A DNA stretch of 64,000 bases from an uncultured Bacilli bacterium (GTDB taxonomy: Bacteria > Bacillota_I > Bacilli_A > RF39 > UBA660). Where the stretch lies: the NCBI GenBank assembly GCA_934101795.1, contig CAKORY010000004.1, forward strand, positions 18,468 through 82,467, in the 5' to 3' direction. The position numbers and the translations under genes are program-made. Positions 1 to 64,000 of the stretch are shown here, piece by piece. The notes beneath the pieces were generated by a model. It was not told where the DNA came from. It did no database searches and saw only the letters and a program-made list of their open reading frames with translations. Positions within the stretch are counted from its first letter, which is position 1. Each line of letters starts with the position of its first letter.

Positions 1-3
1 AAA

Positions 4-675
4 ATGCTTGAAAATTTGAAAAAAGATATTTATTTTAAAAAGTTATCCATATTACTAAAGTATTATTATAGTGAAGGAAAAATTTCTTTATTTGATGATA
101 AAATATTTAAAAGAATGGAAAGGACTTACATATGTGCTTTACCAGTTGTACTTCAAATAAAATATGCTATGTATTTTTTCCCCGAAGGTTCTTGCTATGA
201 CAGAAGTCTTTATATGTTTTTAGCTCTTGATAATGCTATTTTAGTACATGGTGATATAAAAAGTCTAGAATATTTATATGGTAAAGAATGTGCAGGACAT
301 GCTTGGATTGAACTTGGTGATTTTGTTTATGATCCAACCACTATGCAAAAATTTGATAAAAATGTTTATTATACTTTATATGAGTGCTCTAATGTAGAAA
401 AGATTAATAAAGAAGAATATTTAAAAACTAGTCGTGATTTTGTGAAGCAAAGTGTATCTTATGACATAAATGACTTTTTACCAAATGGAAGAAAGAGAAT
501 GCAACTTGCAAGCATTGTAATGCAAATTAAGAATAATGTTAAATGCATGAATGACGAACATTTTATAATGGATTTAGAAAAATATTTAGCATTAACTGAC
601 TATAATGAACAGAAATTAATTGAAGAACAAAGACAGTTTTTAAGTAGAAAAATTGATCTTGATAAATTAATGTAA
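4..675 (+). CDS. transglutaminase-like cysteine peptidase domain protein (hypothetical); starts at window edge, possibly 5'-partial
   Basis: 223-aa ORF. Ordered Cys (GSCYD), His (AGHAWIE) and Asp (VYDPT) with spacing typical of a transglutaminase-like/papain-fold catalytic triad. Nothing else recognisable. Confidence 0.4.
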   Translation: MLENLKKDIYFKKLSILLKYYYSEGKISLFDDKIFKRMERTYICALPVVLQIKYAMYFFPEGSCYDRSLYMFLALDNAILVHGDIKSLEYLYGKECAGHAWIELGDFVYDPTTMQKFDKNVYYTLYECSNVEKINKEEYLKTSRDFVKQSVSYDINDFLPNGRKRMQLASIVMQIKNNVKCMNDEHFIMDLEKYLALTDYNEQKLIEEQRQFLSRKIDLDKLM

Positions 676-730
676 TAAAGCATATTATAATAAAAAATAG
701 TAAACCAACATACAATTTAATGGTGGTTTT

Positions 731-1486
731 ATGCAAAATATAATCTTTCCCCTTACTTTATCTACACTTGCGGGTCTATCAACCTTAATCGGGGCTATAT
801 TCATATTTTTTAAAATTCAAGATAGAAATTTAAATAAATTTATTAGTTTTTGTTTAGCTTTTTCTATATCAGTTATGATTACTATAAGTATTTTAGATTT
901 AATACCAACATCATTTTATCAAATATCAAATATTTATGGAGTAGGGAAGAGCATTTTAATTCTCATTATAGCATTTATTATAAGTTATATTGTAATAACA
1001 TATTTAAGTGCTAGAATAGAAAAAGCAACACATAGTGCTGATTTATATAAATTAGGTATATTGAATATGATTGTATTGATACTTCATAATCTTCCTGAGG
1101 GTATTGCAACATTTTTAAGTAGTTATCATAATACATCTTTAGGTATTAAACTATCAATTGCCATAATGCTTCATAATATTCCCGAAGGTATATCAATTGC
1201 TGTACCAATTTATTATGCCACAAGAAACAGAAAAAAAGCTATCAAAGCAACATTATTATCTGGGTTATCAGAACCACTCGGAGCACTACTTGCTTTTGTT
1301 TTTTTAAAAAGATATGTATCAGATGTTATGATTAGTATAGTTTTAATTGTGGTTGCTGGTTTAATGATTACTTTATCTATTCAAGAAATGTTACCTAAAG
1401 CATTAAAATATAAAGAAAATAAATATATTTATTTAGGCTTATTAATTGGCACAGTTTTAGTAATAATTAATGTGCTTATTAGTTAG
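731..1486 (+). CDS. zupT: ZIP-family zinc transporter
   Basis: 251-aa polytopic membrane protein with two HN(L/I)PEG(I) motifs (HNLPEGIATF, HNIPEGISIAVP) characteristic of ZupT/ZIP. RBS GGTGG upstream of the ATG. Confidence 0.85.
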   Translation: MQNIIFPLTLSTLAGLSTLIGAIFIFFKIQDRNLNKFISFCLAFSISVMITISILDLIPTSFYQISNIYGVGKSILILIIAFIISYIVITYLSARIEKATHSADLYKLGILNMIVLILHNLPEGIATFLSSYHNTSLGIKLSIAIMLHNIPEGISIAVPIYYATRNRKKAIKATLLSGLSEPLGALLAFVFLKRYVSDVMISIVLIVVAGLMITLSIQEMLPKALKYKENKYIYLGLLIGTVLVIINVLIS

Positions 1487-1891
1487 ATAGAGAAGGGGAA
1501 GTTCTAATAATAAATAAAAATATTAAATATTTTGATTATTGTTTTAGCTACTATTTATATCAATATGACTTGAGCAAGTTTTAAACAATCAATTATTAAA
1601 TAAGAGCATTTATATTAATTATATTTTTGTTAAACAATAATATATAGTGATTAATAAAAATATATTTATAAATATTTTTCAGATGATTAAGTTAACATAA
1701 TATATATTATTTAGAATATATTTTTAATTAATAATTAACTAATTTTATCGAAGAAATCTCTAATTTTATTACTTTGAGTTATATTATACTATTTTATTAT
1801 GCTAAGCTTAATAAGCAAATTGATATTTTAATATATAATTAATTACAATTGATTATTAATAATATTTTAATTATTAACAATAATGTTTTTA

Positions 1892-1973
1892 TTATAACCT
1901 TATTTATATTTAAATAATGATATATACGCGTTTATAACCTTATATTTATATATAATAAGGATATATGCGTATA
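1892..1973. repeat. two imperfect ~40-nt direct repeats (ttataaccttat..taa.taa.gatatatRcg) in a 540-nt AT-rich intergenic region
   Basis: Read directly from sequence at 1892-1930 and 1931-1973; about 80% identical. Confidence 0.4.
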
Positions 1974-1986
1974 TGAAAAAAATATG

Positions 1987-2017
1987 CCCCCTATTTTTTG
2001 AAAAAAATTGATAGGGG
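1987..2017. terminator. bidirectional intrinsic terminator hairpin (CCCCTAT-loop-ATAGGGG) flanked by T/A runs, immediately after the stop of the 2025-2999 minus-strand gene
   Basis: 7-bp GC-containing stem with A/T runs on both sides, which is rare GC in this AT-rich DNA. Confidence 0.6.
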
Positions 2018-2024
2018 ACTTTAA

Positions 2025-2999
2025 TTATTCTTTTTTAGATAGAGTTGTAAAAATTAGAGCTATTATAATCATTAGAATAAAATCTACTATTAGTTTACTT
2101 AATAATAAATTTAAATTAAGTAAATTATATAGTATGTATACAAAGAAACATGATAATATTATTCTAAATATCTTTTTTAATAAAAATAATGCATTTCGAG
2201 ATATTAAGTTATTCTTATAAATACTATTATAATTCATAGCAATATGTATAACTATCCCTACTACTTCGGAAACAGTTGTTGCTACAATAATACCTTTTAA
2301 ATCATTATTTGCATCTCTTACATAAAATATTATTACAAATAATACTAATGCAATAAAATATGGTATTATTGATTTAATTATATATGGAATAAGAGTTTTT
2401 AGATAGGGGATTGGTTTAAAGTTATGCTTCCCTACTCTCTTTTCTTTTTTTCGCCAAATAGTTTTAATGTTTTTTTCTTTAATTGGTATGTTTTCATTAA
2501 TAGCTGTTATTAAATAATTATTGTGGTTATTTTTGTTTTTTAAGCCTTCTAGCAATCTTTTAAATAAATCTATACTAATTGCCTTAATATCTGGTAAAAC
2601 ACTCTTAAAATTGGTATTAAATAAAGAATTAAATACTTTATTTATTGTTTTTTCTCCAAAACTATAATTATCATTTACGCCAAATATAATAGATGTACTA
2701 TTTTCTATTGCATCTAGACCACATTTAGCAATATCATCTCTAGTTGTATTTATTATATCATCTACAAATACAATAGATTTTATTTCTAAATTTTTATCTT
2801 TAATATAATGTTCTAAATCAAATAAATAATCATATGTATGACCATTTACTACTCTTATATTACTTAAATTTAATATATTTGATCCTTTATTGCATACAAG
2901 TATATTACTAAATACTTCCTCTACTCGGTCAATTGCATTTTTTAATTCTTCAATATTTTCATTATACCAATTTATTACTACTAACATATCTTTATTCAT
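2025..2999 (-). CDS. membrane protein, glycosyltransferase-like N-terminal domain fused to GtrA-like multi-TM C-terminal region (hypothetical)
   Basis: 324 aa. N-terminal soluble region with a weak GT2-like pattern (VVINWYNE, VFVDDII). C-terminal about 120 aa with 3-4 hydrophobic helices. The assignment is weak. Confidence 0.35.
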   Translation of the reverse strand: MNKDMLVVINWYNENIEELKNAIDRVEEVFSNILVCNKGSNILNLSNIRVVNGHTYDYLFDLEHYIKDKNLEIKSIVFVDDIINTTRDDIAKCGLDAIENSTSIIFGVNDNYSFGEKTINKVFNSLFNTNFKSVLPDIKAISIDLFKRLLEGLKNKNNHNNYLITAINENIPIKEKNIKTIWRKKEKRVGKHNFKPIPYLKTLIPYIIKSIIPYFIALVLFVIIFYVRDANNDLKGIIVATTVSEVVGIVIHIAMNYNSIYKNNLISRNALFLLKKIFRIILSCFFVYILYNLLNLNLLLSKLIVDFILMIIIALIFTTLSKKE

Positions 3000-3069
3000 T
3001 TTATAACACCTACTTTATTTTAACACTATATTTACTTTTAGTCAAAAAGAAAAGAAGGTTTTAACTTCT

Positions 3070-4701
3070 TTAAATTTCTATTTCTTCACCATTAGCGCAG
3101 ATGCAACTAGAAGTACTAGAACTAAGTACTTCGCCACCTGGACAAATATTTTGACAAGTATTATCAATTATATTATTAGAAATACTTCCCCATATAGAAT
3201 CAGTAAAATTTTGAATAAAAGTATACGCTTTAAATTTGCTAATTATATTCATTACGTTATTTATTATAATTTGACTATCTTCTTCGGATATATTTTCAAT
3301 GTTAGTTGCATTACTAAAGTTTTTCTTAGTTACTAAATTATTACCATACTTTTCGTTGTTTTTAATGTCTAAAGTGATATTATAATCATTATAAGTTAAA
3401 TTTACTTTTCCAGAAACATCATTTGTTTTATTATTTTTGCTTGATACTATATTTAAATTACCATTTATTTTGATGTTTTTTGAATTTATTTTAATGTCAA
3501 CATTTGATGTATTTTTCTTTTCACTATTTATTGTAATATCTAAACTTGTATCAGTTGTAGTATAAACAATCATTGCTTTATTATCTGATACTTCAAGTTT
3601 TGCTTGAGCTGGATTGTTATTTTCATCTTTTCCATTAATAACAATTTTTTCTTTTGTTATTTCAACTTCATATTCATCTTCATCACTAGTTATTTTATAC
3701 TTATTTTTATCTATTTTTACACCTTTTATTTCTTTTTCATCACTTTTTATAGTAAAATTTTCTATAGTGTTATTAAGCATTTTAACTTCAATAGTAATTT
3801 TTACATTTTCTAAAGTTATAGCATTTTCTTCAGTTATAATATTAGATAAAGCTTTATCTTCATTAACTAGTTTCATGAATTTATCATTAATTTTGTCTTT
3901 ATTTGTATCATTAATTTCATATGTATAAATAACATTTAAACCATCATATTTTGTATTTAAATTTGCTTCTTTTAAAGCTTCAAATAGGTGTTTTATAATA
4001 TTATTGGCGATTAATTCAATGTCATATTTAGTGAAAGATTTTAACTTTTCAGTATATTCATCTACATTACCAAAAAGATTATCATCACTTTTTATAGTTA
4101 GTACTTTATTAATTATATCTTTGCTATCAATATAGATTTTGTTATTATCAATTGCAAGTTTGCCTGTTAAAGTACCTGTATCTTGTTTTAAGCTTATATC
4201 CATATCAATATAATTATTTTTTAAACTTTGGTTAGATTTTAAACCAATTTCTAAATTATTTAAATCTTTTAATTTGCTTGATGTAGTTGTTAACTTAATA
4301 TTTGAATCACTAACTACATCATATTTATCAATGTTATTTAAGTAATCTTTATTAATTGTTATTCCTTCAAAAACTTTATTTATAAAGGTATTAATATTTT
4401 TAGAACTTTGATCTAAAAAACTTGATGCAGTATATTTATTTTTAATAAATAGATAGCCTCCGATACTAAGTAAAAGTATAATAAATACAATGACTAAAGT
4501 TATAATTAGCCCTTTTTTACTTTTCTTTTCTCTAAAATCTTCAAAGCCTATGTTGTTTTTTTCTTCTTTGGGTAATTCTGCAACTTTGCTACCCATCGCT
4601 ATGTTTTCTGAAGTATCGTTTACTACTTCAGGTGTTGGGTTATTATTTATACCCATTTCATTTTCATTTTTTAATTCTTCATCCATTTTTTTCAACCTCA
4701 C
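3070..4701 (-). CDS. single-pass membrane-anchored Asn/Lys-rich surface protein with Cys-rich C-terminal tail (hypothetical)
   Basis: 543 aa. Short cytoplasmic N-terminus, one TM (GLIITLVIVFIILLLSIGGYLFI), a long low-complexity ectodomain and a C-terminal CQNICPGG...SSCICANG. Lies downstream of dnaJ on the same strand. Confidence 0.5.
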   Translation of the reverse strand: MRLKKMDEELKNENEMGINNNPTPEVVNDTSENIAMGSKVAELPKEEKNNIGFEDFREKKSKKGLIITLVIVFIILLLSIGGYLFIKNKYTASSFLDQSSKNINTFINKVFEGITINKDYLNNIDKYDVVSDSNIKLTTTSSKLKDLNNLEIGLKSNQSLKNNYIDMDISLKQDTGTLTGKLAIDNNKIYIDSKDIINKVLTIKSDDNLFGNVDEYTEKLKSFTKYDIELIANNIIKHLFEALKEANLNTKYDGLNVIYTYEINDTNKDKINDKFMKLVNEDKALSNIITEENAITLENVKITIEVKMLNNTIENFTIKSDEKEIKGVKIDKNKYKITSDEDEYEVEITKEKIVINGKDENNNPAQAKLEVSDNKAMIVYTTTDTSLDITINSEKKNTSNVDIKINSKNIKINGNLNIVSSKNNKTNDVSGKVNLTYNDYNITLDIKNNEKYGNNLVTKKNFSNATNIENISEEDSQIIINNVMNIISKFKAYTFIQNFTDSIWGSISNNIIDNTCQNICPGGEVLSSSTSSCICANGEEIEI

Positions 4702-4740
4702 TACTTTTATTATATTTTATATTATATCATTATTTGACAA

Positions 4741-4766
4741 AAAAATAAAGACTATTTTTAGTCCTT
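4741..4766 (-). terminator. putative intrinsic terminator after dnaJ
   Basis: On the minus strand, hairpin AAGGACTA-aaaa-TAGTCTTT followed by ATTTTTTTG, directly after the dnaJ stop. Confidence 0.5.
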
Positions 4767-5892
4767 ATTTCATGTATTTATTAAAATTCTTAAATTCTGG
4801 TGAGTCTTCTAAGTCAGTTTGAGCTAAATCTTGAAGTAATGCTTTTTGCTTTCTATCAAGTTTAGTTGGAATAATTATATTTATTACAGCATACATATTT
4901 CCTTTTGATATTGAATTAGGAAGTTTAATACCTTTACCTTTGATTTTAAGTTTTGTATAATTTTGGGTACCAGCTTTAATCTCAAGTATAATATTACCAT
5001 ATAGTGTAGGTATTTCTTTTTTACATCCAAGAGTGGCATCGGTGATCGTAACTGGTACTTCAAGATAAATATCTGCGCCATCTCTTTCAAATAATGGATG
5101 TTCTTTAATTTTAAATTCAAGGAACACATCACCATTTGGTCCTCCATTTAAACCAGCGTTTCCTTTTCCAGAAAGTCTTAATTGATATCCTTCATCTACA
5201 CCTTCTGGAATAGTAACTGTTAGTGTTTTGACTTTTTCTACCACACCTTTACCATGACATTCATCACATATTGTTTCATAAGTTTTACCGCGGCCTTTAC
5301 AATCTGGACATGTTTTTTGAGTTTGCATGTAACCAAATATTGTTTGGGCTTGTTCTAATACTTTACCTGCTCCACCACAAGTACGACATGTTTTTTCGTT
5401 AAATCCACCTTTACCTTTACAACTTGAACATTCACTTGTTAAATTTAATTTAACATCTTTTTCACAACCAAAGGCTGCTTCTTCAAATGTTAGATTTAGA
5501 ACTACACGAATGTCTTCACCTTTAGATGGACGTGATGATGCTCTTGAAGAGCCTCCAAAACCTGAAAATCCACGGAAACCTCCGCCAAAAAGGTCACCAA
5601 GAATATCTTCTAAGTCAATATCCCCCATGTTGAAACCTTGGAAACCAGCCCCTCCGCCAGATCCACCGTTTTCAAAAGCTGCATGACCAAATTGATCATA
5701 TTGGCGTCTTTTATTTGCATCTGAAAGTACAGAATAAGCTTCACCAATTTCTTTAAATTTTTCTTCAGCACCTGGAGTTTTATTGATATCTGGGTGATAC
5801 TCTTTAGCAAGTTTTCTAAATGCTCTTTTTATTTCTTCATCTGTAGCAGTTTTACTGACTCCTAAGACTTCATAATAATCTTTTTTATTCAT
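4765..5892 (-). CDS. dnaJ: molecular chaperone DnaJ
   Basis: J-domain ([30 protein letters not shown]), Gly-rich linker, and a four CxxCxGxG zinc-finger region. Confidence 0.95.
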
Positions 5893-5895
5893 TTT

Positions 5896-7170
5896 TTACT
5901 CCTTTCCAGCTATAGTGATATTATCTAAAAGTAGTGAAGGCACATTTACACTTAAACTAAATTTAGATAAATCACTACCAACTTCAATAACATTTGTAAA
6001 TACTTCAAAAAAGTTAGTTGATAATATAATCATGTTTAATCCTTTAGTTATTTTACCATTTTGAACCAGTAAGCCTTCCGCTTGAACTGAGATATTTCCA
6101 GTCTTTTTGTCAACTCCGGCATGAAAACCATAAGCTTCATCAATTATAACTCCATTATCAAGTTCTTTAACTAGTTCATCAAATGATTTATTTCCTTTTT
6201 CAATATATAAATTATTAACTCCATTTGCATTACCAGTTGCATTGTTTTCTAACTTCATAGCATATTCAATATTATTTATTTCTTTAACAAATATACCTTT
6301 ATCTACTAAAACTTGTTTCTTTTTTAATGTTCCTTCACTATCAAAATTTGAATTAAGTATTCCATTTGGTGAATCTTCAATAATAGTTATTTTATCACTA
6401 AATATTTTTTTATTTAATTTATCTGATAATACAGATTCATTTAAATATATAACTTTACTTTGAAAAGATGTACTAAATGTAGAAAGAATGCTTTCAACAA
6501 CATTATTTGTAAGAAGAACTTTATATTTATTAGTTGCAAGTGAAGTACTATCTATTTTAATTAATAAATTTTCTATTCTTTTAAGTAAATATTCTTTAAA
6601 TTCATTAAAATTATATTCTTTAGTATAAAACCCGATATAAAGTACTCTGGTTTGATTGTTTTTTTCTACTGTTATAGATGCACCATAAGAGTTAAGATAT
6701 GTTTCATCTTCCATATTACAGTTATTTAACTCATTAGTTATAAGTTTACCAATTTCAGCATGTGAAAATCCAGTTTCAATAGTTTTAATACAAGAATATT
6801 TATTTTTTAATTCATTAAGTGATAATAAATCTTCTGTAACTTTAGTATAGTCTATTTTTTCGTGTTTTTTTACTTTATTTTTAATGTTTCCAGAGCATAA
6901 TCTATTACTATTTTTGTTATCACTGGTATTAAACATTTCTTCTAAAGTGTTAATAATTTCATCGGTATTTTTAATATTTTCTGTAACTATTTTAACACAT
7001 CTATTATTTTTTATAGCTTTAATAATATAACTTGTTACATTAGTTATTTGAAATAGTTTAACTTTATTATTTAATGTACTTATATCTGTAGAATTATTTT
7101 TTTCTTTAAATATTTCAATATCAATATTATGTTTTTTACCAAGTTCAATTAATTTATTCACTTTTTTCAC
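5896..7170 (-). CDS. tldE: TldE/PmbA-family protein (partner of TldD metalloprotease)
   Basis: 424 aa, PmbA/TldE-like C-terminal region (GFHAGVDKKTGNISVQAEGLLVQNGK...). Overlaps the upstream TldD gene by 17 nt. Confidence 0.7.
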   Translation of the reverse strand: MKKVNKLIELGKKHNIDIEIFKEKNNSTDISTLNNKVKLFQITNVTSYIIKAIKNNRCVKIVTENIKNTDEIINTLEEMFNTSDNKNSNRLCSGNIKNKVKKHEKIDYTKVTEDLLSLNELKNKYSCIKTIETGFSHAEIGKLITNELNNCNMEDETYLNSYGASITVEKNNQTRVLYIGFYTKEYNFNEFKEYLLKRIENLLIKIDSTSLATNKYKVLLTNNVVESILSTFSTSFQSKVIYLNESVLSDKLNKKIFSDKITIIEDSPNGILNSNFDSEGTLKKKQVLVDKGIFVKEINNIEYAMKLENNATGNANGVNNLYIEKGNKSFDELVKELDNGVIIDEAYGFHAGVDKKTGNISVQAEGLLVQNGKITKGLNMIILSTNFFEVFTNVIEVGSDLSKFSLSVNVPSLLLDNITIAGKE

Positions 7171-8527
7171 CTCCGACGAGTATATGACTTACCTTTATGC
7201 GTGGCATTCCAACGTTTACTGGAACTGAACCACTAATAGATCCACACATTCCTTGTCCAAGTGATAAGTTATCTCCGATCTTTTCTACGCTTGCAAGTAT
7301 ATCCTTACAATTGCCAATTAAACTAGCAGATTTAACGCATTCAGCCAGTTTTCCATCTCTAATCATATATGCTAAATCACATGCAAAGTTAAAATCTCCA
7401 GTTTCTGGTGAAACACTTCCTCCACCCATTTTCTTAGCATATAGTCCTAATTTAATGTCTTTAATCATATCTTCAAAAGTGTCTGTTCCTTTTTCAAGAT
7501 ATGTATTATTCATTCTGGAAGTCGGAGCATATATGTAACTTTCTCTTCTGGAACTTCCCGTTGGTTTCATCTTCATCTTTCGATTATTTATTTCATCAAT
7601 TAAATATCCTTTTAAAATACCGTTTTCAATAAGTACATTTCTTTTTGTTTCTCGGCCTTCATCATCTATTTTGGTTGTTCCCCATTCATCAAATAATGTT
7701 CCATCATCAATGATACTAACTTTTTCACTTGCTATTTTTTTATTTAAATCATGGCTTAATACTGATAATCCATCCGCAACAGATGTTGCTTCCATAGCAT
7801 GACCACAAGCTTCATGAAATATTACTCCTCCAAAGCCATTTTCAATTATAACTGGCATTTCACCACCTGGACATAGAGATGCATATAGCTTATCTATTCC
7901 TTCTTTAATAAGTTCATTAATTATTTCATCAAATTTGATTTCATCAAGTAGATCTAGACTTGTTGTTTTACCTAATGAATAAGAAATATTACATGTTTTA
8001 TTCCCATCTTTAAAACTTATGATAATAACTAGTCTAGTTCTTTCTCTTTCTTCATTTTTGAATAAACCATTTTCACGAGCAACTGTAACATCCTGTTTAA
8101 CATTTTGAAGAGTTATATTTACTTGATTTATCCTGCGATCTTTACTTCTGATTTTCTTGTCTAAGTTATTAAATAAGTTCTTAATGTTATCATTTGTATA
8201 ATGAGTTTTATGGTTATTTTTATATTTTTTTAATCTATTTAAAGATACATAAGTATATATTACTTTATCTTTAATATTACTTTTTAGAGTATCTACGATA
8301 GAATTAATATTTTTCTTATTAAAATCGTTAGTAGCAGCATAATAAACGTTACTATCTTTAGCAAGTCTAAGGCCAAGGCCATTTGAAAAATTTACATTAT
8401 AACCATCTAGATTACTATCAATGTAATTAAATATTGTAGTTATTTTATTTTCCATGAAAATTTCTGCAAAGTCACCACCAGTTGATAACATGTCTTCCAA
8501 GATTCTTTCTAATCTATCTTTTTTCAT
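7154..8527 (-). CDS. tldD: TldD-family zinc metalloprotease
   Basis: 457 aa with an HEACGH zinc-binding motif and the TldD-type GxC...GMP C-terminal region. RBS AGGAG 7 nt upstream of the ATG. Confidence 0.8.
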   Translation of the reverse strand: MKKDRLERILEDMLSTGGDFAEIFMENKITTIFNYIDSNLDGYNVNFSNGLGLRLAKDSNVYYAATNDFNKKNINSIVDTLKSNIKDKVIYTYVSLNRLKKYKNNHKTHYTNDNIKNLFNNLDKKIRSKDRRINQVNITLQNVKQDVTVARENGLFKNEERERTRLVIIISFKDGNKTCNISYSLGKTTSLDLLDEIKFDEIINELIKEGIDKLYASLCPGGEMPVIIENGFGGVIFHEACGHAMEATSVADGLSVLSHDLNKKIASEKVSIIDDGTLFDEWGTTKIDDEGRETKRNVLIENGILKGYLIDEINNRKMKMKPTGSSRRESYIYAPTSRMNNTYLEKGTDTFEDMIKDIKLGLYAKKMGGGSVSPETGDFNFACDLAYMIRDGKLAECVKSASLIGNCKDILASVEKIGDNLSLGQGMCGSISGSVPVNVGMPRIKVSHILVGGEKSE

Positions 8528-8588
8528 ATTTCTCCTTTAAACGGGTAAAAAGAGAGTTAAGACGCTCTCTTTTATCCTTTAATTTAAA

Positions 8589-10415
<1,827 letters not shown>

Positions 10416-10447
10416 TCATTCCTTTCATTTATTTTTCTTGAGCTTAA

Positions 10448-10975
10448 TTATTCATTTACTTTTACCATAGCAACTCTGATAACTTTGTCTTTATAAGTAT
10501 AACCTTTTTGTAAGACTTCAATTACAACATTGCTAGGTAAGTTTTTATCATTATCTGTAAGAACTGCTTCCATCTTATTTGGATCGAATTCTAGTCCTTT
10601 ACATTCTATTTCTTTTACTTCTAATTCTTGTAAAATATTTACTAAATTAGTATATATCATCTTAAATCCACTTAAGAATTTAGACACTTCATCAGATAAA
10701 TCTCTATCATCTAAGCTAATAGCTCTTTCGAAGTTATCTACGATTGGCAATATTTTAGTAATTAATTTTTCTCCATCATATTTGCATAATTTACTAATTT
10801 CTTCTTCGTTTCTTCTTTTCATATTTTGCATTTCTGCCATAACTCGAAGAAGTTTTTCATTTAATTTAGCATTTTCTTCTGCAATCTTTTTATTTTCGGT
10901 ATTATCTACTTTTTTAGGTTCTTTTTTCTTTATATTTTTAACCTTTTGTTTTCCTTTTACTTTCTTTTCTTCCAT
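10448..10975 (-). CDS. grpE: nucleotide exchange factor GrpE
   Basis: 175 aa, with a coiled-coil N-terminus and the GrpE C-terminal beta domain (IEVLQKGYTYKDKVIRVAMVKV). The start overlaps the hrcA stop (TAATG). Confidence 0.9.
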   Translation of the reverse strand: MEEKKVKGKQKVKNIKKKEPKKVDNTENKKIAEENAKLNEKLLRVMAEMQNMKRRNEEEISKLCKYDGEKLITKILPIVDNFERAISLDDRDLSDEVSKFLSGFKMIYTNLVNILQELEVKEIECKGLEFDPNKMEAVLTDNDKNLPSNVVIEVLQKGYTYKDKVIRVAMVKVNE

Positions 10976-11982
10976 TATTTATCCTTTCTACTATCGAGTT
11001 TCTCGTCGATATATTCTAATAAACCAACAATTCTTTGATAGTCCATTCTCTTTGGCCCAATTACCGCAATTGTTCCTTCTTCACCATTAATATGATATTT
11101 TTTTCTAATAATAGTTACATTTGAATCAAACTTATTTTCTTTGCCAATATAAACTTTAATTTCATCTTCATCACTATTTTCTTCAACTTTTGCAATAAAA
11201 GATTTATCTTCTAGTTTATTTGCAAGTCTTTTAAGTTCTGAAATATCATTATATTCTGGCTGTTCAAATATTTTTGTTTTACCAGTTACATGAATATTAC
11301 TATTATTATTTACAAAATCATTAAAAGCATCATAGAAGATATTGTACACTGTTTCATATTGTCTAATTTGTGTTTTTATAATTGGTTTTACTTCAAATTC
11401 AAGTCGTTTGCTTACATCATTTATTGGTGTGCCCACTAGCATTTTATTGATTATTTCACTAGTTTTAATAACTTCTTTAACATTTATATTATTATCTAAA
11501 GTAAACATTTTATTTTCAATGTTTCCTTTATCCGTACACACAACTGCCACAACTTGATTATTGCCTAAATCAATAATATTAATCTGTAAAAGTGTATTAT
11601 CTTCACTATTTTTTCCTAGAACTACGCTTGTATAATTGGTTATTTCACTAATTATATCCATACATTTATTTATGGCATCGCTTAATTCTAAATCAGTATT
11701 TGCAAATATCTTTTGTAGTTTTAACATATCACCACCAGTAAGTTTTTCTGGTTCCATTAAGTTATTTACATAATATCTGTATCCCGATTCACTTGGAACA
11801 CGTCCTGAAGATATATGATTTTTTTCTAAGTATCCCATATCCTCTAACTCTGCCATTTCATTTCTAATCGTGGCACTAGATAAGTTAAACATATCACATA
11901 AAGCTTTTGAACCGACTGGTCTTGCTGTCTTAATATATGTTTCAACAATTACTTTTAAGAGATTATTTTTACGTTCATCCAT
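10975..11982 (-). CDS. hrcA: heat-inducible transcription repressor HrcA
   Basis: HrcA family (winged-helix N-terminus ...ARPVGSKAL...). The ORF-track start at 12003 is an in-frame GTG that runs through the CIRCE element. The ATG at 11982 is preceded by RBS AGAGAGG, so it is the preferred start. Confidence 0.9.
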   Translation of the reverse strand: MDERKNNLLKVIVETYIKTARPVGSKALCDMFNLSSATIRNEMAELEDMGYLEKNHISSGRVPSESGYRYYVNNLMEPEKLTGGDMLKLQKIFANTDLELSDAINKCMDIISEITNYTSVVLGKNSEDNTLLQINIIDLGNNQVVAVVCTDKGNIENKMFTLDNNINVKEVIKTSEIINKMLVGTPINDVSKRLEFEVKPIIKTQIRQYETVYNIFYDAFNDFVNNNSNIHVTGKTKIFEQPEYNDISELKRLANKLEDKSFIAKVEENSDEDEIKVYIGKENKFDSNVTIIRKKYHINGEEGTIAVIGPKRMDYQRIVGLLEYIDEKLDSRKDK

Positions 11983-11996
11983 AATATTACCTCTCT

Positions 11997-12023
11997 TTAG
12001 CACTTACTTTTCACCAGTGCTAA
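11997..12023 (-). promoter_or_regulatory. CIRCE operator (TTAGCACTG-N9-AAGTGCTAA on the transcribed strand)
   Basis: 9-N9-9 inverted repeat matching the CIRCE consensus TTAGCACTC-N9-GAGTGCTAA at 8/9 + 8/9. It lies directly downstream of a sigma-A promoter and 15 nt upstream of the hrcA ATG. Confidence 0.85.
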
Positions 12024-12027
12024 TACT

Positions 12028-12056
12028 ATTATAATATTATGCTTAGCACTTGTCAA
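12028..12056 (-). promoter_or_regulatory. sigma-A promoter of the hrcA operon (-35 TTGACA, 17-nt spacer, -10 TATAAT)
   Basis: Perfect consensus hexamers read on the minus strand. The spacer contains an extra CIRCE half-site AGTGCTAAG. Confidence 0.6.
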
Positions 12057-12082
12057 TATATAACTGCTAATTTTTGTAAAAT

Positions 12083-12111
12083 TTGACAAGATTAGTAAAA
12101 TGTGATAATAT
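12083..12111 (+). promoter_or_regulatory. sigma-A promoter (-35 TTGACA, 17 nt, extended -10 TGaTAATAT) for the divergent 12137-12559 gene
   Basis: Consensus -35 and a TG-extended -10. The TTG used by the ORF track as a start is actually the -35 element. Confidence 0.6.
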
Positions 12112-12136
12112 ATTGCTAATTAAAGGGGGAAAATAT

Positions 12137-12559
12137 ATGGAAACACACGTTTATACTGTCGATGCTATAAATTCTGGTGATACTACTTATATAAGTAGTG
12201 ATAATTTAAGAATAATAATGGAACTTGAAAATATTAAAATAGTACAAGAACCTAAACCATTTAGAAAGTTAGTTTCTGAATTATGGGCTGACTCTATTAT
12301 GAAAGGCTCATATCCGCAAAATGATCCAGACGCTATTATGATTAAAACAGAAAATGCAACATTTTATTATGATGCTAAGAAAATTATTAAAAATCAACAT
12401 TGGATATTATTATACTTAAATCAATTACATGTTTTGGATCCTCAACTACTTGCTGATGGAACTAGATGGACAGAACTAAAACAGCCAATAGAACTTTTAA
12501 TGTCTATGGGTAATGCTGTTGTTGAATGCATACAAAAAAATAATAAAATAGTAAGGTAA
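12137..12559 (+). CDS. hypothetical protein (140 aa)
   Basis: ATG at 12137 preceded by RBS AAAGGGGGA. The track's longer ORF starts at a TTG inside the promoter. No recognisable domain. Confidence 0.5.
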   Translation: METHVYTVDAINSGDTTYISSDNLRIIMELENIKIVQEPKPFRKLVSELWADSIMKGSYPQNDPDAIMIKTENATFYYDAKKIIKNQHWILLYLNQLHVLDPQLLADGTRWTELKQPIELLMSMGNAVVECIQKNNKIVR

Positions 12560-12568
12560 ATTGCCTTG

Positions 12569-13789
12569 CTATTTTATTATGTTGTCAAGAGCCTTTAAAA
12601 CTGCTATTTTGCCATATTCATAAGTAAGTCCACCTTGTAAATAAGCTATATATGGACTTCTAAGAGGACCATCACATGATATTTCAATTGATGAACCTTG
12701 GGTAAATGAACCTGATGCCATTATTATTTCATCATCATATCCTGGCATATTTGTTGGTACTGGTGTGCTACTTGCATCTATAGCACTTCCATTTTGAATA
12801 CCTTCCACAAACTTAATTAGTTTTTCTCTACTTCCAAACTTTATAGTTTCAACTATATCACATCTTTCTTCATTCCATTTTGGTGATACATCATATCCTA
12901 AATTTTCCAGTAAGTATGATGCAAGTACTACAGTTTTTAAGCTACATGCAACTACTGATGGTGCCATATATAAACCTTGCAAGAAACTTTTATTAGCACC
13001 TAAACTTGGTCCAACTTCATCTGCTTCTCCAGGAACATTTAATCTTTCACTACATAAATATACTAAATTCTCTTTACCTACGATATATGCACCATTACTT
13101 GCTATACCAGCACCTAAATTTTTAATTAACGAACCAACACATATATCAGCACCAACTTCCGTAGGTTCTTTACTACTTACAAATTCACAATAGCAATTGT
13201 CTACCATAACTATTATATCTTTATCAATACTTTTAATTAATTTAATAACTTTTTCTAATGCATCAATGCTTATACTTTTTCTAGTGCTATATCCAATAGA
13301 TCTTTGAACTTCAATAAGCTTTACTTTGTTATTATTTAAAAACTCTTCAATTTCTTTATAATTAAAATCATCATTCTCTAAATCTATTTGTTCATACTTA
13401 ATACCAAATGATTTCAAACTACTTTTATTATCATTAAAGCCAATTACAGAATCTAATGTATCATAAGGCCTACCTGTGATAGATAAAAGTGTATCACCTG
13501 GTCTTAAAAGAGCAAATAAAGCAGTACTTATAGCATGTGTACCAGATATAAATTGATTCCTAACTAAAGCTTTTTCACATTTAAATACATCAGCGTATAC
13601 TTTTTCTATTATATCTCTTCCATAGTCACCATAACCATATCCAGTTGTACTATTAAAACAAGCTTCATTTACGTTTTCTTTCCAAAAAGCACTTATTACT
13701 TTCCTACTATTATAAAAACATACATCATCTATTTTACTATATACATCTTTTAATACAATTTCAGCATTTTTTACATCTTCAATATTCAT
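12569..13789 (-). CDS. YnbB/aluminium-resistance-family PLP-dependent enzyme (Cys/Met-metabolism-like fold)
   Basis: 406 aa. The overall pattern matches the YnbB family (GYGYGDYGRD..., ISGTHAISTALFALLRPGD). The family assignment comes from memory of that family and is not verified. Confidence 0.5.
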   Translation of the reverse strand: MNIEDVKNAEIVLKDVYSKIDDVCFYNSRKVISAFWKENVNEACFNSTTGYGYGDYGRDIIEKVYADVFKCEKALVRNQFISGTHAISTALFALLRPGDTLLSITGRPYDTLDSVIGFNDNKSSLKSFGIKYEQIDLENDDFNYKEIEEFLNNNKVKLIEVQRSIGYSTRKSISIDALEKVIKLIKSIDKDIIVMVDNCYCEFVSSKEPTEVGADICVGSLIKNLGAGIASNGAYIVGKENLVYLCSERLNVPGEADEVGPSLGANKSFLQGLYMAPSVVACSLKTVVLASYLLENLGYDVSPKWNEERCDIVETIKFGSREKLIKFVEGIQNGSAIDASSTPVPTNMPGYDDEIIMASGSFTQGSSIEISCDGPLRSPYIAYLQGGLTYEYGKIAVLKALDNIIK

Positions 13790-14502
13790 TTTATACCTCC
13801 ATCTATTTTTAACACTGTATCATTTATATAACTATTACTTGCAAGAAAATATATAGCATCAGCAATCTCTTCTTTACATGCAAATCTTCTAAGTAATATT
13901 TTACTTGTTTCTTCATTTTTAAAAGTACTATCTATATTACTTGTCATATCTGTGTCTATCCATCCTGGTGCTATGCTATTTACTCTAATGTTTGGGGCAT
14001 AATTTTTTGCAAAGTTATGAGTTAAACTTACTATACCAGCTTTAGATGCATCATAATCAATACTTTCTATATAACTTCCATTATAGATATTATTGCTTGC
14101 TACATTTATAATACTACCTTTATTCATTATTAACTTGACATATTTACATGTTAAAAATACACTAAGTAGATTATTTTCTATTACTTCCATAAATTCTTTA
14201 CTTGTTTTATCATTTAAACTATTATCTTTACTTATGCCAGCATTATTTACTAAACAATCAATATTACCTATATTATTTTTTATTTTATTAAATAAACCTT
14301 TTACTTCATCTTCTTTAGACACATCACATTTATAAACATAGGCCTTTACTTTATAAGTATTTTCTATATATTCTTTTAAATCTTCGGCACACCTTTTACT
14401 TGAATGATAATTTATAATAGTATTATATCCTTTACTTGCAAAATACTCTATAACTGATGCACCTAGTCCTCGGGAGGAACCTGTTACTAATACTGTTTTC
14501 AT
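13786..14502 (-). CDS. short-chain dehydrogenase/reductase (SDR) family oxidoreductase
   Basis: MKTVLVTGSSRGLG Rossmann motif and NNAGI. The real start is likely the ATG at 14502 (RBS GGTGAAG); the track start at 14544 adds 14 residues. Confidence 0.8.
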   Translation of the reverse strand: MKTVLVTGSSRGLGASVIEYFASKGYNTIINYHSSKRCAEDLKEYIENTYKVKAYVYKCDVSKEDEVKGLFNKIKNNIGNIDCLVNNAGISKDNSLNDKTSKEFMEVIENNLLSVFLTCKYVKLIMNKGSIINVASNNIYNGSYIESIDYDASKAGIVSLTHNFAKNYAPNIRVNSIAPGWIDTDMTSNIDSTFKNEETSKILLRRFACKEEIADAIYFLASNSYINDTVLKIDGGIK

Positions 14503-14547
14503 ATTTTCTTCACCACGCTTATATATTACACTAATTTTAGGCAAAAT

Positions 14548-14567
14548 AAAAGAGCTTTTGCTCTTTT
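14548..14567 (-). terminator. intrinsic terminator (AAAGAGC-aaaa-GCTCTTT + T-run) overlapping the stop of the 14566-14964 gene
   Basis: Read on the minus strand; a T-run follows the stem. Confidence 0.5.
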
Positions 14568-14964
14568 ATTTAATTATTACTCCATTTTCATCAAATTCAT
14601 AATGTGGTAATACAAAATCTTCTTTTTTATTACTATTATCTAATTTATCTAGTTCTATATTTTTACTTTCTATATATTTTGTATCACTATTAATAATTTC
14701 ACTATCTATATCATTTAATCCATTTGTAAGCTTAGTATATTCTTCTGTTTTATAGCCTTCGAATAATACATCTTTAATATCTTTTTGATTAAATGAACAA
14801 TAACTACTTTTAATCATTACTCCTTCTGGATATGCACAACCTGAATAATCATATATTTCTAAGTCATTTGCATATTCTACAGAGTAATAACCAGTTATCA
14901 TTATTGATTTATTATTATTTCTAAGCTTTACTACACTACCAATTGGTAAATATCTTTTATTCAT
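14566..14964 (-). CDS. hypothetical protein, possibly DUF4176-like
   Basis: 132 aa. The N-terminal YLPIGSVVKL...IMITGY resembles the LP(I/L)GSVV motif I associate with DUF4176. This is uncertain. Confidence 0.35.
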   Translation of the reverse strand: MNKRYLPIGSVVKLRNNNKSIMITGYYSVEYANDLEIYDYSGCAYPEGVMIKSSYCSFNQKDIKDVLFEGYKTEEYTKLTNGLNDIDSEIINSDTKYIESKNIELDKLDNSNKKEDFVLPHYEFDENGVIIK

Positions 14965-15011
14965 GTTAGTCCCTTTCTACTCTATTAATGACTTTGTCCT
15001 TCCCTGAAGTA

Positions 15012-16604
15012 TCAGTTTACTCTGATTGGATCAGTAGCAGTCCCACTTCCTGATTCATATGTTATGGAAGCTTTGAGATTGAAAACTGGTCTCACCGCAC
15101 GCCCAACGCTTGCATTACCGTTGTCCACGCTACCAGCATCATTCACAAGTAACGCATTAGAGGCACCGTCCGCTTCACGGGAAATAGTCCATTCCTGAAG
15201 TCCCATATGCATCCAATTGACACTTGTTGCTACTCTATAATCTTTTGTTACATCACTATTATATCCTAATAATGTCCACTTATCTTGTGGCACTGCATAC
15301 ATATAGTCGCTTAAATACATTGCTCCTATTTTTGCACTATATTCTGTTGTATTATCTGTTGTATTTGTTGTTATGGGATTATTTATTTCATTTTTATATG
15401 TTGTTTTGGCTGGTTGGATTTCTATATTTTCCCATGTGTTTCCGCCAACCTTCCATGTTGTTGTATCTATTTTTTTTGCCCATTCTGCTCCTATTTTAGT
15501 TATGAAATTTGTATTTAAATTTGTTTTATTTAACAAACTTGTACTCCATGTATTTGAACCTTTCCCACTATTTATACTTGTATTATTTTTATAATTCCAT
15601 GAATATCCTGCTATATTGGCTAAATTGTTGCCTTTATAATCTGAATTACTCCAATTATTTGTAGATGCAATAGTAGTATATTTATCATTATAATCTCCAT
15701 CTGTACCTAATAATGCACTTGTTGCATAATCTGCTTTGATTAGTTTTACTCTTTGTTCAGTTTGATTTTCTCCAACTTTATTATCAAATACTCCAATTAT
15801 TCTATATAGATTATCTTCTGGACATGGACTTTCTGTTGAACCAAAACATACATAATTATTTACTTGATCACTTGCTCCAGCATATCTGTATGAATTATCC
15901 TCTGCTCCATTTGTTAGGCTTGCATCATGGTAATAAATACTATTTTCACCTTGGGTTCCTGTATATAGTGATTTTACATAATCTGCTAAAGTTGGATCTG
16001 CTTCTCTTTCATAAGACTTAACTGCAACTCCTGCTGCAAATGTTGTGTTTTGATATTCTGTTGCTTTTTCATCTACAAATAGGTATAAATCATAAGTTGC
16101 ACTACCTTTGTATGGAACTTTATTATTATAAAGTTTAAATATATTACCATAAGTACCAGATAAGCCAGCATTAAGTTCTGTTTTTTCTGCATCAGTAAAA
16201 TTATCTGCATCATCTAAAGAACTTGTAAGTGTACCTTCCACTAAAGCTTCTTTAGAACCTTTTTCAGTTATAATATAATGAATATTTGAAGCTGACAAAG
16301 TATTAGTGTTTAGTGTTGCTAAATAAAGATTAAAACCTACATAAGTATCACAATAACTAGTAACTGTAAAAGTATATGGAGTCGTTTGTAATCCTTTGTT
16401 TCTACTCATAGGATAACTATTAGTTAGTTTTATTGAAGTGGTTCCTTCTAATTTTATTTTAGCACAGCTTGATAAACTAACTTCAGTTATATTTCCACCT
16501 TGATCTATTGGTTTCATAAAAGCCGTTGTAATACTTACAGAAAGTACCACTACTATTAAAACTGCTAGTACACTTAATATAATAATTCTGGTTTTTTTAC
16601 TCAT
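15012..16604 (-). CDS. membrane-anchored surface protein, paralog of 44989-46659, sharing a C-terminal ~300-aa domain and terminal motif with pilin-like proteins
   Basis: 530 aa. N-terminal signal-anchor (IIILSVLAVLIVVVLSV). The C-terminal half is about 70% identical to the second large protein (DYVKSLYTGTQGEN...YRIIGVF...TTWKVGG...AKIGAMYLSDYMYA...VRPVFNLKASITYESGSGTATDPIRVN). Confidence 0.6.
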   Translation of the reverse strand: MSKKTRIIILSVLAVLIVVVLSVSITTAFMKPIDQGGNITEVSLSSCAKIKLEGTTSIKLTNSYPMSRNKGLQTTPYTFTVTSYCDTYVGFNLYLATLNTNTLSASNIHYIITEKGSKEALVEGTLTSSLDDADNFTDAEKTELNAGLSGTYGNIFKLYNNKVPYKGSATYDLYLFVDEKATEYQNTTFAAGVAVKSYEREADPTLADYVKSLYTGTQGENSIYYHDASLTNGAEDNSYRYAGASDQVNNYVCFGSTESPCPEDNLYRIIGVFDNKVGENQTEQRVKLIKADYATSALLGTDGDYNDKYTTIASTNNWSNSDYKGNNLANIAGYSWNYKNNTSINSGKGSNTWSTSLLNKTNLNTNFITKIGAEWAKKIDTTTWKVGGNTWENIEIQPAKTTYKNEINNPITTNTTDNTTEYSAKIGAMYLSDYMYAVPQDKWTLLGYNSDVTKDYRVATSVNWMHMGLQEWTISREADGASNALLVNDAGSVDNGNASVGRAVRPVFNLKASITYESGSGTATDPIRVN

Positions 16605-16633
16605 AAGAAAAATCTCCTTTATTCTATATATAA

Positions 16634-16662
16634 ATTATATAAAAAAAATTAAATTTGTTCAA
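16634..16662 (-). promoter_or_regulatory. putative sigma-A promoter (TTGAAC-17-TATAAT) for 15012-16604
   Basis: Hexamers read on the minus strand about 30 nt upstream of the RBS AAAGGAG. Confidence 0.4.
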
Positions 16663-16697
16663 GTGTTTAATGATAATAAATTTTAAAAATAAAGAAA

Positions 16698-16725
16698 AAG
16701 ATCTTAAAAATTTAATTAAGATCTT
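16698..16725 (-). terminator. terminator hairpin (palindrome AAGATCTT x2) overlapping the stop of the ToxN-like gene
   Basis: AAGATCTT-12 nt-AAGATCTT followed by TTTTCTTTATTTTT on the minus strand. Confidence 0.5.
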
Positions 16726-17191
16726 CTTTTAGTTCATCTAACATCATTTGTTTTAATTTATCTATGTCAGGAAAAAATAAATTTATTCCACGCTTCTTAT
16801 AACCTAATAATTGTTTAAAATTATTTGTTATTTCCTTTTTTAGGTCAGATCCAACAAATAAAGGCATGTTACTCACAGTATGAACATGGTCTATATATTT
16901 TTCTAAAGTTGGAAATGCATTTTGAAATAATATTACTGCATCGGCATCAGCAATTTTTCTTATCCAAATAGTATTACAAAAACCATACTTTAAAATTTTA
17001 TTATTAATTATTTTTTGATATTTACTTACTTTTGAACTTATAGGAATGAACCATAAAATATCACCATCTTTTATAGTAAAATATGTTGGCCTTTTTTTAC
17101 CTCTTTCGTGATTTACCATTAGTTTATCATCATTCACGTGATAAAAATACTCATCTTTAATATGATATAAATATCCAGTTTTTATTTTCAT
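16712..17191 (-). CDS. ToxN/AbiQ-like endoribonuclease toxin (candidate type III TA toxin)
   Basis: 159 aa with RBS AGGTGAGG. Size and N-terminal pattern (YLYHIKDEYFYHV..., RPTYFTIKDGDILWFIPISSKVSKY) resemble ToxN/AbiQ. A promoter, tandem RNA repeats and a terminator sit immediately upstream. Confidence 0.5.
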   Translation of the reverse strand: MKIKTGYLYHIKDEYFYHVNDDKLMVNHERGKKRPTYFTIKDGDILWFIPISSKVSKYQKIINNKILKYGFCNTIWIRKIADADAVILFQNAFPTLEKYIDHVHTVSNMPLFVGSDLKKEITNNFKQLLGYKKRGINLFFPDIDKLKQMMLDELKEDLN

Positions 17192-17238
17192 AATTTATTC
17201 ACCTCACCTGATATTTGCATTATAACATAAGCCACAAT

Positions 17239-17267
17239 AAAACTCAAGCATTTAACTTGAGTTTTTA
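17239..17267 (-). terminator. intrinsic terminator between the repeat array and the toxin ORF (AAAAACTCAAG-ttaaatg-CTTGAGTTTT)
   Basis: 10-bp stem with flanking A and T runs. It sits where the attenuating terminator lies in ToxIN-type loci. Confidence 0.6.
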
Positions 17268-17270
17268 ACA

Positions 17271-17470
17271 TTTTCGACCGGGATCATTTATTAGTCGCAC
17301 CACCCGGAAGCGAAAAACATTGTCGACCGGACTCACTTGATACCCCGCACCATCCGGAAGCGGAAAACATTTTCGCTGGGATAATTTATTAGTCGCATCT
17401 CCCAGAAGCGACCTCTATTTCGCATTTGGAATAATTTATATCCCGCACCATCCAAGAGCGGCACATTCTC
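17271..17470 (-). ncRNA. candidate type III antitoxin RNA (toxI-like): four tandem 49-50-nt repeats, each with a 5-bp stem showing compensatory substitutions
   Basis: Units at 17271-17319, 17320-17369, 17370-17418 and 17419-17468. The stems (plus strand) are CCGGG/CCCGG, CCGGA/TCCGG, CTGGG/CCCAG and TTGGA/TCCAA around a ~20-nt loop (..ttattagtcgcacca). The block is GC-rich relative to its surroundings and non-coding. A consensus promoter lies directly upstream. Confidence 0.55.
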
Positions 17471-17482
17471 TAATGCAATTTA

Positions 17483-17511
17483 AATATACCACACTTTAAC
17501 GCAATTGTCAA
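17483..17511 (-). promoter_or_regulatory. sigma-A promoter driving the repeat array (-35 TTGACA, 17 nt, extended -10 TGgTATATT)
   Basis: Read on the minus strand about 40 nt downstream of the ppdK stop. A TSS is predicted at about 17476, at the edge of the first repeat. Confidence 0.55.
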
Positions 17512-17553
17512 ATGAAATATTTTATATTTATAGTATATTCTTTTCTTAATAAA

Positions 17554-20184
17554 TTATTTACCTTGTTTTCTTAAAATAGCAGATCTAGCTGCTGCTAAAC
17601 GAGCAATTGGAACTCTATATGGAGAGCAAGATACATAATTAAATCCTAGTTTATCACAGAAAGCAACACTAGCTGGATCTCCACCATGTTCACCACAAAT
17701 ACCTAGTGAAAGCTTTGGATTAACACTTCTACCTTTAGTAGCTCCCATTTCCATTAAAAGCCCTACACCATCAAAGTCTATACGAGCAAATGGATCAAAT
17801 TCAAATATTCCTTTTTCATAATAAGAACTTAAGAACTTACCAGCATCATCTCTAGAAAAACCATATGTCATTTGTGTTAAGTCATTTGTTCCAAAACTAA
17901 AGAATTCTGCTTCTTCAGCTATTTTATCAGCAAGAAGTGCAGCACGCGGAATTTCAATCATTGTTCCAACTTCATATTTTAAATCAATACCAGCATTTTT
18001 AATTAATTCATCAGCAGTTTCACAAACTATATTTTTAACATATTTAAGTTCTTTAACTTCACCAACAAGTGGAATCATTATTTCTGGAGTAACATTAATT
18101 CCTTTTTTAGATACATTAATAGCTGCTTCAATAACTGCTCTTGTTTGCATTCTAGCAATTTCTGGATATGTTATAGCTAAACGACATCCTCTATGTCCCA
18201 TCATTGGATTAAATTCTTTTAGTGAATCAATTACTTCATGTAACTCTTCAACTGTTTTACCTAAAGCTTCAGCAAGTTCTTTAATTTCACTTTCTGTTTT
18301 TGGTAAGAATTCATGTAAAGGTGGGTCTAAATATCTAATGACAACACTATATGGAGCCATTGCTTCATATAATCCTTCAAAGTCTTTTCTTTGATATGGC
18401 AAAATATTTTCAAGAGCTTCTTCTCTTTCTTCTAGCGTTGTTGCACAAATCATTTTTCTAAAGTTGAATATTCTATCTTTTTCGAAGAACATGTGCTCTG
18501 TACGGCAAAGTCCAATACCTTCAGCTCCAAATTTTCGAGCTTGAATAGCATCTTTTGGTGTATCAGCATTAGTTCTAACACGTAAATCTCTTGCACTATC
18601 AGCCCATGACATAAATGTTTCAAAATCACCACTAATTGATGCTTCTTCCATATCAAGTTTTCCAGCATATACTTTACCAGTTGAACCATCAATTGATAAA
18701 TAGTCTCCTTCTTTATAAATAGAACCATCAGGCATTTTTAATGTTTTTTCTTCTTCATTTATAACGATTGATGAAGCACCACTAACACAGCAAATACCCA
18801 TTCCACGAGCAACTACTGCAGCATGACTTGTCATACCGCCACGGATAGTTAAAACACCTTTACTTGAATTCATTCCTTCGATATCTTCCGGTGATGTTTC
18901 AAGTCTAACTAAAATACTATCAATACCTTTTTTCTTATTTTCAATTACATCACTTGCAGTAAAGTAAATTTTACCAGTTCCTGCTCCAGGTGATGCTGCT
19001 AAGCCTTCAGCAACTACTTTACCAGTTTTTAAAGCACTATCAGTAAATGTTGGATGTAAAAGTGCATCAAGTTGTTTAGGATCAACCATTAAAACTGCTT
19101 CATCTTTTGTTATCATACCTTCATTTACTAAATCAACAGCAACTTTTATAGCAGCTTTTGCTGTTCTTTTACCATTTCTTGTTTGTAAAATAAATAGCTT
19201 ACCATTTTCAATAGTAAATTCCATATCTTGCATATCTTTATAATGTTTTTCAAGACTTTCAGCAATATTTGCAAATTCAGTATATACTTCTGGCATTTCT
19301 TCTTTTAAAGTTGCAATTGGACTTGGTGTACGAATGCCTGCAACAACATCTTCACCTTGAGCATTAATTAAATATTCTCCGAATAAGGCTTTTTCTCCAG
19401 TTGCAGGATTTCTTGTAAATGCAACACCAGTTCCTGAATTATTTCCACTATTACCATAAACCATTTCTTGAACATTAACTGCAGTTCCCCAACTAGATGG
19501 AATATCATTTATTCTTCTATAATAAATAGCTCTTTCATTATTCCAACTTCTAAATACTGCTTTAACAGCTTCAATTAATTGAGTAAATGGTTCTTGTGGA
19601 AAATCTTCTCCAGCAAATTCTTTATAAGCTTTTTTAAACAAATCTGTAAGTTCTACCATATCATTTTCATCTAAATCAATGTCATTTTTAACACCTTTTT
19701 TGGCTTTAACTTCATCAATTATAGTTTCAAATTTACTTTTAGAATATCCTTTTACTACATCGGCAAACATTTGAATAAATCTTCTATAAGAATCATATAC
19801 AAATCTCTTATTACCAATTTTTTCAGCAAAAGATGAAGCTATCTCATCATTTAAACCTAAATTAAGTACTGTATCCATCATACCAGGCATACTAGCACGA
19901 GCTCCGCTTCGTACACTTACAAGAAGTGGATTGGTTTTATCACCAAATTTTTTGCCGCTTTTTTCTTCAAGTTTTGATAAAGCTTCTTTAATTTGGTTTA
20001 TTACTTCTTCACTTAATACCTTTCCATCATCATAGTATTTGTTACAAGCCTCAGTTGTAACTGTAAATCCACCCGGAACAGGCATACCAATATTAGTCAT
20101 TTCTGCTAAATTAGCCCCTTTACCTCCAAGGAGATTTCTCATATCTTTGTTTCCTTCTTGAAACAAATAAACATATTTTTCCAT
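17554..20184 (-). CDS. ppdK: pyruvate, phosphate dikinase
   Basis: About 876 aa. N-terminal MEKYVYLFQEGNKDMRNLLGGKGANLAEM, and a central TSHAAVVARGMG phospho-His region. The track start at 20196 lies inside the RBS GGAGGA, so the ATG at 20184 is preferred. Confidence 0.95.
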   Translation of the reverse strand: MEKYVYLFQEGNKDMRNLLGGKGANLAEMTNIGMPVPGGFTVTTEACNKYYDDGKVLSEEVINQIKEALSKLEEKSGKKFGDKTNPLLVSVRSGARASMPGMMDTVLNLGLNDEIASSFAEKIGNKRFVYDSYRRFIQMFADVVKGYSKSKFETIIDEVKAKKGVKNDIDLDENDMVELTDLFKKAYKEFAGEDFPQEPFTQLIEAVKAVFRSWNNERAIYYRRINDIPSSWGTAVNVQEMVYGNSGNNSGTGVAFTRNPATGEKALFGEYLINAQGEDVVAGIRTPSPIATLKEEMPEVYTEFANIAESLEKHYKDMQDMEFTIENGKLFILQTRNGKRTAKAAIKVAVDLVNEGMITKDEAVLMVDPKQLDALLHPTFTDSALKTGKVVAEGLAASPGAGTGKIYFTASDVIENKKKGIDSILVRLETSPEDIEGMNSSKGVLTIRGGMTSHAAVVARGMGICCVSGASSIVINEEEKTLKMPDGSIYKEGDYLSIDGSTGKVYAGKLDMEEASISGDFETFMSWADSARDLRVRTNADTPKDAIQARKFGAEGIGLCRTEHMFFEKDRIFNFRKMICATTLEEREEALENILPYQRKDFEGLYEAMAPYSVVIRYLDPPLHEFLPKTESEIKELAEALGKTVEELHEVIDSLKEFNPMMGHRGCRLAITYPEIARMQTRAVIEAAINVSKKGINVTPEIMIPLVGEVKELKYVKNIVCETADELIKNAGIDLKYEVGTMIEIPRAALLADKIAEEAEFFSFGTNDLTQMTYGFSRDDAGKFLSSYYEKGIFEFDPFARIDFDGVGLLMEMGATKGRSVNPKLSLGICGEHGGDPASVAFCDKLGFNYVSCSPYRVPIARLAAARSAILRKQGK

Positions 20185-20338
20185 ATAATCCTCCATATAT
20201 TTATTTTATCATTTATAAGCTAGCTGTACAAGAAAAAACATGTCAAATTTACATACTTTTGATATTAATTAAAAATTAAGAAAATGAACTCAATTATGAA
20301 CGATCTTTGTCAATCGATAAAGGCCATTTTTCCGTTAA

Positions 20339-20372
20339 AAAAATATATAGAATTATTTTTCCTATATATCTT
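20339..20372 (-). terminator. putative terminator after queA (ATATATAG-loop-CTATATAT + T6)
   Basis: Hairpin overlaps the queA stop codon and is followed by TTTTTT on the minus strand. Confidence 0.45.
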
Positions 20373-21399
20373 TTTTTATAAACATAGCATCTCCAAAAGA
20401 GAAGAATCTAAAATCATGTGCTTTAGCATATTCATATGCATTTAGAATATATTCTTTAGTTGCAAGTGTAGAAACTAGCATTACTAGAGTGCTTTTAGGT
20501 AAATGAAAATTTGTAATAAGACCATCAATTGCTTTAAATTCAAAAGCACCAGGATAAATAAATATATCAGTATTACCAGAACAAGCTGTAAATTTATCAT
20601 ATTTATGAGCCACTGTTTCCAATACTCTAGTAGATGTTGTGCCAACTGCATATATGTTTCTTCCTTCTTCTTTAGCTTTATTTAACTTTTCTGCAACTTC
20701 TTTGGTCATTATATAATATTCACTGTGCATATGATGTTTAGTTATATCTTCAACTTCAACAGGTCTAAAAGTGCCAAGTCCTACATGAAGTGTTACATAA
20801 AGGAGCTCTACTCCTTGCTTTTCCAGACTTTCCAGTAATTCTTTAGTAAAATGAAGTCCTGCAGTTGGAGCTGCTGCACTACCTATATTTTTAGCATAAA
20901 CTGTTTGATATCTAGACTGATCTTCTAATTTTTCATGAATATATGGTGGAAGTGGCATTGTTCCAAGTTTATCAAGTATTTCCATTAGAATGCCTTCATA
21001 AATTAGTTTAACATGCACTATACCTTCATCTAATTTTTCTATAACTTCTGCTTTTAACGAACCATCACCAAAAGAAATAATTGTACCAATATGCAACCTT
21101 TTAGCTGGTTTTGCTAGACATTCCCAAATATCACCTTCTATATCTTTTAAAAGAAGTAATTCAATAACAGCTTTTGTATCTATTTTTTCTCCGATAATTC
21201 TAGCTGGTATTACTTTAGTATCATTTAATACTAAAACGTCGCCTTTTTTTAAATAAGAACCTATATTTTTAAATACATCATCTTTTATATTACCATTTTC
21301 TTTATTTAGTAATAAAAGTTTAGATGCTGCCCTATCTTTAAGAGGGGTTTGTGCTATAAATTTTTCAGGTAAATCATAGTTGTACTCTTCTATATTCAT
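20362..21399 (-). CDS. queA: S-adenosylmethionine:tRNA ribosyltransferase-isomerase
   Basis: 345 aa. N-terminal [22 protein letters not shown] and conserved core. Confidence 0.9.
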
Positions 21400-22076
21400 T
21401 TTATTATTTCCTTTATTGTTTTTACTACTTCATCATTAATATCATCAATCGTTCTAATTATATCATCTTTAACACAAGTAATTTTTTTATAACCATATTT
21501 TTCTGTTAATTCAAGATAGGCAGTTTCAGCTTGCTTTAAATGAGCTTTATTTGATTCATGTTGATCTGGTGTTTCTTCTCTATTTTTCTTTAAAACCGCA
21601 GCATATTCAAAAGGCATATATAAAAATATTACTGCATCAGGTCTTGGAAGCTCCATAATTTCAAATTCTAAAGTGTCTAATTTTTGATACATTTTTGCTC
21701 TTTCTTCTGGTGTCTTTAGCTTTCCACCTTGATGAGCCATATTTGATTCCACATATCTATCAAGTATTACTACATCACCATTTTCTAGATGTTTATTTAT
21801 AATACCTATATTATATCTTCGATCCGCAGCATAATAAGCAGATGCAGCTAAGGCATCAACATTTGGTGCTCCTTCTGGAAACCAACCTTCACAAATATAG
21901 GATTTGCCTAAATATGGTCCTCCGACAATTCTACCTGTTGGTGTATCATACATTGGAAAAGAATAATTATAAACATTTACTCCCATTTCTTTAAATCTTG
22001 CTACTGCTCTTTTTACTTGCGTTTCTTTACCAGAACAATCTGTACCTTCAATTACTATCAATTTACCTTTTTTCAT
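21396..22076 (-). CDS. tmk: thymidylate kinase
   Basis: P-loop [17 protein letters not shown] and the dTMP kinase LID region. There is a 4-nt overlap with queA. Confidence 0.9.
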
Positions 22077-22558
22077 TTTATCGCTTCTTTCTTTTCATAT
22101 ATTACAAATTTATATTTTAATTCATTATCATTATTTTCTTTTAAAATGTTATATTTATATTTACTTTTATCAAAATCTGGAAAATATGTATCTGCATCTT
22201 TAGCATCATCTATTTCTGTTAAATACAACCTGTCAGCATATGGAATAAATAATTTATAGATTGAGAAGCCTCCGATAATCATTACCTCTTCATTTTGTTT
22301 ATTAACAAATTCTAATAAATTATCAAAATTATTAAATACTAAACCATTTTCTATTTTCTCTAGATGCTTTGATAATACAATATATTTTCTTCCTTCAAGT
22401 CTTTTAGGTAGTGATGCATAAGTATTTGCTCCCATTACAATATACTTATGCATTGTTAAATTTTTAAAATTTTGTAAATCTTCTTTAATATGCCATATTA
22501 GCTCATTATTTTTACCAATTTCATTATTTTTACCTATTGCTGCTATTATACTAATCAC
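22073..22558 (-). CDS. folA: dihydrofolate reductase
   Basis: 161 aa, with ISIIAAIGKNNEIGKNNELIW and GGFSIY motifs. Confidence 0.85.
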   Translation of the reverse strand: MISIIAAIGKNNEIGKNNELIWHIKEDLQNFKNLTMHKYIVMGANTYASLPKRLEGRKYIVLSKHLEKIENGLVFNNFDNLLEFVNKQNEEVMIIGGFSIYKLFIPYADRLYLTEIDDAKDADTYFPDFDKSKYKYNILKENNDNELKYKFVIYEKKEAIK

Positions 22559-22566
22559 TTTAGCAC

Positions 22567-23466
22567 CTACTGAGCAAGTGGAAACTTTATAGGTCCCATA
22601 TGTCTATAACGAACAATTTTAATATCATTAACATCTTTAGAATTATCAAAATCTTTAAATTCTTTTATTTCAGGATTTATCCAAAGTTCTGGAGCTTCAT
22701 AATCACCATTTTTTTCAAATCTTTCAATTTGTGTCTTTATACCTTCGACTTGATTTACATATATATGAGCATCTTTAATGCTATAGTTTATAGTACCAGG
22801 TTTTAAACCAGTTACTTGAGAAATTAAAGATAATAAAACTGCATATTGTGTTACATTAAATGGAAGTCCTAAAGGTACATCACAACTTCTTTGGTGAACC
22901 CAAATATTTAAATATCCATCAGTTACATCCCATTCTGTTGACCAAACACAACTAGGCAAAACTGCAGTATTTAAATATTCATCTTGCCAAAGCGACATAA
23001 CCAGTCTTCTATCAAATGGATTGTTCTTTAATGTATCTAATAATTTATCCATTAATCCAAGTTTTTTTACAATAAATCCATAAGCTGTTCCAATGGTATG
23101 GGCATATTCTTTACCAAAATTCTTTTCTATATCTTTTTTAACAAATTTACCATCTTCTAATACATTTTGGTTGGCTCTCCATATACCATCTTCATCTATT
23201 TCCCATTCATCCCAAATGTGTACATTCCTTTCTTGAAGCCATCTTACATCATTGCTTTGCACTTGATAAATCCAAAGCATTTCTAAAATTGCTTGTCTAA
23301 AGAAAAGTTGTTTAGTTGTAAGACATGGAAATTCTTCTTGTAAATTAAATTCTAAATGATAACTTGGTATTTTTATAGTATTTATTCCTGTTCTATTAAC
23401 TACTTCAGTTCCTTCTTCAAGTATTTTTTTACATAATTTTATATATTCTTTATCCCATTTTGACAT
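22567..23466 (-). CDS. thyA: thymidylate synthase (ThyA type)
   Basis: Active-site region LPSCVWSTEW and HQRSCDVPLGLPFN. Confidence 0.9.
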   Translation of the reverse strand: MSKWDKEYIKLCKKILEEGTEVVNRTGINTIKIPSYHLEFNLQEEFPCLTTKQLFFRQAILEMLWIYQVQSNDVRWLQERNVHIWDEWEIDEDGIWRANQNVLEDGKFVKKDIEKNFGKEYAHTIGTAYGFIVKKLGLMDKLLDTLKNNPFDRRLVMSLWQDEYLNTAVLPSCVWSTEWDVTDGYLNIWVHQRSCDVPLGLPFNVTQYAVLLSLISQVTGLKPGTINYSIKDAHIYVNQVEGIKTQIERFEKNGDYEAPELWINPEIKEFKDFDNSKDVNDIKIVRYRHMGPIKFPLAQ

Positions 23467-23477
23467 AATTTACTCCA

Positions 23478-24701
23478 TTAATACCAAAGGGGATATTTAC
23501 TTGTAAGTTCAAGTACTTCTTTTTCAAGATTTTCAAGTATTTCTTCATTATCACTATTTTTAAGTGCTGATGCTATAATATGACCAACTTGCTCAAAATC
23601 AGCTTCTGTAAAACCTCTAGTTGTCATAGCTGGTGATCCTAGTCTTAAACCACTTGTTACCATTGGTGATTCAGTATCTCCAGGAATCGTATTTTTATTC
23701 GTAGTAATATGTATTCTATCTAGTAGATTTTGAGCATCTTTACCTGTTAGTCCACATCCACTTTTAACATCTACAAGAATTAAATGATTATCTGTTCCAC
23801 CAGATATAATTCTAAATCCTTCATTTGATAAAGTTTCTGCTAGAACTTTAATATTTTTAAGAACATTTTCTTGATATGTTTTAAATTCTGGTTGCAATGC
23901 TTCATAGAAACATTGTGCTTTTGCTGCTATAACATGCATAAGTGGTCCTCCTTGAATACCTGGGAAAATTGTTTTATCAATTTTTTTAGCAATTTCAGGA
24001 TCGTTTGTTAAAATTAGTCCTCCACGAGGCCCACGTAAAGTTTTATGAGTAGTTGATGTAACTACATGAGCGTAAGGCACTGGTGATGGATGAAGATTTG
24101 CTGCTACAAGTCCTGCTATGTGAGCCATATCAACCATTAAATATGCTCCAACTTTATCACAAATTTCTCTAAATCTTTTAAAATCGATGGTTCTTGAATA
24201 TGCTGATGCTCCAGCTATAACCATCTTTGGTTTTTCTTCTAAAACTCTTCTTTCAAGTTCATCATAATTGATTTCTTCAGTTTCAGGGTCTATGTCATAA
24301 TCCACTATTTCATAATCTTTACCACTAAAAGACATTTTATGACCATGAGTTAAATGTCCTCCATTAGATAAACTCATACCCATTACCTTGTCACCATGAT
24401 TAAGAAGAGCTCTATAAACAGCCATATTAGCGCTAGAGCCAGAATGTGGTTGAACATTGGCATATAAAGCTCCAAATAATTCTTTAGCATAGTTTATTGC
24501 TTGTGATTCAAAAATATCAATATATTCACATCCACCATAATATCTTTTGCCAGGATATCCTTCAGCATATTTATTTGTTAAAATGCTTCCTTGTAATTTC
24601 AATATATCATTTGATACATAGTTTTCACTAGCAATTAACTCAATATTGTTTTCTTGTCTTTCTCTTTCCTTTCTTAATGCATCTTCTAAAATTTTGTCCA
24701 T
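23478..24701 (-). CDS. glyA: serine hydroxymethyltransferase
   Basis: 407 aa with a PLP-lysine region [16 protein letters not shown]. Confidence 0.95.
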
Positions 24702-24702
24702 G

Positions 24703-25527
24703 TTATCTTTCTCCTTCTTTCATTTCTATTAAATTATCTATTATCATTGCTACAGTCATCGGTCCGACTCCTCCAGGGTTCGGAGTAACGTACGAGACTA
24801 TATCATAGACATCTTTATCAATATCCCCCACTATTTTACCATCTATTCTATTTACACCAACATCTATTAAAACGGAAGTCTTTTTTATCATATCTTTTTT
24901 AATTAGATTAGGTGAACCAGCCGCAGCTACTAGTATGTCTGCTTGTTTGGTATAATTTATTAAATTTTTAGTTTTTGAGTGACAAAGAGTAACTGTTGCA
25001 TTTCTGTTTTCAAGAGCAAGTGCTAATGGTTTTCCCACTATGTTACCTCTACCAACTATTACAACATTTGCCCCTTCAATAGGTATATTGTAATGTTCTA
25101 ATAATTTTATAATTCCTTTAACAGTACATGGTAATGTACTTTTCTTATTTAAGTATAAATTATATACATTTGTTAAAGTAAAACCATCAACGTCCTTATT
25201 TGAATCAATTAAACTTGAACATTTATCAAAATCCAAATGTGTCGGAATTGGACTTTGAAGTATAATTCCTGTTACATTTTTATCATTATTAAGTTTATTT
25301 ATTAAATCAATTAGTTCATTTTCATTAATGTCATTATCTAAATTATAAACTTTAGTTTCAATGCCAACTTCACTACAATATTTGATTTTATTTTTAATAT
25401 ATATTTTACTTGCTTCGTTTTCACCAACTTCAATTATAGCAAGTTTAATTTTGAGATTATTATTTTTTATTTCTTCTTTATACTTAATTAATAATTCATC
25501 TCTTAGTTTCTTTCCATCTAATAACAT
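24703..25527 (-). CDS. folD: bifunctional methylenetetrahydrofolate dehydrogenase/cyclohydrolase
   Basis: 274 aa with [18 protein letters not shown] and [11 protein letters not shown]. Confidence 0.9.
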
Positions 25528-25539
25528 TTATTAACCTCC

Positions 25540-26544
25540 TTAAAATAATGACATATTATGGTCAATACCTAAATGTTTATAAGCTTTTTCACAAGCTACA
25601 CGACCACTTCTTGTCCTTTTTATAAAACCTTCTTGAAGTAAAAATGGTTCTACAACATCTTCAATAGTTGTTATTTCTTCACCAATTGCAGTAGATATTG
25701 TTTCAACTCCAACTGGTCCACCATTAAATTTTGTAATTAATGCTTCTAAATACTCGATATCAACATTATCAAGTCCATAAGCATCAACATTTAATCTTTC
25801 TAATGCCTTAAGAGTTATATCTAAATCTATTAAGCCATCACCTTCAACTAAGGCAAAATCTCTTACTCTTTTAAATAATCTATTAGCAAGTCTTGGAGTC
25901 TTTCTACTTCTTCTTGCCAGTTCCATAGCGGCATCATCAGTTATATGCATATTTAAAACATTGCTAGTTCTTTTAACTATATCAGATAATTCTTCATCAC
26001 TATAAAACTCTAATTTATTAACAATTCCAAATCTATCACGCAAAGGATTAGATAAATCGCCTGCTCTTGTTGTTGCTCCAACCAAAGTAAATGGTGGTAA
26101 ATCAATTTTTATCGATCTACTTTTGCCATCGGTGCCAATTACAACATTGATAGTAAAATCTTCCATAGCTGAATAAAGTATTTCTTCTACAACAGCTGGT
26201 ATTCTATGTATTTCATCAATAAATAAAACGTCTCCAGGTTCAAGTGTAGAAAGAATTGCAGCTAAATCACCACTTTTTTCAATTGATGGACCAGTTGCTG
26301 TTTTAATATTACTTCCAAGTTCATTGGCAATAATATGAGCAAGGGTTGTTTTACCAAGTCCCGGAGGACCATATAAAAGCACATGATCTAAAGGCTCATT
26401 ACGCATTTTAGCTGCTTCAATAAAAACATGAAGATTTTCTTTTATTTTCTTTTGACCAACATATTCATCCAAACTTTCTGGCCTTATATTTTTATCAAAA
26501 ACATCTTCAAGCGTTAAATTACTATCTATTATTCTATCATCCAT
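25540..26544 (-). CDS. ruvB: Holliday junction branch migration helicase RuvB
   Basis: Walker [16 protein letters not shown] and the RuvB C-terminal winged helix. Confidence 0.95.
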
Positions 26545-27088
26545 TATTTACTCCCCCACTTTCAACTATATTTGCTATTTCAAACCAGTTTTTAACTATT
26601 TGGTGCTTACTTTCTTTTTCATCAGTCATTCTTAATGTCTTAATTTGAGCAGCTTTCATTTCATCTAAAACTTTTTCTTTATCATCTATAAATAGATCTA
26701 GATTATAATCTAATGCAGTATTTACCTTACTGTCTTTAAAAAATACTATTTCATCGAAAGGAATGCTCTCTTTTGCAAAATACATACTAGTTAAATATAA
26801 TGTTTTTAAATTAATCAAATTATCAGTTTTTTCTACACCTCTAGCAGTTATAAATATAATTTTATATCCTAATTTATGCCATTTTTTTAAGACTTCTGTT
26901 ACATTTGGTTTTAATTTTACATTATAAACTATATCTTCTAAATATCTTGCTAAAAAATCTTTAAGTTCTTCTTTTTTAAGATTGTGGTAATCTTGATTTT
27001 CATTATATTTATCATTATTCTTAACAAGGTGGTTAGCCAAAAGTGAAGTTTCAGTTATTGTATTATCAATATCAATTCCAATTTTCAT
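26537..27088 (-). CDS. HAD-superfamily hydrolase, 5'(3')-nucleotidase-like
   Basis: 183 aa with an N-terminal DxDxT motif (IGIDIDNTI) and a C-terminal DD. RBS AAGGTGGTGG. Confidence 0.55.
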
Positions 27089-27238
27089 TTTGACCCACCA
27101 CCTTGCATATTAAAATTATTATATAACATATTTTTAAATTAGCCAATAACAATTTTAAAATTTTAATACAATTTTATTGTAACAAACAAATATTTGGTAG
27201 TCAAGTTAAAAATTTTTATATTTTTTTCTAATTATGGA

Positions 27239-27267
27239 TTGTAGAAATTAAAAATATAGTGTATAAT
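27239..27267 (+). promoter_or_regulatory. putative sigma-A promoter (TTGTAG-17-TATAAT) for the pilus ATPase gene
   Basis: Hexamers with 17-nt spacing about 25 nt upstream of the GTG start. Confidence 0.4.
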
Positions 27268-27289
27268 AATTAAAGAATAAAGGAATTGT

Positions 27290-28573
27290 GTGATACAGAT
27301 GTTTAGAGATTTTGACTACGAAAATAAACCTGTTGTTGATATCGTAAATGAAATGATCGTAGATGCCATCAAGAAAAAAGCATCAGATATTCATTTTGAT
27401 CCAACTGAAGATTACCTTAATGTCCGCATTAGAATTGATGGGGAACTTTTAGAATATGCTAAAGTTCCTGCATTTGTTAAAAAAAATCTTTTAACTAGAA
27501 TTAAAATTATAAGTGGTATGAACATTACTGAATCACGACTTCCTCAAGATGGAGCCATTAAAAATATTGGAGATATTCAAGATTTAGACTTGCGTGTTTC
27601 TTCACTTCCTATTGTTGATGGTGAAAAAATTGTTATTCGTATTTTGAATTATACAATGTCTTCTGGAGGACTTGAAAATTTAGGCCTTTCACAAAAGAAT
27701 TTAGATAAAATTAATAAATTAATAAAAATGCCAAATGGTATTATTATGGTTACTGGTGCTACCGGATCTGGTAAATCAACCACAGTTTATAGTATGCTAC
27801 AAATTTTAAATACTGTTTCAAGAAACATAATTACGGTTGAAGATCCAGTAGAAATGAAAATTGCAGGAATTAATCAAGTTCAAGTTATGAGTGATATCGG
27901 ACTTACATTTGGAAATACGTTAAGAAGTATTCTTCGTCAAGACCCAGATGTTATAATGATCGGAGAAATTCGTGATGATGAAACAGCTCGTATTGCTGTT
28001 CGTGCATCTATAACTGGTCACTTAGTTTTATCAACAATTCACACTAATAACTCTCTTAATACAATTGAAAGATTACTTGATATGGAAGTTGAGAGATATT
28101 TACTTGGAAGTGCTTTAACTGGTATTATTTCACAAAGACTTGTTAAAAGATTATGTCCAAAGTGTCGTACAAGTAGACCTACTACAAATTATGAAAAAAC
28201 ATTATTTGAAAAAGTTTTAGGTAAAGAAGTTAATGAGGTTTATGTTCCTCAAGGTTGTAGCGAATGTATAAATGGTTATTCTGGCCGTATTGCTCTTCAT
28301 GAAGTTTTGGAAATAACTCAGGAAATACGTGATGCCATTACAAATAATATCCGTAAAAATGAACTTCGAAATCTAGTTTATAAAAAATCTGATGTAATAT
28401 CTCTTTTAGAAGATGGACTTGAAAAAGTAGTTGCTGGACTTACAAGTGTTGACGAAATACTTAGAGTAATTGATGTTGATGATGATATTGGTGAAGAAGA
28501 TACTGATATTAAAGATGCTTTTATAGGAAAAACTACAAATAATATAACAACAGGAGAAATTGAAACTTTATAG
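27290..28573 (+). CDS. GspE/PilB/ComGA-family type IV pilus/competence assembly ATPase
   Basis: 427 aa. Walker A GATGSGKST, Asp/His boxes and a tetracysteine CPKC..CSEC. GTG start with RBS AGGA 5 nt upstream. It is one of the few plus-strand genes. Confidence 0.85.
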   Translation: MIQMFRDFDYENKPVVDIVNEMIVDAIKKKASDIHFDPTEDYLNVRIRIDGELLEYAKVPAFVKKNLLTRIKIISGMNITESRLPQDGAIKNIGDIQDLDLRVSSLPIVDGEKIVIRILNYTMSSGGLENLGLSQKNLDKINKLIKMPNGIIMVTGATGSGKSTTVYSMLQILNTVSRNIITVEDPVEMKIAGINQVQVMSDIGLTFGNTLRSILRQDPDVIMIGEIRDDETARIAVRASITGHLVLSTIHTNNSLNTIERLLDMEVERYLLGSALTGIISQRLVKRLCPKCRTSRPTTNYEKTLFEKVLGKEVNEVYVPQGCSECINGYSGRIALHEVLEITQEIRDAITNNIRKNELRNLVYKKSDVISLLEDGLEKVVAGLTSVDEILRVIDVDDDIGEEDTDIKDAFIGKTTNNITTGEIETL

Positions 28574-28588
28574 TTTCAATTTTTTATC

Positions 28589-28619
28589 AAAAAAAACAAC
28601 CAAATTATGATTGTTTTTT
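28589..28619. terminator. AT-rich bidirectional hairpin between the convergent ATPase and pilin genes
   Basis: AAAAAACAA-11 nt-TTGTTTTTT, a weak stem with only one G-C pair. Confidence 0.35.
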
Positions 28620-29116
28620 TAATTTTCTGCTATTATACCACTATACTTAGCATAAACTATGTCATTTTCTACATAAACATAAACTTTTTCTCTATTTGCA
28701 TAATAACCACTTACAAAGTTTTTTTCTTCATCTGATGGAACCGTAACTTGTGCTTTATCTATAGTTTTATTTATAATAACTTTATAATTTTTTACTTCAT
28801 TATATTCAATAGTTTCTTTTGTATTTAAATAATTTCTATCTATAAGCGTTTGGACTTTAATAGTTAAACATGGTGCTATTTTTTTACTATTTATTTCACA
28901 ACTATGAGCATTTGGGTCTAGGTTTTTTATAAACTCTTTTTTATCATTTCCAAAACTTTCCCCGGCAGCTTCAATTAATTCAATATTAGTGTTCCACAAA
29001 CTTTGATTTATTCCCCTTTTAGCTGCGGCTATACCAATGCTTCCCATCAAAGTAATAATGGATATTATAACTACTGCTGCAAGTAATTCAACTAATGTAA
29101 ACCCATTTTTATTCAT
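28619..29116 (-). CDS. type IV pilin / ComGC-like pseudopilin with prepilin N-terminus
   Basis: MNKNGFTLVELLAAVVIISIITL: a G|FTLVE class III signal with Glu at +5. Confidence 0.75.
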   Translation of the reverse strand: MNKNGFTLVELLAAVVIISIITLMGSIGIAAAKRGINQSLWNTNIELIEAAGESFGNDKKEFIKNLDPNAHSCEINSKKIAPCLTIKVQTLIDRNYLNTKETIEYNEVKNYKVIINKTIDKAQVTVPSDEEKNFVSGYYANREKVYVYVENDIVYAKYSGIIAEN

Positions 29117-29123
29117 AACTCAC

Positions 29124-29678
29124 CTACTTAAGTAATAGCCTTAAAGCTTCTTTAACTTGTTCTTCCAAAGACTTACTGTGATCAACATTATTAATAACTT
29201 TTTTAATTTCAGCAGTTTTATAACCTAAAGCATTTAAAGTGTCCATTAAATCTTCAGTGCTATCATCTTCTACTTCAGTTACATCTATATCAATCTTACC
29301 TTTTAAATCAAGAATTATTTGACGAGCAAGTTTTTCTCCAATTTTTGGAAATTTAGTTAAATATAGGATATTTTCTCTATTAATTGCATCAACTATTCCA
29401 CTTATGGAACCTGTTGCAAGTATAGGAAGAGCAATTTTTGGTCCTAAACCTTTAACACTAATAAGTTTTAAAAATAGCTCATATTCTTCCTTTTCTTTGA
29501 AACCATACAAACTATACTCATCTTCACCAATTTTATTATAAACATAAACTTTATATTCTTTGTTTACTTCATAGCAAAATGGATTAGGAACATATATTAA
29601 AAAGCCTACGCCATTTGCTTCTACAACAATATTATTTATGCCTATCTCAGTAACAAAGCCTTTTATATAACTATACAT
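29124..29678 (-). CDS. ruvA: Holliday junction DNA helicase RuvA
   Basis: 184 aa with the OB-fold N-terminus (MYSYIKGFV...) and the HhH region VKGLGPKIALPIL. Confidence 0.9.
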   Translation of the reverse strand: MYSYIKGFVTEIGINNIVVEANGVGFLIYVPNPFCYEVNKEYKVYVYNKIGEDEYSLYGFKEKEEYELFLKLISVKGLGPKIALPILATGSISGIVDAINRENILYLTKFPKIGEKLARQIILDLKGKIDIDVTEVEDDSTEDLMDTLNALGYKTAEIKKVINNVDHSKSLEEQVKEALRLLLK

Positions 29679-29951
29679 ATTATCACCACTATAATAATAT
29701 CAAATTTATGCAAAATTATCAAGTAACGTTCATAAACTTAAATATGAACCTTTATATAAATAATATTTTATTTAAAAAAGTTAAAAGAATTAAAACTGAT
29801 GAAGAATATATTTTGTATAAAAATAAGCATTCTTATTTTAATTTTTTGAAAAATATAGATATACTTATGATTGATGATAAAAATTCTATAGTCTTTAAAT
29901 ATAGAAATATGCCTTTTCTTAAGTATATTAGTTATAAACATTTTAATGAAA

Positions 29952-29988
29952 AAACTAGTGTTATTGTACTACCACTAAACACTAGTTT
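29952..29988 (-). terminator. intrinsic terminator after obg (perfect 11-bp stem AAACTAGTGTT/AACACTAGTTT + T-run)
   Basis: About 25 nt after the obg stop on the minus strand, followed by TTTTTCATT. Confidence 0.55.
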
Positions 29989-30010
29989 GAATTTGAAAAT
30001 TGGGGATGTT

Positions 30011-31276
30011 TTAGTCTTTGAAAGTGAACATATAATCTAATATTTGGACTTCATCTCCGGGTTTAGCACCCAACTTTTCTAATTCATCTTCAATACCCAT
30101 ACCTTTAAATTTACGAGCAAATCTAAGTACTCCTTCATCTTCATTAAATTTAGTCATAAGAAGAAGTGTTTCGATTTCCTTGCCGGAAACGATCCAGATA
30201 TTACCATCTCTTTTAATATTGTATGGTTTATTATCTTCATATTTATATATTTTAAATTGTTCTTTTGGATACAAATCTTCTTTAGGTGTTTCATCAAGTA
30301 TTTCCATAAGTCTTTCTACCATTTTATCTATACCATTTAAGTCATAAGAACTTACGGGAATAACTTCTAAATCGGGATATTCTTTCTTAAATTTTTCTAA
30401 GTTTTCTTTACCGTTTTCTAAATCCATCTTACTTGCTATAACTACTTCTTTTTTATTTTTTAATATTTCACTATATTTTATAACTTCATTTCTTATTGTT
30501 TTGTAGTCATCGATTGGATTTCTTTCTTCAGATGCTCCCATATCAACAACATGAGCTATTATTCTTGTACGCATAGCATGTTTTAAAAATTCTGTACCAA
30601 GTCCTACCCCACTTGATGCGCCTTCAATAAGTCCTGGTAGATCAGCCATTACAAAGCTTTTGCCATTTTTAAGTTTTACAACACCTAAATTTGGATTAAG
30701 CGTTGTAAAATGATAGGCAGCAATCTTAGGTTTAGATGAACTAATCACAGATAAAAGGGTTGATTTTCCTACACTTGGCATACCTACAAGACCTACATCT
30801 GCTAAAACTTTAAGCTCTAGTCTAACTTCTATTTCTTCGCCAGGCTCACCTTTTTCACTAAATTTAGGAGCTGGCATGTCATGAGTTGCAAAAGATTTAT
30901 TTCCTTTTCCACCACGACCACCATGGGCAACAACAAACTTTTCTCCATCGTTTATTAAATCAGCCATCACTTCGTTGGTTGCTTTATTAATAATGGTAGT
31001 TCCTTCAGGGACATTAATGATGATATCTTCAGCATTTTTTCCATATTTATTAGACCCTTTTCCATTTTCACCTTTGGGTGCTTTAATTATCTTTTTATAA
31101 CTTAAATCTACCAAAGTTTTTAGACTTTTATCTACATTGAAAATTATGCTAGCACCACGGCCACCATTTCCTCCATCAGGTCCACCCATTGGTACAAACT
31201 TTTCTCTTCTAAATGAAGTACACCCATCTCCACCAGGACCTGCCATTAATTTTATATTAAGTTCATCAACAAACAT
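30011..31276 (-). CDS. obg: GTPase Obg/CgtA
   Basis: 421 aa with the Obg fold N-terminus (MFVDELNIKLMAGPGGDGC), G1 GMPSVGKST and DLPGLIEGA. RBS AGGTGA. Confidence 0.95.
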   Translation of the reverse strand: MFVDELNIKLMAGPGGDGCTSFRREKFVPMGGPDGGNGGRGASIIFNVDKSLKTLVDLSYKKIIKAPKGENGKGSNKYGKNAEDIIINVPEGTTIINKATNEVMADLINDGEKFVVAHGGRGGKGNKSFATHDMPAPKFSEKGEPGEEIEVRLELKVLADVGLVGMPSVGKSTLLSVISSSKPKIAAYHFTTLNPNLGVVKLKNGKSFVMADLPGLIEGASSGVGLGTEFLKHAMRTRIIAHVVDMGASEERNPIDDYKTIRNEVIKYSEILKNKKEVVIASKMDLENGKENLEKFKKEYPDLEVIPVSSYDLNGIDKMVERLMEILDETPKEDLYPKEQFKIYKYEDNKPYNIKRDGNIWIVSGKEIETLLLMTKFNEDEGVLRFARKFKGMGIEDELEKLGAKPGDEVQILDYMFTFKD

Positions 31277-31352
31277 AGTTTTTTCACCTCGTTTATAATT
31301 TTAACATATTTTCCTCTCATATTCCACTAAAAGTTGTACATTAGATTTACTA

Positions 31353-31395
31353 GAGTGTGGTCGTGCTGACTTTCCAGCGCGGTCACACTCTTTTT
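31353..31395 (+). other. GC-rich hairpin + T5 (GAGTGTG-24 nt-CACACTC-TTTTT) whose loop TCGTGCTGACTTTCCA recurs in the hairpin at 31659-31703
   Basis: Read from sequence. The shared 16-nt loop motif sits in two hairpins with different stems. Confidence 0.4.
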
Positions 31396-31455
31396 ATTAT
31401 TTAAGAATATAATAGGTCTTTACATATAATATTAATGTCAGTATAGCAAACTTCA

Positions 31456-31550
31456 TGCTATAATCAATTGACATAACTATAAGTTTTATGGTATAGTTAT
31501 GCCGTTAAAGAAGCAAAAGCGTTGGTACAACAAGGTTGCTTCTTTTTTCA
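31456..31550 (+). ncRNA. candidate small RNA: two tandem extended -10 promoters (TGcTATAAT at 31456-64; TTGACA-18-TGgTATAGT at 31468-97) followed by a 9-bp hairpin + T-run terminator (31508-31548)
   Basis: Near-consensus plus-strand promoters in a region where all flanking genes are on the minus strand. The transcript would be about 45-80 nt and end at AAGAAGCAA...TTGCTTCTTTTTT. No ORF. Confidence 0.35.
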
Positions 31551-31620
31551 TTTTCTTTTAAATATCTTTGTATAATCATTTTTACCAAATAAATAATTTT
31601 AACAAATGTACAGCAATTAA

Positions 31621-31711
31621 TTGACGCATTGTTTTTTCTGTGCTATAATACAAGTATTAAAAGTTGTAGTCGTGGTGACTTTTCATCTAGTGTTACAACT
31701 TTTATTTTTTT
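31621..31711 (+). ncRNA. candidate small RNA: promoter TTGACG-17-TGcTATAAT (31621-31649) followed by a ~55-nt hairpin-terminated transcript (31656-31711)
   Basis: Consensus promoter with an extended -10. The transcript folds as AAAAGTTGTA-stem with loop TCGTGGTGACTTTTCA, followed by T8. It overlaps the stop of the convergent 31702-32424 gene. Confidence 0.4.
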
Positions 31712-32424
31712 ACGTTAATATTTTTTAAAATAATAAATTCATTATTTTTCTTTATTCCTATTTCTTCAATCCATCTTGCTTTTCTTCTAAAAATTTCTTC
31801 GGCTTGAATTACTAATTCATTCATACTTAAAGGAGAGTGAGTTGCTTCGAACAAAAATCTCACAGCTTGGTTATTTTTCCCATCAACGTTATGAAATAAT
31901 AATTGTTTACTTGCTCCGATTACTATTTTCATATCATAGTTTCCTAGAAACACATCATTCTTGTAAATTGTACAGTCAGATACGCTAACATTTTCAGGAT
32001 ATTCTATTTCTGGATTTAATTGGATTTTCAAAGTGGTATTTTTACAAAGCCATTTTGCAAAATTTGTTTCTTTTTGTTTTAATCTATATTTTATAAAATG
32101 ATTATCAATCAAATACTTTTTTCCTTTATACTCAAATATTTCATTTTTTTGTAGTATTTTTATTTCATTTCTGATTTCGTGTGTTTCTTCTAACCATTCA
32201 TTTGTAATATCAATATAGGATTGCGAATGTGTATTTTTTTCAACAACACTTTGAATATTTAAAGACATATAAAAACACTTTCTAAGCATCATATAATTAA
32301 GGCATTTTTGGTGTGGCTTCATGATACTGTAAAGTGTTTTAAAAATTCTGTACAAACAAACTATAACATAACATAAGTATATTTGCAATAAAAAATGTAT
32401 CTTTTTCTTAGCAATAAAATACAT
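31702..32424 (-). CDS. hypothetical protein (start uncertain; several in-frame Met)
   Basis: 240-aa ORF with no recognisable domain. Internal starts at MKPHQK or MSLNIQS are likely, since the N-terminal extension is hydrophobic low-complexity. Confidence 0.45.
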   Translation of the reverse strand: MYFIAKKKIHFLLQIYLCYVIVCLYRIFKTLYSIMKPHQKCLNYMMLRKCFYMSLNIQSVVEKNTHSQSYIDITNEWLEETHEIRNEIKILQKNEIFEYKGKKYLIDNHFIKYRLKQKETNFAKWLCKNTTLKIQLNPEIEYPENVSVSDCTIYKNDVFLGNYDMKIVIGASKQLLFHNVDGKNNQAVRFLFEATHSPLSMNELVIQAEEIFRRKARWIEEIGIKKNNEFIILKNINVKK

Positions 32425-32486
32425 TATAAATCATTTTACTTTTTGATTTATACATGCTATAATCTTTAAAGAAAGAAGGACATATC

Positions 32487-33125
32487 ATGGAATATAATAA
32501 AATTAAAAATGCATATAAAATAATTGAAAATAGCAAATACTTTGTTAAGGATCCATATAGATATAAGAATAAATGGCATGATTTATTTGGCAATAAAAAT
32601 CCAATTAGTTTAGAACTTGGTATGGGACGTGGCGAATTTATAATCAATATGGCCAAAAAGTATCCAAATATTAACTTTATTGGGCTTGAACTTTATCCAT
32701 CACAAATGGTTATGGCTACAGAAAAGCTTCAAAAAGAAAAAATTACTAATTTAAAATTAATTAATGATGATGCTAGGAATATCGACAAAATATTTGGTAA
32801 AGAAATATCGACAATATACTTAACTTTCTCAGAACCTTGGCCGAAAGGTATTGATGAAAAAAATAGATTTACTCATATAAGTTATTTAAAATTATATGAT
32901 AAAATATTTAAAAAAGATAAACATATTATTTTAAAGACTGATAATAAAGGACTATTTGCATATTCACTTGAAACACTATCACAATATTGGTACACCTTTA
33001 ATAAAGTTAGTTTAGATTTACATCATGATGAGAGAAATATTAGTAATATAATGACTGATTTTGAAAAACAATATGAAAAAGAAGGAAGACCTATTTATTA
33101 CGTAGATGCTAAATTTGATGAATAA
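32487..33125 (+). CDS. trmB: tRNA (guanine46-N7)-methyltransferase
   Basis: 212 aa with the SAM-binding motif LELGMGRGEF and the TrmB core FSEPWPK. Confidence 0.9.
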   Translation: MEYNKIKNAYKIIENSKYFVKDPYRYKNKWHDLFGNKNPISLELGMGRGEFIINMAKKYPNINFIGLELYPSQMVMATEKLQKEKITNLKLINDDARNIDKIFGKEISTIYLTFSEPWPKGIDEKNRFTHISYLKLYDKIFKKDKHIILKTDNKGLFAYSLETLSQYWYTFNKVSLDLHHDERNISNIMTDFEKQYEKEGRPIYYVDAKFDE

Positions 33126-33151
33126 AACACCAGAAAATCTGGTGTTTTTTA
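33125..33151. terminator. bidirectional intrinsic terminator (AAACACCAG-aaaat-CTGGTGTTT + T-run)
   Basis: Lies between the convergent trmB and 33152-34399 genes. Confidence 0.7.
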
Positions 33152-34399
33152 TTATTCCACTACTTTAAATATGGTTGGTATTCCTCTGGTTCTGTGTCTT
33201 AAAGCTGAATCAATTGGATCATTTAACATATCAAATGTTGCATCTTTTCCAGTACCATGCTTTTCTACCATAACACTTGATGTTCCACCATCTAAGTTTG
33301 CAGCATTAACGGCACCATATCTATCCATGATATCAACTAAATCTTTCATGGAAGCTCCTTTAGTACGAGTAGCATTAGAATCAACAACTAACATTAATAC
33401 AATGCCATCTTTTCTTTGACCAATAGCAGTTCTAGCAGCATATCCCCAACCACCATTTCCTTTAGTAAATGACTTTTGGCCATTAACTATTAAAAATGGC
33501 CCCATGGATACAGCATCTCTAATTCCCATTTCTAAAGCTTTTTCTCCACCAACGTTTTGAAGAAGAACTAAAGTGTTATCAGTATTAAAGCCTACTACGC
33601 CAGATGCACCACCCATATTATGATCGGTTATAATTTTTTTGTTAGATATTGTTAGACCTACGGGATTTGCTCCATTACTATTATAATTTGGATCCATAAA
33701 TCCTCCACCATTAATGGTTAAAACTGAATTTTGTTCCTTTGCCATATCATAAATATATTGTCCACTTCTACCAAGCCATTTAGAATATCCAACACTTATT
33801 TTACTTGGATCATAAACAACTCCTAAATAAGCATCACAGCCATTAACCTTAAATTTTATTATTTTATATAAATCATCCTTATTTCTTTCTAATATCTGTT
33901 TTTCATATTCATTTTTATAATTTAAAGTTTCTTTATGATCAACAAGGGTAGGATCTGTTTCTTTTCCACCATCATCAATATAATTGTTTCCTAAAACTTT
34001 ATTTATTTCTTCGGTACTATAGAACCATTTACAATAATACTGATGGTTCATTGTGGCCATAGCTGTTGTAATAAGCCATTCTTTAAATCCAGTAAATGGG
34101 CCATATAAGATAAACAAAAATGTTGAACAACCAAACATATATGTAACTATTAAAACTGAAACCACTATCATTTTAGCTTTACTAAAGGCTTTTCTATGCT
34201 TATTTTTTACTAAGCTAACTATACCAATAATTAAGCTTAAAACACTAATTATTAAGACAATTAATGATATTAATTTGAATATGTTTTTAACTAAATAATT
34301 AGAATTACATCCAATTACATAAAATACTAAACTTGTAAATAATATAAATGTACTTATCCAAATTAATAATAAACTTTTTTTCTTATTCATTTTTATCAC
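33152..34399 (-). CDS. membrane-anchored phosphodiester glycosidase family protein (NAGPA/DUF2233-like)
   Basis: 415 aa. Three N-terminal TM helices, then a domain with GFNTDNTLVL...NLDGGTSSVM typical of the phosphodiester glycosidase family. Confidence 0.55.
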   Translation of the reverse strand: MIKMNKKKSLLLIWISTFILFTSLVFYVIGCNSNYLVKNIFKLISLIVLIISVLSLIIGIVSLVKNKHRKAFSKAKMIVVSVLIVTYMFGCSTFLFILYGPFTGFKEWLITTAMATMNHQYYCKWFYSTEEINKVLGNNYIDDGGKETDPTLVDHKETLNYKNEYEKQILERNKDDLYKIIKFKVNGCDAYLGVVYDPSKISVGYSKWLGRSGQYIYDMAKEQNSVLTINGGGFMDPNYNSNGANPVGLTISNKKIITDHNMGGASGVVGFNTDNTLVLLQNVGGEKALEMGIRDAVSMGPFLIVNGQKSFTKGNGGWGYAARTAIGQRKDGIVLMLVVDSNATRTKGASMKDLVDIMDRYGAVNAANLDGGTSSVMVEKHGTGKDATFDMLNDPIDSALRHRTRGIPTIFKVVE

Positions 34400-35243
34400 C
34401 TAAATACTCCTTCACTTCTTCTATTGTTTTAGAAAAATCTTCAAAATTTACATTAAACCATTTAACATCCATCTTATTATTAAACCATGTATATTGTCTT
34501 TTAGCATAATGCCTACTATTTTTCTTTATTAAATCAATTGCCTCTTCTATAGTAATATTTCCACTTAAATAGTCGATTATCTCTTTATAACCTATTGCTC
34601 TTTTAAGTATCATACTATTTGGATATTTTTTATAAAGTGTTTTAACTTCTTCAATCAATCCATTATTTATCATTACATCTACTCTATTATCTATAATTTC
34701 ATATAATTTGTTTCTTTCTGTGGTAAGACCTATAAATATACAATCTTCATAAAGCAAAATTGGTTCTATTTTTTGGTCATTACTTCTTTTTAAAAATCTT
34801 TCAAGCCTTACTCTGTTATTTCTGTCTATACAACAATTTTTATCTTTTTTTAAAGCTAAGTCATATAATTTTTCTAAAGAATATGAGCTATAATCTGTGT
34901 CATTTTCATCTTCATAAAATCTATAGTCATAAGCTCCAGCTGTTGCATATAATCCAGTTCCACCTACTATAATAAGATTTTTGTCTTTATATTTTGCGAA
35001 TAAATCTCTTAAATCCTTTTGATAATCCTTAACATTATATTCTTCATCTGGATTTTTTATATCAAAAAGAAAATGCTTAATCCCTTCTTTTTCTTCTTCT
35101 GTTACTTTTGCACTACCTATATTAAGTTCTTTATATACTTGCACAGCATCGCAATTAATTATATAAGCATCTAAATACTTAGCTAAAGCTATACTTAATT
35201 TGGTTTTTCCTACTCCGGTAGGACCCATTATAAATATTTTCAT
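34383..35243 (-). CDS. miaA: tRNA dimethylallyltransferase
   Basis: P-loop IMGPTGVGKTKLSIALA and the MiaA core. Confidence 0.9.
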   Translation of the reverse strand: MKIFIMGPTGVGKTKLSIALAKYLDAYIINCDAVQVYKELNIGSAKVTEEEKEGIKHFLFDIKNPDEEYNVKDYQKDLRDLFAKYKDKNLIIVGGTGLYATAGAYDYRFYEDENDTDYSSYSLEKLYDLALKKDKNCCIDRNNRVRLERFLKRSNDQKIEPILLYEDCIFIGLTTERNKLYEIIDNRVDVMINNGLIEEVKTLYKKYPNSMILKRAIGYKEIIDYLSGNITIEEAIDLIKKNSRHYAKRQYTWFNNKMDVKWFNVNFEDFSKTIEEVKEYLGDKNE

Positions 35244-35302
35244 AAGACATCACTTAATTATTTTAACAAAAATTTGTTTAAATGTCATCTAAAATTTATA
35301 TT

Positions 35303-36190
35303 TTATTTTATTAATTTATATTCTCTTACTTTTATCCTTTCATCACTGCAATATTCCATGATAAACTTATTATCTTTTCTACAAAGTATAATACCTATTG
35401 TTTTATCTTGCATTGGATTTCTTAAATTCTTATCTATATAATTCATATAAACTTCTATTTGACCTATATGTTCTTTTTTTAGTTTAGTAACCTTTAACTC
35501 AACCACTACATAACAATTAAATTCAATGTTATATAATAGTAAATCAATATAATTATAGCTATCACCTATCTTTATTTGGTATTCATTTGATATAAAACTA
35601 AATGAATTACCTAGTTCTTTTAAAAATGCTGGTATATCTTCAAGAATCATTTTTTGTAACAATTTTTCTGATATTACTTCATAATTAGTATTATTTTTTA
35701 TTATAATTGGATTTTTGATAATATCTTGAAGATTTAATTTTTCTTCATTAATTAACTTTAGTTTAGTTTGTTCATCTAATCTTTCATATTCTTTATTTTT
35801 AATACGTTTGCGAAGTTCACGCACTGATAAATTTTGCTCTTTACAAATTGTTATATAGTAATTAATTTTGTTTATATTATCAAACCATATTAATTCACAA
35901 TAATGTGAGTATGTCAAAAAGTCCGACATTGTCGGACTTTTTGACAAAACTTCATAAAATCTTCTTGCATATTTTAATCTGGTTACTGTATATCCTTTGC
36001 CAAATTCTTTAGTTAACTTATCTGAATATTCTTTGATAATACCTTCACCATAATGTTTACCTGCTTCACTTAGTAGTTTTCCAACGTTATAATAAGTTGT
36101 TAAGTCACTTTTGTTTTTTGAATAATCCTTTACCTTTTTAGTTATCTCATTATTTAGTATTTCGTTTTTTATCTCATTATAATAATTCAT
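35303..36190 (-). CDS. DUF1016/YhcG-family PD-(D/E)XK nuclease-like protein, tandem copy a
   Basis: 295 aa. N-terminal YYNVGKLLSEAGKHYGEGIIKEYS...KGY..RLKYARRFY matches the DUF1016 N-domain. C-terminal IDLLLYN-x10-VVELK-x3-LKKEHIGQ is the D..E.K nuclease core. Confidence 0.7.
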   Translation of the reverse strand: MNYYNEIKNEILNNEITKKVKDYSKNKSDLTTYYNVGKLLSEAGKHYGEGIIKEYSDKLTKEFGKGYTVTRLKYARRFYEVLSKSPTMSDFLTYSHYCELIWFDNINKINYYITICKEQNLSVRELRKRIKNKEYERLDEQTKLKLINEEKLNLQDIIKNPIIIKNNTNYEVISEKLLQKMILEDIPAFLKELGNSFSFISNEYQIKIGDSYNYIDLLLYNIEFNCYVVVELKVTKLKKEHIGQIEVYMNYIDKNLRNPMQDKTIGIILCRKDNKFIMEYCSDERIKVREYKLIK

Positions 36191-37058
36191 ATTCTCTTAC
36201 CTTTATCCTTTCATCACTACAATATTCCATGATAAACTTATTATCTTTTTTACAAAGAATAATACCTATCGTTTTATCTTGCATTGAATTTCTTAAATTC
36301 TTATCTATATAATTCATATAAACTTCTATTTGACCTATATGTTCTTTTTTTAATTTTGTAACCTTTAACTCTACAACTACAAAACAGTTAAATTCATAAT
36401 TATACAAAAGTAAATCAATATAGTTATAGTTACAACCAATTTTAATTGGATATTCATTTGATATAAAACAAAATGAATTACCTAGTTCTTTTAAAAATGA
36501 TGGTATGTCTTCAAGAATCATTTTTTGTAACACTTTTTCCGATATTACTTCATAATTAGCATTACTTTTTATTATAATTGGATTTTTGATAGTATCTTGA
36601 ACTTCTAATTTTTCGTCTTTAATTAGCTTTAGTTTTGTTTGTTCATCTAATCTTTCATACTCATTATTTTTAATACATTCTCGAAGCTGTCTAACAGAAA
36701 GACTGTTTTGTTCACACATTGTAATATAATATTTTATTTTAATAGTATCATTTAATTTAAACAATTCACAAAAATGACTCCATGACAAAAAGCCAGACAG
36801 TGTTTGGCTTTTTTGAAAATTATAGAACTTTCTCATATTTTTTAAATTACTTAAACCATAACCTTTACCAAATTCTTTTGTTAACTTTTTTGAATATTTC
36901 TTAATAATACCTTCACCATAATGTTTACCTGCTTCACTTAAAAGTTTTCCAACGTTATAATAAGTTGTTAAATCACTTTTGTTTTTTGAATAATCCTTTA
37001 CCTTTTTAGTTATCTCATTATTTAGTATTTCATTTTTTATCTCATTATAATAATTCAT
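36177..37058 (-). CDS. DUF1016/YhcG-family PD-(D/E)XK nuclease-like protein, tandem copy b
   Basis: 293 aa. The first ~55 and last ~170 residues are almost identical to copies a and c, while the middle is about 50-60% identical. The start overlaps the stop of copy c by 14 nt (GAATATGAATTATTATAATGAG). Confidence 0.7.
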   Translation of the reverse strand: MNYYNEIKNEILNNEITKKVKDYSKNKSDLTTYYNVGKLLSEAGKHYGEGIIKKYSKKLTKEFGKGYGLSNLKNMRKFYNFQKSQTLSGFLSWSHFCELFKLNDTIKIKYYITMCEQNSLSVRQLRECIKNNEYERLDEQTKLKLIKDEKLEVQDTIKNPIIIKSNANYEVISEKVLQKMILEDIPSFLKELGNSFCFISNEYPIKIGCNYNYIDLLLYNYEFNCFVVVELKVTKLKKEHIGQIEVYMNYIDKNLRNSMQDKTIGIILCKKDNKFIMEYCSDERIKVREYELL

Positions 37059-37929
37059 ATTCTCTTACCTTTATCCTTTCATCACTGCAATATTCCATAA
37101 TAAATTTATTATCTTTTCTACAAAGAATAATACCTATCGTTTTATCTTGCATTGGTTTTCTTAAATTCTTATCTATATAATTCATATAAACTTCTATTTG
37201 ACCTATATGTTCTTTTTTTAATTTAGTTATCTTTAATTCTATAACTACATAACAATTGAACTCAATGTTATATAATAGTAAATCAATGTAATTATAGTTG
37301 CAACCAACTTTAATTGGATATTCACTACCTACAAAAGAAAATGAATTACCTAACTCTTTCATAAATTCTTCAATATCTTCAAGAATAATTTTCTCCAATG
37401 CTTTCTCAGATATTACTTCATAATTAGCATTACTTTTTATTATAATTGGATTTTTGATAGTATCTTGAAGTTTTAATTTTTCATCTTTTATTAGCTTTAG
37501 TTTTGTTTGTTCATCTAATCTTTCATACTCATTATTTTTAATGCGTTCTCGAAGCTCACGTTTTGACAAATTATTTTTAATAGTAACATTAATATAATAG
37601 GTTATTTTTTCCTTATTATTAAGTGGTAATAATTCTATATAATGACTCCATGTTAATTGGTCAGCCACCGGCTGACTTTTTCCAAATTCATAAAATAATC
37701 TCATATATTTTAAAGTAGTAACTGAATAATTTTTATTTAATTCCTTACTCAACTTTTTTGAATATTCCTTGATAATACCTTCACCATAATGTTTACCTGC
37801 TTCACTTAAAAGTTTTCCAACGTTATAATAAGTTGTTAAGTCACTTTTGTTTTTTGAATAATCCTTTACCTTTTTAGTTATCTCATTATTTAGTATTTCA
37901 GTTTTTATTTCATTATAATAATTCATCAT
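37045..37929 (-). CDS. DUF1016/YhcG-family PD-(D/E)XK nuclease-like protein, tandem copy c
   Basis: 294 aa with the same architecture. It lies 19 nt downstream of comEC. Confidence 0.7.
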   Translation of the reverse strand: MMNYYNEIKTEILNNEITKKVKDYSKNKSDLTTYYNVGKLLSEAGKHYGEGIIKEYSKKLSKELNKNYSVTTLKYMRLFYEFGKSQPVADQLTWSHYIELLPLNNKEKITYYINVTIKNNLSKRELRERIKNNEYERLDEQTKLKLIKDEKLKLQDTIKNPIIIKSNANYEVISEKALEKIILEDIEEFMKELGNSFSFVGSEYPIKVGCNYNYIDLLLYNIEFNCYVVIELKITKLKKEHIGQIEVYMNYIDKNLRKPMQDKTIGIILCRKDNKFIMEYCSDERIKVREYELL

Positions 37930-37948
37930 ATATTTTCTCCCTGTTTTT

Positions 37949-39994
37949 TTAATTTAATGCATATTTTAGTTTTATTTTATTTTTATTTAACTTTATACAG
38001 ATCGTACCTTTTAAATCTGTTCTTAAAACTTTACTATTTTTTAAATTTTCTAATACTTCTTCATGTGGATGCCCATATTTATTGTTTCTTCCTACACTTA
38101 TGACTGAATAGATTGGTTTTAAAGTATTGATAAAATTCTTACTAGTACTATATTTACTTCCATGATGGCCAATTTTTAAAAAATTAATGTTTGTAATTTT
38201 GTATTTTTCTAATAGTTTTTCTTCAACTTTAATTGATGCATCACCCATAAAAAGAAATTTATAACCTAAAAAAGTTACATAATTTACAATACTATTATCA
38301 TTTTCATTGTCATATATGTCATTATTTAAATTTACTATATTAAAATATTTAAAATTGTATTTTTTTGTAATATTAACTTTAGAAGAAATAATTTCTTTTT
38401 CTAAATTATTAATGTTTCCACTATTTAATATGACACTCTTTACATTGATATTTTCTATAATATTTAAACTTTCTTTTGCATGATCTGCATCACCATGTGT
38501 AATAATCATACATGAAAGACTGGTTATACCTTTACTTTTTAAAAATTTAATAGTGTTGTTACTTAAGTGGTAGACTTTCTTTTTCTTTTTCCAATCAGCC
38601 AGTTTATATTCTACTTTGCCACCAGTATCAATCATAATAGTTTCTTTATTATGCGGAGATACAAGAATACTAGAATCACCTTGACCAACATCTAAATAGT
38701 AAACATAATAGTTAAAATCTAAGAAAGGTAATAATTTACAAGTAACAACTATTAATATTAATAAATATAAGTTTTCCTTTTTCTTAGTTAACAAAATTAT
38801 ATAAAATAAAGTAACAAAAATTATTGGCATTTTGGGTATATTTATTAATAAACAAAATTTACCTAAAAATATATTGAAATTGTTAGTAACTGATATAAAA
38901 AAATTTAATATTGGATTTAAACATGGAAAGATAAACGAAATTAAAATAAATGGATATAAGAATAAACTTACCCAAGGAACAAAAATAATATTAATTAGAA
39001 TTGAAAGTAAATTTACTTCAAAGTTTACTAAGGCCGTAACTGGTAAACTAAATAAAAAAGTTATAATACTTAATTTTAGTAGTTTTATAAAATAATTGCC
39101 TTTTATATAATCGGTGTAATAAATAATACCAAAACAAACAACAAAAGAATAAATAAAACCTAGATCATAAATCATAAAAGGATCGATTAATAAAATTAAA
39201 TAAGCACTTAAAATAAGTATATGCATATTTGAATATCTAAGTTTCTTCAGCTTATTTATTTTTTTCAATATATAAAATATTATAGCACGCATTATTGATG
39301 CAGTTATTCCTGTTAAAAATAAATATAATAACAAAAATACTGATGTTGCAAAAAATTCTTTTTTTTCACTTTTTATAATTTTTGAAATTAATAAAACTAA
39401 CATATTAATATGCATTCCTGATATTGCTAATAAATGACTAATACCATTTTTTTGATATGCATCGTAGATATCACTTGATAGTAGTGCCTTATCCCCAAGT
39501 ATGAAAGCTAAATAGTAATCACTATTTTCACTATTGTATATTTTTTTAAATAAGTTATCCTTTAATTTATAGATTAGATTATTACTATCAATTATTTTAT
39601 ATTCAGAAATATTAAAAATATAATATATTTTTTTGTTATATAAATATCTTTTATAATTAAAAGTATTTGGCACTGTATTATTAAGAGGTTCACTAAATGA
39701 ACCTCTTAAATATACTTTGCTTCCAAGATGAAATGTATTAAATATACTATTTTTTTCTTCTTCTGTTTGAACATAATAATTTGCTATTATATTTTCCCTA
39801 GCTTTAATATTTATTGTAAGTTTATTTCCATCAAGTTTCATACTTGTGATTATACCAGTTACATATTCCTCTTTTATGTCATATTTAGAGGAATATTTTA
39901 TTATTTTTGTAAAAAATATTATATAAATAAATATAAATATACCTAATATTACTAAAAGTTTATTAAATTGTAATATTTGCTTTAAATTTTTCAT
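37949..39994 (-). CDS. comEC: DNA internalization competence protein ComEC/Rec2
   Basis: 681 aa polytopic membrane protein with a C-terminal metallo-beta-lactamase domain (HGDADH). Confidence 0.9.
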   Translation of the reverse strand: MKNLKQILQFNKLLVILGIFIFIYIIFFTKIIKYSSKYDIKEEYVTGIITSMKLDGNKLTINIKARENIIANYYVQTEEEKNSIFNTFHLGSKVYLRGSFSEPLNNTVPNTFNYKRYLYNKKIYYIFNISEYKIIDSNNLIYKLKDNLFKKIYNSENSDYYLAFILGDKALLSSDIYDAYQKNGISHLLAISGMHINMLVLLISKIIKSEKKEFFATSVFLLLYLFLTGITASIMRAIIFYILKKINKLKKLRYSNMHILILSAYLILLIDPFMIYDLGFIYSFVVCFGIIYYTDYIKGNYFIKLLKLSIITFLFSLPVTALVNFEVNLLSILINIIFVPWVSLFLYPFILISFIFPCLNPILNFFISVTNNFNIFLGKFCLLINIPKMPIIFVTLFYIILLTKKKENLYLLILIVVTCKLLPFLDFNYYVYYLDVGQGDSSILVSPHNKETIMIDTGGKVEYKLADWKKKKKVYHLSNNTIKFLKSKGITSLSCMIITHGDADHAKESLNIIENINVKSVILNSGNINNLEKEIISSKVNITKKYNFKYFNIVNLNNDIYDNENDNSIVNYVTFLGYKFLFMGDASIKVEEKLLEKYKITNINFLKIGHHGSKYSTSKNFINTLKPIYSVISVGRNNKYGHPHEEVLENLKNSKVLRTDLKGTICIKLNKNKIKLKYALN

Positions 39995-40739
39995 AAGTTG
40001 CCTTACCGATACCTTTAACTTTCATTATTTCATCAATAGATTTAAATTCTCCATTAGCTTCACGATAATCAATGATTTTTTGGGCTTTAGCTTCACCTAT
40101 ACCAGTAAGGGTTGAAAGTTCTTTTATACCTGCAGTATTAATGTTTACTAATTTATTTACTAATGTGTTTTTATTATCATTATTATCATTTGATTTAATT
40201 TCATCAACAACTTTACTTTCGGATTTTTCAATTACACTTTCATTATTTTCTAGAGAACTATCAATATTATATTCTGGTACTATATTTTTTTCATTAGTCT
40301 TATTAGAAAATGAAGTATTTTTATTTGTACTTGAACTTTTATTTACATTATTTGGCTTATCTACACTACTTGCTTTTTTCTTTATATTATCTTTATCATA
40401 AACAACAACAACCATTTCATCCTTAAGTTTCATACTTAAATTAATATTGTCATAATAAGCTTTTTTGCTAAAACCTCCGGCTGCATCAATTAAATCTTTA
40501 AGTCTACTGCCTTCATCAAACTCATAAACTCCAGGTGATATAACTTCTCCTTTTATTTCGGCTTTAATTTTTATACTTTGATTTTTTTCAGAAATAGTTT
40601 CATTAACTAATAAGTTATTATTTTCACTATCAATATACTCATCATCATTAAAATTCATAAATGCATAAATTCCTCCACTAATTATTAATAAAATTATTGT
40701 TATTCCAACTATTATTACTTTTTTATTAAATATTTTCAT
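39963..40739 (-). CDS. comEA: competence protein ComEA (DNA receptor, SLBB + tandem helix-hairpin-helix)
   Basis: N-terminal TM, an SLBB-like IKGEVISPGVYEFDEGSRLKDLIDAAGG, and a C-terminal HhH2 (LVNINTAGIKELSTLTGIGEAKAQKII). RBS AGGAGGA. Confidence 0.85.
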   Translation of the reverse strand: MKIFNKKVIIVGITIILLIISGGIYAFMNFNDDEYIDSENNNLLVNETISEKNQSIKIKAEIKGEVISPGVYEFDEGSRLKDLIDAAGGFSKKAYYDNINLSMKLKDEMVVVVYDKDNIKKKASSVDKPNNVNKSSSTNKNTSFSNKTNEKNIVPEYNIDSSLENNESVIEKSESKVVDEIKSNDNNDNKNTLVNKLVNINTAGIKELSTLTGIGEAKAQKIIDYREANGEFKSIDEIMKVKGIGKATYEKFKANITI

Positions 40740-40849
40740 ATTTCCTCCTTCTAAGTATCCTAATTTATCCTCTCATATTATATATTTCCTAAATTACTTA
40801 AAATTTCCCCAGTTATTATAAAGTTTTTTAAAATAAGTTTATTATACAT

Positions 40850-40877
40850 AAAAAAAGCCCATAAATTGGGCTTTTTA
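40850..40877. terminator. bidirectional intrinsic terminator (A7-AGCCCA-taaat-TGGGCT-T5)
   Basis: GC stem flanked by an A-run and a T-run, lying between the 40911-41918 gene and comEA. Confidence 0.7.
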
Positions 40878-40910
40878 AGTATGTCAAATTTGTGTATATA
40901 TTTACATATT

Positions 40911-41918
40911 TTAACTATTTAAAAGATAATCTACAGCTTCATCAAAGTTTTTCACACTTTTTAAAACTAGTTGCAAATTAAATTCATTTTTTACTTTTAA
41001 TGCTTCTTCATAGTTTTCTTCTGGACAAAGAAATATATCTGCTTTCTTTTTTGCTGCTCCAAGCATTTTATATTTAACACCATCAATAGCACCAACAGTG
41101 CCATCTAAAGAAATTGTACCAGTACCAACAATTTTTCTTCCTTTTGTTAAATCTTCTTTTACTATATCGTTGTAAATAGCTAATGTGAGCATTAAACCTC
41201 CACTAGAACCTGATTCACTAGCTTTGGTTTTGATTTTAATATCTGGATTTGTGTCATATTCATAAGTAGTTAAAAATCCTATACCTATTTTCTTTTCTCC
41301 TTCATTTTCTGAGATAATAGCATAACAATTCTTTTCTTTATTATTTCTTTTTACAACAATATTTATTTTATCACCAATATTTTTATTATTAATAATGCCT
41401 TTTAAATCATCAATTGTTTCAATCTCTTTACCATCAGCTTTCAAAAATTCATCTTGAAGCTTTACATCTGTCTTAGCAAAATCTGCAATAAATGTAACAT
41501 TATTTATGCTTTTAGTAATTTTTACTTCTTTACCAGCTTTATTATACGCTAGAATAGTGGCATTATTAACAGATGAAGTCATATATATTCTCTCTAACTT
41601 TAATAGTTCATCAATGGATTCATCATTTATAGTTACATCCTCATTTTTTTTAAGATCCCAGTTAGGAATAACATAAGAAAGTAAAATACTAGGAATTGTT
41701 CCTTTTCGCATCGAAACATAACTCATATTAAGACTTCCATTTTTGTCATATCCATTTTCAACATCTATTCTTTCATTTAAATTAACAAGACCTCCGGGTG
41801 TATAAACTACATAAGGAAACTCAAACGTAAAAACAAATATTAAAATTGTTAAACAAATTAAAAATCTTATATTTTCTAAAATAAATAATTTAACTTTGTC
41901 ATATATTTTATTAAACAA
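40911..41918 (-). CDS. YlbL/SepM-family Lon-like S16 serine protease with PDZ domain
   Basis: 335 aa. N-terminal TM, a PDZ-like middle region, and a C-terminal Lon protease domain with catalytic-Ser region ESGSSGGLMLTLAIY and Lys region GAAKKKADIFLCP. Confidence 0.7.
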   Translation of the reverse strand: MFNKIYDKVKLFILENIRFLICLTILIFVFTFEFPYVVYTPGGLVNLNERIDVENGYDKNGSLNMSYVSMRKGTIPSILLSYVIPNWDLKKNEDVTINDESIDELLKLERIYMTSSVNNATILAYNKAGKEVKITKSINNVTFIADFAKTDVKLQDEFLKADGKEIETIDDLKGIINNKNIGDKINIVVKRNNKEKNCYAIISENEGEKKIGIGFLTTYEYDTNPDIKIKTKASESGSSGGLMLTLAIYNDIVKEDLTKGRKIVGTGTISLDGTVGAIDGVKYKMLGAAKKKADIFLCPEENYEEALKVKNEFNLQLVLKSVKNFDEAVDYLLNS

Positions 41919-41960
41919 ATTGCATCACCTTTATTAATTATAGCAAAAAAGGAAGAGAAT

Positions 41961-42797
41961 ATGAAACGAAAAATAACTATTTTACTTATTATGACATTTA
42001 TTATACTAATTTTTAATAATTATGATATTGTTTTGAAAAGTACTTTGGATGCTACCACTATATGGCTTAATAGGGTTTTTCCAAATCTTTTTATAATGAT
42101 TATTATTCAAGACTTATTAATTAATTTAGATTTTGCATCATTTTTTAAAAATACTGCTGTTTACATTTTTATTATGTCTCTTTTAAGTGGAACACCTTCT
42201 GGAACATATATTATTTCTAAATTAAAACAGCAAAATATAATTAGTAAAGAATATGCTAATACTTGTTTGATTTTTACATTTTTTGCTAATCCATTATTTT
42301 TATATTCTATATTAAATTCTATATTCTTAAGTAAATTTATAACTATTAGATTAATGTTAATTTTATATTTAACAAATCTTTTCTTGTATTTTATATATAA
42401 AAAAGATTTACCATCAAATGGTAAATCTATAAATGCTAATGAAATTAATTTATCTTCTTCAATTAAAACTAGTATAAATACCACTATTACTGTTCTTGGA
42501 GTTATAACATTTTACCTTATATTATCAAATATTATAATTACTGAATTTAATATTATTTATCCATTTAATATTTTCTTTAAAGGATTTTTAGAAATGACTC
42601 AAGGGCTGGCAGCACTAATTAATGCTAATATAAAGTTCAAAGAAATTATATCAATGATATTTATATCTTTTGGGGGTTTTTCTATTCATACTCAAGTTTC
42701 ATGTATCTTAAATGAGGCTGATTTATCATACAAATACTTTTTTAAAGGTAGGATAATACAAACTATTTTAGTGGTTTTGCTAACAATTATAACCTAG
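41961..42797 (+). CDS. YlbJ-like sporulation integral membrane protein (nucleoside-recognition/Gate domain-like)
   Basis: 278 aa, 7-8 TM. Divergent from the ylbL-like gene, as in the Bacillus ylbJ-ylbL neighbourhood. Assigned by context plus a weak motif (GFLEMTQGLAAL). Confidence 0.4.
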   Translation: MKRKITILLIMTFIILIFNNYDIVLKSTLDATTIWLNRVFPNLFIMIIIQDLLINLDFASFFKNTAVYIFIMSLLSGTPSGTYIISKLKQQNIISKEYANTCLIFTFFANPLFLYSILNSIFLSKFITIRLMLILYLTNLFLYFIYKKDLPSNGKSINANEINLSSSIKTSINTTITVLGVITFYLILSNIIITEFNIIYPFNIFFKGFLEMTQGLAALINANIKFKEIISMIFISFGGFSIHTQVSCILNEADLSYKYFFKGRIIQTILVVLLTIIT

Positions 42798-43355
42798 ACA
42801 AGTAATATTTTTGTTAAAATCTTGTGATTTACCAATATAACTTATTAAAATATCATCTAATAAATTATTATTTCCAAATTTATTTTTATCATTTGTTGTG
42901 TGCACTTCAATATCTATTTGTAATGTATATATTCTTTTATTTACTTCATTTATTTTATCATCACTATAGCTTACATTTGCTTTTTTTGTATATATTTTTC
43001 CTCCATCTATTGTCCAATTTCGTGTGCTATTACTTGAACTTTTATAAGTAAATTTGTTTTCAGTTGCATCTATAATACTAGTTTTATTATTTTTAAAAGT
43101 AAATTTTATTTTTAAATTATTACTCGTAGAACCTGTACTATCAATATCAGTTATAACATTGTTATTTAAATCATTTTCTATCATTCTTAATATTTCTGCT
43201 CTGTTAATTTGATTGTCTTTGGCATATACATTATTTGTTTCTGTATTATTTAAATCTACTAAAAGTCTCATTAGAAAGATTAAAATAATAGATATTAATG
43301 CAATACTTATTACAAGTTCTAAAAGTGTACTTCCTCTTTTATTCATTTTTTTCAT
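42780..43355 (-). CDS. prepilin-type pseudopilin / minor pilin
   Basis: MKKMNKRGSTLLELVISIALISIILIF: a G|STLLE class III signal. 191 aa. Confidence 0.65.
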   Translation of the reverse strand: MKKMNKRGSTLLELVISIALISIILIFLMRLLVDLNNTETNNVYAKDNQINRAEILRMIENDLNNNVITDIDSTGSTSNNLKIKFTFKNNKTSIIDATENKFTYKSSSNSTRNWTIDGGKIYTKKANVSYSDDKINEVNKRIYTLQIDIEVHTTNDKNKFGNNNLLDDILISYIGKSQDFNKNITCLGYNC

Positions 43356-43358
43356 AAA

Positions 43359-44201
43359 TTACCCCACTATATATGGATCAGCATTTGTGCCAGTCCCACT
43401 TAAATATCTAACACTTCCCTTTAGGTAAAATGTTGGTTTAATATTTTTATTATTGCTTGCAATATCAGTATCTATAGTACCATCATTTTTTAGATAATAA
43501 CTATATACTAAATTACTATTTGTTCTTGTTATAAACCACATATTACTTGTAAAAAGCCAGTTATTTTGATTTTTTACTGTTTCATCATATATGCTTTCAT
43601 TACCTGCATAAATATAATCACTTATATATGGTAAACCTATCTTTTGAATAGTGGTAACACCATTATTTTTTTTATCTCCGATTTCATAATTAATTATTTC
43701 TTTACCAGGTTTAGTTTTAAAAGAATTATCTAAACCACCAACATACCATGTGGTAGTTTCTATTAATTCAATATTATCTCCTAGGTTATTTATAAATTCA
43801 GTATTTAAATAAGAACTTACTGATGATTCTTCATAGTTATTTGAACTTTTGCTATCAAAGGCTACATTTATAATACTATCATTTTTTATTAGTTTTACTT
43901 TACCATCAATTACTCCGATTATTCGATATGTTTCATTATTAAACTTAATATAATTATTGGGGTTACTTCCATTAAACCTATATGTATTATCTATTTTTAA
44001 CATATTTATTTCTTCATATCTATTAATAAGATAATTAGCAAAATTAGTATCACTTATCTCATTTTTTATTGTTTTCTTCATATTATTTAAAAGATTTCTA
44101 CTTGTAACCATATTAACTATTATAAACATCATTAGAGTTAAGAATACTAGGAAAAATGAATAAATTACTGTTACGGATATAAAACCTTTGCTATTTTTCA
44201 T
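43359..44201 (-). CDS. pilin-like protein with the C-terminal domain shared with the two large surface proteins
   Basis: 280 aa. N-terminal KGFISVTVIYSFFLVFLTLMMFII (G|F, no Glu5). C-terminal YRIIGV.DGKVKLIK, TTWYVGG, ISDYIYA, ...KPTFYLKGSVRYLSGTGTNADPYIVG. RBS AAGGAGG. Confidence 0.55.
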   Translation of the reverse strand: MKNSKGFISVTVIYSFFLVFLTLMMFIIVNMVTSRNLLNNMKKTIKNEISDTNFANYLINRYEEINMLKIDNTYRFNGSNPNNYIKFNNETYRIIGVIDGKVKLIKNDSIINVAFDSKSSNNYEESSVSSYLNTEFINNLGDNIELIETTTWYVGGLDNSFKTKPGKEIINYEIGDKKNNGVTTIQKIGLPYISDYIYAGNESIYDETVKNQNNWLFTSNMWFITRTNSNLVYSYYLKNDGTIDTDIASNNKNIKPTFYLKGSVRYLSGTGTNADPYIVG

Positions 44202-44273
44202 AATTGCCTCCTTATTTTATTATTATTGGATCAGATTTAGTACCATTTCCAGATGCATAAGTTATGGAAGAGA

Positions 44274-44906
44274 TTAAATTGAAGCTTGTGTTTTTCCATA
44301 CATACCGACTGAAGCATAATATGTTTGACATCTTTTATCCATTCCTGGAGTGCACTTAATAATATCTCTTTCTTTATTTTTATTTTCTTCCGTTGTATCT
44401 TCAAGTTTATTTGCATATTCAATAACTAAATAGTAATCATACTTTGTATCACTTAAAGAATTAACATATTTTTGCATATTATAACTTAAATTATTTATTG
44501 ATGATTTACAATATTTTTCAGTGCCTTCATAACAGTTATCAAACATTTCACTTTTTACCAATATCATTTGATTTATTTTGAAACTTTTAACTATTTCTTC
44601 TAGAGAGTATATTCTGTTATCAGCTTTTTCTACTTCGTTAAATAATGCATCAAAACCTGTTCCTAAAGTAACTATATATGTATCATTAAAATAATTTTTC
44701 TTTACGTTTTCTATGTCACTATATTCTTCTAGAAATTTTCTAACATAATTTGTATAATAAATATAAGCTGGATCATCATAATATAATCTTACTTTTTCAT
44801 CACTTATTATGGCATTGTAGGTACTATAAAGATATAAAAGTGATGCAGATAGTATTACTACAGTTATAATTGTTTCCACAAAAGCAAACCCTTTTTTACT
44901 TCTCAT
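44274..44906 (-). CDS. prepilin-type pilin, apparently 3'-truncated by a frameshift in an A5 tract (full-length frame would end at ~44213)
   Basis: MRSKKGFAFVETIITVVILS: a G|FAFVE class III signal. The -1 reading frame after GGAAAAACA encodes NTSFNLISSITYASGNGTKSDPIIIK*. This matches the family's C-terminal motif and ends right at the next gene's RBS. Confidence 0.6.
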   Translation of the reverse strand: MRSKKGFAFVETIITVVILSASLLYLYSTYNAIISDEKVRLYYDDPAYIYYTNYVRKFLEEYSDIENVKKNYFNDTYIVTLGTGFDALFNEVEKADNRIYSLEEIVKSFKINQMILVKSEMFDNCYEGTEKYCKSSINNLSYNMQKYVNSLSDTKYDYYLVIEYANKLEDTTEENKNKERDIIKCTPGMDKRCQTYYASVGMYGKTQASI

Positions 44907-44988
44907 TTTATCACTTACCTTACTATATATAGTTTATCAAAACCTAAACAAAAAATCAACCTATATAGATTGATTTTTGTGTTAGCCA

Positions 44989-46659
44989 CTAGTTTATACG
45001 AATTGGTGAATTTTGAGTTCCATCGCCTTCGACATAAGTTACGGAAGGTAAAAGATTGAAGACTGGCCGAACAGCATACGTATCAGAGTCAACATAGCAG
45101 TCGTTGTCGGTGATGTTGCCGGTGTAATTCACAAAATTCCCATGGTCATCCCAGTCCGCATTACGGGTAATTGTCCATTCTACTAGCCCCATATACATCC
45201 AATTGACACTTGTGGCAGCTCTATAATCTTTTGATGCATCATCATTATAACTTTCTAATGTCCACTTATCTTGTGGTGTTGCATACATATAGTCACTTAC
45301 ATACATTAAGCCTATTTTTGCACTATATTCTGTTTCTGAAGAGTATTCACCAGATTCTGGTTTTACCACTTCATTTTGGTATGCATTTTTGGCTATTCCT
45401 CCAGCCAAATACTCCAAGTTCACCCCTCCAACCTTCCATGTTGTTTCTGCTATTTTAGCTGCCCAGTCATCTCCTATTTTTGTTATGAAGTTAGTATTTA
45501 AATTTGTTTTATTTAAATTTGATAAACTCCATATATTTTGACCAGACTTATTCCAATTATATGCTGCTATATTAGCTAAATTGTTTCCTTTATAATTGGT
45601 ATTATCCCAATCATATGAAGGATCAGAAGTAACAGTTGTATATTTATCTCCATAATCTCCATCGGTACCTAATAATGCACTTGTTGCATAATCTGATTTG
45701 ATTAGTTTTACTTTACCTCCAAATACTCCGATTATTCTATATAGATTATCAGCTGGGCATGGCGTTGCATTACTTCCAAAACATACATAATTATTTACTT
45801 GATCACTTGCTCCAGCAAATCTGTACGAATTATCTTCAGCATCTAAAACAGTTCCAACAGGATATGTTTTTATTTCATGTTCATGTGTTTCTTGATTAAA
45901 AAATTCAAATTTAAATTCAGAAGCACTTTTGATTGTACCATTGTGATGATAGATGCCATTTTCTCCTTGAGTACCTGTATATAATGATTTTACATAATCC
46001 GTTAATAGGTTTATTTTTTCTTTTTGTATCATAACCTTTGCACTTAATCCACTTGATGCATTAGCTGTTTGATCTCCTTCATAGTTTACAAATGTAAGCT
46101 TTAGTGTATATTGTTCTTCTTTTGCATCTGTTGTTGCTGTTATTGTTTTCTTATTTGCTATAGTTATTAAACCATTTGTTGTTGTAACATCAAAACCTGA
46201 TATACTTTTGTTTTCTCTATCTTGAACTACTTTATGAGTTAGTCCTGATATTTCTGTTACTTCATTTCCATCTGGTCCTGTAACTGTTAATATAAGTTCT
46301 GGTTTATCTTCACCTAATGTATATTTGAATGTATTGTTTTCAATATTAAAATATACATAATAGTTATCTGTTGCTTCATTTGTCTTATTATTTGCAACTA
46401 ATGTTGCTTTAGCAAATGTTTCTCCAGATAAACTTCCCTTTTCTTGACCAAATGATGATTGGTCTGCATATAAACTTATAGCACTACCTGTTGTAAATGT
46501 AAGCATATCTGTTGTATATGTTGTAACCTTAACCTCCGTAGAACTTGATGCTCCCCCTTGTGCTTTAAAATATGCAAATGTTGCACCAACTACTAAAGTA
46601 ATTAATGTAACAACTGCAACTATACTAAGAATTAATGCTTGTTTTTTATTTTTTTCCAT
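44989..46659 (-). CDS. membrane-anchored surface protein, paralog of 15012-16604
   Basis: About 556 aa starting at MEKNKKQALILSIVAVVTL (ATG 46659). The track's longer ORF begins upstream by translating the poly-T tract as FFFFFF. C-terminal ...AVRPVFNLLPSVTYVEGDGTQNSPIRIN. Confidence 0.65.
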   Translation of the reverse strand: MEKNKKQALILSIVAVVTLITLVVGATFAYFKAQGGASSSTEVKVTTYTTDMLTFTTGSAISLYADQSSFGQEKGSLSGETFAKATLVANNKTNEATDNYYVYFNIENNTFKYTLGEDKPELILTVTGPDGNEVTEISGLTHKVVQDRENKSISGFDVTTTNGLITIANKKTITATTDAKEEQYTLKLTFVNYEGDQTANASSGLSAKVMIQKEKINLLTDYVKSLYTGTQGENGIYHHNGTIKSASEFKFEFFNQETHEHEIKTYPVGTVLDAEDNSYRFAGASDQVNNYVCFGSNATPCPADNLYRIIGVFGGKVKLIKSDYATSALLGTDGDYGDKYTTVTSDPSYDWDNTNYKGNNLANIAAYNWNKSGQNIWSLSNLNKTNLNTNFITKIGDDWAAKIAETTWKVGGVNLEYLAGGIAKNAYQNEVVKPESGEYSSETEYSAKIGLMYVSDYMYATPQDKWTLESYNDDASKDYRAATSVNWMYMGLVEWTITRNADWDDHGNFVNYTGNITDNDCYVDSDTYAVRPVFNLLPSVTYVEGDGTQNSPIRIN

Positions 46660-46728
46660 ACATACCACGTCCTTTTTAACTAACAAACTCACGCATAATA
46701 TTCTTACGTTACTATATAAGTATACCTG

Positions 46729-46747
46729 AAAAAAAAAAAAAAAAAAA
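46729..46747. repeat. homopolymeric A19 (T19 on the minus strand) ~70 nt upstream of the surface-protein start codon
   Basis: Counted directly. It is the longest homopolymer in the window by far. Confidence 0.9.
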
Positions 46748-46831
46748 GCATCACATTTACACATTTTATAAAATTGTACACAAAAAAACCATTACAATAT
46801 TTTTTTCATATAATAAATATAGGTGATTACT

Positions 46832-47011
46832 CATGAAGTGTAATGGTCCTCGTAATGGTTTAACTATTATAATTTTATTTATACTCGGAGTATTAATTTT
46901 TTATCAAGCACTAATTACTTTAATACTCCCCTTTAGATTTAATATTTTTATTTTACTTTTAGAAATATCTTTATTTTTCTTCTTCATCATGCGTATTATA
47001 TGGCCTTATTA
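46832..47011 (+). CDS. possible small hydrophobic protein (59 aa), below the ORF-track length threshold
   Basis: ATG preceded by RBS AGGTGA at 6 nt. MKCNGPRNGLTIIILFILGVLIFYQALITLILPF... with two predicted TM helices. Overlaps the 3' end of the convergent gene by ~40 nt. Confidence 0.3.
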
Positions 47012-47858
47012 ATTCTTCAGTTTTAAAAACATAATCAATTAAATTACTTACATTTTGACATCTTTCAAATTCATTATTACTCTTTTTACTTTCTGGTGGC
47101 AGAGTTATTAAAATAAATAATAATTTCTTTTCATAATCAAGTAAAGGAAACTTATACATATATCTTGATAATATTTCACTAAATTCTATATTATTCCATT
47201 CTTTTTTATAAAGTTTAGCTATATCTATAACAGGTGTATCTATTATATAATTATCCCAGCTTATAAGTTTATTGTCTCTTAAATGATTAAGTTCTAAATT
47301 ATTATGTAAAGTTGCTACCCTGATTTTATTTTCATTTGTAACCAAAGAGTACCAATCATCTAATTCTTCTAAAGCATACTTTAGTGATGCATCAAGTTTA
47401 TAATAATTTCTTAAAAACAAATAATTTGATGGTGACTCATAATCTTCATTAAAACCAATTTCATATAAAGTATTATAATAACTTGTTAAATAATTAATAT
47501 TACTTTTAATATTTTCATATATAGTTTTAAATTTATCATTACTTACTTCCTTAAAATAGCTAGTTTTATTATGTAAACTAGCTATTAATTCTATTAAATC
47601 TTCGCATTTTTGTTCTTTAGGTAGTTTTGTATCTTCAACATACTCAAAGACATTAACTTCATCTCTGGATGCATCAATAATCTTAGGAAAGTTTATAAAT
47701 CCACGATTAGTTAGATAATTATATAATTCATTTATATCTTTATTCTTAGGTTTTATTATAAAATCTCCACTGGTAGTTTCTAAAATAGTGGTTTTACCTT
47801 TAATTGTATATCTATATGGCTTATAAATAGCTTTTAGCATTTCTAAACTTTTATTCAT
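46971..47858 (-). CDS. CotS/YsxE-like kinase-fold spore coat-associated protein (catalytic motif degenerate)
   Basis: 295 aa with an APH/CotS-like layout. The catalytic loop reads LHNNLELNHL instead of HGDLHxxN. Lies immediately downstream of a SpoVID-like gene, as with Bacillus spoVID-ysxE. Confidence 0.45.
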   Translation of the reverse strand: MNKSLEMLKAIYKPYRYTIKGKTTILETTSGDFIIKPKNKDINELYNYLTNRGFINFPKIIDASRDEVNVFEYVEDTKLPKEQKCEDLIELIASLHNKTSYFKEVSNDKFKTIYENIKSNINYLTSYYNTLYEIGFNEDYESPSNYLFLRNYYKLDASLKYALEELDDWYSLVTNENKIRVATLHNNLELNHLRDNKLISWDNYIIDTPVIDIAKLYKKEWNNIEFSEILSRYMYKFPLLDYEKKLLFILITLPPESKKSNNEFERCQNVSNLIDYVFKTEELIRPYNTHDEEEK

Positions 47859-48498
47859 TTATTTCAGGTATTATAATTTTATCCCCAAGAGTTAGTGTAC
47901 TTAAATCATTATATTCACCAAGTATTGCATCTGAGGTATTATATTTTAAACATATACTTTCTATTGTATCAGTTTCTTTCATTTCATGGATATGATAAGT
48001 TACATATACATCATCACTATCATTAATATTATTTAAAATAGTATCTTTAGTTTCTTCAGTTATATCTCTTTCTTCTTTTACTTCTTCTTTAGGTTCTTCT
48101 ACTTCTCTATCTATTTCATCAAGTAAATTGTCGAGTGTTGGTTCTTCTACTTGCTTAAATAAAGGTTCTTCTTCCTTTACTTCATCGGCATTAATACTAT
48201 ATTCAATATTTACTCTGAGTGTATCATTATCAATAACTTCATAAGTAAAATCTTGTACTTCAAAATTAACACTATTTGTATCAATTTTATTTGTCATATT
48301 AACTGAAAATGGTAAAACATATTCAAAATGTTCTTTATTAACACTTACTTCATGTGTTTTATATTCCCCGGATATTGTAAAATTACCTAAAACCTCTGTT
48401 TCATTTGCTGTATAATCATGTTCAAGTGAAACACTTAAAATTTCTGCAATATTACTTTTAAATTTAACATCTTTTGTAAATGGTATAATACAATTCAT
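47851..48498 (-). CDS. SpoVID-like protein (SpoVID N-domain + acidic linker + C-terminal LysM)
   Basis: C-terminal LysM (YVTYHIHEMKETDTIESICLKYNTSDAILGEYNDLSTLTLGDKIIIP). The N-terminal pattern resembles SpoVID (..AEILSVSLEHDY...GNFTISGEY). Confidence 0.55.
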   Translation of the reverse strand: MNCIIPFTKDVKFKSNIAEILSVSLEHDYTANETEVLGNFTISGEYKTHEVSVNKEHFEYVLPFSVNMTNKIDTNSVNFEVQDFTYEVIDNDTLRVNIEYSINADEVKEEEPLFKQVEEPTLDNLLDEIDREVEEPKEEVKEERDITEETKDTILNNINDSDDVYVTYHIHEMKETDTIESICLKYNTSDAILGEYNDLSTLTLGDKIIIPEINE

Positions 48499-48548
48499 AT
48501 CATTTCCTCCCTTTATAAAAAGAATATGCTAAATAAAAAAAGTTAGAA

Positions 48549-49208
48549 CTAGATATGAAATCTTCTTTCTAACTCTTCTTTTATTTGTTTTATATCAAAT
48601 ACAAATAAAAATACTAAAATAATTATACTTAATATAACAGAGATATAACTTGGCCAATATACATTTATTTTATTAAACATAATGAGTATACCTGGAGTTA
48701 AACCTATGATAGAATTAATCATAGCATAGAATACAAATTCTTTTTTAAGTTTGCTTTTAAATGGTAATATTATTAAAATACTTATCATATATAATACACA
48801 TAAAAAGGGTAAACAATAATTTATACTCCACATCTTAAATCCAGTTGATTTATCCCATAAATAAGATAAAAGTAAAATAGTAATCATTTCTAAAAATAGC
48901 ATTCTTATAAAGTTTTTTCTTCCCTTTATAGCTTCAATTAAAGTAATCCAAAAACTAACAATTGCTAAAATTACAAAATAAGCCCAACTAATTTTATTAC
49001 TTATTGAAAAATTTATAAAAAGACATATAAATATAGCTATTAAAGAACATGCAAATAATAATTTAATAAATAAATTGTGTTTTTTATAATCAAAATTAGG
49101 TATTGGAAAAACATCTATTCCTTCATTTTTTTCTAAAGGATTATGACAAAGAGGACATTTACTAACACTTGTATTAATATATACATTACATTTATGGCAT
49201 TTAATCAT
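48549..49208 (-). CDS. zinc-ribbon membrane protein (hypothetical)
   Basis: N-terminal CHKC-x13-CPLC Cys4 ribbon followed by 4-5 TM helices. Preferred start is the ATG at 49208 (RBS GGAAGGTGA), which overlaps the upstream stop (ATGATTAA). The track start at 49244 is less likely. Confidence 0.5.
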   Translation of the reverse strand: MIKCHKCNVYINTSVSKCPLCHNPLEKNEGIDVFPIPNFDYKKHNLFIKLLFACSLIAIFICLFINFSISNKISWAYFVILAIVSFWITLIEAIKGRKNFIRMLFLEMITILLLSYLWDKSTGFKMWSINYCLPFLCVLYMISILIILPFKSKLKKEFVFYAMINSIIGLTPGILIMFNKINVYWPSYISVILSIIILVFLFVFDIKQIKEELERRFHI

Positions 49209-50436
49209 CTTCTTCACCTTCCATGTTGGTATTAATGTAAACATCTATATTATTACTACTTAATGTTTTAAAAAAATATCTTTCTATTTCACTAGTTGTA
49301 AATTTAGATGTAAAACTTAATACCATATTATCCTCATATGAACACATACACATTTGAATAGTTTCTGTACTTATAAATACATCAAAATAATCAATATATT
49401 TTTCATAAACTTTAGGCATTTTAACAATTCCAATGTTTGATAAAGTCATTGTTTGGTATTTACTTGCTATTTTATATGCTAGTTTTAAAACAAAATCCTT
49501 AAGTATTACTGGAACTAATCTAACTATAAATATATTCTCTAAATTAATGGTACTATTCATTTTAGCTTTTATATTGGTTTTATCTAATGCTTTAGTAAAT
49601 TCTTCTTTAACAACTCTACTTATATTTTCAAATGAATTATCTTTTTCATTAAAACTTACATTTACTACACTAAAAAAGTTTCTTACTGTATATGATGGAT
49701 AATAATTTCTTAAGTTTACTGGTACTGTAATAACAATTGGCTTTTTATTTCTTTTGCTTTTAGTTTCACTTATACTTTTTATAAGAATACTTGTTAAATA
49801 TTCTGTTACAGTTAAATTTAATTTTTTGGCTTCTTCTTTCACTTTTTTAGTACTTACTATTCCTTCAATTATTTTAAGTTTATTTTCAACATATTTATCT
49901 TCTTTTATTTTATAAGCTTTTTTATTTGATATAGCTTTTTTAAAATTATTACTTTTATATTTTATAAAAGCATCTTCCTTTATTTCTTTACTGCTTCCTT
50001 CATTTATTATCTCAGCTGAATTTATATTATATACTAGGTTTAAATAATTTGCTGTTAGACTTTTTAAAAAAGTAAGGGTTCCTGTTCCATCTGTTAAGGC
50101 ATGATTAACTTCTAGATTTATTTTTCTTTTATAATATGTTACTTCAAATAAATGATTACTAGAAAAATCAGAACATGGAGATTTAGTTTCTTCTTTTGCA
50201 GTAAAATTTTTATTTGTTTCTTCAAGATAATACCAAAATACACCTTTTTTTAAACTTGATTTAAATATAGGATACTCATCTAATGTTTTTTGAAGTGCTA
50301 TATTTAGTTTATTTTCATCTATATTTTCTTTTAGACAACAACTAAATCTAAATATCTTTGGATCATTTTTGCTTTTAGATGGGGGAAATATTTTAGCAGC
50401 ATTATCTAATCTATACCATTTACTCAAAAGTATCAC
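49201..50436 (-). CDS. condensation-domain-like (HxxxDG) acyltransferase
   Basis: 411 aa with NHALTDGTG (HHxxxDG-type motif) about 115 aa from the N-terminus. Fold family is CAT/NRPS-C/WS-DGAT/alcohol acetyltransferase-like. Confidence 0.5.
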   Translation of the reverse strand: MILLSKWYRLDNAAKIFPPSKSKNDPKIFRFSCCLKENIDENKLNIALQKTLDEYPIFKSSLKKGVFWYYLEETNKNFTAKEETKSPCSDFSSNHLFEVTYYKRKINLEVNHALTDGTGTLTFLKSLTANYLNLVYNINSAEIINEGSSKEIKEDAFIKYKSNNFKKAISNKKAYKIKEDKYVENKLKIIEGIVSTKKVKEEAKKLNLTVTEYLTSILIKSISETKSKRNKKPIVITVPVNLRNYYPSYTVRNFFSVVNVSFNEKDNSFENISRVVKEEFTKALDKTNIKAKMNSTINLENIFIVRLVPVILKDFVLKLAYKIASKYQTMTLSNIGIVKMPKVYEKYIDYFDVFISTETIQMCMCSYEDNMVLSFTSKFTTSEIERYFFKTLSSNNIDVYINTNMEGEEDD

Positions 50437-51253
50437 TTCCTTTTAAATATTCTATAGTTAAATCTCTATATTGATGAAAAATATTATTAGTTAGAAAAGC
50501 ATGGGGAGCTCCTTGTAGGTCTAAGTGCCTTACGGGAACTAAAAATCTTTCTAATTTTTCTTTTAATGCTATTCCTTCATCATGAAGTGGATCTAAAGTT
50601 CCTGTTATAATTGTTGTTTTAGGAAAGCCAAAAAGCCAATTGTTTTTAAGTAAGTTTACATAAGGATTCTTATAATCTTTATCATTTCTTAAATACATAC
50701 TTAAATAATCACGAAGAGATTCTTTAGTTAAAAAAGTTTTACCACTATTTTTTAATACTGATTTATATTTAGTATTGCTTGTATAGTCTGTTTGTGCCGC
50801 AGGATATGCTAGTATTACTTCTTTAAATTTTAATTTTTTGTTTTTTATAGCAACTGCAAAAGCTAGATTAGCACCAGCTGAATCTCCCATTATTGATACA
50901 TTTTTATAGTTTTCCATTATTTTTTCACATACTAAATCTATTTCATTTAAAGCTATTGGAAATTTGTTTTCGGGAGCTAAAGGATAATCAAGCGCTATAA
51001 CACATGTATTTACTTCTTTTGATAACTTATAGCAAATATTAGAATGAGTATTTAAAGAACCTGATACCCAACCACCACCATGTAAATAAATTAAAGTATT
51101 ATTACTATTTTCATTAAATATTCTGACATCCATATTAAGTATTTTATCATCTCTATAATTTTTCTTAGATACTGTATTTATACTTGTTAATTCATCTATT
51201 TTACGATACAATTCTATATTATCTTTTATTGAAACTTTCAATTTTATCACCAT
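50420..51253 (-). CDS. alpha/beta-hydrolase fold esterase/lipase (HSL-like, HGGG family)
   Basis: HGGGW oxyanion motif, GDSAGANLA nucleophile elbow and a C-terminal DPLHDEG. Confidence 0.8.
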   Translation of the reverse strand: MVIKLKVSIKDNIELYRKIDELTSINTVSKKNYRDDKILNMDVRIFNENSNNTLIYLHGGGWVSGSLNTHSNICYKLSKEVNTCVIALDYPLAPENKFPIALNEIDLVCEKIMENYKNVSIMGDSAGANLAFAVAIKNKKLKFKEVILAYPAAQTDYTSNTKYKSVLKNSGKTFLTKESLRDYLSMYLRNDKDYKNPYVNLLKNNWLFGFPKTTIITGTLDPLHDEGIALKEKLERFLVPVRHLDLQGAPHAFLTNNIFHQYRDLTIEYLKGSDTFE

Positions 51254-51295
51254 TTATATTTTATCACAAACAGAAAAAGAAAAATAGATATTAAT

Positions 51296-52276
51296 CTATT
51301 TTTCTCCCTCTTCAAGCATTGTAGTTATAAAAAGTCCATAACCAGACATGGGATTATCAATTATAACATGAGTTACAGCTCCGATAATTTTATTATTTTG
51401 AATAATTGGAGAACCGCTCATACCTTGAACAACTCCACCAGTTTTATCAAGTAATTCTTTGTCAGTTATTTTAAATGATATATTTTTTATTTTAGCAGTT
51501 TCATCTATTTTATTTATTTCTATATCATAATATTTTACTTCTTCTTTATTTAAAACTGTTGCAATCTTTGCACTACCTATTTTAACTTCTTCTTTAGTTG
51601 CTACTTCAAGCATTTCTTTATTTGGTATTGTAGATTCATATAATCCATATATTCCTACCCCAGTATTTTTCATGATACTTCCATATTTGGTATTATAATA
51701 AAATTTGGCATTTTTACTTCCAGCATAACCAACTCTACTTTTATCAATGCCAGTTATATAGTTTCTAAATATTGTACCGGTTTTGATTTCTACGATATTA
51801 CTCGTATTACTTTCTATTATTTCATGACCAAGAGCACCAAATATCTTTGTTTCTGGGTCAATATATGATAGTGTACCAGTACCTGTTATGCTATCTTTAA
51901 CATATAAACCAGTTTTATAAATATCACCATCTTTTATAAGTTCTAGCTTACTTGTCTTTTCTTTACCATTTCTTTTTAAAGTAATAGTTACTTCCTCTTT
52001 ATCTACATTTTGTTCAATTATTTTTGTGAGTTCACCTATTGTATTAACATATGTATCATTTATTTTAATAATATAATCACCAGATTTTATCGTGGGATTT
52101 CCTTTGTTATATTTTCCATTTATTTGGTAAAAACCTATTACCATCACTCCATCACTATTTATTTCAATACCAAGTGTTTCACCACCAGGAATTATATAGT
52201 TTGAATATGCAAATACATTTATTGGTAATAATAACCAACTTATTAATATTATTTTTAATTTTTTCATGTATACCAC
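51296..52276 (-). CDS. spoIVB: stage IV sporulation protein B signalling peptidase (S55)
   Basis: Signal anchor, PDZ domain (GDYIIKIND), and protease region with GTLSYIDPETKIFGALGH and GMSGSPII. Confidence 0.8.
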   Translation of the reverse strand: MVYMKKLKIILISWLLLPINVFAYSNYIIPGGETLGIEINSDGVMVIGFYQINGKYNKGNPTIKSGDYIIKINDTYVNTIGELTKIIEQNVDKEEVTITLKRNGKEKTSKLELIKDGDIYKTGLYVKDSITGTGTLSYIDPETKIFGALGHEIIESNTSNIVEIKTGTIFRNYITGIDKSRVGYAGSKNAKFYYNTKYGSIMKNTGVGIYGLYESTIPNKEMLEVATKEEVKIGSAKIATVLNKEEVKYYDIEINKIDETAKIKNISFKITDKELLDKTGGVVQGMSGSPIIQNNKIIGAVTHVIIDNPMSGYGLFITTMLEEGEK

Positions 52277-52379
52277 CTATCTATACTTATTATGGATATT
52301 TTTAGATAAATTAAAAAGCCAATTATTGACAAAGAACCACTATCATGATAAAGTATAGTACATATTTTGGAGGAATAAT

Positions 52380-53294
52380 ATGAGTTATACGGATGAAGAA
52401 TTGGCAAAAATGGATATAACTGACTTTGAAGAAGCACGCAAGAAAATTGTTGACTTGTCTGTGTTTGATAATATTTATGATATTTCTTTGAATGATAAAA
52501 CAAAAAGAAATATTGATTTTACAAGAGAGTTATATATAGAATATTTAGACGATTTAAAAACATTTAAAGAAACAACTAGAGAACAGGTTCTTAAAGCACT
52601 AATGAATACTGAAACAATTGATAATCACTCTTTAGAAAGAGAAAATTCTAATCTTTTAATTGCTTATAGTGAAACTCATCATTCAACCGCAATTAGATAC
52701 TTATTAAAAAAACTTTTAAGTGAAAATAATGGCCTTGATAGTGAAATAATTAGAAAAACACATGAAATACTAATGCGTGGGACATCAAGAAATGGGTATA
52801 TTAACCCTAGTTTTAGAAAAAGCAATATATCTTTTGTATGTCATATGGAAAATGGTGAAAGAATTATTACTTTCTTTCCAATATCATATCATCAAATAAA
52901 TGAAGCTATTAGATTATTTTGTGTCTACTTTAATGACAAAACTATGTGCGAAGAAGATCTTTTTATTAAACCATTTGTAGTTCATGGTTTACTTGCGGCA
53001 TTACAAGTTTTTGAAGATGGCAATACGAGATTATCTAGAACACTTCAACATGTTAAATTGCATGAGCTTACTAACCAATTATTAGATAACGAGTTTTTAC
53101 TCCCTACTATATATTTCTCTAAAAATTATATGCCTTTTAGAGATGAGTATAGAGCCCTTATAAGATATATAGCTTTAAAACCAAATAATGAAACTTGGAA
53201 TGAGTGGATAAATTTTAATATGTGTAGACTTCAAGAAAGAATTTATGCAAATAATTATAATTTTTCAACTTTAACAAGAAAAAAACTTATTTGA
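52380..53294 (+). CDS. Fic/DOC-family protein with degenerate catalytic motif
   Basis: 304 aa. The motif position reads LQVFEDGNTRLSR, compared with the consensus HPFx(D/E)GNGRxxR (His to Gln, Gly to Thr). Confidence 0.55.
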   Translation: MSYTDEELAKMDITDFEEARKKIVDLSVFDNIYDISLNDKTKRNIDFTRELYIEYLDDLKTFKETTREQVLKALMNTETIDNHSLERENSNLLIAYSETHHSTAIRYLLKKLLSENNGLDSEIIRKTHEILMRGTSRNGYINPSFRKSNISFVCHMENGERIITFFPISYHQINEAIRLFCVYFNDKTMCEEDLFIKPFVVHGLLAALQVFEDGNTRLSRTLQHVKLHELTNQLLDNEFLLPTIYFSKNYMPFRDEYRALIRYIALKPNNETWNEWINFNMCRLQERIYANNYNFSTLTRKKLI

Positions 53295-53330
53295 ATAAAA
53301 ATAGTTCAAATAAGTTTTTATTTTCTCACA

Positions 53331-54113
53331 TTATAATTTACTATTTATTGTCTTTTCTAATATTCTTTTTACATCTCTTTCATTAAATGGTTTTAAAAGT
53401 ATATCAATAATTGGATATTTAAAAGCTTTATCTATAGATTCTTTATCATCTACCCCAGTAATAATAGAAATAGGTATGCTTCTAAATAAGTCTTTATTTT
53501 TATAATAATCTAAAACTTCAAAGCCATTTACATTTGGCATATTTAAATCAAGAAGTACAGCTTTAATATTTTGTCTTTTTGTATCATCTTCTAAAATATC
53601 TATTGCTTCTTTACCATCAGTTGCACTTATAACTTCAAATGAATCATCTAATATTTTTAAAATAAAGTTTCTTATTAAATTAGAATCATCCACTACAAGA
53701 ATAGCTTTATCATGGGAAGGTTTCGGAGCCTTATACAAATCATCATCTACGATACCTACTCCCATATATTTTTTTACTAAATTAACTACTCTATTTGCTT
53801 CTTTCATTAATTCATTAAAATGTTCTGTAACATAGTACATGTCATTGGCTTTACTTTTAAGTTCATGATCATATGCAAGTTCACCTAAGACTTCAAAGCC
53901 AAAATATCTGGCATCACTTTTAAGCGAATGGACAAGAATAGCATAATTTGCCATATCTCCGATTTCTTTACAAGCTTTAATTTTCTCTAGCTTTCCTGGT
54001 ACTTCTTGTAAAAAAGTTTCAAGGGTTGCATCATATGTTTCCATATCCCCGAATAACTCTAAAGCTTTTTTTACATTTGCCCCATTTTCAATTAAAATAT
54101 TTACATCTTTCAC
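53331..54113 (-). CDS. Hpt-receiver fusion protein (phosphotransfer protein without output domain)
   Basis: N-terminal Hpt (HSLKSDARYFGF). C-terminal REC (VVDDS...LLDLNMPNVNGFEVL...K). Confidence 0.75.
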   Translation of the reverse strand: MKDVNILIENGANVKKALELFGDMETYDATLETFLQEVPGKLEKIKACKEIGDMANYAILVHSLKSDARYFGFEVLGELAYDHELKSKANDMYYVTEHFNELMKEANRVVNLVKKYMGVGIVDDDLYKAPKPSHDKAILVVDDSNLIRNFILKILDDSFEVISATDGKEAIDILEDDTKRQNIKAVLLDLNMPNVNGFEVLDYYKNKDLFRSIPISIITGVDDKESIDKAFKYPIIDILLKPFNERDVKRILEKTINSKL

Positions 54114-54119
54114 TATTTA

Positions 54120-55952
54120 TCACTCCTTGTTTAAATATTCATTTATTACTCTATTTAATTCATCTTTACTTATTGGTTTGGCTAAGTAATCATTAAATCC
54201 ATCTGCTAAGTATTTTTCCCTCATACCTGTTAAAGCGTTTGCTGTAAGGGCAACAGTTGGTATATTAAAATCTGGTATTTGCTCTTTTATTTTATGAAGT
54301 GTTTCTACTCCACTTAACTTTGGCATCATATCATCCATTAATATTAAATCATATTTTTTGCCATTTTTCAAGTTATCTATGCAAATAAAGCCACTTTCAA
54401 CACATTCTGTAGTAATACCATATGTACCCAGTAATCTTTCTGCAACTTTTAAATTAATTTTATTATCATCTACTACTAAAACTAATTTATTATTTACTTT
54501 TATGTCATCATTTTTAACAACTGGAGCATCAACTTTTATAGTTGGATTTTTAACAATTCTTTGGTCTATTGAAACTGTAAATTTAGAACCTTTTCCATAG
54601 ACACTTTGAACTACTATTTTTCCGTGCATTAAATCTACTAACTTTTTAGTTATAGCAAGTCCTAATCCAGTTCCTTCAATAGTTACGTTATCTTCTAAAT
54701 CTAATCTTTCAAATTTATTAAATAACTTATTAATATTTTCTTGCTTAATACCAATACCGGTATCTTCAACTGATATTATTAATCGACATACATCATTTTT
54801 AACAACTGAATTTATACTAAATGTTATGCTTCCTTCTTTGGTATATTTAACAGCATTAGTTAATATATTTACACAAATTTGTTTAAGTCTTGATGCATCA
54901 CCATATAAAACACGAGGAATAGTATCATCTATTTTTGTAATAAGTTCAATAGGTTTATCTCCAAGTCTACCTTTTGTTAATGCAATAAGTTCTGTTGTAA
55001 CTTTATTAAAGTCATATTCAGTATTAACTATTTCTAATTTACCAGCTTCAATCTTCGATATATCCAAAATACCATTTACTATTTCAAGTAGATTATCACT
55101 AGCCATAACAATATCATTTACTTCATCTTTTGCACTATCTGGTAAGTTTTTATCTTCCAAAAGCATATTACTAAAGCCCACGATTGCATTAAGTGGGGTC
55201 CTTATTTCATGTGACATACTTGATAAAAATTCTGTTTTAGCGGTATTTGCTTTTTCTGCAGCAATCTTTGCTTCATTTAACTGGGCAATCATTTTAACAT
55301 CTGGGTTATCAATTGTAAAATACATAATATAGTTAACAAAGCAAACCACTATTGAAACCCAAATTAAATATGGATTTATATTAACTACTACTAAAACTCC
55401 AATTAATAATAAAAGCATTACTAATACAAAGAAATATCTTTTATCAACTTTTTTAAGATTAAATAAAACTATTAATAAAGTCATAATGAGATAAACTCCA
55501 CACAATATTTCAGCCATTAAAACTGCAGAACCATCGGCTGTATATGCGTTTCCAGATTTTATTACATCAACTTTACCAAATAACATAAATATAAAAATTA
55601 TTAAATCTGTAACTAAAAATGGAATAGAAAATTTCCTATAATGTGATTTAAAAACTGGAAGGGTTATTATTGCAATGTAAGAAAATATACAATTACAAAT
55701 TAATATCAGCATTACAAAATCTATTTTATTTAAAATTGTAATTATAAAATCTAAGTAACCTGGAGTATAAAAGAAGGCAATAGATTGAAGTATTGTTACA
55801 ATTAAACTATCTACAAAACTACACACAATCATGAATGAATACATTTTATTTTCTAATAAATCTACTCTTTCTTTAGAGAAATAAACATAACACATTAAAC
55901 CAGAAAAAAATAGTGAACATACTGGCAATAATATACCTTCCATACTTACCAC
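54120..55952 (-). CDS. hybrid sensor histidine kinase (multi-TM sensor - HisKA - HATPase - REC)
   Basis: About 6 TM N-terminal region, H-box [13 protein letters not shown] boxes, and a C-terminal receiver ([10 protein letters not shown]...[14 protein letters not shown]). Confidence 0.85.
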   Translation of the reverse strand: MVSMEGILLPVCSLFFSGLMCYVYFSKERVDLLENKMYSFMIVCSFVDSLIVTILQSIAFFYTPGYLDFIITILNKIDFVMLILICNCIFSYIAIITLPVFKSHYRKFSIPFLVTDLIIFIFMLFGKVDVIKSGNAYTADGSAVLMAEILCGVYLIMTLLIVLFNLKKVDKRYFFVLVMLLLLIGVLVVVNINPYLIWVSIVVCFVNYIMYFTIDNPDVKMIAQLNEAKIAAEKANTAKTEFLSSMSHEIRTPLNAIVGFSNMLLEDKNLPDSAKDEVNDIVMASDNLLEIVNGILDISKIEAGKLEIVNTEYDFNKVTTELIALTKGRLGDKPIELITKIDDTIPRVLYGDASRLKQICVNILTNAVKYTKEGSITFSINSVVKNDVCRLIISVEDTGIGIKQENINKLFNKFERLDLEDNVTIEGTGLGLAITKKLVDLMHGKIVVQSVYGKGSKFTVSIDQRIVKNPTIKVDAPVVKNDDIKVNNKLVLVVDDNKINLKVAERLLGTYGITTECVESGFICIDNLKNGKKYDLILMDDMMPKLSGVETLHKIKEQIPDFNIPTVALTANALTGMREKYLADGFNDYLAKPISKDELNRVINEYLNKE

Positions 55953-55996
55953 CTATTATGATTATATCACTATTTTTTTGTTTATAAAAGCTTTTT

Positions 55997-57112
55997 TTAA
56001 AATCTTCTTTGGAGATCTTCTCTTTTTCTTTGTCTAACTAATTTTTGAGCATATATTACATCATTTACATTTCTTGCTGTAATATTGTCGATTTCTGCAA
56101 TGCTTTCAAACACGTCTTCAGGCCTTACTTTGTCTTTTGGTCTAAAATCAGATGATCTTTCAATACTTGAATCATAATAATCCATTGTACTTAAATTATG
56201 TACTAATTTTTCTTCAAGAGCATTTATTGGATCGGAATATTGACCAATAAGTTCTTCTCTTGTTATATGACCATATTTTTCAATCATTAAATATAACCAT
56301 GTTGCCATAACATCACGTAAATATTCTAAAGCAGCTTTTTCACTTAAATCATCAATTTTTATTGGTTCATCAACCACTGTGTGAATTATATCGTCTTTAG
56401 TTGGATGAATTTTATTTTTTATATTCTTTGGTCCCTTATCTCTCAAGTAATGGACAATAGGGACTATATTAGCACCAGTTTCTTTAGCCACTCTATAAAT
56501 ACCTGGCCATAAATCTAAAACCAATTCATTGGTACTTTTATTTAAAATGCCTTCTGGATATAATATTAAATCGACTCCATGATTTAATACATTAACACAA
56601 TTATCTATACACATATTTCTACTTACTTCAGACTTACGATTAAACATAGTTACTCCATTTAACCAAGCAGTTATACCATCAAAAGAATTATAAAATTGAG
56701 GTAAACTAGCGAATAAAAAATAAGCATTTCTTTGGCAAGCTAAAACAGATGCCAGTGGATCATCCTTAAAACCATGGTTAGGCATCCAAATGACTGGATT
56801 ATCTGGTAACGTAATTGGTTTGTCTGGTGTTGTATCATTTGAATTTTTCAAAGTATTTCTATTTTCAAAAACTTGAGTATTTTGAAGAAACAATGGACCA
56901 ATTTTCTTTATAAATAAATTTACTTTTTTTCTTAAAGCTATTTCTTCTTCACTTAATAAGTCACTATTTAATAAATAACCAAACTTCTTAACCATATAAT
57001 TGTACATAATTGAAGCTTTTTTATTATCTCCGATTAGATCAAGTTCTGAAGTAATTAATCCTTCTTGTAGTAACAAATCTATAGTGACTTTGTCATTTTT
57101 AGTTAACTTCAT
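55997..57112 (-). CDS. lysophospholipid acyltransferase (PlsC/LPLAT superfamily)-like protein
   Basis: 371 aa with block I PNHGFKDDP (NHxxxxD) and block III YPEG. Own extended -10 promoter (TGgTATAAT) at ~57140-57148 on the minus strand. Confidence 0.55.
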   Translation of the reverse strand: MKLTKNDKVTIDLLLQEGLITSELDLIGDNKKASIMYNYMVKKFGYLLNSDLLSEEEIALRKKVNLFIKKIGPLFLQNTQVFENRNTLKNSNDTTPDKPITLPDNPVIWMPNHGFKDDPLASVLACQRNAYFLFASLPQFYNSFDGITAWLNGVTMFNRKSEVSRNMCIDNCVNVLNHGVDLILYPEGILNKSTNELVLDLWPGIYRVAKETGANIVPIVHYLRDKGPKNIKNKIHPTKDDIIHTVVDEPIKIDDLSEKAALEYLRDVMATWLYLMIEKYGHITREELIGQYSDPINALEEKLVHNLSTMDYYDSSIERSSDFRPKDKVRPEDVFESIAEIDNITARNVNDVIYAQKLVRQRKREDLQRRF

Positions 57113-57177
57113 AATATCTTTTCCCCTTTAAACAACGTAATTATACCATTATTTTCCTATAAAGTATACAATTCTGG

Positions 57178-57204
57178 TGACTTTTAGTATCATATTTGAT
57201 ACAA
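57178..57204. promoter_or_regulatory. second copy of a 27-nt element TGACTTTTAGTATCATATTTGATACAA containing the palindrome GTATCA-tatt-TGATAC
   Basis: Identical 27-mer to the one in the promoter of the XRE regulator gene at 60947-60975. Here it lies ~50 nt upstream of the acyltransferase promoter and 3' of the second kinase gene. Confidence 0.45.
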
Positions 57205-57260
57205 CAATTAAGTTTTAACGTTATTTTTATTAAAAAAAAGAATAATTCTTCTTTTTTGTA

Positions 57261-59099
57261 TTATTCTTTGTTTAAATATTCATTTATTACTCTATTTAAT
57301 TCATCTTTACTTATTGGTTTAGCTAAATAATCATTAAATCCATCTGCTAAGTATTTTTCCCTCATACCTGTTAAAGCATTTGCTGTAAGGGCTATAGTTG
57401 GTATATTAAAATCAGGTATTTCTTCTTTTATTTTATGAAGAGTTTCTACCCCGCTCATTCTAGGCATCATATCATCCATTAATATTAAATCATATTTTTT
57501 ACCATTTTTGAGGTTATCTATGCAAATAAAGCCACTTTCAACACATTCTGTAGTAATACCATAAGTTCCCAGTAATCTTTCTGCAACCTTTAAATTGATT
57601 TTATTATCATCAACTACTAAAACTAATTTATTATTTACTTTAATTTCATCACTTTCAATTACTGGCTCACTAGTTGTTATTGTTGGATTTTTAACAATCA
57701 TTTGATCAATTGAAACTGTAAACTTAGAACCTTTTCCATATACACTTTGAACTACGATAGTTCCATGCATTAAGTCTACTAACTTTTTAGTAATTGCTAA
57801 ACCTAGTCCTGTTCCTTCAATGGTAATATTTTCTTCTAAATCTAGTCTTTCAAATTTATTAAATAACTTATTTATATTTTCTTGTTTAATACCAATTCCT
57901 GTATCTTCAACTGCTATTATAAGTCTACAAACATCACCTTTTATAACTGAATTTACACTAAATGTTATACTTCCCTTTTTAGTATATTTTACAGCATTAG
58001 TTAAAATATTTACACATATTTGTTTAAGTCTTGTTGCATCACCATATAACACTTTAGGTATTACTTCATCTACTTTAGTAATTAATTCTATTGGTTTATC
58101 TGCAATTCTTCCTTTTGTAAGAGATATAAGTTCAGTTATTACTTTATTAAAATCATATTCACCATCAACAATTTCTAATTTACCAGCTTCAATTTTTGAT
58201 ATATCCAGTATACCATTAACTATTTCTAGTAAATTTTCTGATGCCATAACAATATCTTTTACTTCATCTTTTGCACTATCTGGTAAAGTTTTATCATCTA
58301 AAAGCATATTGCTAAAACCTACGATTGCATTAAGTGGTGTTCTTATTTCATGAGACATATTTGATAAAAACTCTGTTTTAGCAGTATTAGCTTTTTCTGC
58401 TTGTGTCTTCGCAGCATTTAATTCACTAATTAATTTAACATCAGGATTTTCAATAGTAAAGTACATTATCATTACAACTAAAGATAAGAGATAATTAATT
58501 AAAAAAGCGGATGGGAATAAACTTTGAACTAAAAAATTAATAAGCATTAGTAATACAAAAATATATAAAGGTCTTAATTTCTTTCCTTGAATATTTTTTC
58601 TATATTTAATTGCTATTGTTATAGAATAAAGAATAAGAATAAAACAAATAATATAAGTTAGTAATACAGGAAAACCTTTGGGTATAATAACATTTTCTAA
58701 AACATCAAAATTAATTGGTAAAATTAAAATAAATGGTACAGTAAAGATTAAAAATAAAGCAAATGTATAAAAAGTATTCATCATTTTACTTTTATAATTT
58801 TCGCTATTTGGTAAACTTATACATTTTATATAATAAGAAAATAATAAAAGCCATAACACAAAATAAACAAAAACAAATTTAGATGCTATAGAATACATTA
58901 AACCATTAATATCGTAACCATACTTATATAATAGACATGTTGTTATATCCATAGATAATCCAAAGATAGTTAAAAGTAATAAATACTTATAAATTCTTGT
59001 TTCTATATTATTTACTCTTTCTTTAGATAAAAAATTATATGTAAAAAGAATTATTATAATTAATGCACTTATTGAGAAATATAATCCCATCACTACCAC
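57261..59099 (-). CDS. hybrid sensor histidine kinase, paralog of 54120-55952 with a different sensor domain
   Basis: 612 aa. The C-terminal ~400 aa (from [10 protein letters not shown]) is ~90% identical to the other kinase and the DNA is ~90% identical over ~1.2 kb. The N-terminal multi-TM domain is unrelated in sequence. Confidence 0.85.
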
Positions 59100-59143
59100 A
59101 TCCTACCGTAATAATAATATCATAAAATATATTTCATTTCAAG

Positions 59144-59173
59144 AAAAAAAGAAATCTACATTTAAGTAGATTA
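59144..59173 (-). terminator. intrinsic terminator after the AMP-ligase gene (AATCTAC-ttaaat-GTAGATT + T7)
   Basis: Hairpin + T-run read on the minus strand directly after the stop. Confidence 0.5.
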
Positions 59174-60889
59174 TCTTACTTTAGTTCTAACTAAATTTTT
59201 GTTTTCTTGTTTTTCTTTGTCTTTAGCTTCCATAGCTTTTGGATCAAGTTTTCCATTATCAGTTCTTGGTAATGTTTCTTCATAATATTCAATATATCCA
59301 GGAAGTGCACTAGTACCTAAAGTTTTTTCTATTAAAGTAAATATTTTATCTTCTAGTACTTTTCTATCACAGTTAAAATTATTTAAACTTACATGATAAC
59401 TTGGTAAAAATTGTTCCTTATCATCTGGAATTGATGTAACTATTACTTCTCTTATTTCTGGGATTTGAAGAAGTATTTGTTCAATTTGTTCAGGATAAAT
59501 ATTATCTACACCAGAAACAAAGTTTCTTTTAACTCGACCTACAAATTCATATTCACCATTTTCGTGTTTAATGGCAACATCTTTTGTATTATACCATTTA
59601 ACACCATTTTCATCATATACAAATACAGCATTGGTTTCGGCTTCATTTTCATGATATCTAAGCATCATTCCAGGACCATTTACTAGTAAAACTCCTGGAG
59701 TTTCCAAAGACATGTCTTCAAATGTTTTGGGATCAGCAATTTTTGAATTTACAAAGGGAATTGGATATCCTATTGTTCCTGGGGTATTTTTTCCGCCTAG
59801 ACATACATGCGTCGGAGCCCACATTTCTGTTAATCCTAAACCATTTCCAATTGGTGTTATGCAACCAGCATATTCTAAGGCTTTATTTGCTTCCTTAAGC
59901 TTTTGAGGTTTAAACATTTCACCACCTGACAAAGGTTGAATTAAGTTTTCCAAAGTCCATGGTTTTAAACTAGGATCTTGAGCTAGTATTTCCCAGTGAA
60001 CAGGTCCTCCCATAGCACCATTTGCATGAGTTCTTACAAGTTCACTATAAAAATCTTTTGGTAAAGCTTTTAATGTTAAAGCATATTCTAAATTTTTACA
60101 TAAAGCATAGTGTAGAACTAATCTTCCAAAACACATATGGCCAAAAGGAATATTTCCTAAATGAACCATACCAGGTTCTAATATTAATACATAATCTAGT
60201 GCTTTTACAACACTATTTAAAGCACCACCATCTAAGTCAACACCTTTATGAACACCACTAGATCCACCAGTAAACATAATATCAGTAGTAGTTCCTTTAA
60301 TATGTTTTGGATATTCTACATCAATATAATCCTTACCATCTGCGACAATACTCATTAAATTGTTATCTTTCTTTAAAATTTTATTACCAGCTAATAATTG
60401 TTTGGCATTATAAAGGAATTTTAAACCATTTTTATCTAAAGACTCTAATGGAGAATATAAAATCGGCGTAATATTTAAACTCTTTGCAAGATTTTTAAAA
60501 TTTCCATGCATCATGTCAACAGAAATAATAAATTCAGGCTTTGTCATTTCTATATCTCTTTTCATCTTATACTCATTATTAAGTGGGCTTAATCCAATAA
60601 CTTGAGCTCCAAGTTTTTTTAGTGCATAAAGTAGGTATACCGACTCTGGAGTATTCACAACTACAACACCTACTTTAGTATCTTTATGTATCCCTCTTTT
60701 GTATAGTGCACGAGCAAATTCATCAATTCTTTCATGTAATTCTTCATATGATATTTTTTTAGTATCAAATGATAAAGCAGTATCATTCATATGATTTTTA
60801 TTTCTTTCAAGTAAAAAATCATATTCATTACCTTCTGGTAAAGTGTCTTCTTTCATTTCTTTCGTATAGTAATCATAAAATTTTTCCAT
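59171..60889 (-). CDS. AMP-dependent synthetase/ligase (acyl-activating enzyme)
   Basis: 572 aa with the AMP-binding motif DIMFTGGSSGVHKGV (T-S/G-G-x-x-G-x-x-K-G) and a C-terminal adenylate-forming lid with conserved Lys. Confidence 0.75.
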   Translation of the reverse strand: MEKFYDYYTKEMKEDTLPEGNEYDFLLERNKNHMNDTALSFDTKKISYEELHERIDEFARALYKRGIHKDTKVGVVVVNTPESVYLLYALKKLGAQVIGLSPLNNEYKMKRDIEMTKPEFIISVDMMHGNFKNLAKSLNITPILYSPLESLDKNGLKFLYNAKQLLAGNKILKKDNNLMSIVADGKDYIDVEYPKHIKGTTTDIMFTGGSSGVHKGVDLDGGALNSVVKALDYVLILEPGMVHLGNIPFGHMCFGRLVLHYALCKNLEYALTLKALPKDFYSELVRTHANGAMGGPVHWEILAQDPSLKPWTLENLIQPLSGGEMFKPQKLKEANKALEYAGCITPIGNGLGLTEMWAPTHVCLGGKNTPGTIGYPIPFVNSKIADPKTFEDMSLETPGVLLVNGPGMMLRYHENEAETNAVFVYDENGVKWYNTKDVAIKHENGEYEFVGRVKRNFVSGVDNIYPEQIEQILLQIPEIREVIVTSIPDDKEQFLPSYHVSLNNFNCDRKVLEDKIFTLIEKTLGTSALPGYIEYYEETLPRTDNGKLDPKAMEAKDKEKQENKNLVRTKVR

Positions 60890-60946
60890 ATTTTCCTCAC
60901 CTTGTCTTGATTATACAAAATTTAATACGATTTAACAATACTTACG

Positions 60947-60975
60947 TTGACTTTTAGTATCATATTTGATACAAT
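60947..60975 (+). promoter_or_regulatory. promoter TTGACT-17-TACAAT whose spacer carries the perfect palindrome GTATCA-tatt-TGATAC (probable operator)
   Basis: Read from sequence ~20 nt upstream of the XRE regulator ATG. The palindrome spans 60957-60972. Confidence 0.55.
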
Positions 60976-60992
60976 TTTATTGGTGAGAACGT

Positions 60993-61247
60993 ATGGACTA
61001 TGATAACAATTATATTGAAGTTGCTTATAATCCAGAAGAATTAAATGAAATTTTCATTAAAGAATTTATAAGTTTTAGAAAAGAAAATAACTTAACACAA
61101 GATTTATTTTCTAAGTATTCTGGAGTTTCTAGAGAAAAAATTGCTAGAATTGAATGTGGAGTTTCTTCTCCTTCTGTGCTTAGTTTACTTAAAATTCTTG
61201 GACCAATTGGATATACTATTAAAATAGAAAAAGTAAAGAACAAATAA
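60993..61247 (+). CDS. XRE-family (Cro/C1-type HTH) transcriptional regulator
   Basis: 84 aa. HTH LTQDLFSKYSGVSREKIARIECGVSSPSVLSLLKIL. Confidence 0.7.
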   Translation: MDYDNNYIEVAYNPEELNEIFIKEFISFRKENNLTQDLFSKYSGVSREKIARIECGVSSPSVLSLLKILGPIGYTIKIEKVKNK

Positions 61248-61268
61248 CTTTCTTTACTTTTTTTGTAA

Positions 61269-63011
61269 TTAATTTTCTAAAATAGCTTTAATTCTTCTTA
61301 CACCTGCACTAGATGCTTCTTCTTTTATAATTTTAAAATGTCCAAGTAGACTAGTATTTTTAACATGTGGACCACCACATAGTTCTTTAGAAACATTATC
61401 ACCGATTGTGTAAACTGTTACAATATCTGGATACTTTTCAATAAACATACATTCTGCTCCACTTTTAATAGCATCTTCTTTAGTCATTTCTTGAAAACTA
61501 ACATCCAAACCTTCTTGAATCCACTTGTTAACCAAATTTTCTGTTTCAATCTTTTCTTCATCACTTAATTTATGATCACAACTAAAATCAAAACGCATTC
61601 TTTCATCAGTTATATTGCTTCCCTTTTGATGAACATCTGGACCTACCACTTGTTTTAAAGCAGCATTAAGTAAATGAGTTGCTGTATGATATTTAGTTTC
61701 TATTTCACTATTACCTGCAAGACCACCCTTAAATTTACCAGCAGATGCAGTTCTTGAAAGTTCTTGATGAGCCTTAAACTTTTCATTAAATCCTTTTATA
61801 TCTACTGAAATTCCTGCATCTTTAGCAAGTTCTTCAGTAAGTTCAATTGGGAAACCATATGTATCATATAAATGGAATGCTACATCTCCATCAATATCTT
61901 TATTACTTACTTTATTAAATTCTCTTAAACCTTTTTCAAGGGTTCTATTAAATTTTTCTTTTTCATTTTTTAAAACATCAAGTACAACTTGTTTATTTTG
62001 ACTAAGTTCGCTATAGTAACTTTGATATTTTTCAATTATTAATCTTGCTATTTGTTCTTCCCAATTACTACTTATATCAATACCCAATTTCTTAGCATGT
62101 CTAATAGCTCTTCGAATAAGTCTTCTTAATATGTAACCTTGATCAGTATTACTTGGTTTAATTCCTGCCGGATCACTACTTATGAATACTGCAGTTCTAA
62201 TATGATCAGCGATAATTCTCATACTTTTTTCATTGCCTTCATAAGGAAGTCCTGCAATATCACTTATTAAATCAATCACATCACTCCAAATGCTTGATTT
62301 ATAATTATCGTCTACACCTTCAAGTACAGTGGTAATTCTTTCAACGCCCATACCAGTGTCGACATTTTTCTTTGGAAGTTCTGTAACAGTTCCATTTTCA
62401 TCTTTATAATATTGCATAAAGACATTATTCCATATTTCAACCCATCTATCATCTTCAGGATCAAAAGTTTCTGGAGCTTCTTCATTACTTCTAAAATAGA
62501 ATATTTCTGTATCAGGGCCACATGGACCAGAAGCTCCAGCAATCCAGAAATTATCTAAAGTAGTTTTAGCAATTCTTTCTTTTTTCATTCCTAAACTAAG
62601 CCATTTGTTATAACTTACTTCATCAAATGGTATTAAGTCATTACCAGCAAAAACTGTTACAGCAAGTTTTTCTACTGGAATATTTAATACTTTAGTTAAA
62701 AATTCAAAACTCCATGTAATACTTTCATCTTTAAAATAATCACCTAAAGACCAATTACCTAGCATTTCAAAGAATGTATGGTGTGTTGTGTCTCCTATTT
62801 CATCCAAATCATTAGTTCTAATACATTTTTGGTAATCACATAGTCTTGTTCCATAAGGATGAGGTTCTCCCATTAAATATGGAATTAAAGGTTGCATACC
62901 AGCAGTATTAAATAAAACTGACGGATCGTTTTCTGGTACAACTGGACTACTTGGTATTTGTTTATGTCCATGTTCAACAAAAAAGTTAATAAATAAATCT
63001 TTAATTTTCAT
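61269..63011 (-). CDS. alaS: alanine--tRNA ligase, short form (catalytic + tRNA-recognition + compact editing domain, no C-Ala domain)
   Basis: 580 aa. Class II motifs (FNTAGMQPL, GMGVERI), editing-domain Zn ligands HTATHLL...H and CGGPHV. About 300 aa shorter than typical bacterial AlaRS, with no continuation downstream. Confidence 0.8.
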   Translation of the reverse strand: MKIKDLFINFFVEHGHKQIPSSPVVPENDPSVLFNTAGMQPLIPYLMGEPHPYGTRLCDYQKCIRTNDLDEIGDTTHHTFFEMLGNWSLGDYFKDESITWSFEFLTKVLNIPVEKLAVTVFAGNDLIPFDEVSYNKWLSLGMKKERIAKTTLDNFWIAGASGPCGPDTEIFYFRSNEEAPETFDPEDDRWVEIWNNVFMQYYKDENGTVTELPKKNVDTGMGVERITTVLEGVDDNYKSSIWSDVIDLISDIAGLPYEGNEKSMRIIADHIRTAVFISSDPAGIKPSNTDQGYILRRLIRRAIRHAKKLGIDISSNWEEQIARLIIEKYQSYYSELSQNKQVVLDVLKNEKEKFNRTLEKGLREFNKVSNKDIDGDVAFHLYDTYGFPIELTEELAKDAGISVDIKGFNEKFKAHQELSRTASAGKFKGGLAGNSEIETKYHTATHLLNAALKQVVGPDVHQKGSNITDERMRFDFSCDHKLSDEEKIETENLVNKWIQEGLDVSFQEMTKEDAIKSGAECMFIEKYPDIVTVYTIGDNVSKELCGGPHVKNTSLLGHFKIIKEEASSAGVRRIKAILEN

Positions 63012-63534
63012 TTTCTAAACCCTCCAATATCTTAAATACTTTTTCTTTAGTTTTTGCCAGTTCATCATTTGCTATAATATAGTCAAATTCATCATAAGTT
63101 TCAAGTGCTCTTTCAGTAATATCACTTTGTTCTTCTAAAGAAAGCTTACTTGGTGCAAATTGATTAATAACCAAAATACTTGTTACATCATCATAGTTTT
63201 CTTTCATTTCTTCAAATTCAAGTGGCATTCTTGCGTCACTTATTATTACAACATCCACTAAGTCTTCATAAAGAGTTATATCCTCAATCATTCTTTTTGT
63301 TAAAAATCTTTCATCATAACTTCTAACCTTAGCACCAAAATTTTGTAAAAATCTTCTTGGTTTATTTTGACTTATACCATCCCAATCAGTTAGTTCTTTA
63401 GCAAATAATTTTATGTATTTACTAAATTCTGTTACAACGCATTTTTTTAATTTATAAGTATAAAACTCTTCAATCATTTTGGCAACTTCGTTCTTGCCAC
63501 TTCCACTTTTTCCACCAACAACAAATATTTTCAT
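63001..63534 (-). CDS. P-loop NTPase, small kinase-like protein (hypothetical)
   Basis: Walker A VVGGKSGSGK. Preferred start is the ATG at 63534 (RBS AAAGGAAAG); the track start at 63573 adds a hydrophobic 13-residue extension. Overlaps alaS by 11 nt. Confidence 0.5.
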   Translation of the reverse strand: MKIFVVGGKSGSGKNEVAKMIEEFYTYKLKKCVVTEFSKYIKLFAKELTDWDGISQNKPRRFLQNFGAKVRSYDERFLTKRMIEDITLYEDLVDVVIISDARMPLEFEEMKENYDDVTSILVINQFAPSKLSLEEQSDITERALETYDEFDYIIANDELAKTKEKVFKILEGLENEN

Positions 63535-63740
63535 TTTCTTCTTTCCTTTCACAAATAAAAAGAATGATACCAAAAGGAGTCAATGTATGACGGTACCATC
63601 CTTTAATTAACTTAATTATTTGTAACGTAATTACCCGATTAATCTCTATGAGTAGCAATTATATAACTCTTTTATTAGTTTTCATCAACCACTAACTTTC
63701 TGTAAATAAGATTTATATAACATCTCACATCAACGATTAC
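63535..63740 (-). promoter_or_regulatory. T-box leader (probable Ala specifier GCU) controlling the kinase-like gene and alaS
   Basis: On the minus strand, the T-box sequence AAAGGATGGTACCG (consensus AANNNGGGTGGNACCGCG) forms the 5' arm of a terminator (AAAGGA...TCCTTT + U-rich tail) just before the RBS. The only GCN triplet in the upstream stem I region is GCUA (in AAUUGCUACUC). Confidence 0.6.
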
Positions 63741-63747
63741 ATTTAAT

Positions 63748-63776
63748 AATATACACATATTTTTTTAACTTGTCAA
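63748..63776 (-). promoter_or_regulatory. sigma-A promoter for the T-box leader (-35 TTGACA, 17 nt, -10 TATATT)
   Basis: Consensus hexamers read on the minus strand, giving a ~205-nt leader. Confidence 0.5.
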
Positions 63777-64000
63777 GAGGATTTGACAAATAGCCACACT
63801 TATGTTATTATGTATTTAGCAAAGGATTTTGCATAAAATAATAAATGGAACATCCAATTTTGCATGTTGGATGCTGCCACATTGTGTGGGCATCTTAATC
63901 AACATGGTTGATTAGATGCTTTTATTTTCTCTACTTTAATAACAAAACCAAAATGAGAAGAATAATAATCAACCATAACCCGATGATAATACCATCTTTA

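Follow-up and report, generated by a model that had tools for sequence, protein, structure and literature searches.

Type III toxin-antitoxin systems are generally described as bicistronic operons that run from a single promoter (PMC5086642). Of the systems described so far, CptIN is the closest to the locus discussed here. Blower et al. surveyed 33 cptIN loci in 2012. All 33 are chromosomal, and their repeat units are 40-48 nt long and come in 1.9-3.4 copies (PMC3401426). In Eubacterium rectale the RNA antitoxin CptI ends at G44-A45 with a 2',3'-cyclic phosphate (PMC4627078). Six coliphages were tried in E. coli against the two CptIN systems assayed so far, those of E. rectale and R. torques, and neither system gave protection. 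CptIN_Er stabilised a plasmid (PMC3401426; PMC5086642). The same survey gives the layout by which a type III locus can be recognized. There should be a gene for a homologue of a ToxN-fold toxin, a short palindrome before it that could act as a terminator, and a tandem array of short repeats before that terminator. A -35/-10 promoter upstream of the array is preferred but is not a strict requirement (PMC3401426).

We analysed a stretch of 64,000 nucleotides, the 64-kb window, from an uncultured gut bacterium. On its minus strand, 3' of ppdK, lie a promoter, four repeats of 48-50 nt, a terminator hairpin, a ribosome binding site (RBS), a 159-aa ORF and a second hairpin (Table 1). A first-pass annotation had already read this arrangement as a candidate type III system with the order promoter, repeats, terminator, toxin. 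All five elements it named lie where it put them or within a few bases, and its core reading was right. Each feature in the list of Blower et al. is found: the toxin gene by fold and sequence searches, the palindrome as a predicted terminator, the array as four units, and the preferred promoter as well. We argue that the locus is very likely a chromosomal type III toxin-antitoxin system of the CptIN family.

Table 1. Features of the cptIN locus, with positions in the 64-kb window
Feature	Position	Strand	Details
P1, antitoxin array promoter	17483..17511	-	TTGACA, 17-nt spacer, TG-extended TATATT; 11/12 consensus positions + TG
Short 5' leader	17467..17482	-	ends in GA at first predicted processing site
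CptI unit 1, 50 nt	17417..17466	-	S1 CCGC/GCGG, S2 UUGGA/UCCAA; 46.8 bits, E 1.6e-9; S2 5/5 paired
CptI unit 2, 48 nt	17369..17416	-	S1 GUCGC/GCGAC, S2 CUGGG/CCCAG; 45.5 bits, E 3.4e-9; S1 5/5, S2 5/5 paired
CptI unit 3, 50 nt	17319..17368	-	S1 UCCGC/GCGGG, S2 CCGGA/UCCGG; 54.8 bits, E 1.5e-11
CptI unit 4, 49 nt	17270..17318	-	S1 UCGC/GCGA, S2 CCGGG/CCCGG; 77.7 bits, E 2.3e-17
T1, intrinsic-terminator-like hairpin between array and toxin	17239..17265	-	inverted repeat; 11-bp stem
P2, predicted toxin promoter	17219..17247	-	TTGAGT (inside T1 3' arm), 17-nt spacer, TGtTATAAT; 10/12 + TG
RBS AGGTGAGG	17202..17209	-	10 nt before ATG
cptN, 159-aa type III toxin, predicted ToxN/Kid/MazF-fold endoribonuclease	16712..17191	-	NF047359, 4RMO_A, fold
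T2, terminator-like hairpin over cptN stop codon, then U-rich run	16695..16728	-	13-bp stem, -12.8 kcal/mol, z -2.5

The family assignment rests first on the toxin. The ORF scores 153 bits against the NCBIfam CptIN equivalog NF047359.1, which has a cut-off of 90, and it covers profile positions 1-150 of 150. In the PDB its match is 4RMO_A (E 1.4e-19, residues 4-148, 32% identity). An AlphaFold2 model built on a 47-sequence alignment reaching 30% identity has a pLDDT of 94.4 and a pTM of 0.89; a first run with 25 close homologues gave a pLDDT of 52 and was discarded. The best Foldseek match of the model is again 4RMO_A (TM 0.83/0.85, rmsd 2.3 Å, 156 columns). The fold matches rank as CptN, then AbiQ (0.75), ToxN (0.67) and MazF. 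The first-pass annotation had called the ORF ToxN/AbiQ-like and had named a profile-HMM search and a structure prediction as checks. The likeness stands as far as the fold goes. It does not stand in the family sense, as Pfam PF13958 (ToxN_toxin) gives 16.5 bits (E 0.01), below its gathering cut-off of 25. By sequence and by fold the ORF is a CptN toxin.

The conserved ribonuclease active site of CptN comprises a Ser-Ser/Thr-Arg triad and the residues Asp81, Ser85 and Tyr104 (numbered as in CptN_Er), which specify adenine, and the protein here keeps these residues in part. S52-S53-K54 aligns with S51-S52-R53 of CptN_Er, so there is a Lys in place of Arg. In the 4RMO alignment Asp81 is kept as D84, Ser85 aligns with an Ala and Tyr104 is replaced by His104. 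Ser85 and Tyr104 contact the scissile adenine in CptN_Er, and both differ here. In the 47 relatives, K, Q, R and N all occur at position 54, and position 104 has H in 29 sequences and Y in 13, so the residues in the window are common states of the family. Y9, K57, L88 and P94 are invariant down to 30% identity in the same relatives, and Q90 is nearly so. Relatives occur in 362 species-level genomes and in 927 clusters at 50% identity, over which identity falls smoothly from 57% to 30% with no gap. Where the deposited records name the protein at all it is a 'hypothetical protein'. No protein of the INPHARED phage collection matches the toxin, and PLSDB gives 7 distant matches at 30-45% identity, all 'hypothetical protein'. 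A literature search found no link between type III systems and RF39.

The second line of evidence is the array. The four copies are direct repeats with start-to-start spacings of 50, 48 and 50 nt, head to tail as first described. A covariance model made from the relatives finds exactly four matches in the 64-kb window, all of them in the array (E 2e-17 to 3e-9), and unit 4 is the nearest of the four to the clade consensus. The repeats had been noted as GC-rich, and the array does have a G+C of 44-50% between flanks of 13-30%. The units are only 56-78% identical to each other. Tandem Repeats Finder did not detect the array even at a score of 30 because the copies are less than about 70% alike, and a direct-repeat search, nhmmer and Infernal were used to detect them instead. 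At this level of divergence not every unit need inhibit the toxin equally well. Rfam gives no match at gathering score across the whole window and no relevant match at E up to 10 in 16400-17800.

The same pairing of repeats and ORF was sought in other genomes. Repeats precede the toxin gene in 77 of the 77 related loci with upstream DNA, for a total of 156 units of 48-51 nt, and 153 of these units have GA at the predicted cut site. The clade norm is 2 copies per array against four in the window, and copy number varies within the species between 3 and 4. A single 49-nt unit recurs at 100% identity in 36 species-level loci, while the toxin genes of those loci have a nucleotide identity of only 84%.

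The units are conserved as RNA. Among 75 distinct units, 94.8% of the cells of an H-type pseudoknot are paired, compared to 29-51% when the partners are slid. Seven of the 10 pseudoknot pairs change on both sides, and all 5 pairs of S2 covary. L2 is 11-12 nt long, A-rich and contains AAUAAAU. Nested minimum free energy folding of the single units and of the whole array gives z scores of -1.8 to +0.5, but it is uninformative because the structure is a pseudoknot. One can imagine that the repeats work as DNA or as a coding sequence, that is, as iterons, a mobile-element remnant or the 43-aa GTG ORF that spans units 1-3 at 17333-17464. A regulator might, in principle, bind direct repeats that lie beside a promoter. 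We consider this extremely improbable. Compensatory changes that keep two helices on one strand are the signature of an RNA, the array sits precisely between promoter and terminator in all loci, and it is homologous to an RNA that was solved in complex with its toxin (4RMO). The 43-aa ORF was rejected in its own right since no frame is conserved across the units. Units of 48-51 nt are not multiples of three, so a reading frame is lost from one unit to the next.

It is also homologous to canonical CptI. A covariance model built from the clade's 49-nt units picks up units of 45-48 nt immediately 5' of distant CptN genes, and the clade units can be aligned to the 45-48-nt repeats found at more distant CptIN loci, the E. 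rectale type among them. The E. rectale-type unit was taken from IMG/VR loci and checked against the residue numbering of Rao et al. 2015. The 45-nt class agrees with the published numbering of CptI_Er at G13, A27-G35, U30, G44 and A45 (PMC4627078). It must be noted that in a MAFFT alignment of the 45-51-nt units the 3' strand of S2 is one column off in the short classes. The family-wide S2 pairing was therefore counted with a custom script and a swap control. Under the S1/S2 scheme the 45-48-nt units have a mean of 4.8 of 5 S2 pairs, compared to 3.8 in the swapped controls, over 32 different strand combinations. The H-type pseudoknot with a long A-rich L2 and single-stranded tails that marks CptIN is seen here by covariation, and the 45-48-nt units are alike in this.

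The first-pass annotation had suggested from the unit of 49-50 nt that this might be a distinct type III family. That suggestion is not supported. If it were right, the locus would found a fourth family whose toxin and RNA resemble ToxIN, CptIN and TenpIN in layout alone. Units of 48-51 nt in the clade and four copies in the window do exceed the cptIN ranges of 2012, the protein is unnamed by Pfam and the deposited records, and the RNA matches no Rfam family. However, those ranges are descriptive and not defining, and with an upper limit of 48 nt in the survey the unit of 49-50 nt exceeds it by 1-2 nt. The length is continuous across CptN relatives (45, 46, 47, 48, 49 and 51 nt). It steps with the divergence of the toxin, and the extra length amounts to about one nucleotide in each of three single-stranded segments. 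The units align with canonical CptI and are detected alongside it, and the identity of the toxin declines over the 927 clusters with no break. The curated equivalog cut-off is exceeded by 63 bits and 4RMO is the top match in both sequence and structure. A fourth family is very improbable. What is mildly new is a unit length and copy number just beyond the survey, the copy variation within the species and a conserved extended -10 element that we turn to below.

The array has a strong predicted promoter of its own. P1 is the best promoter site of the region in a promoter scan, and it agrees with the near-consensus promoter first described. Of 72 related loci, 67 have an equivalent, TTGAC[ATG]-N16-18-TAnAnT, no more than 75 nt before the first unit. 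The leader that follows P1 is 26-29 nt long in related loci and ends in GAAAAT, and it carries a small hairpin that keeps its pairing as its sequence changes. In the window this hairpin is weak (-3.1 kcal/mol, z -0.4) and we make no claim for it.

Between array and toxin the expected terminator-like hairpin is present. T1 folds at -12.8 kcal/mol (z -4.9), none of 200 shuffles is as stable, and its 3' arm continues into UUUUAUUG. A hairpin followed by a U-tract is found at this position in related loci as well. The terminator first assigned to the ORF itself is also there as the U-rich-tailed hairpin T2. A consensus terminator scan returned zero sites and called neither of them, so both hairpins were judged by folding against shuffles. 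T1 was probably missed because the whole A/U-extended stem was counted, which left no T-run. The RBS before the ORF is confirmed too, and related loci keep one of the GGAG type at -13 to -10.

A promoter-like site also lies between the terminator and the RBS, and it is absent from the first-pass annotation. We call this site P2. Of 78 clade arrays, 46 have an extended -10 element, TGnTATAnT, that precedes the start codon by 27-36 nt (mostly 28). In its information profile TG, TATA and T stand out as peaks, with dips at the two N positions. Canonical CptIN loci, in which the terminator abuts the RBS, have no such element. We argue from this sequence conservation that the toxin in this clade probably has its own, weaker promoter downstream of T1. 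If P2 is active, the ratio of antitoxin to toxin would be set by two promoters and not by terminator read-through alone.

One can instead argue that the conserved string is not a promoter at all. The locus would then be a single-promoter operon whose toxin is made solely by read-through of T1, which is the published canon (PMC5086642). TATA-like strings are frequent in DNA as rich in AT as this; the promoter scan reports 15 sites in 1.4 kb when 8.3 are expected. The -35 in the P2 region is poor in most loci, and the predicted start leaves a 5' UTR of only about 12 nt in most relatives. This is a serious alternative, though it is the less probable one. In those 46 arrays TGnTATAnT hardly shifts in position, although its two N positions and the spacer beside it are variable. 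Where the gap is longer, a full TTGAC[GA]-17-TA(T/C)A(T/C)T promoter stands in its place, and nothing comparable is seen in canonical loci. An independent promoter for the toxin remains our preferred reading.

We infer the working of the system by homology with the CptIN loci of E. rectale, C. catus and R. torques, from which its toxicity, antitoxicity, processing and complex formation would follow. Transcription would start strongly at P1, run through the short leader and the four CptI units, which differ from one another, and mostly end at T1. Each unit would fold into an H-type pseudoknot with an S1 of 4-5 bp, an S2 of 5 bp and an A-rich loop of 11-12 nt. CptN, as a ToxN/MazF-fold endoribonuclease, would cut the precursor between units. 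By homology with E. rectale CptI, cutting is predicted to occur 3' of the conserved GA in (C/U)GA^(A/C)AAU. The toxin would then stay bound to processed monomers of 47-50 nt in a closed protein-RNA complex that hides its active site. Should synthesis of the antitoxin RNA stop or the RNA be degraded, free CptN would cleave cellular or phage RNA and growth would arrest.

What the system does for its host is a separate question. The first-pass annotation had noted that such loci often act in abortive-infection phage defence. One possibility is a functional CptIN whose role is not abortive-infection defence but that of a vertically inherited chromosomal module for addiction or growth control. In 29 of 62 loci ppdK is upstream on the same strand, and with a ppdK identity of 61-82% this indicates a synteny of long standing rather than recent mobility. 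Housekeeping genes surround the locus, and no defence island is seen. No PADLOC model fits the locus; its only match is a spurious one to NERD. The chromosomal location of all surveyed cptIN loci, the negative coliphage tests and the plasmid stabilisation by CptIN_Er point the same way. Against this, the relatives ToxIN, AbiQ and TenpIN do abort phage infection (PMC3401426; PMC5086642), and the coliphage tests of CptIN were heterologous. In IMG/VR 77 viral or prophage contigs encode CptN relatives, one at 75% identity, so the CptN family does travel with phages. We put the chances of a vertically inherited module a little short of even.

A more elaborate version joins this role to the second promoter. 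The array, from P1 to T1, and the toxin, from P2, may be separate transcription units, as opposed to the design of canonical loci with one promoter and a leaky terminator. The non-identical units may be of two position-specific types, A and B, duplicated as A-B-A-B in the window. Both types may be needed, for example in a hetero-RNA 2:2 complex. If true, the two-promoter design together with a ppdK synteny that is stable over deep divergence would suggest a domesticated part in growth control and not a mobile defence. We regard the full combination as unlikely.

The value of this locus for the field is incremental. Through it a large CptIN clade among uncultured gut Bacilli is documented, and the known range of CptI length and copy number is extended. 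The covariation-supported alignment could seed an RNA family model. A separate toxin promoter would be a testable regulatory variant at odds with the general statement that type III systems have a single promoter. The locus reveals no new mechanism, nor does it resolve a long-standing question.

Several known systems can be compared with this locus. The type II toxins MazF, Kid and CcdB share the beta-core fold distantly (TM about 0.45-0.65 on the target), but they are much shorter proteins and have a protein antitoxin without an RNA repeat array. TenpIN of Photorhabdus luminescens has the type III layout, and its repeats of 39-57 nt overlap the length seen here (PMC3401426). By sequence the toxin matched no TenpN model or structure in searches of Pfam, NCBIfam and the PDB, and a similar repeat length is not in itself a sign of relatedness. 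AbiQ/antiQ of Lactococcus lactis (PDB 4GLK) is like this system in fold, in its repeat-terminator-toxin layout and in having an endoribonuclease as toxin. However, AbiQ is 13% identical to the toxin here and belongs to the ToxIN family by sequence, and AbiQ/antiQ is plasmid-borne with shown anti-phage activity. ToxIN of Pectobacterium atrosepticum and Bacillus thuringiensis (PDB 2XD0/2XDD, 4ATO) has the same layout and the same fold. By homology the mechanism class would be the same too, in that the toxin cuts its repeat RNA into pseudoknot monomers that inhibit it. The differences are a toxin identity of about 12%, with no membership in Pfam ToxN_toxin for the protein here, ToxI units of 34-36 nt, a 3:3 heterohexamer in place of the 2:2 complex of CptIN, and a proven abortive-infection activity.

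CptIN is the closest. The toxin's homology to CptN of E. rectale (PDB 4RMO; Rao et al. 2015, PMC4627078) and to the cptIN toxins of Blower et al. 2012 (PMC3401426) spans its full length. The units are homologous to the E. rectale-type CptI and share its H-type pseudoknot, A-rich L2, single-stranded tails and GA processing site. The order promoter, repeats, terminator, toxin is the same and so is the chromosomal location. The units of the clade are longer at 48-51 nt; the E. rectale unit has 45 nt and the surveyed ones have 40-48 nt. Relative to E. rectale the extra bases lie in the S2-to-S1 junction (4-6 vs 3 nt), in L2 (11-12 vs 10) and in the tails. The window has four copies compared to about 2, and its units are non-identical while those of E. 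rectale-type arrays are often 100% identical. The predicted second promoter before the toxin has no counterpart in canonical CptIN. These differences are small, and the locus belongs to the CptIN family as already described.

The minus-strand locus is a genuine type III toxin-antitoxin locus and joins the known CptIN family as a new member. The first-pass annotation described a promoter, four repeats, a terminator, an RBS, a 159-aa ORF and a terminator for that ORF, and every one of these elements was found on this strand. Its near-consensus promoter is P1, the predicted promoter of the array and the top-scoring promoter-like site of the region in a promoter scan. Its GC-rich repeats are the array, which has 44-50% G+C against 13-30% in the flanks. 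Tandem Repeats Finder did not detect the array in the window because the copies are just 56-78% identical. A covariance model built from relatives matches the four array units and nothing else in the 64-kb window. Rfam gave no family at gathering score across positions 1-64000, and no tRNA, rRNA, riboswitch or T-box was called.

Features of the cptIN locus and its flanks
Feature	Position	Strand	Remarks
ppdK	17554-20196	(-)	Pfam PPDK_N and PEP-utilizers; array region begins past its stop codon
P1, promoter-like site	17511-17483	(-)	TTGACA-17-TATATT with upstream TG; 11/12 consensus positions
Repeat array, four direct copies	17270-17466	(-)	Start-to-start spacing 50, 48, 50 nt (direct-repeat search)
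T1, terminator-like hairpin	17265-17239	(-)	11-bp stem; -12.8 kcal/mol, z -4.9; 3' of array
P2, promoter-like site	17247-17219	(-)	TTGAGT-17-TGtTATAAT (promoter scan); between T1 and RBS
RBS	17209-17202	(-)	AGGTGAGG; between T1 and cptN
cptN	17191-16712	(-)	ORF call, 159 aa
T2, terminator-like hairpin	16728-16695	(-)	13-bp stem (folding); overlaps cptN stop codon, then U-rich stretch
Promoter-like site of 530-aa ORF	16662-16634		
530-aa ORF	15012-16604	(-)	Just 3' of cptN
DUF4176 protein, 132 aa	14566-14964	(-)	Between 530-aa ORF and short-chain dehydrogenase

The ORF had been called ToxN/AbiQ-like, with profile-HMM and structural comparison proposed as checks. Both place it closest to CptN. 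The Pfam model ToxN_toxin scores 16.5 bits, below its gathering score of 25, while the NCBIfam equivalog NF047359.1 ('type III toxin-antitoxin system CptIN family toxin') matches over the full length with 153 bits (cut-off 90). The sole significant PDB sequence match is 4RMO_A, CptN of Eubacterium rectale (E 1.4e-19, residues 4-148). A first AlphaFold model with close homologues as input was poor (pLDDT 52); an alignment of 47 sequences reaching 30% identity gave pLDDT 94.4 and pTM 0.89. Foldseek against the PDB ranks 4RMO_A first (TM 0.83/0.85, rmsd 2.3 A, 32% identity), then AbiQ (4GLK, TM 0.75), ToxN (2XD0, 0.67) and MazF proteins. The likeness to AbiQ and ToxN stands at the level of the fold. 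The evidence for CptN is far stronger than the sub-threshold ToxN_toxin match.

The active site of CptN is a Ser-Ser/Thr-Arg triad, and Asp81, Ser85 and Tyr104 specify the scissile adenine (Rao et al. 2015, PMC4627078). Aligned to 4RMO, the window protein has S52-S53-K54, D84, an Ala at the place of Ser85 and His104. Y9, K57, L88 and P94 are invariant in 47 relatives, and S52, Q90, R34, P35, W47 and P50 are nearly so. At position 54 these relatives have K, Q, R or N, and at position 104 they have H (29) or Y (13), so the window residues are ordinary family states. Nothing in them suggests that the enzyme is inactivated. The protein family is large and continuous, with 2578 proteins at 90% clustering and 927 clusters at 50% identity (E up to 1e-3), and identity slides smoothly from 57% to 30%. 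Deposited records, where they name the protein, give 'hypothetical protein'. P0002, one of the homologues, is a chimera: the C-terminal half is almost the same as in the window toxin and the N-terminal half is much more diverged, which points to recombination between cptN alleles.

With one genome scanned per species, 362 genomes encode a relative, and the best 80 loci were analysed (64-99% identity). Nearly all of these 80 come from MAGs of uncultured gut Bacilli, which carry the labels Erysipelotrichaceae, Tenericutes or Mycoplasma. The samples are from rabbit, human (Hadza), ruminant and other guts or are unspecified. The first-pass annotation had suggested looking for the same repeat-ORF pairing elsewhere. 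Searched with an HMM of the four window units, all 77 of the best 80 loci that have upstream DNA show repeats 5' of the toxin. The loci hold 156 units, 75 of them distinct; 111 are 49 nt long, 33 are 51 nt, 10 are 50 nt and 2 are 48 nt.

The 75 distinct units were aligned and tested for an H-type pseudoknot with helix S1 in columns 5-9/23-27 and helix S2 in columns 12-16/40-44. Standard pairs fill 94.8% of the cells; shifting the 3' partners by 1-3 columns lowers this to 29-51%. Seven of the 10 pairs show changes on both sides (114 cells), and all five S2 pairs covary. The compensatory changes are visible already among the four window units. S2 is UUGGA/UCCAA, CUGGG/CCCAG, CCGGA/UCCGG and CCGGG/CCCGG in units 1 to 4, and S1 is CCGC/GCGG in units 1 and 3 and UCGC/GCGA in units 2 and 4.

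Typed by S1/S2, the window array has the order A-B-A-B, as if the clade's normal two-unit array had been duplicated. Where 250 nt or more of upstream DNA is available (72 arrays), 69 arrays hold two copies, while the window has four, L001 three and L036 one. Among ten contigs with an identical toxin (L158-L167), eight carry four units and two carry three (L159, L161); the species is therefore polymorphic in copy number. L001, with a 99%-identical toxin, likewise has three. In these three-unit arrays unit 1 is fused to the leader or deleted against it. The two units of the relatives L002-L080, for example L006, are position-specific and non-identical (mean 83% identity), usually ending in GACAAU in unit 1 and GAAAAU in unit 2, and the S2 helix of each unit is compensated separately. 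One may therefore ask whether a single complex requires both unit types. A single promoter-distal unit of 49 nt is 100% identical across 36 species-level loci, although nucleotide identity of their toxin genes averages 84% (minimum 77%). Purifying selection on the RNA units is striking.

The mechanism is drawn from homology with CptIN_Er, the E. rectale system, and our own results cover the family assignment, RNA structure and layout alone. P1 would give a transcript of leader and four units, mostly terminated at T1, and each unit would fold into a pseudoknot. CptN would cut just 3' of the A in the conserved GA of (C/U)GA^(A/C)AAU. Of the 156 units, 153 have this GA, and the first unit too is preceded by a GA-type junction. 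The predicted window cuts fall between 17467/17466, 17420/17419, 17373/17372, 17323/17322 and 17274/17273, and would release monomers of 47, 47, 50 and 49 nt. CptN would stay on its cleavage products in a closed complex, which is 2:2 in E. rectale, and be released once the labile antitoxin RNA is no longer replenished.

The first-pass annotation overlooked P2. An extended -10 (TGnTATAnT) lies 27-36 nt (mostly 28) 5' of the start codon in 46 of 78 clade arrays, 45 of them in the related loci L001-L080. Where the gap is 122-142 nt, a complete TTGAC[GA]-17-TA(T/C)A(T/C)T promoter lies at the same place. Across 56 distinct sequences, the information content per column is highest at TG, TATA and the final T, and falls at the two N positions and in the spacer ahead of the GGAG RBS. 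This is the pattern that would be expected of a selected -10 element. In canonical CptIN loci (45-48-nt units) the terminator abuts the RBS and there is no comparable element. We argue that P2 is probably a functional, separate toxin promoter. If so, it is a regulatory variant that conflicts with the account of type III systems as transcribed from one promoter.

Among the 62 loci with enough flank, 29 have ppdK 5' of cptIN on the same strand, often directly adjacent. Since ppdK identity here spans 61-82%, the module has been kept at its 3' side through deep divergence. The other window neighbours are housekeeping genes (queA, thymidylate and folate enzymes, hrcA, SDR), with no defence island or mobile-element gene in view among them. 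The 530-aa ORF matches no Pfam family and carries a hydrophobic segment in its N-terminal part. It occurs in lengths of 503, 504, 515 or 530 aa, and at 86% identity in the conspecific L001 it is far more variable than its neighbours. ToxIN, AbiQ and TenpIN systems defend against phages (PMC3401426; PMC5086642). The two CptIN systems assayed left E. coli unprotected from coliphages, and CptIN_Er stabilised a plasmid (PMC3401426; PMC5086642). CptN relatives occur on 77 viral or prophage contigs in IMG/VR. One contig classed as viral, L081 (IMGVR_UViG_3300011008_002676, 63 kb), has a cptIN of the same 49-nt clade with a 75%-identical toxin and two units; it may be a true prophage or a misclassified piece of chromosome.

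A distinct type III family had been suggested from the 49-50-nt unit, and we reject it. A profile-based scan of IMG/VR gave 77 loci with CptN relatives of 28-75% identity. Measured against the window, toxin identity is 30-31% at a repeat period of 45 nt (17 loci), 30-42% at 46 nt (36), 35-40% at 47 nt (2), 33-41% at 48 nt (3) and 44-75% at 49 nt (3). Unit length therefore shifts stepwise with toxin divergence. A covariance model from 49-51-nt units finds the 45-48-nt units on the correct strand directly 5' of distant toxins (E 1e-15 to 1e-2). When 45-51-nt units are aligned jointly, S1 (CGC/GCG), the long loop's AAUAAAU core and the AAAU-type tail are in register. In a further test the 5' strand of S2 was held fixed and paired with whichever downstream 5-mer matched best, and units with swapped 3' halves served as control. 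Pairing averages 4.8 of 5 over 32 different strand combinations, against 3.8 in the control (maximum 4.1 in 200 trials).

The 45-nt class, for example L141 (AAGUUUUCCGCUGACCAAUAUGCGGGAUAUAAAUGGUUGGGUUGA), agrees exactly with the published numbering of CptI_Er, in which G13 is the L1 base, A27-G35 is loop L2, U30 is the kink, A29 is also numbered and G44-A45 is the 3' end (PMC4627078). Relative to this class the window units are extended by about one base at each of three sites. The S2-5'/S1-3' junction has 4 nt rather than 3 (6 in 51-nt variants), L2 has 11-12 nt rather than 10, and the tails are longer by about one base. A 2012 survey of 33 cptIN loci gave units of 40-48 nt in 1.9-3.4 copies (PMC3401426). 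The window's unit length and copy number are just outside that small sample and inside the CptIN family. What is modestly new relative to known CptIN is the slightly longer, more numerous and non-identical units, a probable second promoter before the toxin, and the size and synteny of this clade in uncultured gut Bacilli.

Follow-up and report, generated by a model that had tools for sequence, protein, structure and literature searches.

A four-unit pseudoknot array upstream of a CptN-family toxin gene: a very probable cptI antitoxin in an uncultured Bacilli bacterium

The window analysed here, a stretch of 64,000 nucleotides, contains a compact locus on its minus strand. A predicted near-consensus promoter is followed by four repeat units, a terminator-like hairpin and a gene for a 159-aa protein. 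The last unit of the array stops 83 nt upstream of the ATG of this gene and lies on the same strand. The G+C content of the array is 48%, compared with 27% for the whole window. The repeats had earlier been read on the plus strand; the transcribed strand of the array is the minus strand. The following parts were located (window coordinates):

17483..17511, minus strand: predicted promoter of the putative cptI precursor (TTGACA at 17511-17506, 17-nt spacer, TG-TATATT)
17488-17483, minus strand: predicted -10 element of this promoter, TATATT preceded by TG
17421..17468, minus strand: putative cptI unit 1, 48 nt (covariance-model match 45.7 bits, E 3e-9)
17373..17420, minus strand: putative cptI unit 2, 48 nt (covariance-model match 46.0 bits, E 2.6e-9)
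17323..17372, minus strand: putative cptI unit 3, 50 nt (covariance-model match 56.3 bits, E 8e-12)
17274..17322, minus strand: putative cptI unit 4, 49 nt (covariance-model match 75.5 bits, E 1.4e-16)
17238..17266, minus strand: terminator-like hairpin AAAAACUCAAG-UUAAAUG-CUUGAGUUUU with a U-rich run, between array and toxin gene
17219..17247, minus strand: second promoter-like site TTGAGT-17-TG-TATAAT (10/12 with TG), upstream of cptN
about 17209-17200, minus strand: RBS-like (Shine-Dalgarno-like) element AGGUGAGGUG for cptN
16712..17191, minus strand: cptN, 159 aa, predicted type III endoribonuclease toxin (family profile and PDB match)

The promoter-like site ahead of the array was the best match of the region in a promoter scan, with 11/12 positions and a TG ahead of the -10. 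The same TTGACA...TAGTATATT element was found upstream of the arrays in homologous loci. Among the fetched loci that keep their upstream DNA, 80 genome loci have the same layout of promoter, array, terminator and toxin gene.

The 159-aa protein was compared with protein family profiles and known structures. It scored 153 bits against the NCBIfam equivalog NF047359, "type III toxin-antitoxin system CptIN family toxin" (cut-off 90), covering profile positions 1-150 of 150. CptN of PDB 4RMO was matched at E 1.4e-19 with residues 4-148 aligned, and BLASTP gave 35% identity to the crystallised CptN of E. rectale (E 2e-23). Validated CptN toxins are 35-44% identical among themselves (PMC4627078). 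Thus, the value found here lies inside the range known between validated CptN toxins. The relation to the toxin of ToxIN systems is distant: the Pfam profile ToxN_toxin (PF13958) was matched with 16.5 bits (E 0.01), below its gathering score of 25, and the protein is not placed in ToxIN by this score. Searches of the toxin in PDB, Pfam and NCBIfam gave no TenpN-type match, and PADLOC returned only a weak, irrelevant NERD match.

The catalytic and adenine-specifying residues of the E. rectale toxin, CptN(Er), were located in the alignment. Residues S52-S53 align with CptN(Er) S51-S52 of the triad, and this Ser-Ser pair is invariant in 28 homologues. D82 aligns with CptN(Er) Asp81. Two residues that position the scissile adenine in CptN(Er) are not conserved here: Tyr104 is replaced by an invariant His104 and Ser85 by Ala85. 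Homologues of the toxin are numerous, with 2578 in the database at E<=1e-5. A toxin relative is encoded in 370 genome_contigs stretches (one genome per species), and the hosts are nearly all uncultured gut or rumen Bacilli, "Tenericutes" or Erysipelotrichaceae MAGs. Judged by its sequence, the downstream 159-aa gene encodes a CptN-family toxin.

In CptIN loci, tandem repeats are located upstream of the toxin on the same strand. Here, four such units of 48-50 nt were found. Known CptIN repeats are 40-48 nt long and present in 1.9-3.4 copies (PMC3401426); unit length and copy number in the window are at or slightly above the upper end of these 2012 ranges. When the 64-kb window was searched with a covariance model built from homologous units, exactly four matches were obtained, which form a contiguous series on the minus strand (17274-17322, 17323-17372, 17373-17420 and 17422-17468; E 1e-16 to 3e-9). 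The window yielded no further cptI-like unit, and neither a tRNA nor an Rfam RNA. No family of Rfam 15 matches the array, either for the region at E<=10 or for the whole window at gathering thresholds. Tandem Repeats Finder did not report the array even at a minimum score of 30, because the units are so divergent. Their pairwise identity is 48-74% over the whole unit and 62-88% over a 34-nt core, and the 75-85% given in the preliminary description was therefore too high for whole units. That description had also listed a perfectly complementary 5-bp stem in each of the four units, and these stems are present exactly as listed, with their arms 20-21 nt apart. We named this stem helix S2. It is accompanied by a second helix, S1, and the two helices are located as follows:

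Unit 1, minus strand: S1 CCGC 17461-17458 / GCGG 17446-17443; S2 UUGGA 17455-17451 / UCCAA 17430-17426 (plus strand TTGGA 17426-17430 / TCCAA 17451-17455)
Unit 2, minus strand: S1 UCGC 17411-17408 / GCGA 17396-17393; S2 CUGGG 17405-17401 / CCCAG 17380-17376 (plus strand CTGGG 17376-17380 / CCCAG 17401-17405)
Unit 3, minus strand: S1 CCGC 17363-17360 / GCGG 17348-17345; S2 CCGGA 17357-17353 / UCCGG 17331-17327 (plus strand CCGGA 17327-17331 / TCCGG 17353-17357)
Unit 4, minus strand: S1 UCGC 17313-17310 / GCGA 17298-17295; S2 CCGGG 17307-17303 / CCCGG 17282-17278 (plus strand CCGGG 17278-17282 / CCCGG 17303-17307)

The unit types alternate in the window: units 1 and 3 are of the form CCGC...GGA, units 2 and 4 of the form UCGC...GGG. 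The consensus of a unit begins with the 5' tail AAAUGUUUU or (A/C)AAUGUUUU, followed by S1 (YCGC, 4-5 bp), L1 (UU, 2 nt) and S2 (YYGGR). After S2 come the spacer UGGU, the 3' strand S1' (GCGR), L2, S2' (YCCRR) and the 3' tail YCGA. L2 is 12-13 nt long and A-rich and contains AUAAAUG; in unit 4 it reads CUAAUAAAUGAU. The tails are canonical in unit 3 (AAAUGUUUU ... UCGA) and in unit 4, and the 5' tails are atypical in unit 1 (GAAUGUG) and unit 2 (AAAUAGAGG). Every unit boundary, including those before the first and after the last unit, consists of GA followed by (A/C/G)AAU. The linker aagcgRaaaaca, for which toxin recognition or cleavage had been considered, corresponds to the 5' tail together with the upstream strand of S1. 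Judged by homology with the E. rectale RNA, the boundary GA^(A/C)AAUG beside this linker is likely the processing site.

The apparent loop of the 5-bp stem holds the 3' strand of S1, and the 5' strand of S1 lies upstream of S2. S1 and S2 therefore cross and form an H-type pseudoknot, the fold that is known, with two coaxial stems, for each repeat of CptIN systems. The covariation of both crossing helices was analysed in the window and in related loci. In the window units alone, 36/36 pair cells of S1 and S2 are standard pairs and four pairs are changed on both sides. The matched substitutions noted earlier at stem positions 1, 2 and 5 were recovered in all four units, and S1 adds a fourth compensated position (UCGC/GCGA in units 2 and 4, CCGC/GCGG in units 1 and 3). 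Only 2/500 column shuffles reached this pairing and number of double changes, and sliding the 3' partner by 1-3 columns reduced pairing to 31-50%.

For a broader test we used an alignment, A3, of 77 distinct units from 80 homologous loci and the window. Standard pairs occupy 92.5% of its 770 pair cells. Double changes occur at 7/10 pairs in 126 cells, a count that is inflated by kinship among the loci, which are mostly from gut Bacilli MAGs. The observed pairing or covariation score was reached by 0/500 shuffles, and slid controls gave 30-49% pairing. Every pair of S2 shows double changes. At pair 21-45, GC occurs in 39 and AU in 38 of the 77 units; at pair 18-48, the counts are 38 for CG and 36 for UA. 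The sequence of S2 thus varies freely so long as pairing is kept: there are 15 distinct fully paired variants, and every unit has at least 4/5 pairs. In S1, all units have either UA (60 units) or CG (17 units) at pair 11-31. RNAalifold, which considers nested structures only, independently gave S1 as the consensus. Other parts of the unit are conserved at 90% or more. These are AAUGUU in the 5' tail, UGG in the spacer, CGC/GCG as the core of S1 and, in L2, the largely conserved motif AUAAAUG at alignment columns 36-42.

Both helices are kept by compensatory substitutions, in the window and in about 80 genomes. Selection on RNA structure, as proposed before, could have been contradicted by homologous arrays without the paired changes; the arrays of 80 other genomes keep the same paired changes. 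The earlier proposal left the choice between hairpin and pseudoknot open. The pseudoknot stands, since S1 covaries and is predicted by RNAalifold, and the plain hairpin does not.

A structure prediction without a consistent fold had been named as evidence against the proposal, and nominally this is what the minimum free energy (MFE) folds of single units give. Three units fold into S1 and the remaining one into S2, with z from -1.1 to +0.7, no better than shuffles; the MFE fold of the whole precursor has z = -2.0. We attribute the mixed folds to the pseudoknot and not to an absence of structure, because a nested-only algorithm here meets two crossing helices.

We considered it very unlikely that each unit is only a simple hairpin, consisting of the 5-bp stem and perhaps an outer stem UUUUCG/CGAAAA. 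The MFE fold of unit 4 does give this nested structure, and in the outer stem (11-13/51-53) 84% of cells are paired. However, this outer stem has no two-sided changes. Where column 11 changes from U to C its partner stays A, leaving 20 units unpaired, whereas column 31 changes along with column 11 in 17/17 cases. S1 was moreover predicted independently by RNAalifold, and the homologous crystallised RNA of E. rectale is an H-type pseudoknot (PMC4627078).

Two nested candidates were tried and rejected. A long nested hairpin formed via the unit tails has 0 double changes and is unpaired in 20 units when column 11 changes. Column 11 covaries with column 31 and not with the 3' tail, which excludes this hairpin. 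A local hairpin CGC-UU-CC/GG-U-GCG would add two pairs; these lack double changes, and pair 17-23 is broken in 23 units.

The same data bear on whether the repeats act as DNA, that is as iterons, operator sites or a spacerless CRISPR-like array. Such a role would fit direct repeats that are short and rich in G+C, lie between genes of an AT-rich genome and, as in many operators, each contain an inverted repeat. Yet complementarity is conserved and the arm sequence is not, and a sequence-specific DNA-binding site would not tolerate the arm variation of 15 fully paired S2 variants. Crossing helices are meaningless in duplex DNA, the units abut without spacers, and the array, flanked by a predicted promoter and a terminator-like hairpin, immediately precedes the CptN gene. 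A role as DNA is therefore extremely unlikely, and the earlier argument against iterons and CRISPR holds: the S2 arms vary while their pairing is kept, and spacers are missing.

Least probable, to the point of being nearly negligible, is that the array encodes a small repetitive peptide. A mechanical 43-aa ORF with a GTG start is listed at 17333-17464 on the minus strand, and in 66/76 homologous arrays one or more of the six frames contain no stop. However, with arrays of about 100 nt and six frames to choose from, an open frame carries no information. Since units are 48, 49, 50 or 51 nt long, the frame shifts from one unit to the next, homologous units differ by indels of 1 and 2 nt (UGGU versus UGGCUA, or 1 nt in L2), and the variation tracks base-pairing and not codon periodicity. 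The absence of a coding role, already argued in the preliminary description, is borne out by these unit lengths and 1-2-nt indels.

The locus was compared with the CptIN system of Eubacterium rectale (PDB 4RMO; Rao et al. 2015, PMC4627078). The toxins are homologous, with the equivalog cut-off exceeded here, and the order of promoter, tandem repeats, terminator and toxin is the same. The 45-nt sequence of the E. rectale RNA, CptI(Er), was taken from the primer CptI-WT (AAGUUUACCACUGACCGAUAUGUGGUAUAUAAAUGGUCGGGUUGA) and confirmed in a human-gut contig (L084). In CptI(Er), S1 is formed by about A7-C11 / G22-U26, L1 is G13, L2 is A27-G35 and the scissile residue is A45 (PMC4627078). This long A-rich L2 makes an extended A-minor twist with U30 as the kink uridine, and A29 and U30 are essential (PMC4627078). 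The units of the window have the same order of elements, tail-S1-L1-S2-spacer-S1'-L2-S2'-tail. Both RNAs have an A-rich L2, and A29-G35 of CptI(Er), AUAAAUG, is identical to the conserved L2 motif found here. A U-rich 5' tail and a 3' tail ending in GA are also shared, as is the unit boundary GA^A; CptI(Er) is cut at UUGA^AAG.

There are differences in dimension. Units are 48-50 nt long here and 45 nt in CptI(Er), L1 has 2 nt instead of 1 nt, L2 has 12-13 nt instead of 9 nt, and the spacer between S2 and S1' has 4-6 nt instead of 3 nt. The window carries four divergent copies (48-74% identical), whereas E. rectale has two identical ones. The toxins differ in the His and Ala that replace Tyr104 and Ser85, and a possible extra promoter lies ahead of the toxin gene here, unlike in E. 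rectale CptIN. The host is an uncultured rumen/gut Bacilli lineage (Erysipelotrichaceae MAG), in contrast to the Lachnospiraceae for E. rectale. Our subfamily covariance model aligned to E. rectale-like units over its full length and in register, with weak E-values of 0.2-1. Homology to CptI(Er) at the RNA level is thus marginal, architectural rather than statistically firm.

Other type III systems share part of this organisation. ToxIN (Pectobacterium atrosepticum, Bacillus thuringiensis) and AbiQ/antiQ follow the same logic of a repeat pseudoknot RNA that is processed by, and inhibits, its own toxin, with a terminator that sets the RNA-to-toxin ratio. Unlike the CptI-type units found here, ToxI units are 34-36 nt long, have triplex interactions and form 3:3 heterohexamers (PMC4627078). 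TenpIN (Photorhabdus luminescens) has the type III layout in common with our locus, and its repeat units of 39-57 nt (PMC3401426) are of comparable length; its toxin is TenpN, in contrast to the CptN assignment made here. Taken together, the array is very probably the cptI RNA antitoxin of a chromosomal CptIN type III toxin-antitoxin system, with the 159-aa gene as CptN. It is well supported that the locus is a new example of the known CptIN system and a biologically ordinary type III toxin-antitoxin locus. Neither the four units and their divergence nor the unit types or the possible second promoter place it outside the CptIN family.

A Rho-independent terminator between repeats and toxin gene, as in CptIN loci, was found in the form of a predicted hairpin. 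It consists of a perfect 10-nt inverted repeat (I4), folds as an 11-bp stem in the MFE structure of the precursor and is followed by the U-rich run UUUUAUU. An equivalent hairpin with a T-run lies between array and toxin gene in homologous loci. A consensus terminator scan did not call the hairpin at 17238-17266, because its A/U-rich stem has fewer than three G-C pairs. The second promoter-like site overlaps the 3' arm of this terminator. The motif TGnTAnnnT was present in 57/72 distinct homologous leaders, a count inflated by kinship among the loci, compared with about 17 expected from shuffles; in 36 of those 57 it stands at -28 from the ATG. This extended -10-like element ahead of cptN could be a separate toxin promoter, which would be outside the canonical type III layout.

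We also compared the copies with those of related arrays. Exactly two units were found in 73 relative loci, whereas the window has four. The closest relative, L001 from a rumen Erysipelotrichaceae MAG, encodes a toxin 99% identical to that of the window. Its array is missing a 48-nt stretch of exactly one unit length, comprising the 3' part of unit 1 and the 5' tail of unit 2. Thus, copy number varies between close strains. The first unit of L001 has the S2 helix CUGGG/CCCGG with a U.G pair. The corresponding pair is C-G in unit 4 of the window and U-A in its unit 2; U.G is the intermediate, and the complete three-step compensatory path is thus represented. Window unit 4 is identical in sequence to the last unit of L001 and to unit 2 of L026.

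It is possible, though unlikely, that only the promoter-distal units 3 and 4 are working antitoxins and that units 1 and 2 are decaying duplicates whose stems persist through lack of time. The 73 two-unit relatives and the loss of exactly one unit length in L001 would be in line with this. Units 1 and 2 also score 46 bits, versus 56 and 75 for units 3 and 4, and deviate from the 5' tail AAUGUU that is at least 90% conserved elsewhere. However, both units keep all S1 and S2 pairs at 48-69% identity to their partners, by way of double substitutions and not of shared sequence, and both retain the AUAAAU motif in L2. Unit 1 has its nearest relative in unit 1 of L064 (82%) and does not resemble a degraded copy of unit 3. 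With their deviant 5' tails and scores of about 46 bits, units 1 and 2 may nevertheless be weaker antitoxins.

For 86% of the units in two-unit arrays, the most similar unit occupies the same array position in a different genome, and the cores are identical in only 6/73 arrays. The copies are thus not homogenised. In most of these arrays the two units differ in S2; one such combination is CUGGA/UCCAG (unit 1) with CCAGG/CCUGG (unit 2). Their S1 helices often differ as well. In the E. rectale-like locus L138, the two units differ by compensatory changes in both helices. A rather unlikely explanation is that such an array consists of two long-lived, position-specific antitoxin species and not of interchangeable copies, the window having two such pairs. 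If this were true, selection could keep neighbouring helices orthogonal; each pseudoknot would then fold alone, and the array would be protected from collapse by recombination. A more speculative consequence is that a 2:2 complex could contain two different RNA molecules.

Based on homology to E. rectale CptIN and ToxIN, the following course can be proposed for the putative cptI array and CptN. The terminator would keep the precursor RNA in excess over the toxin mRNA. CptN would cut the precursor at each unit boundary, GA^(A/C)AAU, and leave a 2',3'-cyclic phosphate on A. Each released pseudoknot of 48-50 nt would bridge two CptN monomers, with its 5' tail on one and its 3' end in the active site of the other, and bridging by two pseudoknots would close an inactive 2:2 ring as in the E. 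rectale complex. If transcription stops, for example upon phage infection or loss of the locus, the RNA would decay and free CptN would degrade cellular RNA. As in the known CptIN family, the toxin would arrest growth, its cognate RNA would neutralise it, and the complex would be a 2:2 heterotetramer. Cleavage, antitoxicity and stoichiometry are inferred here by homology. In this model the stems would serve as a scaffold, and they would therefore be free to vary as long as they are paired. The tails, the UGG spacer and the L2 motif would make protein and tertiary contacts, which would be the reason for their conservation.

The analysis places this CptIN subfamily as widespread in uncultured gut and rumen Bacilli. 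A consensus pseudoknot backed by covariation is now available for the antitoxin of this subfamily, and since Rfam has no family that matches the array, the alignment of 77 units could serve as the seed of one. Type III searches that start from the repeats would tend to miss arrays as divergent as this one.

Two further observations concern the surroundings of the array. A short hairpin, CAUU-AGAG-AAUG, can be drawn just ahead of the first unit boundary, at the predicted 5' end of the transcript (window 17471-17480, minus strand); in the window it overlaps the 5' tail of unit 1. Many relatives have an equivalent 5'-end hairpin, CACUU-GAAA-AAGUG. Further upstream, the minus strand carries an 880-aa ORF (17554-20196) that resembles pyruvate phosphate dikinase (PPDK), as named from its sequence, and stops shortly before the predicted cptIN promoter. 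A PPDK-like ORF also adjoins cptIN in 18/68 homologous loci with enough flanking DNA. This adjacency suggests a partly conserved chromosomal site and not a mobile-element context.

Follow-up and report, generated by a model that had tools for sequence, protein, structure and literature searches.

Predicted small RNA genes convergent with CdiA-CT-type toxin-like genes suggest an RNA antidote to a phage toxin family

The spacer upstream of obg in the window (the whole stretch of DNA analysed here, 64,000 nucleotides) contains plus-strand units of promoter, hairpin and T-run that are very probably genes for small non-coding RNAs. Comparison with related loci suggests that these RNAs of about 50 nt, lying tail-to-tail with the gene for a phage-derived, tRNA-nuclease-like toxin, represent an undescribed RNA antidote to a widespread toxin family. 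The prevailing view of polymorphic toxins (CDI, Rhs, T6SS, LXG and MuF) is that cognate immunity proteins neutralise them. To our knowledge, RNA antidotes in toxin-antitoxin systems counter two kinds of toxin, very small membrane peptides (type I) and RNases resembling ToxN and AbiF (type III). Here, a nuclease domain of the cd13442/CdiA-CT type, which is common in the head proteins of gut and streptococcal prophages, consistently has a predicted small, structured antisense RNA as its partner and lacks an immunity ORF.

The obg spacer and the putative toxin gene

The spacer (31277-31701, 425 nt) is flanked by obg (30011-31276, minus strand) and a minus-strand ORF (31702-32424). Its plus strand carries two near-consensus promoters, three hairpins each followed by a T-run, and a shared 16-nt core; the promoters and terminators of these and of all other units described here are predictions. 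The promoters of small RNA 2 (P2, 31468-31497, TTGACA-18-TGgTATAGT) and small RNA 3 (P3, 31621-31649, TTGACG-17-TGcTATAAT) both score 11/12 with TG. Sites of at least 11/12 number six in the whole window when both strands are counted (128 kb of strand), and P2 and P3 are two of the six, which bears out the plus-strand promoters of a preliminary description of this DNA. That description had also named a first 'TGcTATAAT promoter', which finds no support: this weakest promoter-like site (31435-31464, plus strand, ATGTCA-18-TGcTATAAT, 10/12) falls within a degraded tRNA gene. The remnant, an internally deleted tRNA-Pro(UGG) with a conserved 3' flank (31418-31467, minus strand), contains the 'TGcTATAAT' and was identified by alignment with an intact tRNA-Pro (locus L089) and with graded pseudo-tRNAs (L091, L081 and L093); ARAGORN reported no tRNA in the window.

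Small RNA 3 (31656-31711, plus strand, about 55 nt) would consist of hairpin H3 (31658-31704) and a T-run, and is convergent with the toxin gene. Its U-tail overlaps the last Lys codons and the stop codon of the toxin, and its end is 2 nt from the end of the toxin match. The hexamers of P3 are retained, with divergent spacers, in L081, L088-L096 and phage L100. Small RNA 2 (31504-31548, plus strand, about 45 nt) would comprise hairpin H2 (31507-31545, -18.9 kcal/mol) and T6. L006 has the identical P2 opposite an intact X-type toxin gene; the window retains only the last approximately 15 codons and the stop codon of such a gene (31548-31595, minus strand), translating as ...LFGKNDYTKIFKRK compared with ...LVGKNGYIKIYKRK in L006, with the deletion junction placed by alignment near 31596-31600. 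Small RNA 2 is thus an orphan because its toxin gene is deleted in the window. The H2 homologue in L081 has two compensatory changes in its outer stem (GAAGCAA/UUGCUUC to GAGACAA/UUGUCUC).

The third element, H1 (31352-31391, followed by T5 to 31396, plus strand), is a 17-bp hairpin detected by a terminator scan (-26.9 kcal/mol, z -7.5). Its homologues overlap the toxin stop codon in L004, L002, L097, L102 and phage L140. At the position of its decayed promoter (31314-31342, plus strand, CTCTCA-17-TACATT), L002 and L004 have an intact TTGACA-17-TATATT and a Y-type toxin gene, while the -35 hexamer has decayed in the window, L001 and L003, where the Y-type toxin is missing. Judged from these loci, H1 is an orphan relic, the small RNA of a Y-type toxin cassette whose toxin gene and promoter are both gone here. 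By the same comparison, the toxin gene at 31702-32268 (minus strand) belongs to P3/H3, the one unit that still has its toxin in this genome, and P2/H2 and H1 are relics of two further cassettes that are intact in sister genomes.

All three hairpins fold better on the plus than on the minus strand (for H3, -16.0 against -10.0 kcal/mol), and covariance model scores agree (62 against 21 bits for H1 and 61 against 14 bits for H3). The three plus-strand hairpin and T-run elements noted earlier are real. The predicted transcripts of the spacer contain no ORF of at least 20 aa, again as first described. The 16-nt motif occurs exactly at 31361-31376 and 31670-31685, with 0.04 occurrences expected, and it is found in other genomes as well; its recurrence therefore stands, but it had been called a loop motif, and it is in fact the inner stem plus loop of two homologous hairpins, H1 and H3. 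Neither the motif nor the covariance model has a further copy in the window. The repeat AAAAGTTGTA, also pointed out before, exists in three copies against 0.93 expected, a number matched by 9 of 100 shuffles and hence not significant. It lies in the promoter spacer of the H1 unit and in the stem of H3, and we rejected it as a meaningful motif.

The putative toxin gene (31702-32268, minus strand, inferred start ATG 32268) encodes a protein of 188 aa with a CdiA-CT/cd13442-like PD-(D/E)xK nuclease fold, and it stands alone, not fused C-terminally to a trafficking protein (MuF). The AF2 model of the protein has a pLDDT of 91, and its only significant fold match in the PDB is 4g6v_A, a tRNase (E 5e-4, probability 1.0, TM 0.67 on the target); a PDB sequence search gave chance matches only. 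The conserved putative catalytic residues, E67, D98, D112-x-K114 and Q134, correspond to the acidic/Lys set of the PD-(D/E)xK fold. D98, K114 and Q134 are invariant; E67 and D112 are invariant in a set of 19 sequences, and D112 is conserved at 90% or more across 44. Against Pfam CdiA_C (PF18451) the window protein scores 15.8 bits, below the cut-off of 26.6; for two sister cassette proteins the scores are 34.1 and 37.5 bits, and for fused phage homologues 43-68 bits. A profile search with the toxin domain (408 representatives, E down to 1e-41) links the window protein to the family. PADLOC and NCBIfam gave no matches to the cassette proteins. On the strength of the model, the product is a soluble PD-(D/E)xK-fold protein whose nearest solved relative is a tRNase, and it is putatively toxic. 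That relative, 4G6V (Bp1026b), is a PD-(D/E)xK tRNase that cuts the acceptor stem of tRNA-Ala, and the E479 toxin cleaves the T-loop of tRNA (PMC9086364). Other members of the fold are DNases.

The toxin mRNA would begin with a conserved 5' UTR (32269-32353, minus strand), in which AAAACACUUU is predicted to pair with the ribosome-binding region AAAGUGUUUU. This leader architecture is common to the window, L081, L004 and L006 (four cassette types), with compensatory changes in the inner helix, and the window leader is 86% identical to that of L081. A candidate promoter (32360-32388, minus strand, TTGCAA-17-TGtTATAGT) precedes it; L004, L006 and L081 have also kept 'TATGTTATAGT' ahead of the leader. 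A 5' UTR that sequesters the RBS is typical of type I toxin mRNAs.

Units at toxin genes of related genomes and phages

We surveyed 107 loci (652 kb) for units consisting of promoter, hairpin and T-run. There were 33 distinct units: 21 convergent with a toxin gene, 6 orphans no more than 1.5 kb from one, and 6 elsewhere. Each convergent unit lies within 32 nt of the end of a tblastn match to a toxin-domain ORF, and across the survey no toxin gene followed by 100 nt or more of available sequence lacks a unit. Many of the loci are related by descent, and the 21 units therefore do not represent 21 independent events. The architecture is nevertheless the same despite unrelated hairpins (H1, H3, two H2 types, a streptococcal type and the L099 type), and it is found in chromosomal cassettes, in gut phages (L100/L101 and L140) and in the Streptococcus prophages 315.6 and phiGBSVK-C. 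In the phage carriers L100, L140 and 315.6, the small-RNA gene has a consensus promoter. The streptococcal units have kept the hexamers while their spacers changed, at approximately 38% G+C and with no adjacent tRNA. In phages and chromosomes alike, RNA type follows toxin type, the Y type occurring with H1 and the 240 type with H3.

Orphan RNAs with intact promoters comprise four in L081, P2/H2 in the window, and those of the satellite phages Javan634 and Javan211. The L081 orphans form an array; those of the satellite phages have no toxin domain nearby, and their outer stems covary. A tRNA-Pro or its remnants adjoin many units, with the tRNA promoter and the small-RNA promoter overlapping back to back. 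Locus searches by alignment found no conserved blocks in the diverse toxin set, and the close set led to eight loci. In IMG/VR, a 14-mer scan returned 120 loci, 119 of them chance matches and L140 alone being real, and a degenerate 25-mer for H3 returned nothing.

No small immunity ORF lies downstream of the toxin gene in the window spacer. The same is true of phage L100, where the 303-nt gap holds a hairpin, a promoter, a tRNA-Pro and a GP20-b motif alone; the units of L100 and L140 are located in the late operon, flanked by the MuF gene and the scaffold gene. We do not take the small ORFs behind the streptococcal toxin to be immunity genes: 139 phages carry the 88-aa ORF and 39 carry the toxin, and so the ORF is not toxin-specific. 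For MuF toxins, a small ORF downstream has been reported in 89%, and cd13442 is listed among their domains (PMC5576092). The toxin described here resembles them in that homologous domains terminate phage MuF or minor capsid protein 2 head proteins (Phage_Mu_F, Phage_min_cap2) and in that its fold matches 4G6V. It differs in that the domain in the window is a stand-alone gene, and in that the place of the immunity ORF, here and in L100 and L140, is taken by a convergent small-RNA gene, joined in the gut lineage by tRNA-Pro. We found no publication describing an RNA partner of MuF or CdiA-CT toxins.

Strand and conservation of the hairpin structure

In the alignment of the RNAs, 91.4% of cells are paired and 11 of the 19 pairs are altered on both sides. 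None of 500 shuffles reached these values, and slid controls gave 34-59%. G·U or U·G pairs, at which the mRNA strand would have C·A, are conserved in 13 of 14 sequences, and the U-run is present on the small-RNA strand only. By this pattern of covariation and conserved G·U pairs, the structure belongs to the small-RNA strand, and H1 and H3 form one RNA family, whose core is conserved and whose outer stems covary. This and the recurrence of the motif in other genomes support the idea of a small-RNA family in the preliminary description.

The hairpin is 85-97% identical between loci, compared with 65-72% for the adjacent toxin CDS, and the core of phage L140 is 97.5% identical to that of L102. 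Conservation of GUCGUG..GAC on the 5' strand extends to sequences in which its pairing partner has diverged. The RF39-type RNAs have in common an invariant helix, 5'-GGUC/GGUC-3', which includes tandem G·U pairs and recurs in the streptococcal RNAs. Shuffled sequences pair with the toxin 5' UTR or start region as well as the small RNAs do in trans (z -0.6 to +1.3).

Rfam 15 gave no matches in the window at the gathering threshold; at E values up to 10, it gave plastid 3'UTR hairpins only, at chance level (E 0.06-7). On L081, L100, L104 and L140, Rfam matched tRNA and GP20-b only and left the hairpins unmatched. Two other origins of the elements were considered and rejected. Integron attC-like cassettes would have R'/R'' core sites, which are absent, and each unit has a promoter. 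Mimicry of a tRNA or T-box was suggested by the complementarity of 'UGGUCG' to the tRNA-Pro 3' end CGACCA, which we treat as chance because the match lies inside a helix and is only 6 nt long.

An antisense antidote and competing readings

The reading we put first, tentatively and with a little less than even confidence, is that the RNA is a toxin antidote that takes the place of an immunity protein and acts in a type I-like antisense mode. The spacer would then be the 3' flank of a toxin cassette array between obg and trmB. On the minus strand, a cassette would comprise a promoter, an RBS-hiding 5' UTR and a gene for a CdiA-CT/cd13442-type PD-(D/E)xK nuclease-like toxin of approximately 170-190 aa; on the plus strand, a near-consensus sigma-70 promoter would drive an RNA of some 45-55 nt, barely more than a hairpin and a U-tail. 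This RNA would terminate on the last codons and stop codon of the toxin and, by construction, match the 3' end of the toxin mRNA with complete complementarity. Their duplex would destabilise the mRNA, for example via RNase III, or block productive translation, and the fold of the 5' UTR would hold basal translation low. In the window, only the P3/H3 RNA would have a target, P2/H2 having outlived its toxin and H1 being a relic that lacks a promoter.

Type I toxins are by definition small hydrophobic peptides, which the putative toxin here is not. SymE/SymR and RalR/RalA of E. coli are type I systems with nuclease-like toxins, the folds of which are unrelated to the CdiA-CT-like toxin; SymR overlaps the 5' end of its toxin gene, and RalA pairs within the coding region and needs Hfq. 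We know of no link between either system and polymorphic toxins or phage head proteins. They are similar to the arrangement predicted here in that a small antisense RNA opposes a nuclease-type protein toxin, and RalR/RalA resides on a cryptic prophage (cited in PMC5576092). RNA antitoxins that overlap the 3' end, such as txpA/RatA and bsrG/SR4, are known from Firmicutes, often on prophages (PMC4152353). With systems of this kind (txpA/RatA, bsrG/SR4 and yonT/SR6 of B. subtilis, par/Fst of E. faecalis) our units have in common convergent toxin and RNA genes, a shared terminator region, a strong promoter of the RNA's own, an RBS-occluding toxin 5' UTR (predicted here) and a location in prophages or phage remnants of Firmicutes (PMC4152353). 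They differ in the toxin (a nuclease-fold domain of 170-190 aa shared with polymorphic toxins, rather than a membrane peptide of less than 60 aa), in the length of the RNA (about 50 nt rather than 80-220 nt), in a hairpin conserved beyond antisense need and in the existence of promoter-bearing orphans.

Several observations run against a type I-like mode. Antisense pairing in cis needs no sequence conservation, yet the hairpin is better conserved than the CDS, and GUCGUG..GAC is conserved on one side. A purely cis role leaves the toxin-less orphans with promoters unexplained, and the small RNAs have no extra complementarity to the toxin 5' UTR. In phages, knock-down of the MuF mRNA would harm virion assembly, and an injected toxin protein cannot be neutralised by antisense RNA.

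Possible, if on the unlikely side, is a type III-like immunity RNA that binds and neutralises the toxin protein, perhaps as a pseudo-substrate of the tRNase. Since it would bind the protein directly, it would work in trans and could protect lysogens, satellite carriers and orphan-bearing cells from toxin made or injected by related phages; the antisense overlap would then either follow from tight linkage or serve a second function. The conservation of the hairpin core far above that of the toxin CDS, the one-sided conservation of GUCGUG..GAC, the invariant GGUC/GGUC helix and its recurrence in streptococcal RNAs, and the tracking of toxin type by RNA type all speak for such an RNA. So do the orphans with intact promoters, whether in the L081 array or in toxin-less satellite phages with covarying outer stems, but maintenance does not extend to every orphan, as H1 in the window is without its promoter. 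The RNA gene of phage L100 occupies the expected place of an immunity gene, no such gene being present there, and the streptococcal 88-aa ORF is not toxin-specific; a strictly convergent overlap with the stop codon, however, found in 21 of 21 cases, is unnecessary for a protein-binding RNA. A precedent exists in AbiF/RCd22 of a C. difficile prophage, which acts in cis and in trans via RNA-protein contact, and both AbiF/RCd22 and type III systems combine an RNase-type protein toxin with a non-coding RNA partner on phages or prophages (PMC12373285). In known type III systems, in contrast, the antitoxin is a series of tandem repeats that precedes the toxin within one operon, whereas here single hairpins lie downstream on the opposite strand; the toxin has a PD-(D/E)xK fold and not that of ToxN or AbiF, and by inspection the hairpins show no resemblance to a tRNA arm.

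That the RNAs of about 50 nt are trans immunity factors against a polymorphic, phage-delivered tRNase toxin, with orphan RNA genes accumulating in chromosomes and satellites, seems to us rather unlikely. Orphan immunity-protein genes do accumulate in CDI, Rhs and T6SS systems. If the RNA is an antidote, the RNA-antitoxin principle would extend to a major polymorphic-toxin family, some MuF toxins without an identifiable immunity gene would be explained, and chromosomes and satellites may gather RNA 'immunity' genes. This can be tested in cultured bacteria, using the prophages of S. pyogenes (315.6), S. agalactiae and S. equi.

An improbable alternative is that chromosomal and satellite copies act as antisense RNAs against incoming or helper phages: by trans pairing with phage late mRNA where the MuF::toxin cistron ends, they would disturb head-gene expression, and the resident toxin gene would be incidental. 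The orphans in satellite phages and chromosomal arrays, the near-identity of the core between phage L140 and L102, and the site in the late operon, with the MuF gene on one side and the scaffold gene on the other, would all agree with this. However, phages L100, L140 and 315.6 themselves encode the RNA with a consensus promoter, which is hard to reconcile with such a role, and the conservation of the core is unexpected if phages could evade the RNA through mutations in a non-coding target.

We likewise give little credence to the view that there is no RNA function at all, the hairpins being ordinary terminators or structural DNA at cassette ends and the promoters either look-alikes in AT-rich DNA or remains of the neighbouring tRNA-Pro promoter region and of scars from recombination. 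The genome has 27% G+C and weak promoter-like sites are common (9 observed at 9/12, 6.4 expected), but sites of at least 11/12 are rare. A tRNA-Pro or a remnant abuts many units with overlapping promoters, but the hexamers are kept as spacers change, also in Streptococcus with its higher G+C and no tRNA nearby, and P3 is still present in the window although the promoter on the tRNA side is lost. H1 in the window does lack a promoter; nevertheless, with its U-run and G·U pairs the hairpin would terminate the antisense strand only, and in phage operons the sense strand must be read through.

The preliminary description saw a cluster of small RNAs, or an RNA motif bound by a protein. Its conserved core with divergent stems is real, but that such RNAs or such a motif act independently in trans, for obg or in general regulation, is most improbable, and the comparison of loci largely refutes it: each unit is the 3' convergent partner of a toxin cassette and travels with it (near rplQ in L081, beside tRNA-Pro in L088 and L089), the window has no other copy, and in the closest relatives L005, L013 and L058 the whole spacer is missing and obg directly faces trmB. 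Since sister genomes have this arrangement, the absence of rplU and rpmA upstream of obg, which had been remarked on, is irrelevant. Among the related loci compared, the gap between obg and trmB is a variable hotspot for toxin cassettes, and for annotation such cassettes explain the recurrent 'empty' intergenic hotspots in the reduced genomes of gut Bacilli (RF39-like).

Promoter and hairpin units between obg and trmB

At 31277-31701 of the window, a 425-nt spacer separates obg (30011-31276, minus strand; NCBIfam ObgE, E 8e-170) from an open reading frame on the same strand (31702-32424). A preliminary description had placed plus-strand promoters followed by predicted short hairpin-terminated RNAs here, and both a promoter scan and strand-wise folding confirmed this. 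Two of the promoters, P2 (TTGACA-18-TGgTATAGT, 31468-31497) and P3 (TTGACG-17-TGcTATAAT, 31621-31649), score 11/12 with a TG; six such 11/12 sites exist on both strands of the 64-kb window, and two fall in this spacer. The third, ATGTCA-18-TGcTATAAT at 31435-31464, is the weakest of the three (10/12); the site is present as described, but it lies inside a tRNA-Pro(UGG) gene with an internal deletion, together with its conserved flank (31418-31467). Each of three hairpins is followed by a T-run and is more stable on the plus strand than on the minus strand: H1 (31352-31391; -26.9 versus -21.4 kcal/mol), H2 (31507-31545; -18.9 versus -14.0 kcal/mol) and H3 (31658-31704; -16.0 versus -10.0 kcal/mol). 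The 16-nt motif said to be shared by two hairpins occurs exactly at both places, with 0.04 copies expected, and, as had also been claimed, the predicted transcripts hold no open reading frame of at least 20 aa; a flanking AAAAGTTGTA repeat exists, yet is not significant. Rfam gave no match in the spacer.

The region holds three stacked cassettes or their remains, a cassette being a toxin gene plus a convergent promoter/hairpin/T-run unit on the opposite strand. The intact one comprises, on the minus strand, a candidate promoter (32360-32388), a 5' UTR (32269-32353) and the toxin gene (31702-32268), with predicted small RNA 3 reading from P3 on the plus strand (about 31656-31711). This gene probably starts at the ATG at 32268 and encodes 188 aa; what precedes that codon in the long open reading frame is translated conserved leader. 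An X-type cassette has lost its toxin gene except for roughly the final 15 codons (31548-31595, minus), and retains an intact predicted small RNA 2 (about 31504-31548, plus), which, with P2, is identical to the copies in the related locus L006. From a Y-type cassette only H1 survives (31352-31396, plus), with a promoter decayed in both its -35 and -10 boxes (CTCTCA-17-TACATT, 31314-31342, plus); loci L002 and L004, which have kept the toxin, read TTGACA-17-TATATT at that position.

In each cassette the toxin stop codon touches or falls within the hairpin, and the opposite strand carries a near-consensus promoter 8-12 nt before the hairpin and a U-run after it. In the window, 2 nt separate the end of the H3 unit from that of the toxin match. 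The A-rich codons for the toxin's C-terminal lysines are complementary to the U-run, so that the end of the protein and the 3' end of the RNA constrain one another. Such Lys-rich ends read …KRK* and …NVKK* (window 31702-31713 and homologous toxin ends).

A scan of 652 kb in 107 loci, many of which share ancestry, found 33 distinct units: 21 converged on the 3' end of an open reading frame with the toxin domain, six were orphans that had a toxin gene no more than 1.5 kb away, and six lay elsewhere and were noise-like. A unit was present beside each toxin gene whose downstream sequence covered at least 100 nt; the L099 promoter is weak. The same architecture recurs on unrelated hairpin sequences: H1 accompanies Y-type toxins (L002, L004, L097, L102 and phage L140), H3 the window-type toxin (L003, L081, L087-L096 and phage L100), and two H2 types the X-type toxins, while the Streptococcus prophages 315.6 and phiGBSVK-C have a larger, different hairpin with antisense promoters TTGATA-17-TGTATAAT and TTGATA-17-TATACT.

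Hairpin structure and strand

H1 and H3 align into one family, and the family relationship proposed in the preliminary description held up in alignment and covariation over 14 distinct sequences. Standard pairs filled 91.4% of pair cells (34-59% in slid controls), 11 of the 19 pairs had changed on both sides, and none of 500 shuffles reached the observed values. Over the whole window, the covariance model found two sites only, with plus-strand scores of 62 and 61 bits and minus-strand scores of 21 and 14. Two adjacent G·U/U·G pairs, kept in 13 of the 14 sequences, are mismatches on the mRNA strand. The conserved structure thus belongs to the small-RNA strand. Since the U-run is also confined to that strand, the hairpin would terminate the small RNA while the sense transcript reads through, which is exactly what a phage late operon requires. 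In gut phages, terminase and portal genes are followed by MuF::toxin, the hairpin and its antisense promoter, tRNA-Pro, and then scaffold and capsid; the 303-nt gap 3' of MuF::toxin has no open reading frame. In phage L100, a GP20-b motif (Rfam RF03003, 49 bits; 3263-3327) lies directly 3' of this module, between the tRNA-Pro and the scaffold gene.

The predicted toxin and its putative RNA partner

All cassette genes inserted at obg–trmB match Pfam CdiA_C (PF18451; E 3e-9 to 0.016), with the window toxin itself below the cut-off. Its AlphaFold2 model (pLDDT 91) has a sole significant PDB match, 4g6v_A, the CdiA-CT of B. pseudomallei 1026b (E 5e-4, prob 1.0), a PD-(D/E)xK tRNase that cuts the tRNA-Ala acceptor stem (PMC9086364). 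D98, K114 and Q134 are invariant, as are E67 and D112 across a 19-sequence set; D112 is at least 90% conserved over 44 sequences. The window protein is presumably a nuclease. A profile search found the ~170-aa domain in 408 cluster representatives, either stand-alone (160-230 aa) or C-terminal in proteins of 430-1160 aa whose N-termini match Phage_Mu_F or phage minor capsid protein 2. These fusions are MuF polymorphic toxins of temperate phages, among whose toxin domains Jamet et al. list cd13442 (CdiA-2 Bp1026b; PMC5576092).

The small RNA is a full complement of the toxin mRNA 3' end with its stop codon, the toxin 5' UTR is predicted to fold so as to sequester the ribosome-binding site (four cassette types, with compensatory changes), and no immunity gene lies beside the toxin in the window spacer or the gut-phage gap. 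Because these features resemble type I systems of Firmicutes, we tentatively favor an RNA antitoxin, with antisense pairing as the likeliest mode: the small RNA would pair with the mRNA 3' end, and the 5' UTR would hide the ribosome-binding site. Transcription, toxicity and neutralization are all predicted. No additional complementarity of the small RNA to the toxin 5' UTR was found.

Alternatively, the RNA might neutralize the toxin protein directly, in trans. We consider this somewhat less likely, though several observations fit it better. Identity is 85-97% in the hairpin against 65-72% in the coding sequence next to it. On its 5' side, GUCGUG..GAC (alignment columns 11-21; window 31359-31369 and 31669-31678) is conserved in both H1 and H3, even though its 3' partner is complementary in H1 only and has two mismatched positions in H3; this one-sided constraint is accounted for neither by cis-antisense pairing nor by a plain terminator. 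The streptococcal RNAs share with these hairpins a 5'-GGUC/GGUC-3' helix that has tandem G·U. Orphans that have kept their promoters also persist: locus L081 (2702-4413) holds an array of five units of four sequence types with one intact toxin gene, and in its four orphans the TTGACA is still perfect and the -10 boxes are good. Streptococcus satellite phages carry orphan streptococcal-type hairpins in unannotated intergenic DNA (Javan634, L226 1501-1583; Javan211, L227 1201-1246), each with its own TGnTATAAT/TATACT promoter and no toxin domain within 1.2-1.5 kb; the outer stems (Javan634, Javan211/203) differ completely in sequence but remain complementary. [quoted passage not shown] Interference with incoming phage mRNA is less likely, as are plain terminators with accidental promoters.

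The antisense reading has known relatives. Type I systems of Firmicutes (txpA/RatA, bsrG/SR4; PMC4152353) likewise have a 3'-overlapping RNA, but their defining toxin is small and hydrophobic, unlike the cassette toxin. The cassettes also lack the upstream RNA repeat array that defines type III systems and the downstream immunity gene that defines polymorphic toxin modules. No Rfam family matches the small RNAs, and we found no literature on an RNA partner of MuF or CdiA-CT/cd13442 toxins. We place the system as a new variant among RNA-antitoxin TA/immunity systems.

A cassette hotspot and its tRNA-Pro link

Among close relatives, the obg–trmB gap proves to be a cassette hotspot of variable content. 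The window belongs to a lineage of ~27% G+C uncultured gut Bacilli/'Tenericutes' that is related, among others, to CAG:460, CAG:609 and Ca. Onthocola. We compared 31277-32486 with loci L001-L013 and L058 (Obg proteins 83-97% identical) and found zero, one or two toxin cassettes per genome: trmB directly faces obg in L005, L013 and L058, the insert is H1 with a 161-aa gene in L002 and L004, and it is a P2-type unit with a ~200-aa gene in L001, L003 and L006, of which L003 also has P3/H3 and the window's own toxin gene. Trans-acting small RNAs related to obg are a less likely explanation; the same cassettes occur beside rplQ/rpoA in L081 and uppS/tRNA-Pro in L088. A leader of ~85 nt is common to all cassettes and could be a recombination handle. 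Near ruvA and obg lie a type IV pilus/competence-type ATPase gene (GspE/PilB/ComGA-like; 27290-28573, plus) and a prepilin-type gene (28619-29116, minus), which may matter if transformation and homologous recombination are how the cassettes spread.

A physical link joins the toxin/small-RNA module to tRNA-Pro(UGG). An intact tRNA-Pro abuts the small-RNA promoter in L089 (2109-2185), L094-L096 (2104-2180) and gut phages L100 (3144-3217) and L140 (11175-11248), and L088 has one at 2345-2421. In the gut phages and several chromosomal loci it begins at the small-RNA -35, and the tRNA and small-RNA promoters overlap back to back; elsewhere, including the window, graded pseudo-tRNA remnants hold its place. 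The tRNA could have served as a recombination handle in the module's transfer from phage to chromosome; it could also be a replacement tRNA or one that resists the toxin.

A further promoter and hairpin stand at 63776-63930, where Rfam gave no match. A rare 11/12 promoter (TTGACA-17-TGtTATTAT at 63783, plus), back to back with a minus-strand TTGACA-17-TATATT, precedes ~130 nt that have no obvious open reading frame and close with the hairpin GCATCTTAATCAACATGGTTGATTAGATGC and a T-run; this element may be an independent small RNA or a leader.

Follow-up and report, generated by a model that had tools for sequence, protein, structure and literature searches.

A conserved palindrome embedded in the coding sequence of tandem DUF1016/YhcG genes, a family of predicted nucleases

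Organization of the DUF1016/YhcG locus

Three intact genes of the DUF1016/YhcG family lie head to tail on the minus strand, between comEC and miaA, in the window (the whole 64-kb stretch of DNA that was analysed). The features of the locus are as follows.

39963–40739, minus strand: comEA (domain match, SLBB + HHH_3)
37949–39994, minus strand: comEC (Competence + Lactamase_B, i.e., metallo-beta-lactamase), directly upstream of the array
37045–37929, minus strand: DUF1016 copy C, first in the array, 294 aa (ORF and Pfam)
37540–37764, minus strand: variable module of copy C (codons about 56–130), with the probable HTH, the linker and the LTWSH helix
37057–37464, minus strand: YhcG_C domain of copy C, predicted PD-(D/E)XK nuclease
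37045–37058, minus strand: 14-nt overlap ATGAATTATTATAA of the C stop and the B start
36177–37058, minus strand: DUF1016 copy B, 293 aa (ORF and Pfam)
36672–36896, minus strand: variable module of copy B (codons about 55–129)
36189–36596, minus strand: YhcG_C domain of copy B, predicted PD-(D/E)XK nuclease
36177–36190, minus strand: 14-nt overlap ATGAATTATTATAA of the B stop and the A start
35303–36190, minus strand: DUF1016 copy A, last in the array, 295 aa (ORF and Pfam)
35801–36028, minus strand: variable module of copy A (codons 55–130)
35315–35728, minus strand: YhcG_C domain of copy A, predicted PD-(D/E)XK nuclease
34383–35243, minus strand: miaA (IPPT), directly downstream of the array

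The original prediction of a tandem trio with near-identical ends and a divergent middle was borne out, and so were its period of about 868 bp (the direct repeats measure 871 and 868 nt) and its identical 14-nt stop/start overlaps (both junctions read ATGAATTATTATAA). Copy C has an RBS-like GGGAG, 19 nt past the comEC stop, and copy A retains the ancestral C-terminus ...REYKLIK. The B/A and A–miaA junctions are reproduced in a separate 1.46-kb metagenome contig (L001).

Based on Pfam, all three copies match DUF1016_N (E 1e-23 to 2e-27; 82–96 bits) and YhcG_C (E 1e-36 to 1e-38; 123–133 bits), each above the gathering cut-offs of about 32.5–32.8 bits. Both domains that define the family (PF17761 + PF06250, COG4804; PDC-S02) are matched over their full length, and the PADLOC models of the candidate defence family PDC-S02 are matched by copies A–C with E values from 1e-62 down to 1e-65. 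The catalytic D...E-x-K motif (IDLLLYN...V(V/I)ELK) is intact in the three copies; D216, E231 and K233 are invariant across these copies and 92 relatives. By motif and fold, the C-terminal domain is a predicted nuclease of the PD-(D/E)XK superfamily. The modelled domain matches EndoMS/NucS at E 4.6e-4 (5gke and 2vld at E 5e-4 to 9e-4) and the domain also matches Pfam NucS_C, in line with the earlier assignment as similar to NucS and the archaeal Holliday junction resolvases (Kosinski et al. 2005). The resemblance to these nucleases concerns the C-terminal domain alone, whereas the N-terminal domain of DUF1016 is different and the genes have no mismatch-repair context. A sequence search of the PDB with the full-length profile found no homologue. 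In searches of the DUF1016, yhcG, PDC-S02 and COG4804 literature, neither a functional study nor a mention of the palindrome described below was found, and tandem arrays and a ParB-like N-domain of DUF1016 were described in no paper found.

Concerted ends and old middle modules

The ends of the three genes had been described as about 95–100% identical. This holds for the N-terminal part (codons 1–50, 95–100% nucleotide identity), but the C-terminal half is less uniform than claimed, since identity there is only 72–98%. Codons 60–130 share 57–70% nucleotide and 35–65% amino-acid identity. Gene conversion at the ends, as originally proposed, agrees with the concerted evolution seen within arrays, where identity is higher than between loci: the median nucleotide identity is 0.92 within arrays versus 0.79 between loci for the N-terminal part, and 0.885 versus 0.76 for the C-terminal part. 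End segments have their nearest neighbour in the same array for 28–30 of 51 copies, and middle segments have their closest relatives in other genomes for 42–49 of the 51.

The supposed diversification of the middle is not recent, because synonymous sites are near saturation (dS 0.86–1.3) and dN/dS is 0.24–0.46. The middles are old module types that are shared across genomes and reassorted. A breakpoint scan places the clusters of recombination breakpoints at codons 99–115, away from the palindrome. The scan replaced single-linkage clustering of the modules before, at and after the palindrome, which chained everything together.

The array was predicted to expand, contract or shuffle, and copy number and composition indeed vary among relatives. 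Ten conspecific contigs have a single copy each, as does the closest genome, while other loci contain up to at least six full copies, or seven matches per locus. The single resident gene of the conspecific contigs is 100% identical to copy A over nt 301–420 and 97–100% identical to copy C over most of nt 541–870. A triplicated array next to the DNA-uptake genes had been regarded as unusual; related low-GC gut Bacilli commonly have tandem arrays, of 1 to at least 6 full copies. The linkage to competence genes withstood the neighbourhood check: comEC is directly upstream in 26 of the 80 related loci, and this adjacency recurs even where ComEC is only 38–50% identical. Other loci of the same family lie in plain housekeeping contexts without defence or mobile-element genes.

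Two mechanisms of programmed variation were considered and rejected. For a phase-variable inversion or shufflon, only direct repeats were found in all 80 loci, and there was no recombinase among the genes at 26.5–44.2 kb. For a diversity-generating retroelement, neither an extra copy of the variable region nor a reverse transcriptase among the neighbours was found, and substitutions occur all over the module (dS about 1). Like the HsdS target-recognition domains, shufflons and pilE/pilS cassettes, the DUF1016 genes have constant ends around a variable segment, a recognition segment in those systems, with exchange by recombination in the constant parts. They differ in that all DUF1016 copies are direct repeats and complete, apparently expressed genes; in contrast to shufflons and pilS, the locus yielded neither inverted repeats nor an invertase nor silent partial cassettes.

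A palindrome embedded in the coding sequence

The most striking feature of the array, missed in the original prediction, is a palindrome embedded in each gene.

37660–37676, no strand assigned: copy C palindrome, GTCAGCC-ggt-GGCTGAC, 7-bp arms
36787–36813, no strand assigned: copy B palindrome, AAAAAGCCAAAC-act-GTCTGGCTTTTT, 12-bp arms with one A.C mismatch
35912–35946, no strand assigned: copy A palindrome, TGTCAAAAAGTCCGAC-aat-GTCGGACTTTTTGACA, 16-bp arms

The arms differ between neighbouring copies, and their position is fixed. Of 108 related copies, 85 have a perfect stem (6 bp or longer, 3-nt centre) at reference codon 87, compared with 4 at the runner-up position, and the 3-nt spacing is held in all 108. 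The arms of the related copies have 66% G+C versus 22% for the host genes. When synonymous codons were resampled for the same peptides, 0.8 copies had a stem of at least 7 bp versus 84 observed; the palindrome is kept by codon choice and not by the peptide. The arms covary with a score of 0.624 versus 0.141 in shuffles (0 of 500 reach 0.624) and at most 0.107 for slid partners, and the six inner pairs are 93–100% paired, with 26–50 double changes each.

The palindrome characterises the DUF1016 family as a whole. Among distant members, a stem of 7 bp or more is present at the same site in 89 of 144 genes, versus 4.3% of random zones, and in 82 of these 89 the palindrome is the longest hairpin of the gene; about 40% of distant members have no clear palindrome at this site. 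It is present, at a fixed codon position, in E. coli yhcG and in genes of at least five phyla.

The symmetry extends into the centre of the palindrome, whose bases could not pair in a hairpin. At the first of the three central bases, which falls on a synonymous third codon position, 118 of 118 distinct palindromes have a purine, with about 54 pyrimidines expected, and all 8 non-coding copies have A.

Copies outside the gene were also found. With at most 1 mismatch allowed in 14 arm bases, a second copy of the gene's own palindrome occurs within 1.5 kb in 12 of 81 distant loci, for an estimated chance expectation of about 0.05 in total. Seven of these copies are in non-coding DNA, five of them 20–52 nt upstream of the start codon and two 10–12 nt past the stop, so that some DUF1016 loci combine an intragenic palindrome with a promoter-proximal copy 250–300 bp away. 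In E. coli K-12, three sites are inside yhcG and one is in non-coding DNA 20 nt past its stop, and they share the half-site ATT(C/T)N(C/G)CAGAC. Among related loci a second copy was found for 1 of 84 copies, and in the 64-kb window for none. With a flanking copy in only about 9% of distant loci, and for 1 of the 84 copies in related ones, an operator close to the promoter is not the general arrangement.

The main rival to sequence-specific recognition is a hairpin in mRNA, antisense RNA or single-stranded DNA, with no role for recognition by the encoded protein. Such a hairpin could act as an internal attenuator or terminator, as a ribosome or RNase checkpoint, or as a stabiliser, and nuclease expression would be kept low. 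The strong covariation and nearly perfect pairing are what a hairpin would require, as is the G+C richness of the arms; as RNA, the copy A palindrome has a folding energy of -26.1 kcal/mol (z = -7.2). In the related clade the stem comes after an A-run, and in copies A and B it is followed by a T-run. The upstream copies at two loci (L100 and L209) are terminator-like, with an A-run, the stem and then a T-run. Apart from the three gene palindromes, the 64-kb window has a single G+C-rich palindrome of this type, and that one is a bidirectional terminator between genes (33124–33148). However, the T-run after the stem is lacking in copy C and in most family members, where a U-tract is missing on both strands, and the terminator scan called none of the three palindromes an intrinsic terminator. 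Rfam 15 gave no match in the genes, its two chance-level matches both being outside genes. A hairpin also leaves three things unexplained: the repeats of the gene's own arms in non-coding flanks, the purine at the first central base, which mirrors the third, and the fixed 3-nt spacing. Taken together, we consider the hairpin a serious but rather doubtful alternative.

Two more specific versions were dropped. Wobble mismatches are asymmetric (A.C, which would be G.U on the antisense strand, against G.T, 18 versus 3 and 13 versus 2; a codon-structure null built from the synonymous transitions open to the arms expects 0.74 and 0.64), but this asymmetry is not significant against that null, so no folding strand is identified and the claim of an antisense RNA strand was abandoned. 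An antisense terminator was rejected too, the A-run before the stem being confined to the low-GC clade and not family-wide.

The palindrome may instead be a selfish or neutral by-product, i.e., a small unit lodged in a permissive loop, or a quasi-palindrome perfected by template-switch errors of replication. The unit does lie in a surface loop tolerant of insertions, and several genes have it as tandem repeats: the alleles of E. coli yhcG contain 1, 2 or 3 palindromic units, in steps of 13 codons. Copies in nearby non-coding DNA would also fit. This origin is very improbable in our view, as the codon position is fixed across at least five phyla, and a neutral element should decay to the local composition, yet the arms have kept their high G+C content in a gene of 22% G+C. 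No copies were found elsewhere in the 64-kb window or past the immediate flanks, and template switching does not account for the central purine rule. Compared with REP/BIME units and the in-frame Rickettsia palindromic elements, the DUF1016 palindrome is likewise a short unit translated as a protein loop and, in yhcG, variable in number, but it is much shorter and confined to one gene family and one position, and is not dispersed in the genome.

The N-terminal domain and the putative role of the palindrome

The divergent middle probably encodes a ParB/Noc-like HTH, fused to the NucS-like PD-(D/E)XK nuclease domain. We infer this fold from three weak lines of similarity, all under the usual thresholds. 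First, Foldseek with the first structural model (pLDDT 70–95 in the N-domain) matched the Noc DNA-binding domain on its palindromic site (6y93_A) with a probability of 0.96 and a TM of 0.67, normalised to the target, but with an E value of 0.56 and an rmsd of 3.7 over 107 columns; other ParB/Noc entries were matched likewise. Second, the Pfam HTH_ParB match of the N-domain has an E value of 0.026, under the cut-off. Third, when the N-domain profile was searched against PDB sequences, B. subtilis Spo0J (6sdk) came first, at a weak E of 0.08, in an alignment that pairs IVQTLS..LSWSH with IQQLIAEGTLSMGH. The hhalign comparison of the profile with one plasmid ParB gave no match and is uninformative, because that ParB itself has no HTH_ParB match. 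A second, better model did not sharpen the assignment of the N-domain, since matches to the nuclease domain dominated.

As the middle maps onto this probable ParB/Noc-type HTH, the earlier idea that it determines specificity is plausible. The recognition module would comprise codons about 55–105, extending to 130, with HTH helix 2, the recognition helix, the linker and the LSWSH helix. The loop encoded by the palindrome is at residues 83–93, just past the putative recognition helix. It should be noted that the core GTGCAGAC accompanies at least two different recognition-helix sequences, so the helix cannot read the core in a simple way.

Based on the above results, our best explanation, which we hold tentatively and at somewhat less than an even chance, is that the encoded protein binds the palindrome as its cognate site, which serves as a built-in autoregulatory operator. 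The flanking copies of a gene's own arms and the symmetry of the centre suggest a sequence-specific rather than a merely structural role. At the same time, selection for a stable hairpin would also produce arms rich in G+C in an A+T-rich genome, a nearly perfect symmetry and arm lengths of up to 16 bp. Under the proposed autoregulation, the array would be an operon-like set of three intact two-domain paralogs, each with an N-terminal DNA-binding domain (probably HTH) and a C-terminal nuclease. The palindrome in the linker-coding stretch would be the double-stranded DNA site of the HTH dimer made from the same gene, and would act as an operator or a transcriptional roadblock ahead of the nuclease-coding half. 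With such a self-site, a potentially toxic and horizontally mobile gene could keep its expression in check at any new location, foreign operons like comEA-comEC included, and the position of the site would keep it tightly linked to the specificity determinants. Gene conversion would keep the ends alike, and the ends could double as homology arms for the exchange, gain or loss of modules or whole copies. Copies A, B and C would then form three orthogonal protein–site pairs.

Comparable arrangements exist in part. ParB–parS and Noc–NBS are HTH dimers on 16-bp palindromes, and the DUF1016 N-domain, with its similarity of fold and weak similarity of sequence, would have the embedded palindrome as target. 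However, DUF1016 has no ParB N-terminal CTPase domain and its putative HTH is fused to a nuclease; its half-sites are 3 nt apart and hypervariable between paralogs, unlike parS and NBS, and the site is within the sequence encoding the DNA-binding domain itself. One B. subtilis parS site is reportedly located inside the spo0J (parB) gene. The auxiliary operators lac O2 in lacZ and gal OI in galE are likewise palindromic protein-binding sites inside an ORF, as predicted for the DUF1016 site, but they are in a downstream structural gene and not, as proposed here, in the regulator's own gene, and they have no single codon position conserved across phyla.

Could the palindrome be a target of cleavage or nicking by the DUF1016 nucleases, whose breaks would start gene conversion, module replacement and the variable arrays? 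A symmetric site of 17–33 bp is in the range of homing endonuclease targets, and the nuclease domain is NucS/resolvase-like. Mosaicism is extensive, the ends evolve in concert, the site is within the exchanged module, and the adjoining DNA-uptake genes could supply donor DNA. We nevertheless find cleavage unlikely. Cutting a perfect site in the enzyme's own gene would be self-destructive, with no immunity factor evident, and such a site inside the nuclease's own gene is atypical of homing endonucleases, although its length fits. Moreover, the breakpoints are at codons 99–115 and not at the palindrome, and the element is equally conserved in single-copy genes such as E. coli yhcG.

The original prediction pointed toward a restriction-like defence set, its middle rapidly diversified against DNA imported by ComEC; the palindrome would then be incidental. 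The PDC-S02 match (E down to 1e-65) and the adjacency of comEC in 26 of 80 loci support defence, and DUF1016 genes are known to be enriched beside phase-variable restriction-modification loci and to occur inside type I restriction-modification operons (PMC9881135). No experimental test of anti-phage protection by PDC-S02 was found in the literature searched. On the other hand, with its saturated dS and a dN/dS below 0.5, the middle bears no sign of recent positive selection; its modules are old types that different genomes share, and other loci of the family are in housekeeping contexts. Sites as long as the proteins' own palindromes would be too rare for general restriction, and the palindrome itself is under strong selection. 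A defence set of this kind therefore appears improbable to us.

A bolder form of the cognate-site reading, possible but to our mind doubtful, is that every DUF1016 nuclease is hard-wired to its own palindrome, so that the family would be a vast natural library of orthogonal protein–DNA site pairs in which the self-site, beyond repression, serves as a DNA antidote or as an allele mark. As an antidote, the self-site would hold the nuclease inactive on its own gene, and loss of the locus or a mismatch of protein and site would free the toxic activity, as in an addiction module. As a mark, the palindrome would single out alleles to be cut and converted in an allele-specific way; this would account for the arrays and the mosaicism, and also for the spread into operons, plasmids and phages.

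The DUF1016/YhcG nucleases form a very large family that is still uncharacterised; it occurs on chromosomes, plasmids, integrative elements and phages and in restriction-modification operons, and is a candidate for defence. The conserved nucleotide-level element inside the coding sequence is the first concrete mechanistic handle on this family, and the pairing of protein and palindrome is directly testable, with E. coli yhcG first. The arrays also illustrate clearly how, in nature, gene ends can evolve in concert next to long-lived specificity modules. If the pairing is true, it would account for the ability of a potentially toxic nuclease gene to enter any operon and yet control itself, and it would provide many ready-made orthogonal HTH–operator pairs. 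It would also mean that a DNA site, and not protein function, can dictate part of a protein sequence, which would matter for how conservation and dN/dS are read in such regions.

Array anatomy and genomic setting

The window (G+C 26.8%) contains three DUF1016/YhcG genes arranged head to tail, with a repeat period of 871 and 868 nt and with comEA, comEC and miaA as neighbours:

35303-36190, minus strand, DUF1016 copy A (ORF, 295 aa)
36177-37058, minus strand, DUF1016 copy B (ORF, 293 aa)
37045-37929, minus strand, DUF1016 copy C (ORF, 294 aa)

Both copy junctions share the identical 14-nt overlap ATGAATTATTATAA, the next start codon lying 11 nt before the previous stop. All three copies matched Pfam DUF1016_N and YhcG_C well over threshold and kept the D...E-x-K nuclease motif. 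In a sliding window, nucleotide identity was 95–100% over codons 1–50, 57–70% over codons 60–130 (35–65% for amino acids) and 72–98% in the C-terminal half. The B/A and A/miaA junctions were reproduced by an independent metagenome contig of 1.46 kb. Given this contig and the confirmed anatomy and mosaic, the originally noted array of three tandem genes with similar ends and a divergent middle is real. The internal copies end in REYELL (36177-36200, 37045-37068), and the last copy (35303-35330), like the single gene resident in related genomes, ends in REYKLIK. The 3′ end of a DUF1016 gene (GAATATAAATTAATAAAATAA) is similar to its own 5′ start (ATATGAATTATTATAATGA), so the first tandem junction probably arose through recombination at this microhomology.

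Competence-related genes are plentiful around the array, with further DNA-uptake or pilus-type genes found besides ruvA:

27290-28573, plus strand, T2SSE ATPase
28619-29116, minus strand, prepilin-type N_methyl protein
42780-43355, minus strand, prepilin-type N_methyl protein
29124-29678, minus strand, ruvA

Scanning one genome per species yielded 80 loci from uncultured gut Bacilli (labelled Tenericutes, Erysipelotrichaceae, CAG:822 or CAG:433), and several genomes had more than one. At least two DUF1016 matches, always in the same orientation, were present in 37 of the 80 loci and at least two full-length copies in 18, with a maximum of 6 full copies or 7 hits; spacing between copies was mostly -14 nt or +1 to +13 nt. 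ComEC was encoded directly upstream in 26/80 loci, including ComEC only 38–50% identical to that of the window. In another locus type, DUF1016 lay between rpoC-LemA-DUF2207 and a PGA_cap gene, and no mobile-element or defence genes were found near it. Three related proteins (P0121, 596 aa; P0006, 362 aa; P0002, 307 aa) represent two fused tandem copies or an ORF reading through the junction, and one of them has an internal 14-aa duplication (KNPIIISNKFKDTIKNPIII).

The closest genome (flanks 89–99% identical) has one DUF1016 gene between comEC and miaA. A single gene was also found in ten conspecific metagenome contigs with identical MiaA, where short-read assembly may collapse such repeats; comEC was ~97–98% identical in the seven in which it could be aligned. 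Between trmB and obg, conspecific contigs (10088-10456 in L253, and equivalents) carry small CdiA_C toxin-domain ORFs of 110–161 aa, and the window has a 240-aa ORF without a Pfam match there instead (31702-32424, minus strand). The resident gene bears yet another module type (STKWQTLSAI); its nt 301–420 are 100% identical to copy A, and most of nt 541–870 is 97–100% identical to copy C. Because the window copies are mosaics of this gene, which has a different module type, the array is a recombination product in which the conserved parts served as homology arms; mere threefold copying of the resident gene does not account for it. The variation from one copy to six bears out the suggestion of a recombination-prone array.

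Age of the gene parts

Substitution rates of the three copies were estimated by the Nei-Gojobori method.

Divergence among window copies A, B and C by region
Codons 1-54: dS 0.11-0.24; dN/dS 0.03-0.14
Codons 55-130: dS 0.86-1.3; dN/dS 0.24-0.46
Codons 201-292: dS 0.45-0.57; dN/dS about 0.1

Among 109 full-length copies, only the ends were more similar within arrays than between loci (N-terminal part, identity 0.92 vs 0.79; C-terminal part, 0.885 vs 0.76). The variable parts were equally divergent within and between loci (0.56–0.63), and their nearest relatives came from another genome for 42–49 of 51 copies. By these values, gene conversion keeps the ends alike, and the high dS of the middle, together with relatives in other genomes, shows it to be a set of old module types. 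Thus, of the predicted conversion at the ends and diversification of the middle, the former stands and the latter, as a recent process, does not. A rapidly diversifying defence array, as first proposed for this mosaic, is accordingly an improbable reading, since the modules are old and regional dN/dS of the three copies gave no signal of recent positive selection.

A palindrome embedded in the variable module

At one shared codon position, each copy holds a palindrome that is rich in G+C and has a 3-nt centre:

Copy A: TGTCAAAAAGTCCGAC-aat-GTCGGACTTTTTGACA
Copy B: AAAAAGCCAAAC-act-GTCTGGCTTTTT (one mismatch)
Copy C: GTCAGCC-ggt-GGCTGAC

Only three perfect G+C-rich palindromes of this geometry occur in the 64-kb window, two being those of copies A and C. 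The third (33124-33148, AAAACACCAGA-aaa-TCTGGTGTTTT), between convergent trmB and a NAGPA-domain gene, is a typical intergenic bidirectional terminator.

A protein-level alignment of 108 distinct related copies placed a perfect stem (6 bp or more, 3-nt centre) at reference codon 87 in 85 of them (next best position, 4), and the 3-nt spacing was kept in 108/108. The arms were mostly 7–8 bp long (maximum 16 bp), with 32 distinct inner 7-mers and 66% G+C vs 22% for the genes. Stems of at least 7 bp numbered 84, vs 0.8 copies after synonymous-codon resampling of the same peptides. For 104 distinct sequences, anchored by protein alignment and not picked for pairing, the covariation score was 0.624 vs 0.141 when shuffled (0/500 reached 0.624) and at most 0.107 with slid partners; the six inner pairs were 93–100% paired, with 26–50 sequences changed on both sides at each.

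The window copies were also compared by alignment with eleven plasmid DUF1016 genes from seven phyla and with E. coli K-12 yhcG. In 8/12 of these genes the palindrome occupied the corresponding position, shortly before the LSWSH motif, and it was the best hairpin of the gene in 7 of these 8:

E. coli: AAAGATTTGGCAGAC-gct-GTCTGCCAAATCTTT
IncHI plasmid: CAATTGTCGTGAC-gct-GTCACGACAATTG
Pseudarthrobacter: CAATTGTCCAGAC-atc-GTCTGGACAATTG

Metagenome and viral contigs supplied another 144 distinct genes. In this zone, 89 of them had a perfect stem of 7 bp or more (10 bp or more in 49), vs 4.3% of random 14-codon zones, and in 82 of the 89 it was the longest hairpin of the gene. The common form CAATTGTnCAGAC-nnn-GTCTGnACAATTG encodes P-I-V-Q-T-x-S-x-Q-L. 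The embedded palindrome is thus a hallmark of the DUF1016 family. Four viral contigs (L205, L207, L211, L212) have, besides the usual palindrome, a second, very G+C-rich hairpin of 12–13 bp with a 4-nt loop (TCGAGGCGGCGCG-cttg-CGCGCCGCCTCGA) around reference codon 18, in the N-terminal helix region.

It is possible, with some doubt, that the palindrome acts only as a hairpin. Its G+C-rich, nearly perfect and sometimes long arms are those expected of a stable stem, and some copies resemble terminators. However, 12 of the 81 distant loci held the gene's own palindrome a second time close by, with no more than 1 mismatch over 14 arm bases (we estimate about 0.05 by chance in total): 5 copies preceded the start codon by 20–52 nt (those of L100 and L209 had a -10-like box before them and the ribosome-binding site after them), 2 lay 10–12 nt past the stop, and 5 were additional units within the gene. 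In E. coli K-12, CAGAC-nnn-GTCTG occurs four times in 8 kb (0.15 expected), three times inside yhcG and once in non-coding DNA 20 nt past the stop (L082, NC_000913.3, 6126-6238 and 6969-6997), all sharing the half-site ATT(C/T)N(C/G)CAGAC. The yhcG units are tandem, 39 nt each (IHQTMSGE / IPQTPSAE / IWQTLSAK), and alleles of 349, 362 and 375 aa have 1, 2 and 3 of them. The first central base, a synonymous third codon position, was a purine in 118/118 distinct palindromes (A 97, G 21; ~54 pyrimidines expected) and A in 8/8 non-coding copies, and the third was a pyrimidine in nearly all, so both half-sites read ...GAC-R toward the centre. This symmetry falls where hairpin pairing is impossible. 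A wobble-pair asymmetry test looked promising and was accounted for by codon structure. Against a DNA site are the occurrence of the same core with different recognition helices and the restriction of flanking copies to a minority of loci. On these sequence patterns, the recurring copies, the E. coli sites and the central symmetry speak for a DNA site with two-fold symmetry and sequence specificity. That it is instead a selfish or neutral palindromic unit seems very unlikely.

Protein fold and a possible autoregulatory circuit

No solved structure matched the DUF1016 protein in sequence. In a first AlphaFold model (pLDDT 63 overall, 70–95 in the N-domain), the palindrome-encoded residues 85–93 form a loop between helices 69–84 and 94–100, and the only sensible PDB matches were ParB/Noc DNA-binding domains, the best being 6y93, Noc on its palindromic site (probability 0.96, TM 0.67, weak E-value). 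Weak sequence matches were obtained between an enterobacterial member and Pfam HTH_ParB (E 0.026) and between the N-domain profile and B. subtilis Spo0J, its best PDB match (E 0.08; IVQTLS..LSWSHyveLL...WSvrqLe vs IQQLIAEGTLSMGHGRTLLGL...LNVRQLEQ); one plasmid ParB, itself without an HTH_ParB match, returned no similarity to the profile. The N-domain is therefore a probable ParB-like HTH. By the Spo0J alignment, G-K-G-(F/Y)-S-x-x-N-L-x-x-M-R-x-F would be the turn and recognition helix, with the palindrome encoding the linker after it; if this is right, the variable middle is the DNA-recognition module. Over the stretch of the DUF1016_N profile from the HTH to LSWSH, PDB 9vtc / 9lwv (deposited as DciF) gave a weak match (E about 0.1), and copy A residues 68–107 (35780-36190, minus strand) matched HMUDK_hel, the 5-hmdU DNA kinase helical domain, under the cut-off (E 0.008). 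A second model (pLDDT 71) had a proper nuclease domain matching EndoMS/NucS (E 4.6e-4), in agreement with Kosinski et al. 2005.

We suggest that every DUF1016 protein uses its ParB-like HTH to bind, in dimeric form, the palindrome of its own gene. The half of the gene that encodes the nuclease comes after this site, so a bound protein would stop or dampen transcription of the potentially toxic part. Such a circuit would travel with the gene and function inside foreign operons, here comEA-comEC; elsewhere the family occurs in type I restriction-modification operons (PMC9881135). With the site within ~30–60 bp of the recognition-helix codons, recombination would be kept from parting protein and site. 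Copies A, B and C would form three orthogonal protein–site pairs. The observed breakpoints (codons 99–115) lie downstream of both, which could just reflect where homology exists. A role of the palindrome as a cleavage site or recombination initiator is unlikely. Binding, repression and what the nuclease acts on in the cell are all inferred.

Judged by sequence, the window genes are ordinary DUF1016/YhcG members, i.e., PADLOC candidate PDC-S02. The DUF1016/YhcG literature searched contained no functional study and mentioned neither arrays nor the palindrome. Operators inside coding regions are exemplified by lac O2 and gal OI. These, together with ParB-parS and Noc-NBS, recognition modules with constant ends swapped by recombination, and in-frame palindromic elements, are among the nearest concepts. 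Unlike all four, the DUF1016 site sits in the coding sequence of the putative DNA-binding domain itself, keeps one codon position from phylum to phylum and differs between tandem paralogs. The array and its palindrome are a variation on known kinds, in which binding is predicted.
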